Shown in pieces: positions 1-64,000 of a stretch of 64,000 nucleotides of DNA. Origin of the DNA: Selaginella moellendorffii (taxonomy: Eukaryota > Plantae > Lycopodiophyta); assembly GCF_000143415.4 (NCBI RefSeq), contig NW_003314325.1:460567-524566 (forward strand). The letters run 5' to 3'. A program made the translations under genes and the position numbers. Position 1 is the stretch's first letter. Every line of letters starts with the position of its first letter. The notes beneath the pieces are model-generated. The model was given only the letters and a program-made list of their open reading frames with translations. It did not search any database and was not told the DNA's origin.

Positions 1-3000
1 GCCTTTGTCTCAAAAACTTGCCGAGATGTCAATGGCGAGTACAATGTAGTGTTCGTTGCCATCGTCGGCAAGGCTGACTTTTTCGAGTTTTTGGTCTGCT
101 GGAATTGATGGAATGTAGGCAACTTTGTTGTGGTTATCGACTGTGAATGCCGGTGGCGCTTCGAGTTTTGTATCTCGAGTGACTGGATTTTTCAGTGCTG
201 ATGTAATCGGGGGTCGTTCTCGTTGGAAGTCGGCGACAATTCGGAAGAGGTCGATCTCGGCCAAAGGTTCGAGATCGGGGTAGGCTGTGAGAATTTGTTG
301 TTCTTGATAGTTGTCGAGGCCATCTTCGAGATTATATTCTTCCAAGTCAATAGGTCGGTTGTGGCTGGACAGTGATTTAGTCGCTTTTGTCGACACAGTT
401 GTTGGTCCGTCTGGTCCGTGAAGGATAAGATTGTCATTGGGCCAATCTTGATAAACTTGGGCAGTTCAGAGCCAAGGTCGACCGAGGAGAATTGAGTATC
501 CGTCGGTCTGCTCCGGTAGTTTGAGGACGACATAGTTGACTGGTATTTTGACGCCTTGAATGGTGGTGTTGACTTTTCGGATGATGCCTTTGGGTTGAAC
601 AGATCGGTGGTCGGCCATTCGGACATTGAAAGGTGCTGGGTGAACTGGGCCAATGTTGAGTTGTTGAACAAGACTTTCTTCAATAATATTAACGCTGGAG
701 CCGCCGTCAATTATGGCTCCTCGAACAAGATGTTTGTCGAGTCGTAGGTCGATTGTCGGAACATCATTGTCACAATCGCCTGGTTGAATCTCGGTTCAAA
801 ATGTGTCAACAGCTGTCTGTGTTGAGTTGAGTGTGGGCGAGTCTATCAAAGTGTTGGTCGGTGCAGATGTCAGATCAGTGAGCTGTTTGGTGAGGTAGGG
901 TGCAATCTTCAGCAGTTGGCCAATGGTGATCTGAATATTTTGGTTGAGGATAGTCTCTGCGACTGCTTGGATTTTGTCGAAGTTTGCCGAATTGTGTTCT
1001 GGTGTCGGTGTCGATGTTGGACGATTTGTCTGTCCGTTTTCTGGTATTGAGTCTTGGCATTGTTGTCGAGCTAGTGATGGTTGAGCTTCATTGTCGGAGT
1101 CTAAAATCACTAATTCGGATGGGTGTAGAGCGAGTTGCTGCTGTATCTTGGCAGCTAACTTCTGCTTCTTTTTCCATTCCCGGAGTTTTGTCGGGCTCTC
1201 AGGGCCTTTCTCTTCACTATCTCCGGAATCTCTATCCGGTTGTTGTTGTTTTTCTGCTCGAATTTGTGCTCGGGTTTGTACTGCCATGACTTGAGGATCT
1301 GAGTCGTCATTGTCGGCATAAGGTAGTTCGTCGGTCTCGACCATCCTTGTTGTTGGTGGTTGCTGCTGGTTCTGATCTTGTTGTCGAGGAGGCGGTGGAC
1401 CAAGTCTCGGCGAACCGCCTTGGTTTTGAAGTCGAGGTTGCCATAGTCGGTTGTTGTAGTTGCCTTGGTAGGCCTGGTCTTGATAACCTTGGCCTTGGTA
1501 TCTTCGGTTTTGGTATCTTGGGTATTGTTGGTATCCTTGGTTGTAGTTGTCTCGGTTTGCCGGGTAGTTCCGGTTCGGCAGGTATTGTCGATCGTTGTAG
1601 TTGTTGTTGTAGTCGTTGTTGTAATTGTTGTAGTTGTTGTAGCGAGGTTGATCATTCCATTGTCGACTCTGGTGTTGGAAGTTGTTTCTGAGCGGTCTCC
1701 AGTTTGTTGGAGGTGGTGCTTGGTGATTGTCGAAGTATTGATTTGGATATGCTTGTCGAAACTGCTGTCGGGGAGAGTTCGAGACTTGTCGAACTTCTGG
1801 AGAATTTCAAAATCTGCAAGTCTTGGCGTCATGACCTTCTTTGGCACAGATTTGGCATTTGGAGATTTGGAGTTTGCAGTCACTTGCCGGATGTCCTTCG
1901 TTCTTGCACTTAGTACACCAAATTCCAGATCGAAATTCTTTGATGTCGGTCTTGGCTTTTCCCTTGAGCTTGTCGATTGTTTTCCTGAGTTTCCGAAGCT
2001 TTGACTTGGTGCTCTCTCCGAGTTCATCGTCAGAGTCGTCATCGGAACTGCTATCAGAATCTGAGTTATCTGTGTCATCTACTTGTGCTGTCATTCGTCG
2101 AGCTTGAACATCTTGAAGGGCTCTTGCGAGTTCGAGGTAAGTGGCAACGTTGATGTGTGTTGCTGCTTCTCGGAGGGATCGTCGGAGTCCTTGCATGTAC
2201 CATTGGTAAAGTAATGTTTCGGTGGCACTGTTTCCGCATTTGCTAGCATGTCGAGTGAAGGTTTGAGTGTAGTCGTTGATAGATTGACCGGACTTCTGCT
2301 TGAGTTTTTGGATCTTGTGAAGTCGTTAACTTTGAGTGAGGGAAGACTTGAATCGGTCTACGAGTTTGAGTGTGAGGTCGTCAAAACTTGTATTTTGAGG
2401 AAGCGTTTGAGCCCATTCGTTGGCTCTCTTTCGAAGGGTACATCGGAAATAGTATGGAAGTTCGGTCGTCTGGTTGTTGATTCGGATGGCTTCTCGGAAC
2501 TGTTCAACATGTTTCTCGGCATCTTCTGACTTCAGACCATGAAATAGTGGATAGGAGACGTGTCTTCCGACTGGTATGTTGGCGACGGCAGTAGTGACTG
2601 CCATTTGCTGTTGGTAATAATGTCGGTATTGTCGAGGTTGTTTTGTCAGGTTGTTACTGTGGAGTCCTNNNNNNNNNNNNNNNNNNNNNNNNNNNNNNNN
2701 NNNNNNNNNNNNNNNNNNNNNNNNNNNNNNNNNNNNNNNNNNNNNNNNNNNNNNNNNNNNNNNNNNNNNNNNNNNNNNNNNNNGACTGTTGTCGGGTGTG
2801 TCTTCGACGTCGTCGTAGTCGTCGGTGTCGGGTTGCTTGCCGGTGTTGATTTTCGGAAGATGGTGGTCGAACTTGTTGTCGACGTACTTGTCGGAGTTAT
2901 GTTGTGTTGGTTGTGGTTGTTCTTTTAAATTGTGAAAGAGTTCTTCGATCGTATAGTTGTGTGGTGATTGTGGTTGCTGTGGAAGATTGTTGTCGTCGAC

Positions 3001-4885
3001 AATTGGTTCGTCGATCTCGTTGTTGTTGGATGATTGTAGCTGTTCGGCAGGTCGATGTGAGTTGTTGATGTGGAGTGCTTGACTATTGGACGATTCAGGT
3101 TGTTCGTCTTTACTGCTGCTGACTGGGTATATTGGAGTGCAACTGTAATTGGTGAAGTCGAGTTGTTGTCTCGTCGGTGCGTTGAAGTCGAAAGCGTGTT
3201 CGAAAGGTCTTGCTGATAGCGGGCTTCGATAGATGTTGGAAGCAAATGTAGGATATATTGGTGTTGTGAAGATCGGTCGGTATGGCGAAAATGGTGCTGG
3301 TCTGGTGAAGTCTGTGAAGCTGGGTGGGAAACTTGGTCGTTCGTTGTCACTATAGATGGGGTTGGTGAATGTACCTTTGAAGTGGTTGTATGCTGCTTGA
3401 AAAATGTTTTGTTGCTCGGGCGTAGTCTGTGTCGACTGCTCGAATGTTCGGTTGGGCTCGGGCACTTTGGTGGGTGCCGTCAAGGGTGCTGATTCAGGCT
3501 CGGGCACTTCGGTGGGTGCTGTCGAGGGTGCTGCCGGTGGTGTGTCCGGTGGTGTTGTGTAGTTGTCGTATTCTTTGCGGATGTCCGATACTGATTCGTC
3601 GGAGTTAGCTCGCGGTAATAATTCGTGTCGGATGTAATTCTCTCTCTTGGAGGGTCTAAGAATTTGATTCAACTTCTCTTGGTCTTTCTTTCTCTTTATT
3701 TCTAAATTCTTCAAATCTCTATCTAAACGTCGGATAAGCCGTTGTCGGTCTTCTTCCGACTTGCTGGATGTTCTTCATGGTTTTGGATACATGCATTCTT
3801 CTACTGGTTGTCGGTGTCAGATTTGTGTCTGCAGTCAATCATGCAGTTCGGGCAGAACTTTGGGAAGACTGTCGGTGGGCCAATTGTTGATAAAGTCGTC
3901 GTGAGCTTGTTCTTTCTTTTCAGTGCAAATATCGACGGTGGTGTGTGTTGGGTTGGGTTGTGGTCAGCCGAGTTGTGTTGGGTCGAGTGTGTTGGTGCAG
4001 TATGCAAACTAGTCTTCCACGTGCTGGTGCCGAGATGGAGTTCAATGAAGAGTTTCGGATATTCGGGTTTGTCTGGAATGATTTCTTCGATAATGTCGTC
4101 GAGTTGTTCGAGTCCGGATTGGGCGATGGCGTGATTGGCGAGAGTTGTTGCAGCGAACGTGTTGAGTTCGAACCGAGTTCGGACTGTTGTTTCAGTGCTG
4201 AGCTGCTGACTTTGTCGGAGGGGTTGTCGAAAAATCGGTGGTGCGTTGTGAAGTTGTCCCTCGACAAGTTGTCCAATACCGGGTAACAAAGTGATGGGTT
4301 CGTCGTTGGTGTAGGTTTTGAGGATGTGCTTCGGTATTTGGAGTGGGCGCAGGAATTGGACTTGTGTCGGAACGCTAGGATTGCTGGGTCGACGATTGCA
4401 CAGAAGATGGGTTCGTTTCGGTAGTGGTGTCGGTTTGTGTCGAGGGCGCTGGTTGATGTCTCGAACTTGGAGTGGGTGGTCTTGTGCTCGGAGATGGAGT
4501 TTGCCAATGAAGCTGCTAAGGGCATTTGCTGATGAAGGTGCTGGTAGATTGGAGTTTCTTGTCAAAGAGAGTCGTTGGTGTTCTCCGTCGGTGATTGGAC
4601 TTGGAGATCTCGAGAGAGAGCTTGCAGATTCTTCAAAAATCTCCTCTGGAAAGTTTCTGTCTTTACTGCATTGGGCAGCAACCGCTTGGACGCCGTTGAT
4701 CCATGGTGGCAGTGGCATTTGCGTGTTGAATTTGGGCGAATGTACGAATTAGGGCGTATTTTGGGCGAATTTGGGCAAGATGGGTAGATTTCTGGATCGT
4801 TCTTGCTATCTGCGCACAGAGAATGGAGAAAAAAATGGAAGAATTTGTGAACCTGAAGGGGAATTCAGAAGCCATGGTCGCCAAA
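1..4885 (-). mobile_element. Degenerate Ty3/Gypsy-type LTR retrotransposon (gag + aspartic protease; continues off the left edge)
   Basis: Minus-strand ORF pieces 2326-3714, 1807-2196, 796-1344 and 10-396 share one reading frame, split by TGA/TAA stops. They contain a retrotrans_gag-like region (YPLFHG..DAEKHVEQF..), two CCHC knuckles (CTKCKNEGHPASDC, CQICAKEGHDAKTC) and a retropepsin-like IIDGGSSVNII...ILLGRPWL segment at ~700-470. A PBS-like TGGCGACC at 4883-4876 follows a ...CA end at 4886-4887. Confidence 0.85.
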
Positions 4886-5100
4886 TGAAGAGGTGAGAAA
4901 ACTCCTCTTCTCTGGAAATCTATTGTTAGTAAGAAAACAAAAGAGAAAATGGCCCGATCTCCAAGGGCAGAGAAGAAGCACGAGTAAAAGAATGCTGTGT
5001 ATTGATAAGAAAAACGATGGAATGGAGATAGGGATCCATAATTTGGATTCCCCCTTTTGAAATGCTAGCGGTTTTAACTGCTAGCATATACCATATGCTG
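4886..5100 (-). repeat. Probable truncated 5' LTR of the Gypsy element
   Basis: Ends in CA 2 nt before the TGG PBS-like motif on the minus strand. The far boundary is not identifiable and the partner LTR is not in the window. Confidence 0.35.
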
Positions 5101-5169
5101 TGCATGATTTAATCTATGGCTCCGATGCAGCCCTGGGTTCAAAGTTGGAGTCCCCTGAACCTTGTTTTT

Positions 5170-6235
5170 GGTTGAGACAGGCCTTCACCGCACTCGTCAA
5201 GGAGAATGAGCAGCTCGTTGTCAATCAGCTTCGAGGTGTCTGCATAGCGGACCTCCACGCTCGTGAACGATCCAGGCGCCAGTATTTCTTTCACCTCCGC
5301 CCAGAGTCACGGGCGTTCGAAATCCCAGCTGCTTCTCAATGCACTCGTTCTGAAGCCAGCGCTTCTGTCTCCCCACGGTTGTCATGACAGTTTCCACTGC
5401 CATGGCTTCTGTAGCATATACGTGCAACCTTGTGTAGCTTAGCCTCGAGCTGCTTTTGTAGCAAAGTTAGTCCTTTTTGCCATGAGAGTGTTCTAGGCCA
5501 TTCTTGGCCTATTAAAAATGATCCAGTCGGCTGTTGTTCATCCCCGACAGATCCATTTAATTGAGCTTCCAGTGTATCTAACGAGGATGGAAAGTTTGAG
5601 ACAAGTCCCTGTAGAAGCTTCCACTGAACGATCGATTCTTGCAGCTCCTGCTGGACTTTTTCCCACTGGTGTAGTGAAAGTTCTTACCTTTGCTGTTCCT
5701 CCTCGAATGCTTGAAATTGTGCTGCTCCTTCATCATCTTTAGGACACCCTCTAACTGCGTTGCAGCTCCTCGGCAAGTGATGTAGGCTGTGAACACAGTT
5801 CTAATCTTTTCACTCTTGCTCATACCACTGCTCCAAATGAGTTACCCTGGTGATCCAAGCGCTCGTCACTCGAAGGTGGAGTTTTTGGGCAAAAACTTCA
5901 CGAAAGAAAGTCTATTGCCGCAGCCTTGTCGAGGTAGCAGAGCTTTGGACTGCAGTTGGAATGACAGCCACCGACGCCTCATGAAGTATGTGAGTGGATA
6001 GGTTGCCTCATGAAGCATGTGAATCAGCTCGATGAAAGCATAGGCCCATGGATTGCTGTTCTGCCCAGGCACAGACACAAGAGCTAGTTTTCCACCATGA
6101 GCGGCGAGCAACGATTCAGATAATTCTAATGCCAAGATTCAGGCCAGAAAATCTCACAAAATGCAGTCTTGCCTCTTGTGGGGACGATCCATCGCCCTCT
6201 CAGTAGCGCCAATGCGAACCTTAAAACGTTTGAGG
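5170..6235 (-). pseudogene. DEAH11/12-like RBR-helicase remnant (copy A)
   Basis: Highly similar in DNA to 13020-13560 and 23900-24220/63400-63700 (e.g. SVPGQNSNPWAYAFIEL, KNFHYTSGKKSSRSCK). Frameshifted and internally deleted. Confidence 0.75.
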
Positions 6236-6771
6236 GGGAACGAGGAGTTCTACCTTTCCAAAAAGTACAGCATGGCCACCATGCCAAAGCTGATCATCCA
6301 TGGGGAACTAGCCACTCCCTCCTTTCGATTCTACAGCGAAGCACCTTCTCTTCCCGCTTATTGAAGAGCCATGGTTCTAAACAAAACTTCGAAGGATTGC
6401 TAAAAATTTCTAGAACTGCCTTTTTTGCAGCTCAACGGATTACTTTTCAAAGAAAGGAGTATAATTGAAGTCTGAGAATTTCCAGGATAAAAATCCAATT
6501 ATCACAATCTAAAAGTCACCTGAAAAAAACATTCAAAAGGTTTTTATGAGTTACTCAACAAGGAGAAGTTCAAGAATTTCAAGGTCTCACATAAGGAACT
6601 AGCTATTAAGTTCTTAGAGATCAAACTTGATGAAATTGTTGAGTTTGATTAAATAAATTGCTTGTACTCACAGAGAGCATTGCAGATTGAAGCATACAAG
6701 AGGTAAAATGATCAAGATCTGATGATCTTCCATCGTTAGGAATTTGAAAATCATCGTAACCTGGGTTCTGG

Positions 6772-7128
6772 CTAAGAGCGCTTGCTTTGATGGACTTGCA
6801 AAGCCTTGTCACGCTCCAAAGCAACCTTGGTTCTCAAGTCCTCGGGAATCCGATAGTAGTTGTCGCTATCCTTGGTGTCCATCTTCACGGCAATTTCATA
6901 CACCTTTCTCTTGTGAGCAATCTCCCGCTCCTCCCTCTTGCTTAGCTTCTCGCCCTCAAACAAGAATTTCTCGTCTAACAAACTGTCTCTGAGCTGCGCC
7001 ATTATTTTTTCTTGCCTAGTCTTGAGATACTTTTGACGAGAACGAGCCCTCAACGCCTCTATCATTCTCCGTTTCATCTCTTCCTCGTGTTGGGACATGT
7101 CTACCTCCTTCTTTGAAGTGTTCACCAT
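6772..7128 (-). CDS. Stand-alone N-terminal fragment of a DHX16/Prp2/ESP3-type spliceosomal DEAH helicase (118 aa; possibly a pseudogene)
   Basis: LRARSRQKYLKTRQEKIMAQLRDSLLDEKFLFEGEKLSKREEREIAHKRKVYEI...YRIP resembles the conserved pre-helicase N-terminal segment of Prp2/DHX16 proteins. No helicase motifs follow. A TATA-like CTATTTAAG lies ~30 nt upstream. Confidence 0.55.
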   Translation of the reverse strand: MVNTSKKEVDMSQHEEEMKRRMIEALRARSRQKYLKTRQEKIMAQLRDSLLDEKFLFEGEKLSKREEREIAHKRKVYEIAVKMDTKDSDNYYRIPEDLRTKVALERDKALQVHQSKRS

Positions 7129-7274
7129 TTTCTTGCAACCCTAGAACTTGGAATCCCTTAAATAGTTTGATCCTTGCCTTTTGAAGAGAATATACTTAGA
7201 ATATGCTCAAGCGTGAAACCATTATCATTTTGGAAATTAGGGTTCTTCGCATTTTTTTCTCCTTTTTTGTGGCC

Positions 7275-8990
7275 ATGGCTCGCTGGCTGCGCAGGCTCAA
7301 TCCACTCATGTCCGCCGCGCAGTCCGAGGCGGCCTCTCCGATCCCGATCTCTCCGGCGCTGGCGGCGTTCCGAGAGCGATTGGCAAGCGATGCGCCGGAG
7401 CTTAAGGATTTCGTGAGCCAGGGCTCGGGTGTGGAAGGCTACTCGGTGGCGGTGGGGACGCGGGAGGATCCGCGGCGCAAGCCGGATTGGATGAAGCGGA
7501 TCATTCCAGGTGGGGAGAAGTACACGAGGATCAAATCGCAGCTGAGGGAGCTCAAATTGAATACCGTGTGTGAGGAGGCCAAATGCCCAAATATTGGAGA
7601 GTGCTGGAGCGGTGGCGACACGGGCACGGCCACTGCGACGATCATGATCCTGGGGGATACGTGCACCAGAGGCTGCCGGTAAGCTTTCTTCTTTCTTGCT
7701 AGTTTGTTCTTGGATGCATTGCTGGTTTGCTGGACAGTATTGGTTTTTCTTCTTGGTACTCTAGATCTTTTCTTTCTCAACATACTAGATCATTGCTCCA
7801 TTTTTTTAGATCTTTTCTTTCTCAGCATACTAGATCATTGCTCCATTGTTTCTTTCTTTGTACTCTTTCTCGACATACTAGATCTGGTTTTGTCTTGGTA
7901 CTCTCTTCTCCATTGTTTCGTTCTTGGTACTGTTCAACACATTGTTTTTTTTCTTGGTAGTTTGCTTGCTCTAACTAGATAACGTTGAGTTCTTCACCAT
8001 TGCTAGCTTTCTCTTGCGATTCCATGCTGGTTTGCTTTCTGTTTATTTTGCGTGAAGTTTCATTGTTAGTTTTTTCCATTCCTTTGTGAAGCTACTTGTA
8101 CACTTTTTTTCTTTCTCGTGTTAACATTTTTCTCGTTCCTGACGTGCAGATTTTGTGCAGTGAAGACATCGCGAGCTCCACCTCCACCTGATGCAGACGA
8201 GCCAGCCAAAGTTGCTGAAGCGATTGCCTCTTGGGACCTCGAGTATGTGGTGCTCACGAGCGTGGACCGGGATGATTTACCCGATCAAGGAAGCGGGCAC
8301 TTCGCCGAGACAGTGAGGAGGATCAAGCAACGCAAGCCGGGCATGCTGGTTGAGGCCTTAGGTGAGCTTATGCCAACATCTGGAGGAACTAACGTCGTCT
8401 TCTGTCGCAGTTCCCGACTTTCGAGGCGATCCCGACTGCGTGGAGAAAGTGGCCACCTCTGGACTGGACGTCTTTGCGCACAACATAGAAACCGTGCAAG
8501 AGCTACAGAGCTCGGTCCGAGACAGGCGAGCAAACTTCCAGCAATCCATCAACGTCTTGAAGATGGCCAAGCTGAAAGGTCCTCGCGGGGTTCTCACCAA
8601 GACCTCGATCATGCTGGGCTGTGGCGAGACATCTTCACAGGTTTTGGAGACCATGGCCAGAGTGAGAGACGCCGGCGTGGACGTGATGACTTTCGGGCAG
8701 TACATGCGACCGACGAAGAAACACATGCCAGTGTCCGAGTACGTGACTCCGGAAGCGTTCGAGAACTATCGAAGAATCGGAATGGAAATGGTACGTTTTC
8801 GAAGTTTCGAAGTGTTTTTGGTTTTTTTTTTTTTTGCCAGCTGAAGCGTGACAATCTCTTTTTCCTTTGTTTCTTACAGGGATTTCGATATGTGGCTTCT
8901 GGCCCAATGGTGAGATCCTCCTACAAAGCTGGAGAGTTCTACATCAAAGCGATGCTCGATGCAGATAGAGAGGCAGCGATGGTTTCATAG
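7275..8990 (+). CDS. LIP1: Lipoyl synthase, mitochondrial-type (radical SAM); exons 7275-7678, 8150-8361, 8411-8790, 8880-8990
   Basis: [13 protein letters not shown] (CX4CX5C), CTRGCR|FC (CX3CX2C) across intron 1, [30 protein letters not shown] and the C-terminal GPMVRSSY motif. GT-AG introns restore the frame. Arg-rich N-terminal presequence. Confidence 0.96.
7760..7885 (+). repeat. ~45-bp tandem repeat (2-3 copies) in LIP1 intron 1
   Basis: Repeated tagatcttttctttctca(a/g)catactagatcattgctccatt. Confidence 0.7.
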
Positions 8991-9234
8991 AAAAACATTA
9001 AAGGTATGATTCTTTCGCGCGGAGATTGATTCCGATTTAACACAAGCCGTCGGATTCTCCACGTCACCGATTCCCGCGGCGGAGGATCGTGCGGCCTAGC
9101 GGCGCCCCTCCAGATCCGCCGCTTGGCCTCTTCCTCTTCGAGTGTAACTCTTGGCCACTTTGGCCAAAGAGTCGAGCTCTTGAAGAGGAGGAGGAGGAAG
9201 AACTTGGGCGATCGAACAAACGAAGTAGAAGATC

Positions 9235-9666
9235 ATGGCTCGACGGAGGAAGAGCCGGAGCCGGAGCCGGGGTGGCAAGAAAATCCGCGTGCCAAAGATG
9301 AAACTCGCGGTGCGCGATGCTCTGGCGTCGCTCAAAGCCAAGAGAGGTGTCACAGCTGCGGCGGTGGCCCGGAAGATCAAGAAGAAGTATGGAAACGATC
9401 TCCCCAAGCGCTTCCAGGCCCAGGTGGGGCGATCGCTGCGCGGGCTGGTCCGAGCGGGGCGGCTGGAGCGTGTGCGCGGCCGCTTTGCGGTGGCCACTGG
9501 CAAGAGTGGACGAGGCGGGCGACGTAAAAGAGGTGGACGGTCGAGATCGAGATCGACGTCGCGGAAGGGCGGGCGGCGCCGCCGCCGCCGGGGTGGACGG
9601 CGATCGCGATCGCGGTCGCGGTCGAGGAAGGGCGGGCGGCGCCGCCGGCGTCGCAGACGCCACTAG
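9235..9666 (+). CDS. Histone H1-derived arginine-rich protamine-like (PL) protein, 143 aa, intronless
   Basis: The central segment DALASLKAKRGVTAAAVARKIKKKYGNDLPKRFQAQVGRSLRGLVRAGRLERVRGRF aligns to the H1 winged-helix (GH1) pattern. Tails are RS/GGR/poly-R rich. Manual count: ~46 Arg and ~16 Lys in 143 aa. Confidence 0.8.
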   Translation: MARRRKSRSRSRGGKKIRVPKMKLAVRDALASLKAKRGVTAAAVARKIKKKYGNDLPKRFQAQVGRSLRGLVRAGRLERVRGRFAVATGKSGRGGRRKRGGRSRSRSTSRKGGRRRRRRGGRRSRSRSRSRKGGRRRRRRRRH

Positions 9667-10559
9667 AAAATGGTGCGGGCGCATATTCCTTTGACTCGTT
9701 GGTTATTTTTGTGGTTCTTTTACGTGTTTGTGGAGGTTTTTGGTGCAGGAATCAGAGACGCATTCGATGATGAGATCCATGACAAGAACATCCTTTAATT
9801 TTTTCGAAAATGCCACTATTTGACGAATAAAATTTTGAGATTAGATCCGACCTCGAGCTTCTTCCTAATTTCTTCTTTAGCTCCTCCCACTTTTTTTTTA
9901 TCCAAGCCCGCCCCATCCGTTTGGAAGTTCCGCTCTAAATCCAGCAACGAATTCATTAGTTTTCGCCTTGCATTGCAGCAAGAAAGGGAAGCAAATCATC
10001 GGACAGTCGACATGGGCTTTTCCAGCGAAGTAGGTCGTCTCGCGAGCCGACTCTGCGCACTAGACAATTACACACAGTGTTTCGAATTAGAGTTTTCATG
10101 AAGAACTTGCAAACTTTGGACTGGGCTGGTGCTTGAAAGGAAAAAAGTAGAAAAAATGATTGTGATTTCAATGGACCTCATGTCGTCCAGTGTCTGCTGG
10201 CATTTCAGGTAATGAAAAGACGACGTTTAACTTTGAAGCAGCGAACTCTATCTACGACTATGTTCCAGCGCTTCTACTGCAGATCCCACTTCATTGCGAC
10301 CAAAGAAGTGGCAGCGTCCAAGGACTGGTATCCAGGGATGAGTTCACAAGCACGGAAAGACTTGAAATTGTAACCACCATTTGAAGAACCCATCATCTGG
10401 TAAGAAGCTGCAAGGATGATCCCTCTGCGACTAAGGCGTCTGCTGTGGTTAAATTGGAGTTTCGAACGTCCAAGGAGAGTACTGGTAGTCTACACCAGAT
10501 CCGATCTGGCTCATTTGGTTCGTATGAATACTGGACGGCGTGCTTGAATGACGTCTCTG

Positions 10560-11700
10560 GGTACATTCTGGAAAACGAGGCTTATTACATTGATTCAAGG
10601 AAATTTTGACCTAGTTAAAGAAAATTAGAGGGATTGTAGAATTATAAATTTTTATTAGAGATTATTATTTAAAATAAAATGTATTTTTTATAATAGTAAG
10701 ATAGAATTGGCTGAAGTAAGAACAGTATAAAAAATAGTTGTGTGTATACAGAATTTTATAATAACTGCAAGCAAGGTGATTTAAGTTTTTATGGAAGTAA
10801 AATTGCATTTTATGGTATATTTGGTAGTAAATACAAAAATATTTTTCTGTTATATAGTTTTTTTGGGGTTTAAAATCTAAATGTAATATAATAAGAATAC
10901 AGTCAATTTAAACTATTAAAACTCACTATATAGTATTCAGAAATATTACTTGATAGGCTGATATAACATTTGAAATTTTGCCTAATTTTCAAACATTTCA
11001 GAGTGATTTTTTCTAAATGTAATGTTCTATTTATTCTTTTATAATTATATATAAATATATTCTTAAACAGCTCAGTTCTATGCAAGTTGATGAGATCCCT
11101 TAAAATATTAACTATCCAATTAATAGGAAGCTAGAACTTCTTACATCTTAAGAATTTAATGAACCATTGTACTTTCTAAGATTTCCTCACCAATCAAATT
11201 AATCTAATGCTTTGTGATCCTTTTTATAAAGTCATTTTCTTTGTAATAATCAAATGTGCATATTTATTATCAAAATATATTGAACAATAACCAGCTGTTT
11301 CTTGATTAAAATGTAAAACTTACGTATCTTTTTGTTATGTGTGTGTACTTTATTACTTCATATTAAAGCATCTATTTAATTCTATGTAGGCCAGAATAGA
11401 CGGATTCTTTGTTAGTCTCTATATATAACTTAAATAACAAAAGCACATTTTAAATATATACTCTGAATATCTATTAATATTGCTGCACGGATTCTTTTGT
11501 ACTCTTTCTCTTTCTCCAGCTTCCCTCCACTTGCTCGGCTTGTTTGTTCAGGGAGCATTTCCTCCCTTCTCATCTCTCTTTTGCTGAATTGGAGAGTTCT
11601 TATGGGACAAATCCTGACCCTTATCTTACTTAAGAATATGCGTGGTATAAAGGTTAGCGTTTGAGGGTTGCATCAGTGAGATCGATTCGATTGATTCTCC
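10560..11700 (+). repeat. AT-rich spacer of the amplified module (copy 1)
   Basis: Colinear with 16850-17740 and 19020-19380, and inverted at 27180-29510. Confidence 0.8.
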
Positions 11701-11939
11701 CGCCTGCCAGGTAATCGATCGCCAAGCTCGGTCGCTCATGGAAACCTAATTATTTGTGCCGCCCAGACTGTGGTCGCGCATCGGAGCTACATCTTGTTCC
11801 AAAGCTCTTCTCAAGGCCCTCTTTGATTGCATTGCTTCGTTCCTCCAGATAAGGGATTAAACGTATCTTAAACGTATCTTTTCAATACAGTAGGGACAAG
11901 AACAGCTACCTGTGGGTTCTAGACATTTCCTTTTTGAGG

Positions 11940-12819
11940 ATGAAGGCTTACGACGGCAGCAGTAGCAACGGGCAGCACAAGAAGGCCTACGGCGGCAGCA
12001 GCAACGGGCAACACAATGTGTTCACAAAGGAAAAGCCCAAGGAGGTGGACATTTTTGCAATCGAGAACCCTGCTGAACGCAGGCGAGCAAGGTAAGCAAG
12101 ACTGAGTTTGATCTTTACTTGCTTTTGTTTGTAACAGGTACGAGATCATAGGAACTCATCGTCCGGGTGAGGAGGAGGGCTTACTCGTCGACCAATGCAG
12201 AAGATGTAAGCAGAGAGGCCATTGGGAAAGACACTGCAAGGGGGTAAGAAAGCTCAATTATTTCCCAGATTTGACTTTTTGTTTCTTCTTTTAGCCTGGA
12301 GTGGATCCTTTTGCTCATGAACAAAAGAAATGCTACCTCTGCCTAGTGAAGGGACACGATACTTATCAATGTTCAAGAGATCCCCTGCGAAATGAGGACT
12401 GGGCAGAGAGGACTTACACTGGACCAATGAAGAGACTTCGTCTTCAGGTTTGTATCAGTTTCTATTCTCTGTTTCTTTGTATGTTTATTTGTGTACGTTT
12501 TCAGGTGGGTTATATCGTTCAGGTAGCAGACTTCCCGCAATACCATCCTCGTTTCTGCGTCCAACGGATTGAATACGAAAACCTCAAACGGATCTGCAAA
12601 AAACATCCAGACTTGGGAATCATGGTTGTGCCTGAGCCACCCTGTCCTCTTGCGGCCCTTATCTGGGAATATTTTCAGCGACTGGATGAAGTTTTATACG
12701 AAGCAGGCCTAGGCTTCGAGTTTTACAGATCCGATGAAGAAGTGCCTCCAGGGTATGACCGGTATGCGGCTGCAGAAGAAGCATATATTGAAGAATTGAA
12801 AAATGAAGCGAAGCATTGA
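11940..12819 (+). CDS. Repeat + double CCHC zinc-knuckle protein, 4 exons (copy 1)
   Basis: Exon 1 MKAYDGSSSNGQHKKAYGGSSNGQH...; exon 2 CRRCKQRGHWERHC; exon 3 CYLCLVKGHDTYQC; exon 4 VGYIVQVADFPQYHPRFC...EAKH*. All introns are GT-AG and in phase. Confidence 0.75.
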
Positions 12820-13019
12820 AAGGTGATGAAGTAATAGAATAAGTATTATAGATGAGAAGACCTTTATAAGTTATTTTTCGTTTTCATTGATGGGATACTT
12901 TTCGTTTTCATTAAAACTAGCTAATGTTTATGTTTTAAACTAGTTTAACGCCTAGAGAGATAAAAAGAAGGTTCTTTCTGGGAGAGTGAAGAACTCCTCC
13001 TTCCCGCTCAAGCGTTTTA

Positions 13020-15440
13020 GGGTTCGCATTGGCGCTGCGGAGCTGGAAGCGGCGGGCGCTGGATCGTCCCCACAAGAGGCAAGACTGCATTTTGCGAGAA
13101 ATTTCTGGCCTGAATCTTGGCGTTGTTGGCAGTAGAATCGCCGAAATCTTTGCTCGCCGCTTCCCTGGTAGAAATCTGGTGCTTTTGTGTCTGTGCCTAG
13201 GCAGCGCAGCGATCCATGGGCCTACGCTTTCATCGAGCTGGAGAGGTCGCCGCCGGATGAGGCGTTGGTGCCTGAAACGAAGCTGGTGTTGCGCCATCAT
13301 TCCAGCCGCGGTCCAAAGCTTTGCTACCTCGACAAGGCCGCGGACATTGGTCGCTTGAGGAGCTGCGACGCAGTAGAGGGTATCCTAAAGACGATGAGGG
13401 AGCAGCACGAAAGCATTCAGAGGAGGAACAACAAAGTTAAGAACTTTTCACTACACCAGTGGGACAAAGCCGAGCAGGAGCTGCAAGAATCGATCGTTCA
13501 CTGGAAGCTGCTACAGGGACTCGCCTCGACGTTTACATCCTTCATCCTTCAAAATATACGAGCTAATCAGGTACCAACCACAAGCTTTTTTGTTATCTTG
13601 GTTTCATCGCATTAAACTATGAACACTGCTACAGGTCACTGTGCTGATTGGTGAGACTGGCTCTGGGAAGAGCACTGGACTCATGCAGTATTTATGTGAT
13701 GGTGGTTTATCGAGCAACGGGAATTTCCATCGTTTGTACACAGCCAAGGAAAGTAGCAGTATTTGCTCTTGCACGACGGGTTGCCGAAGGATGCCGCTGA
13801 GAAGACGAATTCCATTGGCCTCTTGGAATACAGGGCTCAACAAGACCTTGCCAAAATGGTACGGATTTACTCCTAGCAGTGCTGAAGGAATGTTTACGCG
13901 CACTTGAGAGTCATCGTTATGTCAGCTACAGCCGATGCCGAGCTTTTCGTTCCTGGAAGGAATTTCCCAGTTGAGATCCACTACGAACAGCACGAGACTT
14001 CAACCACATAACAAGGACAATGGAAAGAGTTTGCGAGCTTCACAAGGAGGCCGATTGAGGGAGATATATTGGCTTTCCTCACGGATATCGAATGGGTCTG
14101 CCAGTGATTGGCAAATACGCCGCATGCACTTGTGCTGCCTCTTCATGGAAGGCTTCGTCAAGAGGATCAGCAACTGGTATTCGAGGCGGCACCACCTGGT
14201 ACGGGAAAGATGGTCTTTGCAACAAATATCGCCGAGACGTCTTTGACGATGCCAGGAATCAGGTACTTCAAAGTTCTTTTACGATAATCTTCCTTGAAGC
14301 ATGTAGCTGATACTCGCTTTCTCGGCTTCTAGGTACGTGGTGGATCCAGGATTGTCAAAGCAAGCCATCTTTGATCCACAGACTGGGATGACAACGCTGG
14401 AGCTTACGGCAATCAGTCAAAGCCGCGACTCAAAGAGCTGGTCGTGCAGGGCGCACTAGTTCTGGTGTCTGCTACAGATTGTACAGCGATGAAGACTTTG
14501 ACGACAATGCTCTGGTGGGGACTTCGGAAATTTCCCGTTCTCACATGGGGATTATCAGGCTCCTGGCACTAGGCGGATGATGAAGTGAAGAACTGGAGGC
14601 TCACGAAAAACTGGCCAAGATAGGAGTGGAGCCACGGCTAGGCAAGATCATCCTCAACAGCCAGGCTCACTGTTGTGGTCGAGAAGTCAGTACCCTGTGA
14701 TGACCATCTTCTTCCGAGCCGGCTCTGAAGAAGCAAGCTCCTGGCAGACCGCCGGAAGATGCGCTGCTGTCATCGGCATGGAGACCTGTTCAGCCTCTTG
14801 GACGTGTACCGGGAATGGAGCAGCAAGCACGGCTGATAGCGACAACGAAATGAAGAAGCGCGGATAACACAGTTGACTTTGAAGGTATGCTACTACTCTT
14901 CATTCATGTTCAAGCAGGAAACCACTTTGTGAAGGTATCTCCCAAGGCGTATGGTACGAAGCGAATCGAGATCTCGTCCTGGAGCTTGCAAAGGCAGCTC
15001 TAGATAAACTGGTGGAAGGCGCTCCTTTTGAAGACGGCCTGCTGGACGAAGCTGCAATGAATGCAACCAGAAGGAGCGACAGATCTCACTGACGTCCACT
15101 TGGGATGATGAGAGTTCTGGTTGGAAAATCCGGGGTCGACTTAGCCGGGCTGGAAAAATCAGTGGGAGCTCCAGTGGCATTCCTTGTACGTACATGGGGA
15201 CGAGGAATGCGTGGAGAAAGCAAAGCAGGAAGCAGCGTCCTGGAAGAACGAAGCAACCCAGCAGTGGCAGCGATCGTCAACGAGTGCAAGCTCAGGCTGT
15301 CAGGAGGTGTTCCTCGCCGTCGACTTCGCGGCCTTGCTCAGCAAATGGACGAGCTGTGCAAAGCTTCCGTGGGAGTTTGCGTGGCCACGAGCGGGGGAGC
15401 CACAGGTCCGGACTGCGAAAGCTCATCAGCGATCTTTGTC
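13020..15440 (+). pseudogene. DEAH11/12-like RBR-helicase remnant (copy B)
   Basis: Motif I VLIGETGSGKST, motif III IVMSAT, motif [12 protein letters not shown], motif VI QRAGRAGRT, HA2 remnants and the post-RING segment MDELCKASVG. Many frameshifts and deletions; introns retained. Confidence 0.85.
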
Positions 15441-15529
15441 TAGAGAGCTTACTAGAGATTGAAGCAAAAAGATAAGTAGTTTGCTATATATAGCATTAGG
15501 TTTACTGAGCCCTCTTCAGCGACGACACA

Positions 15530-16246
15530 ATGGAGGAGGCTGCTTTGGAGTTGCTGCGGTTCTACGTTTCTCACTTCGATCTTCCCACAGTGAGAATAGC
15601 TCCTGTAAAGAAGCAAAACGCACGCAGGCAGGAGTTCATAAAATGGCATTCTAGTGCCCAATCTTTTCGTTTGATGGGCCTTCTCCCCAAGGAGGAACTT
15701 CCTCCTGATTTGCGACGCTTTGGGTTTGATACTTCTCCGGAGGCTCCACCGCCCACAAGGGCACCACGCCCTGTGGCGCCTACTTGCTGGGGTCGTTCAC
15801 GACCCGAGTACGAGCGCCTCAAGGCTGCATATGACACAAGAGTGCAAGCGATGGAAGACATGTATCGTGCGGCAAGGGATGCCTGGGATGTTCAACACCG
15901 AAATAGAGTCCGCCAGCAAGCTGTTGTTTCAAGGTTCAGGGCTCTTATTGAGAGCCACAGAGGGGCACCTCAGTTGCACGCGCTAGGTGCTTCTTTCCAA
16001 CATAGTGGCAAGGTGGAGACTCGTTTTGATGGTCTCTACGTGGTTGTGGATGGTGGGGAAAGGTTCCTCTGTCTTACTCCAGAAGAGATCTTCCCTAGTG
16101 GTGTGCAGGAGATCCCTTTGTTTGGGATATGCAGGATTGGCGACATTAATCATCAATTTTATTCCTTGGCTATGTCGAAATTCGAGGTAGGTCATCTGGT
16201 GAAGTATCCAGATTACATACGAGAGTACCCACACGGCATACCATAA
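15530..16246 (+). CDS. Hypothetical intronless protein, 238 aa (module-associated, unknown family)
   Basis: Intact ORF with a TATA box (ctatatatag, ~15484) upstream. Degraded paralogues lie at 21954-22400, 22420-22758 and 61173-62020. Confidence 0.6.
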   Translation: MEEAALELLRFYVSHFDLPTVRIAPVKKQNARRQEFIKWHSSAQSFRLMGLLPKEELPPDLRRFGFDTSPEAPPPTRAPRPVAPTCWGRSRPEYERLKAAYDTRVQAMEDMYRAARDAWDVQHRNRVRQQAVVSRFRALIESHRGAPQLHALGASFQHSGKVETRFDGLYVVVDGGERFLCLTPEEIFPSGVQEIPLFGICRIGDINHQFYSLAMSKFEVGHLVKYPDYIREYPHGIP

Positions 16247-16399
16247 ATGCTCCCTCTCTACTGTCAACTATGAATTGTTCTGTGGTAATAAAAGTATAAT
16301 AAAGCTAATGTTTCAATATAAAATGTAAACAGTAAAGAATAATGTGTCCATTTTAGTTGATAGAAAATTGCTATATCACTTTCTTGCCCAAGAGAAATC

Positions 16400-16850
16400 T
16401 GAAATGAGCAATCAAGCACATAGAGGAATGGAACTGGCTTGCGTGTGTGTGATAGTGTGTGCCACACTTGGCACGCACACGCTGGACGAAATGGGAGACA
16501 AAGACCTCCTCCTAGAGCTCTCCATAAAGAAATTCTGTCTTCACATCGAGCTAGTGAGCTACTTGTCCTAATGTGCATTTGAAGTCTGAGAATCGCATGG
16601 ACACAAATATTTTGCAGCAGTAGCTGAACTCTGTCAAGCAGGCTCTTCTCCATAGGCAAAACAATGGCGTGCAGCTATGGAGGAGGAGTACCATTCGCAG
16701 CAGGCAGGAAGGAGGGTGGTCAGCACGAATGCTGTTCAGGCTCAAGCTTGATGCTGCTGAGGTGCTGCGCTACAAAGATTGCTTTGTAGCAAGAGGACTT
16801 TCCCAGGTGGCAGGAGTTGATTTCTCATAAACATTTCCTCTAGGTGCATT
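16400..16850. mobile_element. Copia reverse transcriptase fragments (both orientations)
   Basis: Minus strand ~16560-16500 reads AH*LDVKTEFLYGEL*EEVF. Plus strand reads QQWRAAMEEEYHS and RYKDCFVARGLSQVAGVDFS*TF (the Copia RYKARLVARGF.Q..GVDF.ETF motif). Confidence 0.75.
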
Positions 16851-17060
16851 TTGGAAAACTTGTCATGGTGAGGCTTACAATCTCCAATCTTCCACTGTGC
16901 ATTAGATCTAATAAGTGGAAAGGAGATTTTGACCTAGTTCATCAGCATAAAGTAAATTAGAGGGATTGTTATAAATGTTTATTAGAGATTACTATTAAAA
17001 AGAAAATGTATTTTTTTATACTAGTAAGGATAATTTGCTACGCGTTGCATGTAAGAACGC

Positions 17061-17359
17061 TTGGTTTGCTTAATTACTACTTATTAATCCAATTGATCAA
17101 ATAAAAAATTAGAATTATAAAAATATTTATAATTTATAAATACATGCTATCAACCATTAGATGGTAGAATAAAAAAGAATATACTAGAAAGCGTTTAAGA
17201 AAGTTTATAAATTATAAACATGGTTATAAATCATAAATACAAGATTAATCTAAATAAATAACAACCATTGGATGGTAAAATATCCTAGAATATCCAAGAA
17301 TATTCTAAATATATCCACTACCATCCCAGTCCCTTTACAGGTTTGCTTAAGCAAACCAA
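17061..17359. mobile_element. MITE-like insertion with 13-bp terminal inverted repeats
   Basis: ttggtttgcttaa at 17061-17073 and ttaagcaaaccaa at 17347-17359. Absent at the paralogous sites in module 1 (~10720) and module 3 (~29400). Related sequence at ~54520-54910. Confidence 0.6.
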
Positions 17360-17962
17360 AAAATAGTTATGTTTACAAAATTTAATAGTAACTGCAACCA
17401 AGGTGATTTAAGTTTTTATGGAAGCAAAATTGCATTTATGGTATATTGGGTAGTAAATACAGAAATAGTTTTTCTGATATATAGCTTTTTTGGGTTTAAA
17501 ATTTAAATGTAATACAATATGAATGCAGTCACTTTAAGCTATAAAAAGTCACTGTATAGTATTTAGAAATATTACTTGATAGGTTGATATAACATTTGAA
17601 GTTGTTCTTAATTCTCAAACATTTCAGAGTGATTTTATCTAAATCTAAAGTTCCATTTGCTATTTTATAATTATGTATAAATATTTTCTTAAACAGCTCG
17701 ATTCTATGTAGGTCGTTGATTAGATGCCTTCAAATATTGACCATCCAATTAATAACATATTTCCTAACCACAGAACAAAAAATAGAGCGTTATTGTATTG
17801 GAATGCCAAACTGGAAATAGATATGGAGCATTATAAAAGTAAAATAAAATATAAAAACATTATTTCTATGCATGTATTAATTTATATAAAGCATTTTAAA
17901 GGTCTAGTTAGACTATAGTCAATATTTATAAATTTTTTAATTAGAAAAATTATAATACAATA

Positions 17963-17967
<5 letters not shown>

Positions 17968-18046
<79 letters not shown>

Positions 18047-18055
18047 ATGTATATA
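17968..18055. repeat. (AT)n/(TATG)n microsatellite
   Basis: Directly visible. Confidence 0.95.
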
Positions 18056-19757
18056 TTCTATTTTGTTGTTTACTTCTTAGCAAATTGGGCCCAAACTGTC
18101 TGGAAGGGGTATAGTCCTTATAAAACTTAAATACAACAAACCATAATTGCTGCAAAGCAGTATAATTTTTTAAATATAAAAGTCCAACTTTTAATGATAT
18201 ATATCTTAAAGCTATAAAGAAATATAAATATGATTTTTATTTTAGATTCCCATGTCTAACACCAAGTTTGTACATACTCTTTGTTCCACCTAGNNNNNNN
18301 NNNNNNNNNNNNNNNNNNNNNNNNNNNNNNNNNNNNNNNNNNNNNNNNNNNNNNNNNNNNNNNNNNNNNNNNNNNNNNNNNNNNNNNNNNNNNNNNNNNN
18401 NNNNNNNNNNNNNNNNNNNNNNNNNNNNNNNNNNNNNNNNNNNNNNNNNNNNNNNNNNNNNNNNNNNNNNNNNNNNNNNNNNNNNNNNNNNNNNNNNNNN
18501 NNNNNNNNNNNNNNNNNNNNNNNNNNNNNNNNNNNNNNNNNNNNNNNNNNNNNNNNNNNNNNNNNNNNNNNNNNNNNNNNNNNNNNNNNNNNNNNNNNNN
18601 NNNNNNNNNNNNNNNNNNNNNNNNNNNNNNNNNNNNNNNNNNNNNNNNNNNNNNNNNNNNCTTTACATGAGTGTAAACACCAGCAATATATATATATACA
18701 CATCATTGAATTCTACATTGTCTACACATGGACCTATATATAGGTTGAAAGCATCAATATGTTTTGCAATTAGGAAAAAATGTATGTTTTAGAAATAAAT
18801 ATGCTTAGTAAAATGGATTTATGTTCCTCTATAATGTTCCATTTAACTTTTCTACCCGGTCAAACTCTAGTTGACTGTTTATTTTAGTTTATTGGTCTTT
18901 TAGCATAAATATTGCATTGAGAAGACAAAAAACAAAAACTCAAAAGGAATCAATTGTAAATTACAAGTAAACGTATCAGTCTATAGGTAAAATTCAAAAA
19001 TAATATGCATTGCTTTTTCTAAAAGCCAGATAATAATTCTGTGTGTGTATTTTACTATTCATTCTAAATTTTTTTATAAAATTAAAACATCTATTTAATT
19101 TTATTTAGACCAGCATAGACTCTATATGTAACTTAAACCACAATAGCATATTTTAAATATATACTCTGAATATCTACGAATATTGCTGCTGGATTGTGGA
19201 TAAAATAAACCTTTAAGTGGATTCTTTTGTACTCTTTCTCTTCCCTCCACTTGCTTGGCTAGTTTGTTCGGGGAGCATTTACTCCCTTCTCATCTCTCTT
19301 AAGATTACTATAGTTGCTGGGACAAATCCTGGCCGTTCGTTTGATATGCAACTTCAGAATATGCTTGGTATAAAGTTAAAAATTTGTGTTATAAGAATAT
19401 AAAAATTTAATCATACGTGTGTGTCATTTACTCAGTTTTTTAAAAAGTAAATTGAAACTATAACTTAATTATCATCCAAAAATTATTCATCTCTAAGTTT
19501 TGTAAATACATGTGTATATATATATGTATTACCCTGCCTAGATTATACACTAATTATAGTACTAAAACTTATGGATTATCCATTTAAGACTGAATTTGGT
19601 CCATCCATTTTTGAATATAAGAAAAGGTTTAAACCCCAATTAATATATTTATTAATGTATCCCGAACACTCACAATTTATATTTTTATCATTTTTAATTT
19701 TTAAAAATATTATAAGATGAAATAATTTTCAATTATTAAGTAATAGAAGGTAGATCA

Positions 19758-19908
19758 TTACCATTTATGCGGCTTACTTAATTTTTACACACACACACAC
19801 ACACATTACCATTTATGTGGCTTACTTAATTTTTACACACACACACACACACACATATATTATGTGTGTGTGTGTGTAAAAATTAAGTAAGCCGCATAAA
19901 TGGTAATT
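19758..19908. repeat. Fold-back: direct plus inverted copies of a ~30-bp unit with (CA)n/(TG)n arms
   Basis: attaccatttatg(c/t)ggcttacttaattttta(ca)n occurs twice, then (tg)n taaaaattaagtaagccgcataaatggtaat. Confidence 0.85.
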
Positions 19909-20339
19909 TTAGCCGTTGGATCTACCTTCTATTACTATCGTTGCTGGGACAAATCCTGGCCGTTCGTTTGTAATGCAACCTAAGAATATGCTTGGTATAA
20001 AGGTTAGCGTTTGAGGGTTTCACCAGAAAAGTAAGGTAATCTCGAGATCGATTGCATCCTCCAGGTATCGCCCAGCCGATCGATTCTCCCGCCAGACAGG
20101 TAATCGATCGCCATGGGGTGGAAGCTCGGTCGCTCATGGAAACCTAATTATTTGTGCCGCCCAGGCTGTGATCGCGCATCGGAGCTACATCTTGTTCAAA
20201 GCTCTCCTCTCCGCCGTAGGCCCTCTTTGATTGCATTGCTTAGGTAAGGGATCTTCGATAAACAGGATGAATTAAAGCTCGCATCTTTTCAAGAACAGGG
20301 TATAGCTACCTGTGGGCTCTGGAGATTTCCTTTTTGAGG

Positions 20340-21294
20340 ATGAAGGCTTACAGTAGCAGCAGCAACGGGCAGCACAAGAAGGCTTACAGCGGCAGCAGTA
20401 GCAACGGGCACTACAGCAAGGCTTACGACGGCAGCAGTAGCAACGGGCAGCACAAGAAGGCCTACGGCGGCAGCAGCAACGGGCAACACAATGTGTTCAC
20501 AAAGGAAAAGCCCAAGGAGGTGGACATTTTTGCAATCGAGAACCCTGCCGAACTCATACGAGCAAGGTAACCGAGATTGAGTTTGATGTTTACTTGCTTT
20601 TGTTTGTAACAGGTACCAGATCATAGGAACTCATCGTCCGGGTGAGAAGGAGGGATTACTCATCGACCAATGCAGAAAATGTAAGGAGAGAGGCCACTGG
20701 GAAAGACACTGCAAGGGGGTAACAAAGCTCACGAATTTTCCAGATTTGACTTTTTGTTTCTTCTTTTAGCCTGGAGTGGATCCTTTTGCTCATGAACAGA
20801 AGAAATGCTACCTCTGCCTAGCGAAGGGACACGACACGTATCAGTGTTCAAGAGATCCCCTGCGAAATGAGGACTGGGCAGAGAGGACTTACACTGGACC
20901 AATGAAGAGACTTGATCAACAGGTTTGTATCAGTTTCTATTCTCTGTTTCTTTGTATGTTTATTTGTGTACGTTTTCAGGTGGGTTATATCGTCCAGGGA
21001 GCAGACTTCCCGCAATACCATCCTCGTTTCTGCGTCCAACGGATTGAATACGAAAACCTCAAACGGATCTGCAAAAAACATCCAGACTTGGGAATCTTCA
21101 TTGTGCCTCGGCCACCCTGCCCTCTTGCATCTCAAATCTGGGAATATTTTCAGCGACTGGATGAAGTTTTATACGAAGCAGGCCTAGGCTTCGAGTTTTA
21201 CAGATCCGATGAAGAAGTGCCTCCAGGGTATGACCGGTATGCAGCTGCAGAAGAAGCATATATTGAAGAATTGAAAAATGAAGCGAAGCATTGA
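20340..21294 (+). CDS. Repeat + double CCHC zinc-knuckle protein (copy 2, 4 N-terminal repeats)
   Basis: Same 4-exon structure with CRKCKERGHWERHC and CYLCLAKGHDTYQC; frame intact. Confidence 0.75.
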
Positions 21295-21420
21295 AAGGTG
21301 ATGTGTTTTAATAAAGTAATAGAATAAGTATTATAGATGAGAAGACCTTTATAAGTTATTTTTCGTTTTCATTAAAACTAGCTAATGTTTATGTTTAAAA
21401 CTAGTTTAACGCCTAGAGAG

Positions 21421-21915
21421 ACAAGCAGGAAACCACTTTGTGAAGGTATCTCCCAAGGCGTATGGTACGAAGCGAATCGAGATCTCGTCCTGGAGCTTGC
21501 AAAGGCAGCTCTAGATAAACTGGTGGAAGGCGCTCCTTTTGAAGACGGCCTGCTGGACGAAGCTGCAATGAATGCAACCAGAAGGAGCGACAGATCTCAC
21601 TGACGTCCACTTGGGATGATGAGAGTTCTGGTTGGAAAATCCGGGGTCGACTTAGCCGGGCTGGAAAAATCAGTGGGAGCTCCAGTGGCATTCCTTGTAT
21701 GTACATGGGGACGAGGAATGTGTGGAGAAAGCAAAGCAGGAAGCAGCGTCCTGGAAGAACGAAGCAACCCAGCAGTGGCAGTGGCAGTCGACGCAGCCCA
21801 ATCGTCAACGAGTACAAGCTCACTTTTGCCAACGAAGGCTGCCAGCAGGGTGTTACTCGTCGTCGACTTTGCAGCTTTGCTCAGCAAATGGACGAGCAAA
21901 TGGACGAGCTGTGGG
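21421..21915 (+). pseudogene. RBR-helicase 3' remnant (copy C)
   Basis: Near-identical to 14910-15360. Confidence 0.75.
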
Positions 21916-21953
21916 AGAGATAAAGCAAAAAGATAAGTAGTTTGCTATCTATG

Positions 21954-22400
21954 ATGGAGGAGGCTGTTCTGAAATAGCTGTGGTTCTACACCTTCCACTT
22001 CAATCTTCCCACTCAATAGAATTCATATGGAAGTAAAATGCTCACAGGTAAGAGTTCATAACATAACATTTTAGTGTTAGTCTTTTAGTTTGATGAGCAT
22101 TTTCCCCAAGGATGAATTTCTTCCAATGCTATGGGTTCGACACTTTTATTGAGTTGCCACCACCGACAAAGGCACCATATTTTATAGCACTTATTTGCTA
22201 GGGTTGTTCATGATATGAGTATAAGGTTGCTGACAACACAAGGGTGCAAGCGATTGAAGATGTATATCATGTAGCATCATGATGTGTATCATGATGTGTA
22301 AGATTTTCAACATCAAGAAAGAGTCTACAAGCAAACAATTGTATTGAGCTTCAAGGCTTTTATTGAGAGTTACATATCATATTAGGTGCTACTTACTAAC
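21954..22400 (+). pseudogene. Degraded copy of the 238-aa ORF
   Basis: atggaggaggctgttctgaaatag... is colinear with 15530-15990 and has many stops. Confidence 0.7.
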
Positions 22401-22419
22401 ACTTTGGTGTTGAACATCT

Positions 22420-22758
22420 TATATATCTTTTGCAACATGATATGCATTTTCAATCGCTTGCACCCTTGTGTTATAAATAGTTTTGAAGAGCTCATATTCA
22501 AGTCATGGACAACCCCAATAAATAAGCACCACAGGGTGTAATGCCTTTGTGAGCAGTGGTACCTTTAGAGAAATATTAAACCCATAGTATTGTAAATTAG
22601 GAGGAAGTTTCTTTTTAGGGAAAATGCTTAAAAGATTAAACATTAGAATGCTATATTATGAATTTTTGCCTGCGAGCATTTTGCTTTCTTATTCTTACTA
22701 TGGGAAGATCAAAGTGAAAAATATAAAAACATAGTAAATCCAAAACAGCTTCCTCCAT
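22420..22758 (-). pseudogene. Degraded inverted copy of the 238-aa ORF
   Basis: The reverse complement of 22435-22475 matches 22235-22275, and the ATG at 22758 matches 15530. Confidence 0.7.
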
Positions 22759-22779
22759 CGAGTTAAGAGGGCTACATCG

Positions 22780-25700
22780 CTTAAACCTAATACTATATAT
22801 AACAAACTACTTATCTTTTGACATTTTAGCTTGCGGAAGATTTGCACAACTTGTCCATTTGTTGAGCAAAGCTGCAAAGTTAACGACAAGGAACACCTCT
22901 TGGTAACTGTCAACAGCATGAGTGTTGACAATCTAGCATAAACACACTGGACAATCCTTTGCTCCTTCGACTGCCACTACTGGATTACTTCATTCTTTTG
23001 CTTCCTTCCTGCTTTGCTTTCTCCACGCATTCGCTTCTATCATGATACCTTTACAAAGAATGAAGAGTAGTAGCATACCTTCAAAGTCAACTGTGTTATC
23101 CGCACTTCTTCATTTCTTTGTCGCTATCAGCCGTGAGTAAAGTATAGACGGGAATGCTGACGAGCACCGAGCCCCAAAACTCAGTTTTGTAAATTGGGAG
23201 TCGTAAATCAGGAATCGGGAGGCTAGCAAGAGCACGCGCTGCAGCGTCGTGATCATTCCTGATCCAAGCTCTGGCCGACAAGCCTCTGAACGCATCAATC
23301 ACCTCGACCTCAAACTTGTCTGTTCTGGCACCAAGACCCGCTGGTACTCACTTGCAGAGCGTTCACCCACGGCTTTCCCATGAAGCACGATAACCTTTGT
23401 CATCTTCTTCCCACTCAAAGCCTGTGCAGTGCCATTGTGTCACTTATCAACGCTTGAACCAAGCCCGACTGGCTTCCCGAGAACATGAAATTCCCACAGC
23501 TTTTACTGCCTCCTGGCTGCCATGGGAGAGTTCTTGCTTCACTTTCTCAGGATCCAGATCAAGGTCGGTGAAGCCGGAGATGAACACACCGGACTGTGAG
23601 CGCTGGCTGACTTTACATGTGACATATGAGCCCCAGACGACTTTTCCTGTACATGAAAGTATCACAGCATCGATGTCTCCAGGATCGCACNNNNNNNNNN
23701 NNNNNNNNNNNNNNNNNNNNNNNNNNNNNNNNNNNNNNNNNNNNNNNNNNNNNNNNNNNNNNNNNNNNNNNNNNNNNNNNNNNNNNNNNNCTTTCCGTCA
23801 CGGGAGTGATAAGCAGACTATTGCCGGCCTTGAAAGTGTCACATTGTGCGTCTTGGACCCCAGTTTCAGCGCAAGTTGGGCAGAAGCTCACGACTCTGTC
23901 TGAGGTGACGCTCCAAAAAACTTGTGGATGCCTTCACCGCACTCGTCGAAGAGAATGAGCAGCTCGTTGTCAACCAGCTTCGAGGTGTCTGCATAGCGAC
24001 ACGCTCGTGAACGATCCAGGCGCCACTATCTCTTTCACCATTCCGGCAGACCCGATCAGAGTCACGGGCGTTCGAAATCCCAGCTGAAGCCAGCGCTTCT
24101 GTCTCGCCACGGTTGTCATGACAGTTTCCACCGCCAGACGCTGCATGCATAAGCTCGTTCATGCGACTCTCGATCCTGGACCTTGTGTGGCTGCTCGAGC
24201 TAGTCTGCTCTGGTTTTTGCCGCAAACTCTAGCCAAGATGGTCGTCACAGGTGATATCGGAGTACTGACTTCTCGACCACAACAGTGTGCCTAGCCATGG
24301 TTCCACTCCTATCTTGGCCAGTTTTAATCCGAAGTTCGTGAGCCTCCAGTTCTTCACTTCGTCATCCTTAGCTATGGCTTCCAGCCGCTGCAAACTCGTC
24401 ATTGCGTGACTGATAGCACTGGCGCTGGGAGGCTCCACAAAGTCGAAGTTTTCCACGTCTTGTACGCCTAGTGCCAGAAGCTTGAGAACTACTATCCCCA
24501 TGTGAGAACGGGAAATTTCAGAAGTCCCCAGCAAAGCCATGTCGTCAAAGTCTTCATTGCTGTACAATCTGTAGCAGACACCAGAACTAGTGACCAGCTC
24601 TTTGAGTCGCGGAGCTTTGACTGATTGCCGTAAGCTCCAGCGTTGTCATCCCAATCTGTGGATCAAAGATAGCTTGCTTTGAGAATCCTGGATCCACCCG
24701 AGAAAGCGAGTATCAGCTACATGCTTCAAGGAAGATTATCATAAAAAGAACTTTGAAGTACCTGATTCCTGGCATCGTCAAAGACGTCTCGGCGATATTT
24801 GTTGCAAAGACTATCTTTCCCGTTATCTTTCCCGTACCAGGTGGTGCTGCCTCGAATACCAGTTGCTGATCCTCTTGACGAAGCCTTCCATGAAGAGGCA
24901 GCACAAGCAATCATTTGTAGAACCATTCGATATCCGCCTGGGACGTGAGGAAAGCCAATATATCTTCCTCAATCGGCCTCCTTGTGAAGCTCGCAAACAC
25001 TTTCCATTGTCCTTGTTACGTGGTTGAATTCTCGCGTAGTTCGTAGTGGATCTCAACCGGGAACTTCCTTCCAGGAACGACAAGTGGTGCTTGTTCGATG
25101 CCGCTAAAAAGCTCAGCATCGGCTATAGCTGACATGACGATGACTCTCAAGTGCACGTCAACATTCCTTCAGTACTGCTAAGAGTAAATCCGTGCTCGTC
25201 CACGACAATGCAGCTGAATTGGTCGAGATTTCGAGCCGAAAGATAGTATGTGATCCGTGCTGTAGACCATTTTGGCGAAGTCTTGTTGAGCCCTGTATCC
25301 CAAGAGGCCAATGGAATTCGTCTTCTCGTAACAGCAGCGGCATCCTTCGGCAAGAGCAAATGCTGCGAGGATGAAAACGTCGAGGCAAGTCCCTGTAGCA
25401 GCTTCCACTGAACGATCGATGCTTGCAGCTCCTGCTGGACTGTTTCCCACTGGTGTAGTGAAAAGTTCTTAACTTTGTTGCTCTGAATGTTTCGTGCTGC
25501 TCCCTCATCGTCTTTAGGATACCCTCTACTGCGTCGCAGCTCCTCAAACGACCAATGTCCGCGGCCTTGTCGAGGTAGCAAAGCTTTGGACAGCGACTGG
25601 AATGATGGCGCAACACCAGCTTCGTTTCAGGCACCAACGCCTCATCCAGCGGCAGCGGTCCGTGAGTACCAGCGCCGCGCTGCGACCTCTCCAGCTCGAT

Positions 25701-25910
25701 GAAAGCGTAGGCCCATGGATCGCTGCGCTGCCTAGGCACAGACACAAAAGCACCAGATTTCTACCAGGGAAGCGGCGAGCAAAGATTTCGATGATTCTAC
25801 TGCCAACAACGCCAAGATTCAGGCCAGAAATTCTCACAAAATGCAGTCTTGCCTCTTGTGGGGACGATCCATCGCCCGAGCTCCGCAGCGCCAATGCGAA
25901 CCCTCCCAGA
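22780..25910 (-). pseudogene. DEAH11/12-like RBR-helicase remnant (copy D)
   Basis: FSCIVVDE(A)[30 protein letters not shown], and HA2 VVLKLLALGVQDVENFDFVEPPS...LTNFGLKLAKIGVEP. Frameshifted, with an N gap. Confidence 0.85.
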
Positions 25911-26048
25911 AACAACCTTCTTTTTATCTCTCAGGGCATTAAACTAGTTTTAAATATAAACATTACTTAGTTTTAATTAATGAGAAAACACTTATGAAAA
26001 CGAAAAATTACATTTGCAGCCTAATATCTATAATACTTACTCTATTAC

Positions 26049-26932
26049 TCAATGCTTCGCTTCATTTTCCAATTCTTCAATATATGCTTCTTCTGCAGCT
26101 GCATACCGGTCATACCCTGGAGGCACTTCTTCATCAGATCTGTAAAACTCGAAGCCTAGGCCTGCTTCGTATAAAACTTCATCCAGTCGCTGAAAATATT
26201 CCCAGATTTGAGATGCAAGATTGCAGGGTGGCCGAGGCACAAATGAAGATTCCCAAGTCTGGATGTTTTTTGCAGATCCGTTTGAGGTTTTCGTATTCAA
26301 TCCGTTGGACGCAGAAACGAGGATGGTATTGCGGGAAGTCTGCTCCCTGGACGATATAACCCACCTGAAAACGTACACAAATAAACATACAAAGAAACAG
26401 AGAATAGAAACTGATACAAACCTGTTGATCAAGTCTCTTCATTGGTCCAGTGTAAGTCCTCTCTGCCCAGTCCTCATTTCGCAGGGGATCTCTTGAACAC
26501 TGATACGTGTCGTGTCCCTTCGCTAGGCAGAGGTAGCATTTCTTCTGTTCATGAGCAAAAGGATCCACTCCAGGCTAGAAAAAGAAACAAAAAGTCAAAC
26601 TGGAAAATTCAGAATAAGTGAGCTTTCTTACCCCCTTGCAGTGTCTTCCCCAATGACCTCTCTGCTTACATCTTCTGCATTGGTCGACGAGTAATCCCTC
26701 CTTCTCACCCGGAAGACGAGTTCCTATGATCTCGTACCTGTTACAAACAAAAGCAAGTAAAGATCAAACTCAGTCTTGCTTACCTTGCTCGCATGCGTTC
26801 GGCAGGGTTCTCGATTGCAAAAATGTCCACCTCCTTGGGCTTTTCCTTTGTGAACGCATTGTGCTGCCCGTTGCTGCTGCCGCCGTAGGCCTTCTTGTGC
26901 TGCCCGTTGCTGCTGCTGCTGTAAGCCTTCAT
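26049..26932 (-). pseudogene. Zinc-knuckle gene copy 3 (2 repeats; 1-nt frameshift in the last exon)
   Basis: Same exons. An extra T in atcttcatTtgtgcc (~26243) shifts the frame (could be a sequencing error). Confidence 0.7.
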
Positions 26933-29900
26933 CCTCAAAAAGGAAATGTCCAGAACCCACGGGGTACGTTCTTGTTGTTGAAAAGATACGAGGTTTAATT
27001 CATCCTGTTTATCGAGGATCCCTTACCTGGAGCACCGAAGCAATGCAATCAAAGAGGACCTTGAGGAGAGCTTTATGTAGCTCCGATGCGCGATCACAGC
27101 CTGGGTGGCACAAATAATTAGGTTTCCATGAGCGACCTGGGTCAAACGCTAACCTTTATACCAAGCATATTCTTAAGTTGCATATCAAACGAAGGGCCAG
27201 GATTTGTCCCAGCAACAATAGTAATCTTGTATTCAGCAAACGAGAGATGAGATGCTCCCTGAACAAACTAGCCGAGCAAGTGGAGGGATGCTGGAGAGCG
27301 AAGGAAGGGAAAGCGTACAAAAGAATCAACTTAAAGATTTATTTTATCCACAATCCAGCAGCAATATTCGTATATATTTAAAATATGCTGGCCTAAATAA
27401 AATTAAATAGATGTCTTAATGTGATAAAAATATAGAATGAATATAAAATACACACACAGATTATTATCTGGCTGTTAGAAAAAGTAAATTATATTATTTT
27501 TTGAATTTTAACTACAGACTGATACGTTTACTTGTTATTTACAATTGATTCTTTTTTAGTTTTTGCATTTTGTCTTCTCAATGCAATATCTATGCTAAAA
27601 TACCAATAAACTAAAATAAAAAAGAACCATCTATTTGTCAAATAGAGTTTGACTGGGTAGAAAAGTTAAATGGCACATTATAGGAACATAAATCCATTTT
27701 ACTAAGCATATTTATTTTTAAAACATACTAATTACAAATCATTTTGATGCTTTCAACCTAGGTCCATATGTAGACAATGTAGAATATATATACATATATA
27801 TATGGCCGGTGTTTACAATCTTCTAAAGATTGCTGTGGTAACATTTCTGCCTAACAATTTACATCATTAATATCACATAGGTGCTACATTCCACAGAAGA
27901 AAAAATATTAAGAGAACGAATTTTTTTAAAGGCTAGCATTTTTAACCTACAAAAATGGATGATTTACTCTTCCTTTATATATATCTTAAAAAGTTTGACT
28001 TTGACATTATGATTGTTCTAAATAGTTGAGGATAAAATTACAACTAATAAACTGAAACATTTCTACAAAGAGTAGTTAGAGTTGTAGTAAATGATATTGA
28101 AACATCAGATAGCAAATACATTAATAAAAGCATCATATATAAAATAATATATATAATAAAATTATTATATTTGAGAATTAGTTCTATCATATATAAGCAA
28201 GAGTTGGAGAATGCTGAAAGGAGATTGACACAGTTCTATTTTTATTGCCTAATATATTTTGCAATTATATTAGAAGAGCTGAGGAAATTCACGAGATGAA
28301 GATATAGGTGGAGCAAAGAGTGTGTACAAGCTTGGTGTTAGACATGGGAATCTAAAATAAAAATCATATTTATATTTATTTATAGCTTTAAGATATATAT
28401 CATTAAAAGTTGGAATTTTATATTTAAAAAATTATAGTGCTTTGCAGAAATTATGGTTTGTTGTATTTAAATTGTTTTATAAGGACTATACCCCTTCAAG
28501 ACAGTTTTGGCCCAATTCTCTAAAAATTAAATAAATCAAAATTATAAGTTAATATGGAGAAATAATAGAATAGGGCAAAGGTTTGTTGGTGCAGATAAAG
28601 TAATATGTAGCTATCATAGCTACATATTAATCTATGTCCACCAAATATAAAATTACTCTACTATGTTAAACTTGACATACTTCACATTTACTATGGTTTT
28701 TAACCAAAATTACCTCTTCTAAATTACCATTCAAGTTTTAATTTGAAACAAACAAAATATCCAATATCTAACAAAATAGAATAATTATATATTATAGTTA
28801 TTTATTATATTATAATATTATTTTCTAATTAAAACATTTATAAACATTGACTATAGTCTAACTAGACCTTAAAATCATTTATATAATTTAATACATGCAT
28901 AGAAATAATGTTTTATATTATATTTTTACTTTTATATTACTACTGTGTCTATTCCCATCTGGCATTCCAATACAATAATGCTCTATTTTTTGTTTTGTAG
29001 TTAGGAAATATGCTATTAATTGGATGGTTAATATTTGAAGGCATCTAATCAACGACCTGCATAGAACTGAGCTGCTTATATACATAATTATAAAATAACA
29101 AATAGAACTTTAGATTTAGATAAAATCACTCTGAAATATTTGAGAATTAAGCAAAACTTCAAATGTTATATCAACCTATCAAGTAATATTTCTAAATACT
29201 ATATAATGACTTTTTATAGCTTAAAGTGACTGCATTCGTATTGTATTACATTTAAATTTTAAACCCAGAAAAACTATAAATCAGAAAAACTATTTCTGTA
29301 TTTACTACCCAATACCATAAATGCAATTTTGCTTCCATAAAAACATAAATCACGTTGTTTGCAGTTACTGTTAAATTCTGTAAATATAACTATTTTTTTG
29401 TATTGGCCAATTATACCTTACTATTATAAAAAGAACACTTTCTTTTTAATAATAATCTCTAATAAAGTTTTTTAACAATACCCTTAATTTACTTTATGCT
29501 GATGAACTCCATATTAAAACTATTCTTGGATCAATGCAATTGTGAGTATATAGAAGAGTGAAGGGTTTGGATTGAAAATAATCTGATGGCTACTAAAATC
29601 TTATTACACTAATAATATTTTATAGTTATTGATTTTCAACCTCTTTATTTATGAGGATGTTTTAATTTATATTTATTTCTTAATGATAAAAATAGATAGA
29701 ATATTGGAGCTCTTTTAAATTTTCTAATAAAGATTATATTCGACTTTTAGGTCTTAAAAGTAGATTTGTATTTGTAATTAATCATTGTAATAAGATAAAA
29801 TTACTCTATCAAAGTTGATAATATTTTAAGAGAATTCATGAAGTATTATTATTCCCCTTCTCATAAATTTGCAGCCTAATATCTATAATACTTATTCTAT

Positions 29901-29957
29901 TACTTTATTAAAACACATCTATTGAAGAATTGAAAAATGAAGCGAAGCATTGAAAGG

Positions 29958-30849
29958 TTATGCTTCTTCTGCAGCTGCATACCGTTCATACCCTGGAGGC
30001 ATTTCTTCAACGGATCTGTATAACTCGAAGCCTAGCTCTGCTTCGTATAAAACTTCATCCAGTCGCTGAAAATATTCCCAGATAAGGGCCGCAAGAGGAC
30101 GGGGTGGCTCAGGCACAACCATGATTCCCAAGTCTGGATGTTTTTTGCAGATCCGTTTGAGGTTTTCGTATTCAATCCGTTGGACGCAGAAACGAGGATG
30201 GTATTGCGGGAAGTCTGCTACCTGAACGATATAACTCACCTGAAAACGTACACAAATAAACATAAACAAAGAAACAGAGAATAGAAAGTGATACAAACCT
30301 GAAGACAAAATCTCTTCATTGGTCCAGTGTGAGTCCTCTCTGCCCAGTCCTCATTTCTCAGGGGATCTCTTGAACACTGATACGTGTCGTGTCCCTTCGC
30401 TAGGCAGAGGTAGCATTTCTTCTGTTCGTGAGCAAAAGGATCAACTCCAGGCTAGAAAAAGAAACAAAAAGTCAAATCTGGAAAATTCAGAATAAGTGAG
30501 CTTTCTTACCCCCTTGCAGTGTCTTTCCCAATGGCCTCTCTGCTTACATCTTCTGCATTGGTCGACGAGTAATCCCTCCTTCTCACCTGGACGATGAGTT
30601 CCTATGATCTCGTACCTGTTACAAACAAAAGCAGGTAAACATCAAACTCAGTCTTGCTTACCTTGCTCGCATGTGTTCGGCAGCGTCCTCGATTGCAAAA
30701 ATGTCCACCACCTTCGGCTTTTCCTTTGTGAACGCATTGTGCTGCCCGTTGCTGCTGCCGCCGTAGGCCTTCTTGTGCTGCCCGTTGCTACTGCTGCCGT
30801 CGTAAGCCTTCCTGTAGTGCCCGTTGCTGCTGCTGCTGTAATCCTTCAT
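29958..30849 (-). CDS. Zinc-knuckle gene copy 4 (3 repeats; C-terminus truncated by a micro-inversion)
   Basis: Same exons. Ends AAAEEA* because the terminal 39 bp are inverted (29920-29958). Confidence 0.65.
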
Positions 30850-31143
30850 CCTCAAAAAGGAAATGTCCAGAACCCACAGGTAGCTATAAGGTACGAGCTT
30901 TAATTCATCCTGTTTATCGAGGATCCCTTACCTGGAGGACCCAAGCAATGCAATCAAAGAGGGCCTTGAGGAGAGCTTTGATGCAACCCTCAAAGGCTAA
31001 GCATATTCTTAATAAGCATATTCTTAAGTTAGATATGGCCATTTACCCCGATTCCCGCAGACGGACACACATAAAAAATTAAAAAAAAGAAATTTTTTTT
31101 TAAAAAATCCCTGAAGCGCCACTTTTTCAGCTCTGGAACACCC

Positions 31144-33575
31144 CTACTGCTGCTCCAGAGGAAGAGGAAGATACTTCGATAAGATCTCTCTCAACTTCTG
31201 GAACATCACGGGCTTTGGGATGAAAGCATCCATCCCGTGAGCGAAGCACCGCTCGATATCGGACCTCAGCGCGTTGGCGGTCACGGCGATGATCGGTATC
31301 CTCGGCGACGTCCCCGTGCTATCTTCCTCCCTCCCTCCATTCCGGAATCCCTCCAGAGCGGTCGAGAGCTCCTTGCTATCGTTCCCGTCCCAGATCCCTT
31401 CCGGCCAAGAACCAGTCTGCTCGAACTTCCGGATCGCGTAGGCCACTTGCAAGCCGTCCATGAGCGGCATGCATATGTCGAGCAGCACCAGATCGTATTT
31501 GTCCTTCCGCATCGCCTCGAGAGCCTCGACTCCGTTTGCCACCACCTGTGCCGTGAATCCCAGCCTCTTGAGCATGGAGATCGCCACCATGACGTTCACT
31601 TTGTTGTCCTCGGCCAGGAGGATCCTCGGCTCTTTCCTGCGGTGGTTGCACGGCGGCCTGTTGTCCACAGGCTTTGCGGTCGGCTCTGGGCTGCAATCTC
31701 GATCGTGCGACTTGCACAGGACGCTGAATGTGAACACTGACCCCTTGCCGACTTCGCTGTGCACTGTCAGTCGACCACCCATGAGTTCCACCAACTGTAA
31801 AGTTAAGATTGTTAAATCTTTGTCCTGCCTAGTTGTACGTACCTGTTTGCAGAGAGCCAAGCCCAGGCCAGTCCCACCATGATTGATAGTGCTCGAGAAC
31901 TTTAATCCGCGGAAGTGATCAAACAGCGTTGCAAATGCCTGGAAATAAGCCACCGTTAATGGTGAAAGTACGTTCGAGCATATAGACGCTTACCTCTTTC
32001 GGGATTCCAAGTCCAGTGTCAGCTATCTGACAATAAAGTACAAAGTCGCCTTCGCGACACCCACTTTTCACAGGCTGATCCTTTTGACGCTTCTCACGTC
32101 CAGTAACAAGCTCGTCACTAGGAAACCGTGGATCGTCCGGTGTTCCCAGCATGGGTATTGAATCTAATCTAATCTGAACACTGCCCTCCTGAGTAAATTT
32201 AATCGCGTTCAACACGAGATATTTCATTACTTGACGAACTCGCAGCCCATCACCTATCACCTGACAAGTTTCATTAGCAAGCCCCAGGAAATAAAACAGA
32301 AATGTTTTGCTTACCACCTCTGGTACGCTCTTTCCAACATAGCTCAAGACCTCCAATCCTTTTTCATGTGTAGCAGCAACAGCCATTTTCGCTATCTCAT
32401 GGACAATATCGGCCGGGCTGAAAGGCTGCGTCTCCAACTTCATGGCACCTTGAACCCCAGTTGGTATACGCAGCATAAAATGCGATGTAAAGCTCACCTG
32501 ATTCCATGCTGGCTAGATCTAAAATGTCGCCCAGTATGTCTGCGATGATTGTACCGGACGACACAATTGCTTGCAAGAGTTCTCTTTGGTCCCTGTCCAA
32601 TCCCGAGGACTCCAAAGCCTGAGCAAGTCCAAGCAGTCCGTTCAACGGAGTTCGAATCTCGTGGGACATGATGGAAAGAAACATGTTTTTTGCTCGAATT
32701 GCTTCCTCTGCAACAGAAACAGAAGAGCGGCATGAGAAAGATTTTCCGGAAAGAGGACGCTATAAGTACCTGTCAGCCTTACTGCTTCTCTCAGTTCGTA
32801 TTCAGTGGTCCTGCTTCGGACCAGCGCTTGTGAATCACCAGCCTGAAATAAACATGTCAAGCATGAATTAATGTCCACTGAGACAAATACCAGTGGAATG
32901 TTTAAGCATGTTGTGATCACGCCAACTGGGACTTCCTGCTTTCCTCCTTCGTGACCAAACCTTGGATTAGCTATGACAAGCCAAGTCATGTGTCCCTGAT
33001 CGGGTATGAATACTTGCACGTAATCCATCTGTAGGCTGCCACTTTCCAACGCTTGTTTCCGAAGAAAAGTGACTTCTTCTAGCCCTTTAGTCTGGACGGG
33101 AAAGATCTCGTCATCATGCTTTCCATGCACGATCTGCAGGTACAACACTAGGCATGAGAGGTAAAAGAAAAAAAAAAAAAAAATCTCGAAAACACGCGCC
33201 TACCTTCCCAGTGAAAGATTCTAAAAAGTGGGTCGCCCAGACATATCGAAGATCACTGTCGCAATAGCTGATGGAAATGCACGAATCCTTGAGAGCCGAG
33301 AGAAGCCCGGCAATCTCTACGCTCGACTCCACCTCCGGAGAAGCAATTCTCGAGGATCCTGTGAGCTTGAGCTGTTCCACCTCGCGAATCAGTGCCTCGT
33401 TTTCCGACCTCAGCTTGGCATTCTCCGCTCTTACATTTTCTAGCTCCGCGGCACAATTCTCCGTGGAGCTCCGATCGATGGCGGAAGAATCCATCTGGAT
33501 CGCTTTTAACTGATCGAGAAGTGCTGGACCTGCTTTAAAGCCACCATTGAACTGCCCGTCTCTGTCTCGCAACAA
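31144..33575 (-). CDS. Cytoplasmic hybrid histidine kinase, AHK5/CKI2-like (coiled coil, PAS-like, HisKA, HATPase_c, receiver), multi-exon
   Basis: H-box MSHEIRTPLNG, N-box NAIKFT, G1 DTGLGIP, G2 GGTGLGLALCKQ, and receiver LLAEDN..LLDICMPLMDG..VTANA..PKPV. The N-terminal CDSDLRY...GKHDDEIF segment resembles AHK5. No transmembrane segments seen. Start is uncertain (first in-frame ATG at 33494). Confidence 0.88.
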
Positions 33576-35214
33576 ATCCGCTATCGCGAGATCAGCCTCG
33601 GGTCCACCAAGGATTTGTCAAAGTGAAGGCCCCCACGAGCCTGCATTGCCGCCAGGGCATCCCAATCCAGAGATCAGTGCGCCGCCGCCGCGCGAGCAAG
33701 AAATTCCAAAAGCCGGCAGCGGGAAGGAAGATCGCTGAGAATCTGGCAGCCAATGGCCTGCGTGGCGACGGGATCACGGCGATCTAGCGATATTTCCAGG
33801 AATATTATCGGATCACCAGGATCGGGCGACGAAGATCACCTCGCAACGAATGCAGCCTTGATCCGATTCATACCTGACGCACCTTGGTGCTAACACCGAT
33901 TCTACAAACGCCTGCCGCCACTGATTCTTCCTAGAGAAAGACAGAGGGGGAAAAATGGAATGGAGAAATGGAATCCCTAGTGCTAACCACACACGCCCGA
34001 TTTTAAAGGAGGAGAATAAATTTTTTAACGCGACGAGACGACCCCCCCAACCAGTTTAAATCGGGACAGATAGGACCTCGGTTCCTCCGTCCGTGTGATT
34101 GCGCACACAAGATCGCCCAAAATGTATCAAATCCGATTTCCAAAGCACATGGTCTGCCGATAATATCTCGCGCCCATCGCGGCCGTCGGTCCTCGCCGCG
34201 CGGACGGCCCGGATCGTGGCCCACCAGTTTTCACCTGCCAGGTGGGCCAGTCCGATGCCGTCGGGCCCGCGGACGGTCCAGATGGGAGGGAACATTCCAC
34301 GGCATAATCTCGATCTGGCCCCTCTCTTTTTTTGCCCTTGTACGGCCTCTCCTTTGCAAGATTTGGAGATTTTCCTTGCGGTCTCCCTTGCCTGTCAATT
34401 GGTGTTTACCCTTAGAAGCAACAAGCGTTCGTTTTCAACCCCAAATCTATATGCGATTGGGAGATCCCGAATAAAATCCCCCCATGGTAGAAACAATTTT
34501 TTCTTTTCTCGCCTTTTTCGCCTTTCTTTAAATTTCGTGTAATCTTTATCGTATGAAATACAAATAGAAAAATTATCAGATTATATTCTTTGGGCGATCT
34601 GGGAAATCCCCGCCCAAATCACGTAGCTCTCGTCATGAGATTGATAAGACCGTGGATCTTTCTTAAGACACTTCCAATTAACAACAACGTGGTGGCGACT
34701 AACACTTAACTTGGAATTTGTTGTGATCCCTGTGACAATATCAACATTTGTTGTGATCCTCGTTACAACTCTTGCCTGGAACAATGCACTCATGGATATA
34801 GTGGGCTCCCCAAAATCCACGCCTTATAAAATGCCCCGACGTCGCCGGATCGATTCCCGGCAACTGCGATATTTTCCAGTCAGAGATTTTAACAGCTTTC
34901 TAGCTTTTTTTTCTTTGCTTTTGCGATGGCGAAACACATGTACAAGTAAAAAAATCTGTGAGAACCAACAAGCGAATCTCTGTGGTACCTGGAGTGGCAT
35001 TTAACCGCGAAAGCGAAGTATGGCTGTGTTGTGTGTGGTCTTGCGTGTGGCTTCCTTTCTTTTTTTACAAGTGAGCGGCGATATCAAATACTTACAAGCT
35101 GCAGGAACACAGAAAAAAAAAAAGGATTGTAAGAGGCAAAAACTGACAACCTGCGTCATCACCCACCGGCATGGAGATTTGATCCAATTTTTGCTGAAAG
35201 TTGCGCGCAAAGCA

Positions 35215-36251
35215 TCAGCCAAGCATTGTGGGAGGCCCAGTTTGCAGCATCCGTTTGAACATATCCATTCCAAACGAGGAGTCCGACGAGCTGGGGAAAA
35301 ACGAAGAAGTGAAAAGAAACATGTTAGAGCAAACCAAGATAACGCATGAGCAAACCTTGGTATTGATATCTCATACGGGAACGAGACTACATCCTGGCTA
35401 GTGACGGGTGGTACGTGATCCTTCTTCTCGTTTACTTGCTGTAAGATCTGGAGCATCACTTCTTTCAATCCGGACTCGAGTAGCGCATGACGCTTCGATC
35501 TTTCATCGGTCATCAAATCTGCCGGAGAAGTGTGTGAGTGCGAGGAAAAGCTCAAGAGAAACACGCAAAGTCGCATAGACTGATAGAAAAAAACAAAGAA
35601 ACGTACCAAGAGCGTCGCCAAGCTTGTCGTGGTGAGGCTTGCTTCTTAAGTGTGACTGCTGGACGGTGGTGTTGAGCGTGACATACCATTGCTCCCAATA
35701 CAAGCGTTCCATTTTGTGTCCAAACCACGCATTCTGCTTGCTTCTGGTTTCGTAGAAGGAAAGGCAAACCTGTGCATCGAAACGTCATCCAAGAGTGACA
35801 ACGAAGGTCGATCGAAGAAGCAAAGGAGATAAGTTTGATACACACTGTGATTTTCTTGTTTGGATGTTTTTCCACCCAAGCAATGAGCTGGTCGATTTTT
35901 TCCTCCATCTTCTTCTCAAATGTTAAGTCGCCACATTGTACCTAAAGGGCGAGAGACCATGAAAGAACTAAGCGAAGAAAAATTTCGAGACGTACATAAG
36001 TTAGATCGAAGAGCTCGGAATCGACGTCGTGCGGCCGGACGAGGCCCAATGCCCTGTTAAACATGACCGTGTGGAGTATGCCTGGGAAATCCACGAGTTT
36101 TAGAGCGCAATCGGCGGCAAAGAAGAACTTACATCTCAAAACCTCGCGGATTTGATACGGCTCCACGTCCTGGAAGAACATTTGAGCGAACGAAGCCGTG
36201 AAATCGAGAGCGACATACCAGTTCTCTCAGGTGGAAGATCTCGCAGTTCAT
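35215..36251 (-). CDS. ATG101: Autophagy-related protein 101, multi-exon
   Basis: Spliced product MNCEIFHLREL|DVEPYQIREVLR|CILHTVMFNRALGLVRPHDVDSELFDLTY...KIDQLIAWVEKHPNKK...WF (WF finger)...YWEQW...VNEKKDHVPP...FPYEISIP...RMLQTGPPTMLG*. Confidence 0.92.
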
Positions 36252-36662
36252 CCCTCTGGGCAGGAACCCTAAAATCAAGACGACGAAAGTATATGCGGGG
36301 GATATCTACGAAAACCCTTTCCCCTTTCGTACATTGGCGGGTTTATGACCATGTGTAATGGACCGCCCGCCATAGCTGGACTTTAGATTAGGGTTTTGAC
36401 GTAGCAGCGATGGAGGGCGACGATAGGGCGGAGCGCTTGCGGGCGGCAGCAGCATTCCTGCTCGCTTGCGGGGATTGGACGCTAGCTGAGGAAGCAGGAG
36501 CTTGGATTTGCCAGGAATTCGGCATTTCGGGAGCGAAGGTTTTGCGGGAGGGCAAGGCCGGGCGACGAACAGAGCTGTGAATCGAGGTATATAGCCGCAT
36601 TTGCGTGAATTCTGGGAGGAAAGAGAGGGTTTCTGGTGCCGCGGCGGGGGGAAATCTCGAAA
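36252..36662. promoter_or_regulatory. Bidirectional promoter/5'UTR region between ATG101 and KEG
   Basis: Start codons diverge ~410 bp apart. Telo-box-like aaccctaa (~36265) and ttagggttt (~36388). Confidence 0.55.
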
Positions 36663-39600
36663 ATGAAGCTCCCGGTGTGCTCGGTGTGCCAATTCACGTA
36701 CAATGAGGAGGAGAGGGTGCCGCTGATGCTCCAATGCGGCCACTGCTTCTGCAAGGAATGCCTGGCACAGATGTTTGCGCGGTGCACGGATCACACCCTA
36801 CTGTGCCCGCGCTGCCGCCAGCCGACCAAGGTGGGTAACAGCGTCGAGGCCTTACACAAGAACTTTGGCATGCTATCGCTCATCCGGCGAGCTCCATCCG
36901 AGTGCCGGGCGGACGAGGACTCGGACGAAGAGGAGGATGAACAGGACGACGTGGACGAGTGGCTCGGTGGTGGCGGTGGGATTTATGGAAGCTCTCGCCT
37001 CGCAGCTAGCCCGAGGTGGTCGTCAGCGAGCTGTAGTGGGATCCCAGTGGACTTGGGATCTCACATCATGCGGCTGGTTAAGCCGCTTGGAACTGGTCCT
37101 CGAGCTGGTCAGGATGTTTGGTCTGGAACACTCTCGGGCCCCGGAGGATGCCGTCACAAAGTTGCCGTGAAGAGGATCGATGCGGCCGCCGGCATGGAGC
37201 TGGAATGGGTCCAGGCGAAGATCGAGAACTTGCGTCGCGCGGCGATGTGGTGCCATAATGTGTGTGCCGTGTATGGTGCGTGCAAGAAGGATGGCAAGCT
37301 TTGCATCGTCATGGACAGGTACCAGAACTCGGTGCAAAGTATGATGCAGCAGAACGAAGGTCGGCTCACGCTGGAACAAATTCTAAGGTATGATTGTTGC
37401 TTGTAGTCTTTGCTCACGCGTTAAAGGTCTCCTCTTTTTTTTTGTACTTCACAGGTATGGTGCTGATATTTCCCGTGGTGTTGCCGAGCTCCAAGCTGCG
37501 GGAATTGTGTGTCTCAACTTGAAGCCGTCGAACTTTCTGTTGGACGCTAAGGGGAGAGCTGTTGTGTCCGACTATGGAATCCCCGACGTTTTGAAGCGGC
37601 CGAACTGCAAGAAAGGTCGTGGCACTGGAAATGACGAGGAAACGCCGAGTGGTCATTTCTGCATGGAGTGTGCCATGCTGAATCCTTGCTACTTGGCTCC
37701 GGAAGCTTGGGAGCCGCTACGAAAGACAACAATCAACCTGTTTTGGGACGATGGGAATGGGGTATCGGCGGAGTCGGATGCCTGGAGCTTTGGGTGCTCT
37801 CTAGTGGAGATGTGTACAGGAGCCAAACCGTGAGTTCTGCTTTGTCGCTTTTTCGATTCGTAGTTGAAACCCTCTCTTATGTTTTTCAATCCAGATGGGC
37901 TGGTTCAAGTCAGGATGACATTTATAAAGCTGTTGTAAAGAGCAAACGCTTGCCTCCTCAGTACAACGTTGTTGGTAGTGGGATACCACGGGAACTTTGG
38001 AAGATGATTGGAGACTGCTTGCAGTTCAAAGGTTCAAAGCGACCGAATTTCCACGCCATGCTTGCTATGTTTCTTCGCCACCTTCGAGAAATGCCATCAA
38101 GTCCTCCTGCAAGCCCAGACAAGTAAGCTTGTATACGTTTTGTTGGAAGGCTAAAAAAATTTGAGGGGGTCTTTCAGTGATCTGGCCAAAAGTTCCGGGG
38201 GAACGGAGCCTTCACCTTCGTCGACTCTAGACTTTTCCGAGGTTAATCACACTTATCTTCATCAACTTGTTTCAGAAGGAAATGAAGATCGAGTGAGGTA
38301 GACACATTGGTCAAGTGATTTGAATATCAATTTTTCTGCATTATGTTTCAGGGAGCTCCTTGCGAAGGCCGCTACAGGGCGTTCAATCCGAGCTCTCCTG
38401 GAGAGCCATAACAGCGATGGACAAACCGTGCTGCATATTGCGGCCATGAGGGGGTATTCTTCTATCATTGAGCTCATATGTAGCTACGAAGAGGCAGATG
38501 TTGAGATTCTCGACAAGGATGGGGATACCCCTCTAGTTTGTGCCGTTGCCTCTGGAACACCGGAGGTCCTAAAGGCGCTTATTCGGAAAGGCGCAAACGT
38601 AAATGCACGTTTAAAAGACGGGCTCGGTCCATCAGTGGCACACGTCTGTGCTTTCTATGGCCAACCTGACTGCATGCGGGTATTCGTTTTTTCTCAAATA
38701 TTCTGGCACGGAACTAACGTCTATCAAATAGGAGCTTTTACTGGCTGGAGCGGATCCACTTGCAATTGGAGATGATGGTGACTCGGTTCTCTATCAAGCC
38801 GTGGCGAGGCGAAATACGGATTGCGCCGTTGTCATTTTGGAAAATGGTGGCTGCAGTTCAATGGCATATCGCAACGCGGAGAACTTTACGTATGTCATTT
38901 CTTAACAGCTTTTCTATCAGTTCTCTTTAACCAGCTGTCGTACTGCAGACCTTTGCATATGTGTGTTCTCACAGCAAACGTTGCTGTTGTAAGAAAATGG
39001 GTTGAAATTGCGTCGATTGAAGACATTGAGAATGCCATTGAGATTCCGAGCCCTTTAGGAACAGCCTTGTGCTTGGCATCATCTCTTAAAAAGGCTCACG
39101 AGGAAGGTATGCTATCAAAGGTGCATTTATAGTCACACGGAACTCTGTTTCATGTGCAGAAGCGAGAGAGCTAGTGAGATTGTTTTTATATGCTGGAGCA
39201 AACGGCGATGCAATGGATCCAGAGCAAGGCCAGACGGCCTTGCATGTTGCAGTTGCTGCTAACGACGTTGAAATGGTTAAGGTATTCAATATTGTGTAAG
39301 AGAGGAAGTTTGCTAATGTGATTTTTTCTAGACCATCCTTGATGCTGGCGTAAGTATTGACGTTTGTAATGCACAAGGCTCTACTCCGCTTCAAATAGCA
39401 CTAACAAAAGGATCAAAACAATGCGTACATCTGCTTCTTGATCGCGATGCCAGCTGCACTATACAGGTTGGTCTTTCTGGTTTCAGATTTGAATCTCACT
39501 ATCGGCTTTGCAGGATGAAAATGGGAATACTGCACTTCATATAGCTGCCGAAATGGCGAAAATGGTTCGGGAAAACCTTGATTGGATTGTAATTATGTTA

Positions 39601-42405
39601 AATAAAAGTGATGCGGCCACGGACATAAAAAATCACAGGTTAGTATTCTTTTCAGAGCTTTTAGTTTTTCTGTTTTTTTTTTCCAACTTTTTTTGTTTTT
39701 CTTTTTTGCAATACAGTGGAAAGACTTTACGGGATTTACTCGAAGCTTTGCCCCGTGAATGGATTTCGGAGGACTTGATGGATGCTCTAGACGAAAAGCA
39801 AATTCAGTTGTCACCAACAGTGTAAGTGCTGTATTTTGATGTCAATAATTTTCGTTACTAATATTCTTTTCGGCTGTAGCTTCGATGTGGGGGACTGGGT
39901 AAAATTTAGAAGGACGATAAGCTCGCCTCGCTATGGATGGGGTAGTACAAGGCCGTCGAGTGTTGGCTTTGTCCAGAACATAATTGATGGAACTACACTC
40001 CTTGTTTCTTTCTGTTCCGGGGAAGCTAAAGTGGCAGTAGACGAGGTTGTGAAACTCATTCCACTGGATCGTGGTCATTCAGTAAGACTCAAATCAACCG
40101 TGAAACAACCAAGGCAAGCTTTTCTCCTCTTCGTTTTTTCTTTCTTTTAACATTTCCTTTATGGCTTAGATTTGGTTGGCGTGGTCAGTCTCGAGAAAGC
40201 ATTGGAACAGTATTATGTGTTGATGACGATGGAATTCTTCGAATTGGCTTTCCCGGTGCATCACGAGGATGGAAAGCTGATCCTGCCGAGATGGAAAGGG
40301 TCGAAGAGTTTAAAGTTGGTGATTGGGTTCGCATTCGACTAACTCTTACGTCTGCAAAGTATGGTTTGGGGTCCGTAACTCCCGGTAGTATCGGAGTTGT
40401 ACACAGTATACGTCCTGATAACAGCTTGTTAATCGACTTCACTTACCTCACAAGTCCCTGGCATTGTGAGCCCGAGGAAGTGGAGCGAGTCGAACCTTTC
40501 AAGGTACAAAACATTTCATCTTTGTTTAAAGGCTCTCAACAGGTTTCTTTCAGGTTGGAGACCGCATCTGCGTGAAACGATCTGTGGCGGAGCCTAAGTT
40601 TGCATGGAATGGAGAATCGCACCACAGCATTGGAATGATCAGTGAAATCGCAAGCAATGGTCTCCTTCTTGTGGATCTTCCTTCACGGTCCACGAACTGG
40701 GAAGCTGATCCTTCTGATGTGGAGATAATTGAGGACTTCAAGGTATGTCTTTTATTAAAAATAGAAAACCTTACTTAGTTTCTACGTCTCAGGTTGGAGA
40801 CTGGGTTCGTATCAGAGCTTGCGTGTGTTCACCGAAGTTTGGCTGGGAGGATATAAACCGGGCAAGTGTTGGTGTTGTGTTCTACCTTCACCAGTGCGAC
40901 ATGGGTGTAGGCTTCGCTCACCGCAGTAAGGCTTACACTTGTGCCATCACCGACGTTGAGAAAGTCACACCATTTGAGGTGGGACAGGAGGTCCGCATAG
41001 CTCCAGGGATAAGCGAGCCCCGCTTAGACTGGTCTGGTGAAACATCTGCATCCAAAGGCAGAATATCACGAATCGACATGGACGGAACGCTAAATGTAAG
41101 AGTTTTAATTTTATTTATGTTGTATTAATTCTCGTGGGATTTCTGTACCAGGTGAAGGTGGCCAACAGAACTACGATGTGGCTTGTGGCTCCCGGAGATG
41201 CTGAAAGATTGTCAGGATACGAGGTAGGGGATTGGGTCCGGCTAAATCTTCCAACAGGATTGAAGCCCAGCTACGACTGGCACGGGTCTATAAGCGAAAG
41301 TGTTGCGGTGGTTCACAGTGTCTCCGATTCCGGGTATTTGGAACTATCAGGGTGCTTCAAGTCTGGCCGCTGGATGGCACACTATACGGAGGTGGAAAAG
41401 GTTCAGGTTCTTCGTGTTGGACAGCACGTAAGATTTCGACCAGGAATATCTGAACCACGGTGGGGGTGGCGAGGGTGCACAGCGAGCTCTAGAGGTGTCA
41501 TAATCGGGGTCCATGCCGACGGAGAACTGCGGATAGCATTTCCCGGACTTAAGACTCCCTGGCGTGGAGATCCTGCCGACCTTGAAAAGGAGGAGATTTT
41601 CGAAGTAGGCGACTGGGTGAAAGTGAAAGACGATCTCCAAGAGACCAAGTATGGTTGGAAAGGTGCTCGGCCAGGCAGCGTGGGAATAGTGCAGGGAATC
41701 GGCTATGAAAACGGAGGTGACTACGACGAGCGTGCACTGCTCGTGGGATTCTGCGGTGAACAGGAAAGATGGATCGGCCTACCGTCGGAAGTGGAAAGAG
41801 CCATGCCTCTGAAAGCCAGCCAGAGGATACGCGTGAAAGCCAGCGTCTCGCAGCCGCGGTTTGGATGGTCGGGACACGACCACTCCACGATCACGACGAT
41901 CACCACGGTGGACGCGGATGGAAAGCTGAGAGTTTACTCGCCGGCGTCGCAGCGGTCGTGGGTGCTGGATCCAACCGAGGTGGAACTTTACGAAGAGCAG
42001 CCGATATGCATCGGCGACTGGGTGAGAGTGAAACCGAGCGTTCCAACGCCGACTCACCAGTGGGGGGAGGTGACGCACAAGAGCATCGGCGTGGTTCACA
42101 AGATCACTGACGACGGGGACTTGCGAGTAGCGTTTTGCTTCCTGGAGAGGCTGTGGGTTTGCAAGCCAGGGGAGATGGAGCGCGTGGAAGCGTTTCGGAT
42201 GGGTGACCGGGTACAGATAAAGCACTCGGTGGTGACGCCGAGGTGGGGGTGGGGAAACGAGACGCTGGCGAGCAGAGGTGTGGTCTATGGAGTGGACGCT
42301 GATGGAAGGCTGCGAATCCAGTTTGCTCGTCGAGAGGGGAGGCTCTGGATTGGAGATCCCGCGGATGTTGAGCTCGAGCAAGGTGGTGCTACTACTACGA
42401 CTTAG
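36663..42405 (+). CDS. KEG: E3 ubiquitin ligase KEEP ON GOING (RING - kinase - ankyrin repeats - HERC2-like repeats), multi-exon
   Basis: RING CSVC...CGHCFCKEC...CPRC; kinase HKVAVK, CLNLKPSN, DYG, APE; ankyrins GQTVLHIAA, GDTPL, GNTALHIAA; many F.VGDWV.. P.(F/Y)GW HERC2-like repeats. Confidence 0.96.
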
Positions 42406-42622
42406 AGAAGTTCTTGGGTGTTCTTCCGAGGATTTGCTGGCTAGGCGGTGGATCGATTCCTCTGGTGGCGCTGCGATTCTTAACACCTGGGATGGTATAG
42501 AGCTGCTGCTATGACTTTGAGAAGTTCTTGAGTGTTCCTTCTTCCGCGGATTTGCTGGCTAGGCGGTGGATCGAGGGTCCTCTACTCCTCTGGTGGCGCT
42601 GCGATTCTTAACACCTGGGATT
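42400..42622 (+). repeat. ~110-bp tandem duplication in the KEG 3' UTR
   Basis: gactt(a/t)gagaagttcttg...gatttgctggctaggcggtggatcga...tcttaacacctgggat occurs twice. Confidence 0.85.
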
Positions 42623-43099
42623 CGAGCATGAGGTATAGAGTTCTTCTCTCTTTCTCGTTTTCTTTTTTCTTTTCTCTTCGCTTTCTTTTTTTTTCCTTTT
42701 CTTCTCTTTTTATCGTTCAAGGAGAAGAACCAGGTTGGAATCGCATTGCCACCAGGTTCATCGCCTATTCGATAAATCTCATTGATGTAAAAATTGGAGA
42801 GTTTAATAGAAATTTGAGGGTTATATGAGTATATTCCAGTGCCGTTTGTTCAATTAATTTTGAACTGTGTAATTAAGCTCATTAATGCACATCTGTAAAA
42901 GCCGCAAAGCATTGGACACTTGGAACATCCAAGTGGATTTTGCCGAAACAAAACAAAACTACATGGCCAAGATCTCAAATTTCGAAAAAAGAAAAACACT
43001 TAAGCGTACCAAAGTTTATCTCAGCGGCCATCCACATATATAAAGCTAGGAGAGCAAAGATTCTTCCCCAGACGTTGCCATCTGCTCGAATTTTAATGA

Positions 43100-43330
43100 A
43101 GCCAAGATGCCGGAGAAATCAGTCATACCACGCCCTGGGAGATTGCCCCAAACCATAGAGTGCTTTCTTGAGTCAAACAAATGTCTCTTTGCCTCAGTAG
43201 AAAAAAACCTTCTACAAAGACCTCCTCCTGGAGCTCCCCATAAAGACATGCTGTCTTCACATCGAGCTGGTGAGCTTTGAGATTCCAGCGAGCTGCAATC
43301 CAGAGAAGTCTAATGGACCACAAGTGAAAA
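43100..43330 (-). mobile_element. Copia RT fragment
   Basis: SIRLLWIAARWNLKAHQLDVKTACLYGELQEEVF and LKKALYGLGQSPRAWY; related to 16500-16560. Confidence 0.85.
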
Positions 43331-43717
43331 TGTTTCTGAAAAATCGACTCCCGCCACCTGGGATAATTCCATCACCAAAAAGGTAAGATGCGCGCAACAA
43401 GAAATCCCTCGTTTGGCTCACGGGACTAGAGAGCCAAGCTCTAGCCGGCACCGCCACCGCTGGTGGCCAAGGACAACAAGTGGCATCGCCCAGCCGATCG
43501 ATTCTCCCGCCTGCCAGGTAATCAATCGCCATGGAGTGGAAGCTCGGTCGCTCATGGAAACCTAATTATTTGTGCCACCCAGGCTGTGATCGCGCATCGG
43601 AGCTACATAAAGCTCTCCTCAAGGTCCTCTTTGCTTCGGCAGGTAAGGGATCCTCGATAAACAGGATGATTTAAAGCTCGTATCTTTTCAACACCAAGAA
43701 CGGGGTATAGCTACCGG

Positions 43718-44678
43718 ATGAAGGCTTACAGCAGCAGCAGCAGCAGCGGGCAGCACAAGAAGACTTACGGCGGCAGCAGCAACGGTCACTGCAGCAAGGC
43801 TTACGACGGCAGCAGTAGCAACGGGCAGCACAAGAAGGCCTACGGCGGCAGCAGAAACGGGCAGCACAATGTGTTCACAAAGGAAGAGCCCAAGGAGGTG
43901 GACATTTTTGCAATCGAGATGCCGAACGCATCCGAGCAAGGTAAGCAAGGTTATATGGTTTGATGTTTACTTGCTTTTGTTTGTAACAGGTACGAGATCA
44001 TAGGAACTCATCGTCCGGGTGAGAAGGAGGGATTACTCATCGACCAATGCAGAAGCTGTAAGCAGAGAGGCCACTGGGAAAGACACTGCAAGGGGGTAAG
44101 AAAGCTCACTTATTCTGAATTTTCCAGATTTGACTTTTTGTTTCTTTTTCTAGCCTGGAGTGGATCCTTTTGCTCATGAACAAAAGAACTGCTACCTCTG
44201 CCTAGCGAAGGGACACGACACTTATCACTGTTCAAGAGATCCCCTGCGAAATGAGGACTGGGCAGAGAGGACTTACACTGGACCAATGAAGAGACTTGAT
44301 CAACAGGTTTGTATCAGTTTCTATTCTCTGTTTCTTTGTATGTTTATTTGTGTACGTTTTCAGCTGGGTTATATCGTTCAGGTAGCAGACTTCCCGCAAT
44401 ACCATCCTCGTTTCTGCGTCCAACGGATTGAATACGAAAACCTCAAACGGATCTGCAAAAAACATCCAGACTTGGGAATCTTCATTGTGCCTCGGCCACC
44501 CCGCCCTCTTGCAGCCCTTATCTGGGAATATTTTCAGCGACTGGATGAAGTTTTATACGAAGCGGGCCTAGGCTTCGAGTTTTACAGATCCGATGAAGAA
44601 GTGCCTCCAGGGTATGACCGGTATGCAGCTGCAGAAGAAGCATGGACTGAAGAACTGAAAAATGAAGCGAAGCATTAA
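43718..44678 (+). CDS. Zinc-knuckle gene copy 5 (4 repeats, intact)
   Basis: Same 4 exons with CRSCKQRGHWERHC and CYLCLAKGHDTYHC. The upstream block 43485-43715 matches 20065-20335. Confidence 0.75.
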
Positions 44679-46073
44679 AAGGTGATGTGTTATAGAATAA
44701 GTACTATAGATAGTAAGCTACAAATTTATGAGATAATACTTTGAATCATGATGAAGCTAAGCTGGATTGAGCACATGGAAAAATATAAGTACCTAGTCAA
44801 TCAACACCTCCTGTGAAAACTGAAGTAGAGGAGCCCATCACATAGTGGCAAAAGCTTCTAATCAACGTACATAAGTGGGGCGTCAAACACACCTATTACA
44901 TGACAAAGGTAACAATAGTGGCTTTGTATAGAGCAAAAGTTAAGTCCAAGACTAATAAGCATTTCATTTCAACAGAATTTAGGGTGTACAAGGTTCCATA
45001 CCTGATCATGGTTCTGGAGACAGGTTTACTCCTAGTGGAGATTTTTGCTTGGAGACATTGTATCATGTATGTGCGAAGTGCATACTTTCTCCACAGGCAG
45101 AAACTTACAGATGCGGCAATTGCTGAATCACAACACATGGCCCAAAGTGCTTGGAAAAAGTTGGTGGCAGACTCTCTAGATATGGACAGCCACCCTTGCC
45201 TATGACTTCTCCACATTGATGACAGAACTATTCAAACAATTGGAGTTTTGGACCTGGCAATCTCCAATGTTGGTGTGATGCTTGGATGAATCCTTTTTAG
45301 AATTTACATGAACACCACTAACCAGAGGTGCCAATTCAGTTTCACAATCTATAACGACCTCACCCCCTTGCAATCAGAGAGTCCTGCCAAGATTGATAAT
45401 GGAATTTGGACATTGTTTGAAACCACTGCTGCCGCATAATATCTACCTCTACACCACATGTTATAAAGAAGTTTGAAGATGTGGAGCATGTGGTCAACAG
45501 GTAAACATTGGGCCAAGGACATTTGCAAATTTCTATGAGAAATGGAGATCAAACACCAATTTTACCAACTTGTCTATTGCTCCTCTTGATGTATCTTGGG
45601 TTGAAACCTCAGCACAATACTTGGCATTTCCAATGAGAAATCTTGTCACCCTTGTTTTGCTTCTGACTCAGCTGCAATGTGAAGTTGAGGGCGGGGATAG
45701 AAGGTGTGGTGGCAGAAGACCTGCTTAGCGAACGAATGGCTCATGAGATCATCAAAACATGATAAACTAATTATGAATTATTTTAAAACTGTATCAAACT
45801 TTAATAAGTGATCAGAATATTCATGGGAATAGATAATTAGTAAGCTCTGCTTTGCCCTAATTCTCTCTCTTTTGTTCTTCGAGAATGCAGCCCCCCAGAT
45901 TAGGTCTTAGCTAGTGGGATTCTCTCTCGATCGATCATGGTAGCTGGAGCCGGCTAGGGAATCCACCGTATCGCATGGTAGCTGATGTGAATCTGTGTAA
46001 GCGGCATCGAATTCCTTGCTTGTAGCTCCGATGGATGGGTTTTTGTGCGATTGTGGCAGCTCCTCCGGGGATT

Positions 46074-48911
46074 ATGGTGATGGAGAGGGAAATGGCGCAG
46101 TTCTCGCAGCTGCCGCGGCTGTGTGCGTCAATGCGGCTCTTGGAATTTCCAGAGCGGTATGTCTTTGAGCCGATGGACGGGCCTCATCGTCCTCTTTCGT
46201 TTGATCGCGTGACTGGAGAAGCGTCTTTTGTTGGTATGGTAGATTTTATTTTCTTTTGTCTTCGTCAATGAAAGTTTTTCTTTCTTTTTCTCTTTTCAGA
46301 AGTCATGCCCATTGATCAAGACGTGCCATCTTCTACAATTTATGGAATCCTTGGGATGATCAGACTACTGGCAGGCATGCTACTCTTTTCTAAAGTCTGG
46401 ACAGCCTTCTTTTTTTTTTTTTTTCGATTTGCGCGTGTTTCAGGAACTTATATCTTCGTGATTACCTCGAGGGATGAGGCTGGAACTTACCGCGGCGTGC
46501 CAATTTTTAGAGTGTCGTCAATGAGGATCCTGGAATGTAATGCACAGTTTGAAGGCCTAGGTGATGAAGAGGTTGTAACAGCTTCTACGCTCGTCCTGTC
46601 TTAAAGCTTACTGTGTTTCTTTCTCTGCAGAAGAAAGATGAGGTCCATTTTCTAGGCCTCTTGAAATCAGTGGAGGCATCTCAAGGACTGTATTTCTCCT
46701 TCGAGACGGACTTGACGCTTACGTAAGCATGAAGCTCGTTAATTGTGATGTCGTTGCTGAAGGCTCTAGTTTTTGGCAGCACGCAGCTATCGCCTGGAGT
46801 GCTAAAACCAGAATTGCAGTCGCTCTGGAAGATGGTACAATTTCTTAGTGCAGTTACTTGAAAAATCATGCTTGTTTTTTCGTTTCCCTCACAGGCAGAT
46901 CCCAGATTTTTGTGGAACAGGCACTTGCTAGAGGAGCTTATCGAAAGGAAGGTCAGTAGCAGATGGCGCGCTCAATTGAATTGACGTTCTACTCTCTGCA
47001 GCTGGAACCGTACATACTGCCGGTTATTCAAGGCAATATCCACACCCTGGGGATAGTTTTTCTAAAAAGCTTACGACTCCTTAACATGACACACGCTATC
47101 AGACAATGCAGATATTGATAGGAGACAAATTGGCAACTATTGCTTTGCTGTCGAGACGCTGCATCCGCAGAATTGGTAACACAGCTCTTTTGATTTTACT
47201 CCTGTTTCAATTTGTCGGTTTTGCACTGTAGGTACGAGGATGTGGCGAAGGGGAGCAAATCTTGAAGGCTATGCTGCTAACTTTGTTGAGACGGAACAAA
47301 TACTTGAGGTTGATGGTTATACTGCATCATATGTACAGGTATTCGTCGTGTTACACTGAAATCTTTGTGATTTTTAAACAGTAATTTGCAGGTTCGGGGC
47401 TCAATACCTGTAGTATGGGAGCAGATAGTGGACCTCACGTATAAACCAACGATCCGGCCTTTGTGTCTAGATGAAACGGTATGCTTTTAAGTCACTTGAT
47501 CATGAAATGAATTCACCTCCCGTGATCAGCCTAAAGTGGTGGAGCGTCACTTCCGTGACATATCAAAAAGATATGGTTCTGTTGTGGCGGTAGATTTGAT
47601 AGACCAGGTGAGGCTGCCGTATGTATGCAATATGTGTATTTACAGTGTGCAACTCTTTTTCAGCAAGGGAGTGAAGGGGTCTTGAGTTTAGCATATGCAA
47701 ATGCTATGCAAAGGCTCGTAACTGACAAGCTACGGTAAGGATGCAGTTTCTTTCATAAGTTTGTGGTTATCAATATTCATGTTCATGTGCAGCTATGTGC
47801 AGTTTGATTTTCATCGTATATGTGGTCACATACACTTTGAACGTCTATCCGTGCTTTATGAGGACGTGAAAAACAGTATTCTCGAACAGAGGTACACGCA
47901 AAAATGTTGCCGCTGTTGATGTTTGCTGCTTTTAACAGGTTCTTTTTGGCCAATGCCACTGGCGACGTCGTTCAAATACAGCTTGGTGTTATTAGAACTA
48001 ACTGCGTGGACTGCTTAGACCGGACAAATGTTACTCAGGTTCCGAACTTGACAAGGTAAAAGAAAAAGAAACTAATGTCTCGTTTGTGTTTTCTCTAGAG
48101 TTTGTTTGGAAGGAAAGCACTAGAGACTCAGCTTCGGCATCTCGGTGTTTTCAAGGCTTCAGATACAATACACAAGGATCCAAGTTTTGATGCGAAATTC
48201 AAAGCAAGTAAGTTCATTGCATTTTCAATGCGTACAAAAAGCCTTCACGAATGCGCGTAGTGTGGGCGAACCACGGGGACGAGATAAGCATACAATATTC
48301 AGGAACCCCGGCGTTGAAAGGGGATTTCGTAAGGCAAGTCTGAATTGGATATGCAATCTTCCGTCTGACTCTGTGATAGATACGGGAAGCGTACCGTTTT
48401 TGGCCTCATTCGCGACGGCTTTAATGCACTTGCTCGATATTTCTACAACAATTTTACAGACGGTGTCAAACAGGTAATGTGTGCCCCCACTGCAAAGAGA
48501 CCCCTGATGGTGACATGTTCTGACCCTGTCCAGGACGCCATGGATCTGGTAGCCGGTCATTACACTGCTGCACGAAACAAGCCATCACCTTTCAAGCTGA
48601 ATGGCCTCGAAGCTCTGGCTGTATGAAAGCTTTTTGCTGTTCAAGCTCTAACATGTCATTTTGGCAGTACCTTCCATTCGCTTCAGCTGTTATGCTCACA
48701 GGATTAACAATGACGACTGTATCATTGCGGCAAGGTATTAAGAAATCCTAGCGAGAGATTTGACTGTAAACTCTGTTTTGCAGTTGGCCAAGACATATAC
48801 CAGTTTTTTTACTCGGTAGTCTGGGCCGGTCTGACAGCGAGCACGATGGCTCTGGTCAAAGCAAACGGACGCCAATTTTGTAACAGACCTCGGCTTTGCG
48901 CGCTTCATTAA
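46074..48911 (+). CDS. SAC8: SAC-domain phosphoinositide phosphatase, SAC8-like, ~20 short exons
   Basis: [59 protein letters not shown], catalytic [15 protein letters not shown], two C-terminal hydrophobic helices and [14 protein letters not shown]. Confidence 0.93.
47036..47094 (+). other. U12-type AT-AC intron (59 nt) in the SAC8-like gene
   Basis: 5' ATATCC, branch site TCCTTAAC at 47078-47085, 3' AC. Splicing gives LPVIQG-S-YQTMQI...SRR in frame. Confidence 0.9.
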
Positions 48912-48977
48912 GAGCTCAGGTACTTCGAAGTCGCACAGGCAGGTGGTAGTAGACTTCTACTCACATCACGTCTTTAA

Positions 48978-50507
48978 ATGGCGCAGATTTGGCGAATCGA
49001 CTCTGGAATTCCTCCAAAAGATAAGTAGTTTCTGATGTTTAATATCCTCTCATCCTTGCGAGCGCGAGCCGCGAGTCCGCGAGTCCGCGACTCATATGCA
49101 AACGCAGCAAGCGAAGAAGAAGAAGTAGAAGAATGTTCACTCGTTGGCTCGAGAGCTCCTGTACATACGTGACTTTGTTTAAGGGGCAGTGAGATCCGGT
49201 TGAGATATTCACCCATGTTACAGGTACTCTGCGTATGTGTCCCCGGCTAGAATGGACAGCAGCTCTGTCTCCTTGGACCTTGCAAAGAGCATGTGAGGAT
49301 GTGGAGCGTAAATGCTGTTGCCGAGAAAAGTTTTTTCTTCTCGTCGGGCCAGCGGAACTTGACTCCCCGTTGCAAGGCAAGCAAGTTTTCCTAAGTTGTA
49401 TTCTAATCTTTCTCTCCTTGTTGCTTGTGGCGGAAGCTGGTGATCAAACGTCCCAGCGTGTCAAAGAGCGAGGTAAGATTTTCTTTCCATTTGTTTTGGG
49501 GTTTGAGGCTAACAATGTTTACGCAGTGCAAACTGTCACCACCAAACGCGGTGGATTTGTTTGATCCAAACGCTTTGCATTCCAGTGAAGAGGAAGAAGA
49601 AGAAGATCATATGGATGGATATGCATTGACATCACGTAAATTAACTGGCGCTGAGTACACCTCATTGACAAGGAGCTGTTATCGCAAAAATATCGTGTGG
49701 AGGTACTTTGGCGAGTAGAATTGTTTGGGTGTGTTTGCTGTTACTGGAACGACTGTGACCCCTACGTGATTTGTTTTGTCTGTCGCTGTTTCGCTCGTCG
49801 TCGTGTGGCGTCGAAAGCTTTGGCTGCTTTGTTGGTTTCTAGTGAACTTCCATCTATATAATTTGGACGAGCAAAATGTTAAAGAATAGTTTTCAAAAGA
49901 CCTGCACGAACACGAGCTCAGCGCTGATAGATTTATGTAGCTTGGAGCCAACAAAAGAGCGCCCACCTTCTTTGCAACTTCTTTTTTAAAAGGCTTCCTT
50001 CTCTGGCATCGATCGAGCAAACACCATTCGAGGACACTGCAAAGAGTGGTATCAGCAAATGACAAGAGCCAAAAGAGCATGAAAACTTACAGGAGAACTC
50101 CAGCTTTGGTGTCGGCAGCGTCGCGAGAGTACCGAGAAAAGTGGTGAGCGAGACAAGCGAAAAGCAAAAGGAATGCCTTCCCTCTTCCAGGATCGAGATA
50201 TTCAGTTCCGCTGGAGCAAGCAAGAATCTTTTGAAAAGCTCCAGACGTTGAGAGGATCGCAAGCAGCAGCAGCAGCAGCCACCCCGTATGTTGGGCATGA
50301 TTCCCAGGCGAGTTTTTGTACTTCCGATATGTTCCAAGGGAACATATCGATCGGAGCGAAGTGTCTTGCGCGCGTTTTCCACCCCCTCTCGTCTGCGAGA
50401 AAATGATTCAGTCGAGACGACCAAAGCTAAAACAAAAAAGCAAAAGCTCTCTCTCCACTAGAACATTACCTGGACTGGACGATTCTTCCTTCGACCCGAA
50501 GTGTTAA
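48978..50507 (+). CDS. Possible multi-exon gene of unknown function
   Basis: Several short GT/GC-AG-flanked exon-like blocks (e.g. CKLSPPNAVDLFDPNALHSSEEEEEEDH; DRDIQFRWSKQESFEKLQ). No recognisable domain; model not resolved. Confidence 0.3.
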
Positions 50508-50790
50508 CTGTTTCGCTCTCTCTCTCTCTCTCGCTCTCCAGTTCTCACGTCACGCCGCCCTGAGCTTTGGCAGCGGCACGTCCAGTATATACAACCTACG
50601 TCCACAGGCAACATCAGTAGTTGGACCACAGCTTACTGTGCAAAGAAATGAAAAACAAATGCAAAGGAAAGGTGTAGAGGACAAACCGCAGAGGGGCAAA
50701 TGGTCCAAAATCCAAAATGTTGGCATCCATATCGCAAGTTGCTGTGGTGTTCTAGGGACGAGGCCCCCACTCTGTGCTTACTGTGCCGGT

Positions 50791-50833
50791 CCTATATAAA
50801 TGGACCGCGACCGCTCATAGAGACCCACCACTG

Positions 50834-50862
<29 letters not shown>
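50791..50862 (+). promoter_or_regulatory. TATA box plus (CT)n Y-patch upstream of the PAO gene
   Basis: cctatataaa at ~50792, followed by (CT)n at 50834-50860. Confidence 0.6.
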
Positions 50863-50864
<2 letters not shown>

Positions 50865-51508
50865 AACTCCTTCAAGTGTGTGTTTGTCGCAACAGCAGTT
50901 CATCACAGCTTCTCACTGCAGCAGCAAGAAAAGGGAGCATTAGTTAGCAGTAGTGGAACAAGTGTTGCTTGCGGTGGAATAGCAAGCCAACAGCAAAGAG
51001 AAAAAAGGAAAAGAATCTACCTCGGCTTTTGGTACCTCTGTGCCAATCCTTTTCTTCCTCGTGCCTCCGACTTCCCCTTGCTGTGATCTGTCTCTCCCCC
51101 TCCATTCTGCAGTGTCCAAAGACAGGCCAGCTCGCATTCCAGTCCCCGACTTTCTTCTGTCTGCCTTTTCTTCTGATTAGCGCTGCGCAACTTGTCCCTG
51201 CCACTGCCTTGTCAAGGCTTGGCATTTTCGCTTCAATTGAGCTTCTCCTCTTCCTCCTTCTCAGACTTGCGGTCGTTTAACGTCTCGTCGAAGTGGAAAC
51301 GAAGCAATGACCTGCGCAACCAGCGCAATCGAGCAACGCTGTGCTTGAATCTTCTCCTCCAAAAAAGCTCAACGTCAGGTACCGCATGCATGATTATAAT
51401 CATAAGCATACCTTCCTTCTCCATTCAACTCCCTCGTGAAGATGAAATGACCAGTTCGTCTTTCGCTTTTCCTTTCCTTCTTCCTTCCATCAGGCCTTGC
51501 GAAAGCTC

Positions 51509-53155
51509 ATGGAGCTCAAGAAGCTATGCGGAAAACCCCGCGTGATCGTCATTGGAGCCGGCATTTCGGGCCTCTCAGCAGCTCGTCGCTTGTACTCTTC
51601 CCCTGCTGCTGCTCGCGACTGGCAAATCACCGTTTTGGAAGCGAGTGACAGGATCGGCGGCAGAATCTTCACGTCCCAATTTGACACTGGAGAGCAGATT
51701 GAGATCGGTGCTACGTGGATTCACGGCGTCGAAGGCAGTCCCATTTTCGACATCGCTGAAAAGTCCGGAGCACTCCACGGGGATGTTCCGTTCGAGTGCA
51801 TGGACGGCTTTCCGGAGCCCCCAATTGTCAAAGCTCAGGGAGGAGTCACTGTGCACTCCACCATTGCACACGACGTTGCCTCCCTCTACAGGCAGCTCGT
51901 CGACGATGTGAACGATCGGAGAGGAGAGCCACCGGAAGTAACCGCGGAGACGCTCGAGCATGGAGACTCTGGCAACCTGGGGTCGTATCTTCGTCGTGGT
52001 TTCGAAAGTTTTCTCGGCAAACAAGCTGCTACACCTGCTGGAGTCAATGCTGCTGAATTGCTGCTCAAACAGGACAACCCCTCCATCGCTTCCAGCGGCT
52101 GGAACTTGAGAGCTCTTCAAGAAGGTGTCTTCACAATTCAGGAGAACTGGGAGCGCTGCGTCACTGCTGCCGAGTCGCTGCACGATCTAGACCTCCTGGC
52201 GTTCAACGAGTACTGGGAGTTTCCTGGTGAGCAGATAACCATAGGTAAAGGATTCTCCTCTGTTGTCCAGGCTCTCGCCAAGAGCTTGCCACCCGACACC
52301 ATCCGGTTCCACAAGAAAGTCGACAAGGTTGTCTGGACTGATGTAGCTCGAACTTCTGCTTCCTCCGGGTATCCTGTCCAGCTGCATTGCGAAGACGGCT
52401 CCACCTTCGAAGCTGACCACGTTATCGTCACGGTCTCTCTCGGCGTTCTCAAGGCAAAGGCTTTGGAAGAACAGCAGCTATTCCAGCCTCGCCTGCCCGA
52501 CTGGAAGCTGGATTCCATAGAGAAGCTCGGCTTCGGTGTCGTGGACAAGCTGTTCGTCCTCGTCGAACCTCCTCCAGATGGCTCTCAACATCCCAACTTG
52601 CAGTTCATCCACAAGTCTCAGGCAGACGCTGACGAAGACGAGGTCCCTCGTTGGATGCGGAAGACTCATTCCCTGTACCCCATCCATAAGAAGTCCAACG
52701 TGCTCGTTGCGTGGTTCGCTGGAGCCGAGGCAAAGGAGATGGAGAAGCTGTCCGACGAAGAGATTGCCCGAGGTGTCCAGAAAACTCTCGCTGCTTTCGG
52801 TGACAAGCGTCGAGTTGCAGGTCTGGGGTCACAGCGGCAGCATTGTTGCAATGGTGGCGACGCCAGTTCTAACGGTGGCACGCACAGCGGCAAAGTTCAC
52901 GTAGCTCACGGGTGCTGGAATCGGAATCCTTTGTTTCTCGGCTCCTACTCCTACGTCGCAGTTGGTTCCAATGGTGATGATATCGACCACCTTGCAGCCC
53001 CGGTTCCACGTCTAAGTGACTCAGGTCCTCCATTGCAGTTGCTCTTCGCCGGTGAGGCGACTCACAGGGATCAGTATTCGACGACGCATGGTGCTTATTT
53101 CAGCGGACAAAGGGAAGCCGATCGCCTGATTCAGCATTACAAGTTCGCGAGTTAG
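51509..53155 (+). CDS. PAO5: Polyamine oxidase, PAO5-type (intronless CDS, FAD-dependent)
   Basis: GAGISGL, LEASDRIGGRI, EIGATWIHG, ADHVIVTVSLGVLKA, W..NPLFLGSYSY and FAGEATH...STTHGAY.SG.READRL. An intronless CDS is typical of the PAO5 clade. Confidence 0.92.
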   Translation: MELKKLCGKPRVIVIGAGISGLSAARRLYSSPAAARDWQITVLEASDRIGGRIFTSQFDTGEQIEIGATWIHGVEGSPIFDIAEKSGALHGDVPFECMDGFPEPPIVKAQGGVTVHSTIAHDVASLYRQLVDDVNDRRGEPPEVTAETLEHGDSGNLGSYLRRGFESFLGKQAATPAGVNAAELLLKQDNPSIASSGWNLRALQEGVFTIQENWERCVTAAESLHDLDLLAFNEYWEFPGEQITIGKGFSSVVQALAKSLPPDTIRFHKKVDKVVWTDVARTSASSGYPVQLHCEDGSTFEADHVIVTVSLGVLKAKALEEQQLFQPRLPDWKLDSIEKLGFGVVDKLFVLVEPPPDGSQHPNLQFIHKSQADADEDEVPRWMRKTHSLYPIHKKSNVLVAWFAGAEAKEMEKLSDEEIARGVQKTLAAFGDKRRVAGLGSQRQHCCNGGDASSNGGTHSGKVHVAHGCWNRNPLFLGSYSYVAVGSNGDDIDHLAAPVPRLSDSGPPLQLLFAGEATHRDQYSTTHGAYFSGQREADRLIQHYKFAS

Positions 53156-54799
53156 AACCGCAATGAGAAAGCATTTCTAAACGGCATGAGCGGCAGCAGT
53201 TTGATGCGTCTTCTCTAAACATCAAGGAGGCCTTCTAAAACCAAAAGAGGACGACCGTATTACCTTGTTGATAGCGAATTTTGGAAGGTCTGTCGCCTTC
53301 CAGCATCTTTTTTTTTCCATGCCTAGTATGCCTTACGCGTGTTGATTTGGCTATGTAGTCGTGGTTGCACTTGCACAGAAGAAGCACTGGCATGTCAATC
53401 ACATATATAGTGAGTGCGATAATATAAAACATGGAGAATGAGAAAGATACCTTCGGTTGGAATAGTTGGCTAGCTCTCGCTTGCGGAATCCGTGGAGACA
53501 GTCCATATCCTTTGCAACGGATAAGGTTCCACCTCCGTGGTAGTGCCGACAAAAGCTTCATCAAGTTACGTTTCTCCCAATCATTGGAGTGCTTCCCTGA
53601 AGCATCACCTAGTAGTGCCAGAATTGCTGCTCTGGGATTATAGTGGACGTGAAAGCAATCATCACAATGGCCGTGAGCGATGGCGACGAAGAACAGCGAG
53701 CAAAGGCTGAAGGAGTTGCGAAACTTTGACCTGTTTAAACGGAGCTCTGTCCTCACTAGCCAGCCTCCTCTGGAGAAAAGATGATCAGGATTGATCCTCG
53801 GGAAGTTCAAGCCTGGATGAATCCACGTCGAGAGGACGTCAGCGCCAAGTGAGAGTTTTGACACTTTGACGAGACGACAACACTCTTTTAACCACCTTTT
53901 CTTCCGCTGGCTTCTTCTGAGAACCCAGTAGCTGTCTTTCATCCTGCCAAGACTAGAAGGCCCAGCCCACGAAGCACTGCCCATGTTTTAGAAACCATAA
54001 GAGAAAGCTCCCCCTTCTTCTTCCTGGTTTCTCCACCACTTTCTTAATCTTTTCTTCTCGCTCGTACGTCAGCTAAGTAGCTTAGAGTGATTCCCACGGA
54101 GCAGCGCTCTGGCTCGAAGCTGGCAATGGGAAGAATTCTAAAAAATCTGGCCACTGCCCGACCTGTGCCCTGCCCTCTTTCTTCCCTTCTCCTTAAATTT
54201 CCTTCTGGGACGATGGAGATGGAGAGCGACCCTACAGCTGCCCCGTCTGTCACTGAAGTCTTTTCTTCCACATTTCCAATGCTTCTCGCTCCTTAGATGA
54301 ATGCGCGAAAGAAAGAGGGTACCACTGCCGGATCCCCTGGAGATATCGAGAGCTGAGCGAGAGAGAGCCTGGCGTCATACCTCGAGGACGAAGCCCTCCT
54401 CCGCAATAAGAACCCTAAACACTTTACAATTTCCCGCCAAATTTTGGAAAAGCAAAGAGCCTATTTAGTGATGGAGCATGACATTTTTGAAGAGAAAAGC
54501 ATCAAAACTCAAAAATCTATTTAAAATATGCTTGTATAATTTATAAACTTTCCAAAACACTACCTAGCATATTCTAGTTTATTTTGATAATATTAATTTT
54601 ATATTCATAAATTATAAATAAAGACGATGAGATACATTTTTAGGCTTAAAATAAGTTCTATAGCTCATGCTTGAACACTCTAAGAGGAAGAGTAGAGTTA
54701 AACTGTGAACATAACAATATAATTATTATAATTTATCTGATTATTATTATATAGTTACTCATAGAGTTCATTGTAGAGTATAATACCAAGTCATTAATC

Positions 54800-57760
54800 T
54801 AAAATAATCTTGGAACTCTCACCAAAAAACCTAATTCTCTTCTAATAAAAGCTTTTAGAATTCTTAATTGTATCATATTTTGATCAATTGAACTAATAAG
54901 TAATATTGAACAGGAATAACACTATTATTAAACAAACTAAACATTAAAGCATAGTAATTTTTAAAGGTAGGTTTTTAGATATAATATTTTAAATATGAAA
55001 GTTTCATTGATGAATTTCTATATTATAAATATATGTAATGCTCTATTGGATTAATTACTTCAATGCCATAGGACATGGATTTATGAGTGCATAAAATATA
55101 AAACTATGTATTCAATTAGCCTAAAAACCCTAATTTATATATGGAGTGACTAGTCTAAATTGAAATCAATCCAATAAATATCAAAATCTAACTATGCTAA
55201 TATTAGTATATGGCATCATAGCCATCTTTTTCTATGGAATGTAGTTAAAGTTTTTTGGTTCATAAACTAGAATTTGGAGGACTTCAAGAAAAGGCATCAA
55301 TGGATTTATAAATGGTGTAACTTATTCTTGATCCCTTTGTATGAAGCACTTCAACTATTATATATATGCATAATTTCTAAAGGATTGATCTATTGAATAT
55401 CATGCAGAACTTCATAAACTTGCAGTCTAATTTATCATAACACTCAATATGGTCACTTCCACTAAATAAAGAGCCTTTTAGACAAACCATGTACTATATG
55501 ATTGAGAAAACAAATTAACACTAGGTCATTTATTTTGTACTTTGTAGGTGGATGTCAATGGGAGTTGTAGCACCATTGTTGTCTCACTTGTATACAACCA
55601 AAGTGTTCAACAAGCTTCACTCAAATTAGTAAAAGAATGCTTATCAAATATTTCTCCCAATACCTAGCTCATAACAATTGTAAAGGTAAACTTAACTCTA
55701 TTAGAAGTATTAAATCATGATTATATAAGAGTTTATATAGTGAAGTATTGATGAAACTTTGAACCCCTGTGACATACACATACTGAAGAAACTATCTCAA
55801 TCTAAATGTTTAAAGTTCATATATTTTATAATCATTTATCTGAAAGTTCAAACAAGCTATTCCACTAAACCATTTATCTAAACACTTTTGACAATATGGC
55901 ATATCTCTAGCCTAGACATTAAAACGTGAATACGTCAGTTATGAATGCAAGACCATTATCTGAAAGAATCTACTTTAAACAAGAATGTTAAAACACCATT
56001 CAATTGAGTAGGAAATATCCAATAGTAATCATTGATGCACTAGCAAGAACACTAACTTTCACCTAGCGAGTCAAGTAATTGAAGGCAATAATGATGTATT
56101 ATTTGCAAATAATTGACTGTGGAAAATGCCCCATTAAATCAAATGCCACTAATTCAAATAGACTCAAAACTATAATTGATTCAAACCATCTTTCTGCAGC
56201 ATGAGGGGGACTATTACTAGATTAACATCAAACACAATTATGCATATACTTGATAATATCATATCGCATCTTCAACCAATTTAAAAACTACTACAGATGT
56301 GGAGAAAATGTAGAATAAGGATTGAAGGCACCACCAGCTGTAAATGATCATCACAATTAATCCCTCAAGCTAATATTAATATTATAAATACTGAAATGAC
56401 AAGTTCTTAGCAAGTGATTTCAACTACAGTAACTATTGATAACACAAAATCCTCATCTAAAAAATGACACTAAATTTGAAATAATAAGCTCATAAGGAAC
56501 ATGAAAAGAGAGCAAAATGATAAGTAAAACTTGGAAAAGGGCATTAGCATCAATTATACAATTCCTTGAGTAATAAATAATCTCAAAATTATATATCTAA
56601 AATTTTAAAGTCTATTAAGCCAATTATATGAAGTACTATAGTATGATTACCTTTTAGTAATGTCTGAGAACCATGTAAATATGCATGAAACAAATTGTTA
56701 CTAAATATTCATTCTTTATCATAAAGTAATTTATCTCTATTGATTATAATGTATAACTCATATATGCAATAAGATAACACTAACCAAACATATTTGTGCT
56801 CTTCTGCATCAACACATCTCTTAAATTAATATCAAAAGCATCTACATGCAAATAAAAGGTCAAAGTGCAGTTAGAATACACTAAAATTATAAGAGTTATC
56901 AATATAGCACTTTCAAATCTAAAAGTGTTATTTTGCAATCTTTAGCCTAGATGAAAGATGATATTAATAACTTTAACAATACTTACAATCGTGTAGTATA
57001 ATCAAAAAGATGATTAACAAAATGATTAAGATATTACACCTTACCTAAAAAGTATTGTATATCATTCATACACTTTAGAGTAGAAAACTTTATAATAATT
57101 ACAAATTTGTAATGATCAACTTTCAAATCTTCACAAGAAATATAATACTTAATATCCTTAGACCTACATACGCACTTTGATTACTTTAGTTTCAAATTAA
57201 ATTCCCACAACTAATTTAACACTTTACAAACATTATAAATGTGCTCTTCTTACATTCCCTATGTGTGCATTAAGACATCATCAATAAAGTCACCAATCAC
57301 CTTTGGCATATTGCAAAGAACCTCATTCACTAGAAAATTTGCCAAAATATTGTTCAAATTGAATAACATCACCAAAAATTCCTACAAACCAAATGATGTA
57401 AAAAAACAATTTTGGGAACATCTTTTTTAGCATTTGCCAGCACCTAAAAGCAAAATCTAATTTAATGAACCAATTATTTCTCTGAAAATAATCTAGAAGA
57501 TTAGTAGTATAAGGAAGAGGGTATACATTCGAAATAATCACCTTATTTAACTAACAATAGTTGATGTAGAATTGAATACTTCTTAGACTTCGTTATAAAA
57601 TAATGTTTATACCTAAAGACTCTAAAAATTTTGGACAATACCCTTCCTTAACATCTCCTTGACATCTACACATAAAATCTTTTATCTCCTTTAATGATTA
57701 ATGCTGAATAAGAACTTTGATTGAACAAACTTACTTATAGTGTTACTTGATTGATAATTA
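54800..57760 (-). mobile_element. Highly decayed Ty3/Gypsy pol remnant
   Basis: Minus strand YPLPYTTNLLDY...WFIKLDF...WQM, FGL*EFLVMLFNLNN, GDFIDDVL..EEH and LKLK*SKC (RT motifs) at ~57540-57160. Strongly AT-shifted; the left boundary is uncertain. Confidence 0.7.
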
Positions 57761-57899
57761 AGTCATTATAATTTTTATATTATATCCTAGTGATTATGAG
57801 CAATGTGTTTATGAAATTTCTTAGTTAAACAATAATCAACCCCAAAATGGTTAATGGTAATGTTAATCTATTTGCAAGAAGTATCTATGCCAATGATAC

Positions 57900-59330
57900 A
57901 GTTTCCAACAGTCTACTATAAGGTTGTCTTCTTCAAAGCGAGCTCAGAAGAAAATGTCATCACATATGATATCAGAGTACTAAGAACCATACCTTCTTGA
58001 CCACAACCATGAGCCTGGCAATCGAGAATGATCTTGCCTAGCCATGGTCCCACTCCAGACCTTTGCCAGTTTTAATCCAAAGTTCGTGAGCCTCTAGTTC
58101 TTCACTTCATCATCCTTAGCTATGGCTTCCAACCACTACAAACTCCTCATTGCGTGACTGATACCACTGACGCTGTGAGGCTCCACAAAGATGAAGTTTT
58201 CCACATCAGTGCAAAAGCTTGAGAACTACTATCCCCATGTGCAAACGGGAAATTTCAGAAGTCTCCAGCAACGCCATGTCATCTGTAGCAGACACTAGAA
58301 CTAGTGTGCCCTGCATGACCAGCTCTTTGAGTCGCAGAGCTTTGACTGATTGCCGTAAGCTCCAGGGTTATCATCCCAGTCTGTGGATCAAACATGGCTT
58401 GCTTTGACAATCCTGGATCCACCACGTACCTAGTAGCCGAAAAAGCGAGTAGCACTACATGGTTCAAGGAAGATCATTGTAAAAGTACCTGATTCCTGGT
58501 ATCGTCAAAGACGTCTCGGCGATATTTGTTGCAAAGCCTATCTTTCTCGTACCAGCTGGTGCTGCCTCGAATACCAGTTGCTGATCCTCTTGACGAAGCC
58601 TTCCATGAAGAGGCAGCACAAGCGCACATGGCATATTTGCCAGTCGCCCATTCGATATCCGTCTGGGACGTGAAAAAAGCTATATCTCCGTCATCAGCCT
58701 CCCTATGGAGCTCACAAACTCTTTCCATTGTCCTTGTTACATGGTTGTCGATGTTGGCATTCCTGCGCAGTTCGTAGTGGATCTCAACTGGGTACTTCCT
58801 TCCAGGAACGACAAGTGTTCGATGCGAAAGTAGTCGCTGAAAAGTTCCGCATTGACTGTAGCTGGCATGATGATGAGTCTCAAGTCCGACCATGCACGCA
58901 TACATTCCTTCAGTACTGCCAGGAGTAAATCGATGCTCAGGCTTCGCTCGTGTGCTTCATCCACCACAATGCAGCTGAACCAGTCGAGATTTCTAGTCGA
59001 GAGATAAAGTTGAAGCAGTACGTGGTCCGTGGTGTAGACCATTTTGGCAAGGTCCTGTTGATCCCTGTATAACAAGGTACCAATGGAATTTATCTTCTCG
59101 TAACAGCCGTGGCATTCTTTGGCAACCCGTCAAGTAAGAGCAAAAGCTGCTACTTTCCTTGGCTGTGTACAAAGGATGGACTTGAGAAACAACCATCACA
59201 TAAATATTGAACGAGTTGAGTGCTCTTCCCAGACTAATCAACACAGTAACCTATAGATTAATGCAAAGAAACTAGATGATAAAAACTTCTGGAGGTTCAG
59301 GCCAGAAATCATGCGGGGACGATCGCTTCC
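57900..59330 (-). pseudogene. DEAH11/12-like helicase remnant (copy E, helicase core + HA2)
   Basis: FSCIVVDEAHERSLSIDLLLAVLKE, VPGRKYPVEIHY, YVVDPGLSKQAMFDPQTG...SQSSATQRAG.AG.TS. Confidence 0.88.
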
Positions 59331-59493
59331 ACCTAAAACCCTGGGAGAAAAACGTTTGAGCGGGAACACGCCAAAAACAGTAACCTTTATAGCTCTCTAG
59401 TGTCACCCCGATGGTTTAATCTCCAAGGTCTAGATGCCTTCTATTATTACTTTATTCATAACCTTTCCACTCCTATCTATTTTTACTTTATTT

Positions 59494-60551
59494 TCATTCA
59501 TTCATTCGTATACAGTTTAGCAGAGAAGCATACTCAAACTCATCCAGTTCTCCTTTGCTCTTCAATTCTTCAATCAATGCTTCATCTGCAGCTGCATACC
59601 GCTTATACCCTGGAGGCATTTCTTCCTTGGATTTGTATAACTCGAAGCCTAGGCCTGCGTTGAGAAATCCATCGAGTCCCTGAAAAGCTTCCCAGATTTG
59701 AGATGCAAGAGGGCGGGGTGGCTCAGGCACAATGAAGATTCCCAAGTCTGGATGTTTTTTGCAGATCCGTTTGAGGTTTTCGTATTCAATCCGTTGGACG
59801 CAGAAACGAGGATGGTATTGCGGGAAGTCTGCTACCTGAACGATATAACCCACCTGAAAACGTACACAAATAAACATACAAAGAAACACAGAATAGAAAC
59901 TGGTACAAACTCCAAGATGAATTCTCTTCATTGGTCCAGTGTAAGTCCTCTCTGCCCAGTCCTCATTTCGCAGGGGATCTCTTGAACAGTGATAAGTATC
60001 GTGCCCCTTCGCTAGGCAGAGGTAGCATTTCTTTTGTTCATCCACTCCAGGCTAAAACAAAAAACAAAGAGTCAAAAATTCAATAAGTGAGTTTTCTTAC
60101 CCCCTTGCAGTGTCTTTCCCAATGACCTCTCTGCTTACATTTTCTGCATTGGTCGACGAGTAATCCCTCCTTCTCACCGGGACGATGAGTTCCTATGATC
60201 TCATACCTGTTACAAACAAAAGCAAGTAAACATCAAACCATATAAGCTTGCTTACCTTGCTTGCATACGATCGTAATCGTCCTCGATTGCAAAAGTGTCC
60301 ACCTCCTTCGGCTTTTCCTTTGTGAACTTCCTGTTGCTGCTGCCGCCGTCGTAAGCCTTCTTGTGCTGCCCGTTGCTGCTGTTGCCGTCATAAGCCTTCT
60401 TGTGCTGCCCGTTGCTGCTGTTGCCGTCATAAGCCTTCTTGTAGTGCCCGTTGCTGCTGCCGCCGTCGTAAGCCTTCTTGTGCTCGTTGCTGCAGTTGCC
60501 GTCATAAGCCTTCTTGTAGTGCCCGTTGCTGCTGCTGCTGTAAGCCTTCAT
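59494..60551 (-). CDS. Zinc-knuckle gene copy 6 (6 repeats, more divergent, longer C-terminus)
   Basis: Six (K/M)KAY..G.SSNG(Q/H)(H/Y)-type units; both CCHC knuckles retained; same intron positions. Confidence 0.72.
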
Positions 60552-61034
60552 CCTCCAAAGAAAATGTCCAGAACCAACAGGGGCTATACCAGATCGATAA
60601 GAGTTGGTATTGAAAACCTACGAGCTTTTTTAATTCATCATGTTTATCGAGGATCCCTTACCTGGACAATGCTATCAAAGAGAGCCTTGAGAGTTTTGGA
60701 ACGCGATGTAGGTACTAGATCGGCAAGAATCCCTGAAGCAGCCTGCTGTATTGAAAAGATACGAGCATTTTTATCGAGGATCGGACCGTATCACAGAGGG
60801 CCTTGAGGAGCGATGTAGCTCCGTAGCAGTGCAACGCGATCACAGGCGACGGCAATCGATCTGGTGGAGACGAACCTCCCTCAAACCCTAAACTTTATAC
60901 CAAGTATATTCTTTAAGTATCGACAGTGAAAAATCAATCGAACGAACGGCCAGGATCCCGCTGGAACCGGTACGAAAAGATCAAACTCGAGCAGCTTGCA
61001 ACCAAGCAGCTGCTTAAACAGTACCCCTACTATG

Positions 61035-61079
61035 GTGCCGCGCGGTATCCTGCTTGAGCTCAACTGTACCGCGCGGCAC
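61035..61079. other. GC-rich perfect 13-bp stem hairpin followed by an oligo-T run
   Basis: gtgccgcgcggta (61035-61047) and taccgcgcggcac (61067-61079). The loop contains the palindrome ttgagctcaa; a T-run starts at 61084. Confidence 0.6.
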
Positions 61080-61172
61080 ATTGTTTTTTTCACGCTTGCT
61101 AATTACGTAAGGATAAACACTCATTTTATTTAACTTTATGATGTTTCTTGACAGTAGAGAGAGAGCACGTTC

Positions 61173-62020
61173 TTAATGAACGCCGTTAGGGTACCGTTGT
61201 CTGTAGTCGGGGTGCTTGAAGACGTGGCAAGCTTCCAACTTGTTTATTGCGCGTGTGTAATCGTAAAAGTTGGCGTCCTTGATCACACACATCCCAAAAA
61301 GAGGGATTTCCTGGGCACCAATCTCTGGAGAAAGACACAACAACCTTCGCCCAGGACAGACAACCACGTACAGGCTGTCAAACCGAGTCCCAACTCGGCG
61401 TGTATGCTGCTCAAGAGCCCTAATGACATGAAGCTGAGGAGCACCCACATGGCTCTCTATGAGAGTCTTGAATTCAGTCATTACAGCTTCTTTGTATGAG
61501 AGTCTTGAATTGAGTCACTATAGCTTCTTTGTAGACTTGATCCTTGTGTTCAAGATTTCATGCATCTTTGGCCACTTAATATATAATTTCAATCTCTTGA
61601 ACTTTAACATTATAAATAGCCTTGTATTAATCTTGTGAACAACCCCAATACATAATACATGGGTGTAGGAGGGTAAGGGTCTTTTTTAGGTCGGAGGTGT
61701 GGTTAAGTGACTAAAGTAGAATGGAAAAATTAGTCACTTATATAAACCATCACTCATAGGAAGCAGAGGTAAAAGATGAGCAGCGAGAAGTGAAACAGGC
61801 GACGTTTCATAACATTGTGTCAAACAAAGAGCATTGTCAAGGGTGGCTACTCTGGAGTTACATGAAAACCATATCTTTGCAAATTAGGAGGGACTTGGGA
61901 AGAACTCCCACAAATCAGAAATGCTGGGTACTAGAATGCCATACCATGTGCTCCAATGCACTCGCATTTTGCTTGGCAGCATTTGGCATCTGCAACGGCA
62001 GAAGAACATCATAATCCCAT
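61173..62020 (-). pseudogene. Divergent, disrupted paralogue of the 238-aa ORF
   Basis: KQNA..EHMVWHSSTQHF* and FKTLIESHVGAPQLHV...TRFDSLYVVV..LCL.PE..QEIPLFG.C...HPDY...YPNG. TATA ctatatatag at ~62068. Confidence 0.75.
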
Positions 62021-62129
62021 CAGAGAGAGCCGGAGGCTAGGGCGCTAGGGCGAGAGGATATAAAGCCCTATATATAGCCTTGTATTGGGCTTCCGTGAGT
62101 ACATAGCCTGGGTACGTAGCCGAGCGTTT

Positions 62130-64000
62130 CAAGCGCAAAGAAAATGAGCTCTTGAGGCAGTCGACAAAACCTGTAGCTCCCCCCGCTCAAGGCCCGAAAA
62201 GTCCCACGGAAGCTTTGCACAGCTCGTCCATCTACTGCGCTGTGAGCAAGGCCGCGAAGTCGACAACGGGAACACCTCCTGGCAGCCTTCGCAAGTCCAT
62301 CCCTGTTCCTGACGCTCGATCCAAGCTGGTTGGCAATGCTGTCGCGGCAAAAGCTGTGGCCTCGAGCCACTTCGGGCATAAACACACCGAACAATCCTTT
62401 TGCTGCGTCTATTGCCACTGCTACTGCTGGATTGCTTCCTTCTTCCAGACGCTGACGATCTGTGCTTTGCTTGCTCCAAGCACTCATCCCCGTGCACGCC
62501 ACCGGTGGTTCATGCTCACTGCAGCTCCCACTGATTTTTCCAGCCCGGCTAAGTCGACCCCGTATTTTCCCAAACAGAGCTCTCATCATCCCAAGAGGAG
62601 CTCCCGTCGCCTCGCAGTGAGATCTTCTGGTTGCATCTAACCATGGCCGGTTTCCTCTTCAATCTTCTTTGCCAGGCGAAGCCCCTCTCTCGTCTTCATT
62701 GCAGCTTTATCCAGCAGGCCCTTCGAGAGGAGAGTCTTCCACCAGTTGTTCTGCCTTGCACCGAGCCACACCTTTCTCGTACGCCTTCGGAGATACCTTC
62801 ACACAGTGGTTTCCGAGTGGAAAACGGAAATTGAATAAGAGTAGCATACCTTCAAAGTCGCACCTAGTGTGTTATCCGCCTTGAGCTGCTCCATTCCCTT
62901 GGCAGAGTAAAGTGTAGACGGGAAGAGAAACTCCGCTTTGCATGTAACTTTCTGCCACGCCTCCCCCACGCCTCAGACATCCAGAGTCGTCCCTTCAAGG
63001 CTAGCAAGAGCATTGCAGCGTCGTGAGCATTCACGTTGAACCTGAACCAAGCTTTGGCCGACAAACCTCTCAATCACCTCGACCTCAAACCTGTCTGCTG
63101 GAACATACTCCCGGTGCTTGGTCTCCAAGACCCGCTGGTACTCACTTATAACCCGCATCTTTCTCATGAATCACGATAAGCTTCGTCATCTTCTTCCCAC
63201 TCAAAGCTTCCAAGTCTTGCATAGTCGGAGATAACACACCGGGCTGTGAGCGCTGGCTGACTTCACACGTGACGTATGAGCCGCAGATCACTTTCCTGTG
63301 CATGAAAGTATCACGGCATCGATGCAGCAAACGCGCCGGCTTTGAAAGTGTCGAGTTTCACCGCAAGTTGGGGAGAAGCTGTGCGTCGAAAGGCGACCAA
63401 ACCCCACTTTGTCTGAGGTGACGCTCCAAAATCTGGAGATGCCTTCACCTCACTCATCAAACACTATCTCTTTCACCATCCAGACACGATCAGAGTCACG
63501 GGCGTTCGGAATCTCAGCTGCTTCTCGATGCACTCGTTCTGAAGCCAGCACTTCTGTCTCGCCACTGTTGCCATACGTGCAGCTCGTTCATGCAGCTCTC
63601 GATCCTGGACCTTGTTTGGCTGACACCTTTGGCCTCGAGCTGCTTTTGTAGCAAAGCTAGTCCGCTCTGTTCTTTGCCGCGAACTCTAGCCATGAGAGTG
63701 TTCCCCAAGTTCGATATGACCGCTCTGTGACTCCAAATCATACCCGTAACGATCGGCCACCCATTCGGGATCCACGACGGTCACGCAGCTCAAAAACTCC
63801 CTCGACGAGCAGAAAAATACCAGCCCCAGTGGACAGTCTCCGGATGAATGTGAGCCTCTCGACCCAGTCGTATCCGATTCGCCCGTTGCCAGAAAACTGC
63901 CAGCTTCTCCATAAAAGCCGACGTGACGATCTTCCTGATTGTCTCGTCCTTCAGGTCTCTTATCTGTTCCTGGAAGCTCCTCAGTGACTTTGTGTTGATG
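62130..64000 (-). pseudogene. DEAH11/12-like RBR-helicase 3' remnant (copy F: OB-fold region to RING1/IBR start)
   Basis: IRKIVTSAFMEKLAVF..HIHP..FLSCVTVVDPEW (OB_NTP_bind-like), KDCSVCLCP..GHSFCRD..QL..SVRNRDG..C.GC (RING1) and MDELCKASVG..SGGSYRFC (IBR start). Confidence 0.8.

What the first reader, a model, noticed from the sequence alone, without database searches (positions are those of the whole stretch)
9235..9666. H1-derived, arginine-rich protamine-like gene: candidate sperm chromatin protein of a flagellate-sperm land plant
Seen: an intronless 143-aa ORF with a recognisable H1 globular domain whose tails are Arg-rich rather than Lys/Ala/Pro-rich (~32% Arg by manual count). It has N- and C-terminal RS dipeptide runs and poly-R tracts. 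Established: Lys-to-Arg shifted H1s with RS repeats define the protamine-like (PL) sperm nuclear basic proteins of bivalves and tunicates, and liverwort (Marchantia) protamines are cleaved from male-germline H1 variants. Inference: this is a lycophyte-type PL protein, possibly processed into protamine peptides, with RS repeats as SRPK phosphorylation sites. It could be an intermediate in the H1-to-protamine transition in vascular plants.
Basis: partly seen in the sequence, partly recalled or inferred. Interest (0 to 1): 0.85.

Follow-up and report, generated by a model that had tools for sequence, protein, structure and literature searches.

The report
Arginine-rich H1-like gene in Selaginella
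A spikemoss (Selaginella moellendorffii) gene encodes a linker-histone H1 fold flanked by protamine-like arginine/serine tails that the public gene models splice away, making it a credible but still unproven candidate for the first sperm-chromatin "protamine-like" gene of a vascular plant.

Summary
Window 9235-9666 (+) is an uninterrupted 143-aa ORF with 32.2% Arg. It has a genuine H1 globular domain: Pfam PF00538 scores 35.5 bits against a cut-off of 22.4, the AF2 model is a winged helix, and the best PDB fold matches are H1/H5. It also has RS runs and poly-R tracts.

The genome is Selaginella moellendorffii. The locus is annotated as SELMODRAFT_423943/424901, "H15 domain-containing". Both 112-aa models remove 9524-9748 as an intron, and with it the whole Arg-rich tail. 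No tail-bearing protein exists in the 15-billion-sequence collection.

Internal evidence favours a translated tail:
- It consists of two tandem modules that differ by 6 synonymous and 1 non-synonymous codons in the ORF frame only (P about 0.0008).
- The same SRSRSRGG motif is encoded with different Ser codons at the two ends of the protein.
- The "intron" is 75% GC over the tail.

The nearest relative is an intronless, half-Arg-shifted Selaginella H1-like paralog. No orthologue was found elsewhere.

A histone-type S-phase promoter cluster lies upstream, and 16 transcriptome-sized runs hold the locus, so non-germline expression stays open. Verdict: a real, mis-modelled, protamine-like H1 gene whose sperm role is plausible but unproven.

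The parts
9047..9159 (+). Putative histone-type promoter cluster. It contains a CG element CCGTCG (9047), a type I-like Hex/reverse-Oct element CCACGTCACCGATTCCCG (9059-9076), GGAGGATC (9081), a reverse Oct-like GATCCGCC (9113) and GCCACT (9154).
   Evidence: The type I consensus with up to 3 mismatches matches once in 64 kb, where 0.03 is expected. The consensus and motif definitions come from PMC3603003. Four of six histone promoter motifs are present, each expected 0.06-0.15 times per 244 nt. The cluster is identical in the other haplotype. Function is inferred, not shown.
9235..9666 (+). Complete 143-aa ORF (stop at 9664-9666) encoding the Arg-rich H1-like protein.
   Evidence: The start context is A at -3 and G at +4 (read from the sequence).
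9235..9291 (+). N-terminal basic tail, residues 1-19 (MARRRKSRSRSRGGKKIRV).
   Evidence: Ser is encoded by AGC here.
9292..9510 (+). GH1 (H15) winged-helix globular domain, residues 20-92.
   Evidence: Pfam PF00538, 35.5 bits. AF2 topology is H22-33, H41-52, H60-73, E77-80, E83-86 with pLDDT 79-91. The top 13 Foldseek PDB hits are H1/H5 globular domains; 5nl0_Z has TM 0.80 and rmsd 1.6 A.
9511..9663 (+). C-terminal protamine-like tail, residues 93-143: 55% Arg, 6.3 kDa. It holds two tandem modules, 9532-9591 (GGRSRSRSTSRKGGRRRRRR) and 9592-9663 (GGRRSRSRSRSRKGGRRRRRRRRH).
   Evidence: The modules differ by 6 synonymous and 1 non-synonymous codons in this frame only.
9524..9748 (+). The 225-nt 'intron' of the public 112-aa models (GAC|GTAAAA ... 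GTGCAG|GA). It removes the tail and the ORF's stop codon.
   Evidence: Joining 9523 to 9749 reproduces P0006/P0001. GC is 75% over 9524-9666 and 43% over 9667-9748.
9749..9798 (+). Second exon of the public models (…IRDAFDDEIHDKNIL, stop). If the tail is translated, this stretch is 3' UTR.
9826..9831 (+). AATAAA polyadenylation-signal-like hexamer, 160 nt after the ORF's stop.

Best explanation
This is a lineage-specific, intronless Selaginella moellendorffii linker-histone derivative of the protamine-like (PL) type. A divergent but intact GH1 winged helix is flanked by a short RS-rich N-tail and a 51-residue, 55%-Arg C-tail built from two GG-RS(n)-K-GG-R(n) modules.

Proposed mechanism, which is inferred. 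The winged helix docks on nucleosomal or linker DNA. The Arg tails neutralise phosphates and bridge DNA much more tightly than Lys/Ala/Pro tails would, driving strong chromatin compaction. Ser in the RS runs gives a phosphorylation switch for deposition and removal. The tail may be released as a roughly 6-kDa protamine-like peptide. The most likely site of action is the spermatogenous cells or spermatids of the male gametophyte.

What is shown: the ORF, the fold, the composition, the frame-specific conservation of the tail, and the mis-modelling in the public annotation. What is inferred: DNA condensation, phosphorylation, cleavage and germline specificity.
For: - The GH1 domain is supported by HMM, by the AF2 model and by fold matches to H1/H5 in chromatosome structures. 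A profile that includes this protein hits H5/H1.0 at 1e-11 to 1e-13.
- Overall composition is 32% Arg with R/(R+K) = 0.74, and 0.90 in the C-tail.
- Arg replaces Lys at 5 conserved GH1 positions. GH1 holds 11 Arg, against 1-3 in canonical plant H1 and 7 in the Selaginella paralog.
- The tail looks coding. The two modules differ by 6 synonymous and 1 non-synonymous codons in the ORF frame, while the other five frames are mostly non-synonymous; P is about 0.0008.
- The same SRSRSR-GG motif uses AGC-Ser in the undisputed N-terminal exon and TCG-Ser in the tail.
- Both haplotypes keep the ORF open, and they differ by an in-frame 15-nt indel.
- The 'intron' is 75% GC over the tail.
- The closest paralog (P0007) carries a contiguous single-exon basic RS tail in the RefSeq model, whereas the JGI models of it are truncated.
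- Runs holding at least 0.85-0.94 of the sampled words of 9050-9900 must contain the 'intron' sequence.
- The nearest ESM-Atlas clusters are mollusc H15 proteins (0.91) and arthropod 'protamine-like' proteins (0.88).
- Literature: H1-derived PL proteins and protamines occur in animals and in Marchantia, and protamines have been detected biochemically in fern sperm.
Against:
- The upstream motif cluster resembles the S-phase/meristem element of ordinary replication-dependent plant histone genes.
- The locus is present in contigs of about 16 transcriptome-sized runs from several studies, which is not what a strictly sperm-limited transcript would predict. However, tissues are unknown and the run type is only a guess.
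- No orthologue with an Arg tail was found in any other species, and no specific link to Marchantia precursors emerged.
- Six conserved basic GH1 positions are lost.
- The annotated acceptor (T-rich tract followed by GCAG|G) is a plausible splice site, so a tail-less isoform may exist.
Confidence: 0.45

Rival explanations
1. It is a proliferation-coupled (S-phase) or otherwise non-germline Arg-rich linker-histone variant. The tail-bearing protein is made, but in dividing sporophyte cells or a stress/heterochromatin context, not specifically in sperm.
For: A histone-type promoter cluster (CG element, Hex, Oct-like, GCCACT) lies 80-190 nt upstream of the ATG and is conserved in both haplotypes. 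The locus is held by many probably-RNA runs from about 5-7 studies. The paralog that RefSeq simply calls 'histone H1' is also half Arg-shifted, so Selaginella H1s may be Arg-rich in general.
Against: An Arg content of 55% in the tail, with RS runs, is otherwise characteristic of sperm nuclear basic proteins (established knowledge). Spermatogenous cells also divide rapidly, so an S-phase element does not exclude the germline. The Oct-like parts are degenerate (2-nt insertion, 1 mismatch). No RefSeq protein model for this locus is found in the collection, although its paralog has one. That hints at low expression in the commonly sampled tissues.
Confidence: 0.25
2. The public 112-aa model is right. 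9524-9748 is a true intron, the product is a small GH1-only protein with an acidic C-terminus, and the Arg-rich 'tail' is untranslated GC-rich triplet-repeat sequence.
For: GT...AG boundaries with a T-rich tract before GCAG|G. Both haplotype models in GenBank and UniProt use this structure. Some runs hold only 0.70-0.72 of the words, a deficit the size of the intron. GC-rich repeats are open in several frames.
Against: The synonymous pattern between the two tail modules is specific to the ORF frame. The same peptide motif is encoded with different codons in exon 1. The donor has C at -1, and the first 143 nt of the 'intron' are 75% GC, richer than the flanking exon; by my own knowledge this is unlike the short, AU-rich introns typical of plants. 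JGI models of the paralog are demonstrably truncated at the low-complexity tail. Runs with shares of 0.85-0.94 contain the 'intron'. An H1 domain with no basic C-tail would be atypical.
Confidence: 0.12
3. It is a young orphan or decaying H1 paralog, or a winged-helix RS-domain protein acting on RNA or in the nucleolus, with no role in chromatin compaction.
For: No orthologue outside S. moellendorffii was found in 1.84 and 5.8 billion-sequence searches. Six conserved basic GH1 residues are lost. RS and RGG-like tracts also occur in RNA-binding proteins (established knowledge).
Against: The ORF is intact in both haplotypes, with 1 substitution in 432 nt against about 1% in the flanks. The GH1 model is confident. 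Fast evolution and orphan status are typical of sperm nuclear basic proteins. Gene callers visibly mis-handle such tails, so absence from protein databases is weak evidence.
Confidence: 0.1

Closest known systems
Marchantia polymorpha male-germline H1 precursors of protamines (D'Ippolito et al. 2019, J Biol Chem 294:16364; cited)
   Same: It is a plant with flagellate sperm. The architecture is an H1 globular domain followed by an Arg-rich C-terminal region of protamine size.
   Different: No sequence-level kinship was detected: no Marchantia protein was among the hits with E<=1e-3, and the nearest relatives are a Selaginella paralog and ordinary plant H1s. [quoted passage not shown] The Marchantia sequences could not be fetched for a tree.
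Protamine-like (PL-I type) sperm nuclear basic proteins of bivalves, tunicates, annelids and spiders
   Same: A winged-helix H1/H5-type core with Arg-shifted basic tails and R+K of about 43%. The ESM-Atlas nearest clusters are mollusc H15 proteins (0.91) and arthropod 'protamine-like' proteins (0.88).
   Different: Independent origin within plant H1. The protein is much smaller than most PL-I proteins. Its presence in sperm has not been shown.
Selaginella moellendorffii 'histone H1 / H1-like' XP_024539071.1 and XP_002970417.2 (P0007, P0011)
   Same: The closest relative: 37% identity over GH1, E = 2e-13. It is also intronless, lineage-specific, and has RS/SK repeats in its C-tail.
   Different: The paralog is 238 aa with mixed Lys/Arg (R 17%, K 16%), a Q-rich N-terminus and no poly-R tracts. 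The present gene is far more extreme, and its tail is missing from every database model.
Canonical plant linker histones H1 (e.g. the Lupinus and Miscanthus hits P0003, P0004)
   Same: The GH1 domain is about 30% identical. The structure is tripartite. The promoter has a histone-type motif cluster.
   Different: Canonical tails are Lys/Ala/Pro-rich, with R/(R+K) of 0.05-0.19 against 0.74 here. Five conserved Lys are replaced by Arg and six basic positions are lost in GH1.

Membership tests
Linker histone H1/H5 family (Pfam PF00538) | GH1 winged-helix globular domain recognisable by HMM | tested here: met
   35.5 bits against a gathering score of 22.4, E = 1.2e-08, residues 20-92.
Linker histone H1/H5 family (Pfam PF00538) | Three-helix plus beta-hairpin fold superposable on solved GH1/GH5 | tested here: met
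   AF2 topology H-H-H-E-E with pLDDT 79-91. The top Foldseek hits are H1/H5 in chromatosomes, with target TM 0.73-0.80 and rmsd 1.6-2.3 A. The MSA was shallow (7 rows).
Linker histone H1/H5 family (Pfam PF00538) | Lys/Ala/Pro-rich C-terminal tail with S/TPKK-type motifs | tested here: not met
   The tail has 28 R, 10 G, 8 S and 3 K, with no Ala, no Pro and no SPKK.
Protamine-like (PL) sperm nuclear basic proteins | H1-related winged-helix core with Arg-enriched basic composition intermediate between H1 and protamine | tested here: met
   R 32% plus K 11%; R/(R+K) = 0.74.
Protamine-like (PL) sperm nuclear basic proteins | Expressed in the male germline and present in mature sperm chromatin | not tested
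Tissue metadata of the holding runs are coded or absent. The gene is not in the held part of the atlas supplements.
Marchantia-type H1-derived protamine precursors | Post-translational cleavage releasing Arg-rich peptides, with a C-terminal modification | not testable with these tools
   This needs top-down mass spectrometry of sperm basic proteins.
Marchantia-type H1-derived protamine precursors | Common descent (orthology) with the liverwort genes | tested here: inconclusive
   An exhaustive phmmer search of residues 1-97 gave only the protein's own allele cluster, a Selaginella paralog, two angiosperm H1s and one unnamed protein. The Marchantia sequences could not be obtained for a tree.
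True protamines (P type) | Small protein with Arg of roughly 50% or more | tested here: not met
   The whole protein is 143 aa with 32% Arg. Only the 51-aa tail (55% Arg, 6.3 kDa) would qualify, and only if it is cleaved.
Replication-dependent plant histone genes (promoter class) | Oct-containing composite element (type I: CCACGTCANCGATCCGCG) in the proximal promoter | tested here: inconclusive
   A near match sits at 9059-9076. The tool counts 2 mismatches; read by eye it is the consensus with a 2-nt insertion in the Oct half. It is unique in the window, where 0.03 matches are expected. CCGTCG, GATCCGCC and GCCACT are also present. The consensus comes from PMC3603003. Activity was not tested.

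The most novel reading that the evidence does not exclude
This is the first protamine-precursor gene of a vascular plant. It would be a Selaginella-specific, independently evolved H1-to-protamine transition, with the half-shifted paralog XP_024539071.1 as a surviving intermediate. It has been hidden from every database because gene models splice out the tail. A further possibility is that the 9524-9748 splice is real but regulated, so that one gene yields a tail-less GH1 protein in somatic cells and a protamine-tailed form in spermatids.
Probability: 0.35. Interest if true: 0.75.

Novelty: new member of a known kind. Interest (0 to 1): 0.55.

Why it matters
Protamines were detected biochemically in fern, liverwort and Chara sperm decades ago. 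The only plant genes tied to them are the Marchantia H1 precursors. I found no paper linking Selaginella, or this locus, to protamines.

A lycophyte PL gene would show that the H1-to-protamine route was taken again, or retained, in vascular plants with swimming sperm. It would also give a concrete molecular handle on sperm chromatin compaction in that lineage.

There is a practical lesson as well. Automated models deleted the defining tail, here and in the paralog, so homology surveys of plant SNBPs based on protein databases will miss such genes.

Tried and rejected
L003, fetched later, covers that stretch and was not used further.
- Exact look-ups of the 143-aa and 148-aa proteins, and of the long antisense ORFs, in assembled public contigs found nothing. 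This route therefore says nothing about transcripts.
- Word-indexed homology searches with the whole protein, with the GH1 region and with the paralog returned only Selaginella alleles.
- phmmer of the whole protein against PDB sequences gave only a spurious hit. A profile was needed to reach H1/H5.
- The ESM-Atlas search with the tail alone gave no usable hit.
- The expression-atlas and comparative-transcriptome supplements held as text do not contain Smo424901 or Smo423943. The D'Ippolito 2019 paper is not held.
- There is no paralog or other Arg-rich ORF of this kind elsewhere in the window.
- Divergence between haplotypes is too low (about 1%) to test constraint on the tail alone.
- Rejected: the antisense 206-aa ORF as the gene, because it has no domain support and the GH1 hit is on the + strand.

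Full report
**1. The observation**

Window 9235-9666 (+) is an ATG-to-TAG ORF of 143 codons with no internal stop. It encodes 46 Arg (32.2%), 20 Gly, 16 Lys, 14 Ser and 13 Ala. Net charge is about +59 and mass is 16.4 kDa. RS runs lie at residues 7-12, 102-107 and 122-131, and poly-R tracts at 114-119 and 135-142. The ORF is 69% GC in a 44% GC window.

**2. The H1 domain is real**

- Pfam Linker_histone (PF00538) matches residues 20-92 at 35.5 bits (gathering score 22.4, E = 1.2e-08), and no other family matches.
- An AF2 model from a 7-row alignment gives the GH1 topology H22-33, H41-52, H60-73, E77-80, E83-86 with block pLDDT 79-91. Both tails are disordered.
- Foldseek against the PDB ranks linker-histone globular domains in chromatosomes first through thirteenth. 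For 5nl0_Z the target TM is 0.80 and rmsd is 1.6 A over 74 columns. E-values are weak (8e-3 at best) because half of the query is disordered.
- A profile of the alignment hits H5 and H1.0 at 1e-11 to 1e-13.

**3. Organism and annotation**

The only close database match is SELMODRAFT_424901 of Selaginella moellendorffii. The window's own allele is SELMODRAFT_423943. Both are 112-aa "H15 domain-containing" hypothetical proteins.

These models are identical to the ORF for 97 residues and then continue with IRDAFDDEIHDK/TNIL. This corresponds to splicing 9523 to 9749, which removes a 225-nt intron (GAC|GTAAAA ... GTGCAG|GA). That splice deletes the entire Arg-rich tail.

Neither the 143-aa sequence nor the 148-aa sequence of the other haplotype is in the 15-billion-protein collection. 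No RefSeq XP_ accession is attached to either allele cluster, whereas the paralog has one.

**4. Is the tail translated?** Direct RNA evidence could not be obtained (section 7). The internal evidence favours translation.

- (a) The tail is two tandem modules, residues 100-119 and 120-143. Aligned at the DNA level they differ at 9 nucleotides in 7 codons. In the ORF frame, 6 of the 7 codon differences are synonymous (AGA/CGA, AGA/CGG, CGG/AGG, CGC/CGG, CGC/CGT, CGG/CGC). In the other five frames the synonymous/non-synonymous counts are 4/4, 0/7, 2/5, 3/4 and 1/7. Random substitutions give one or fewer non-synonymous codons in 0.08% of trials. The module alignment was made by hand with one 3-nt gap.
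- (b) The motif SRSRSR-GG in the undisputed N-terminal exon uses AGC for Ser, while the tail uses TCG throughout. The motif therefore recurs at the peptide level, not as a copied DNA repeat.
- (c) The other haplotype differs in the tail only by an in-frame 15-nt insertion (5 more Arg) and keeps the same stop. This is weak evidence, because triplet slippage is in-frame anyway.
- (d) The first 143 nt of the "intron" are 75% GC, richer than exon 1 at 66%. Only the last 82 nt (43% GC) look non-coding, and they sit where a 3' UTR would be. An AATAAA lies at 9826.
- (e) The nearest paralog is a single exon whose RefSeq model includes a long basic RS-containing tail. The JGI models of that gene stop at 70 and 149 aa ("partial"). 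The same pipeline therefore truncated low-complexity tails elsewhere.
- (f) Runs holding 0.85-0.94 of the sampled 31-mers of 9050-9900 must contain the 225-nt stretch, which is 27% of the query.

Against this, the acceptor is a good one (T-rich tract, GCAG|G), and five runs hold only 0.70-0.72 of the words. A spliced isoform may therefore exist. I put the probability that a tail-bearing protein is made at about 0.8.

**5. Relatives**

An exhaustive phmmer search of residues 1-97 against 1.84 billion representatives gave five proteins at E<=1e-3:
- the protein's own allele cluster;
- a Selaginella paralog (XP_024539071.1, "histone H1-like", 36% identity);
- Lupinus and Miscanthus H1s (31% each);
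- one unnamed 121-aa H1-like protein.

BLASTP against the paralog gives 37% identity over GH1, E = 2e-13. The paralog is itself intronless and found only in Selaginella. It is half-shifted: R 17%, K 16%, S 13%, R/(R+K) = 0.51, with RSRSR and SRSKSRSKSR tracts. Canonical plant H1s in the set have R/(R+K) of 0.05-0.19, and this gene has 0.74.

The Lys-to-Arg shift also reaches the globular domain. Arg sits at five positions where canonical H1s have Lys (46, 69, 76, 79, 81). GH1 holds 11 Arg here, 7 in the paralog and 1-3 in canonical H1. Six conserved basic positions are lost. So the gene derives from plant H1, probably within the Selaginella lineage.

No tie to the Marchantia precursors could be shown, and their sequences could not be fetched. 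By language-model features the nearest clusters are mollusc H15 proteins (0.91) and arthropod "protamine-like" proteins (0.88). I read this as convergence in kind, not kinship.

**6. An unexpected promoter**

The region 80-190 nt upstream of the ATG carries several motifs:
- CCGTCG at 9047;
- CCACGTCACCGATTCCCG at 9059-9076;
- GGAGGATC at 9081;
- GATCCGCC at 9113;
- GCCACT at 9154.

The second is a near match to the type I Oct-containing composite element of plant histone genes, CCACGTCANCGATCCGCG (Hex plus reverse Oct). That element confers S-phase and meristem expression. The others are the CG element, Oct-like octamers and the reverse-CAT-like motif described for plant histone promoters (PMC3603003).

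The type I pattern with up to 3 mismatches occurs once in the 64-kb window, where 0.03 matches are expected. Each of the four motif types is expected 0.06-0.15 times in 244 nt. The cluster is identical in the other haplotype, although three SNPs lie just upstream of it. The paralog's 175-nt upstream region has none of these except one degenerate Oct.

This supports a bona fide histone-family gene. It also suggests replication-coupled transcription, which fits rapidly dividing spermatogenous cells but equally fits any meristem.

**7. Expression**

The look-up of sequencing runs listed 20 runs that hold the stretch. Sixteen of them were guessed to be RNA (contig sets of 12-60 Mb). They come from about 7 studies, and none is on record as RNA.

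I did not send those places to any search tool afterwards.

Exact-product look-ups in assembled contigs found nothing for any ORF of the locus. The held parts of two expression supplements lack the gene. The would-refute criterion of the finding, vegetative versus sperm expression, therefore remains untested.

**8. Mechanism and verdict**

The best reading (0.45) is a PL-type, H1-derived chromatin condenser. The winged helix provides nucleosome or linker-DNA docking. The Arg tails provide charge neutralisation and DNA bridging. The RS runs are likely phospho-switches. The 6.3-kDa, 55%-Arg tail may be released as in Marchantia and many animals. It most likely acts in the male germline.

The rivals are:
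- a proliferation-coupled, non-germline Arg-rich H1 variant (0.25);
- the spliced 112-aa product as the true gene (0.12);
- an orphan or RNA-related protein (0.10).

**9. Novelty**

H1-derived PL proteins and protamines are a known kind. I found no paper linking Selaginella or this locus to protamines, and the tail-bearing protein is absent from the databases searched. I rate it a new member of a known kind. Interest is moderate now, and would be high if sperm localisation is shown.

Noticed in passing
window 9047-9159: A cluster of plant histone-promoter motifs lies upstream of the ORF: CG element, Hex, type I-like Hex/Oct composite, Oct-like octamers and GCCACT. It is conserved in both haplotypes and suggests S-phase-type regulation.
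   Followed up: partly
L002 3001-3717 (GL377602.1; protein P0007 = XP_024539071.1; allele P0011 = XP_002970417.2): A second intronless, Selaginella-only H1-like gene has a mixed Arg/Lys/Ser tail (R 17%, K 16%, S 13%) with RS and SK repeats. It could be an intermediate PL-like form or partner. Its JGI models are truncated to 70 and 149 aa.
   Followed up: partly
window 9551-9565 region versus L001 (GL377635.1) about 4317-4331: The two haplotypes differ by a 15-nt in-frame CGC-repeat indel, giving 6 or 11 consecutive Arg. This is a length polymorphism of the first poly-R tract.
   Followed up: yes
window about 9677-9690 and L002 about 2827-2840: The 14-nt string GGCGCATATTCCTT occurs just 3' of this ORF's stop and also in the 5' flank of the paralog. 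It could be chance or a shared element.
   Followed up: no
window about 7270-8990 (+): A multi-exon lipoyl synthase gene (LIAS_N plus Radical_SAM, 368 aa in the public record) ends 245 nt before the H1-like ATG. The intergenic space is very tight.
   Followed up: no
L003 (GL377629.1 468301-471864), window about 7735-11298: The public record carries a 265-aa model (faint zf-CCHC) whose span covers both the lipoyl synthase and the H1-like gene. It is probably a chimeric model joined to the CCHC-knuckle ORF at window 12301-12819.
   Followed up: no
window 10500-11500: An AT-rich stretch (22-30% GC) lies downstream of the gene. Its nature was not examined.
   Followed up: no
It lies in the neighbouring lipoyl synthase gene, outside the finding, and was left alone afterwards.
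   Followed up: no
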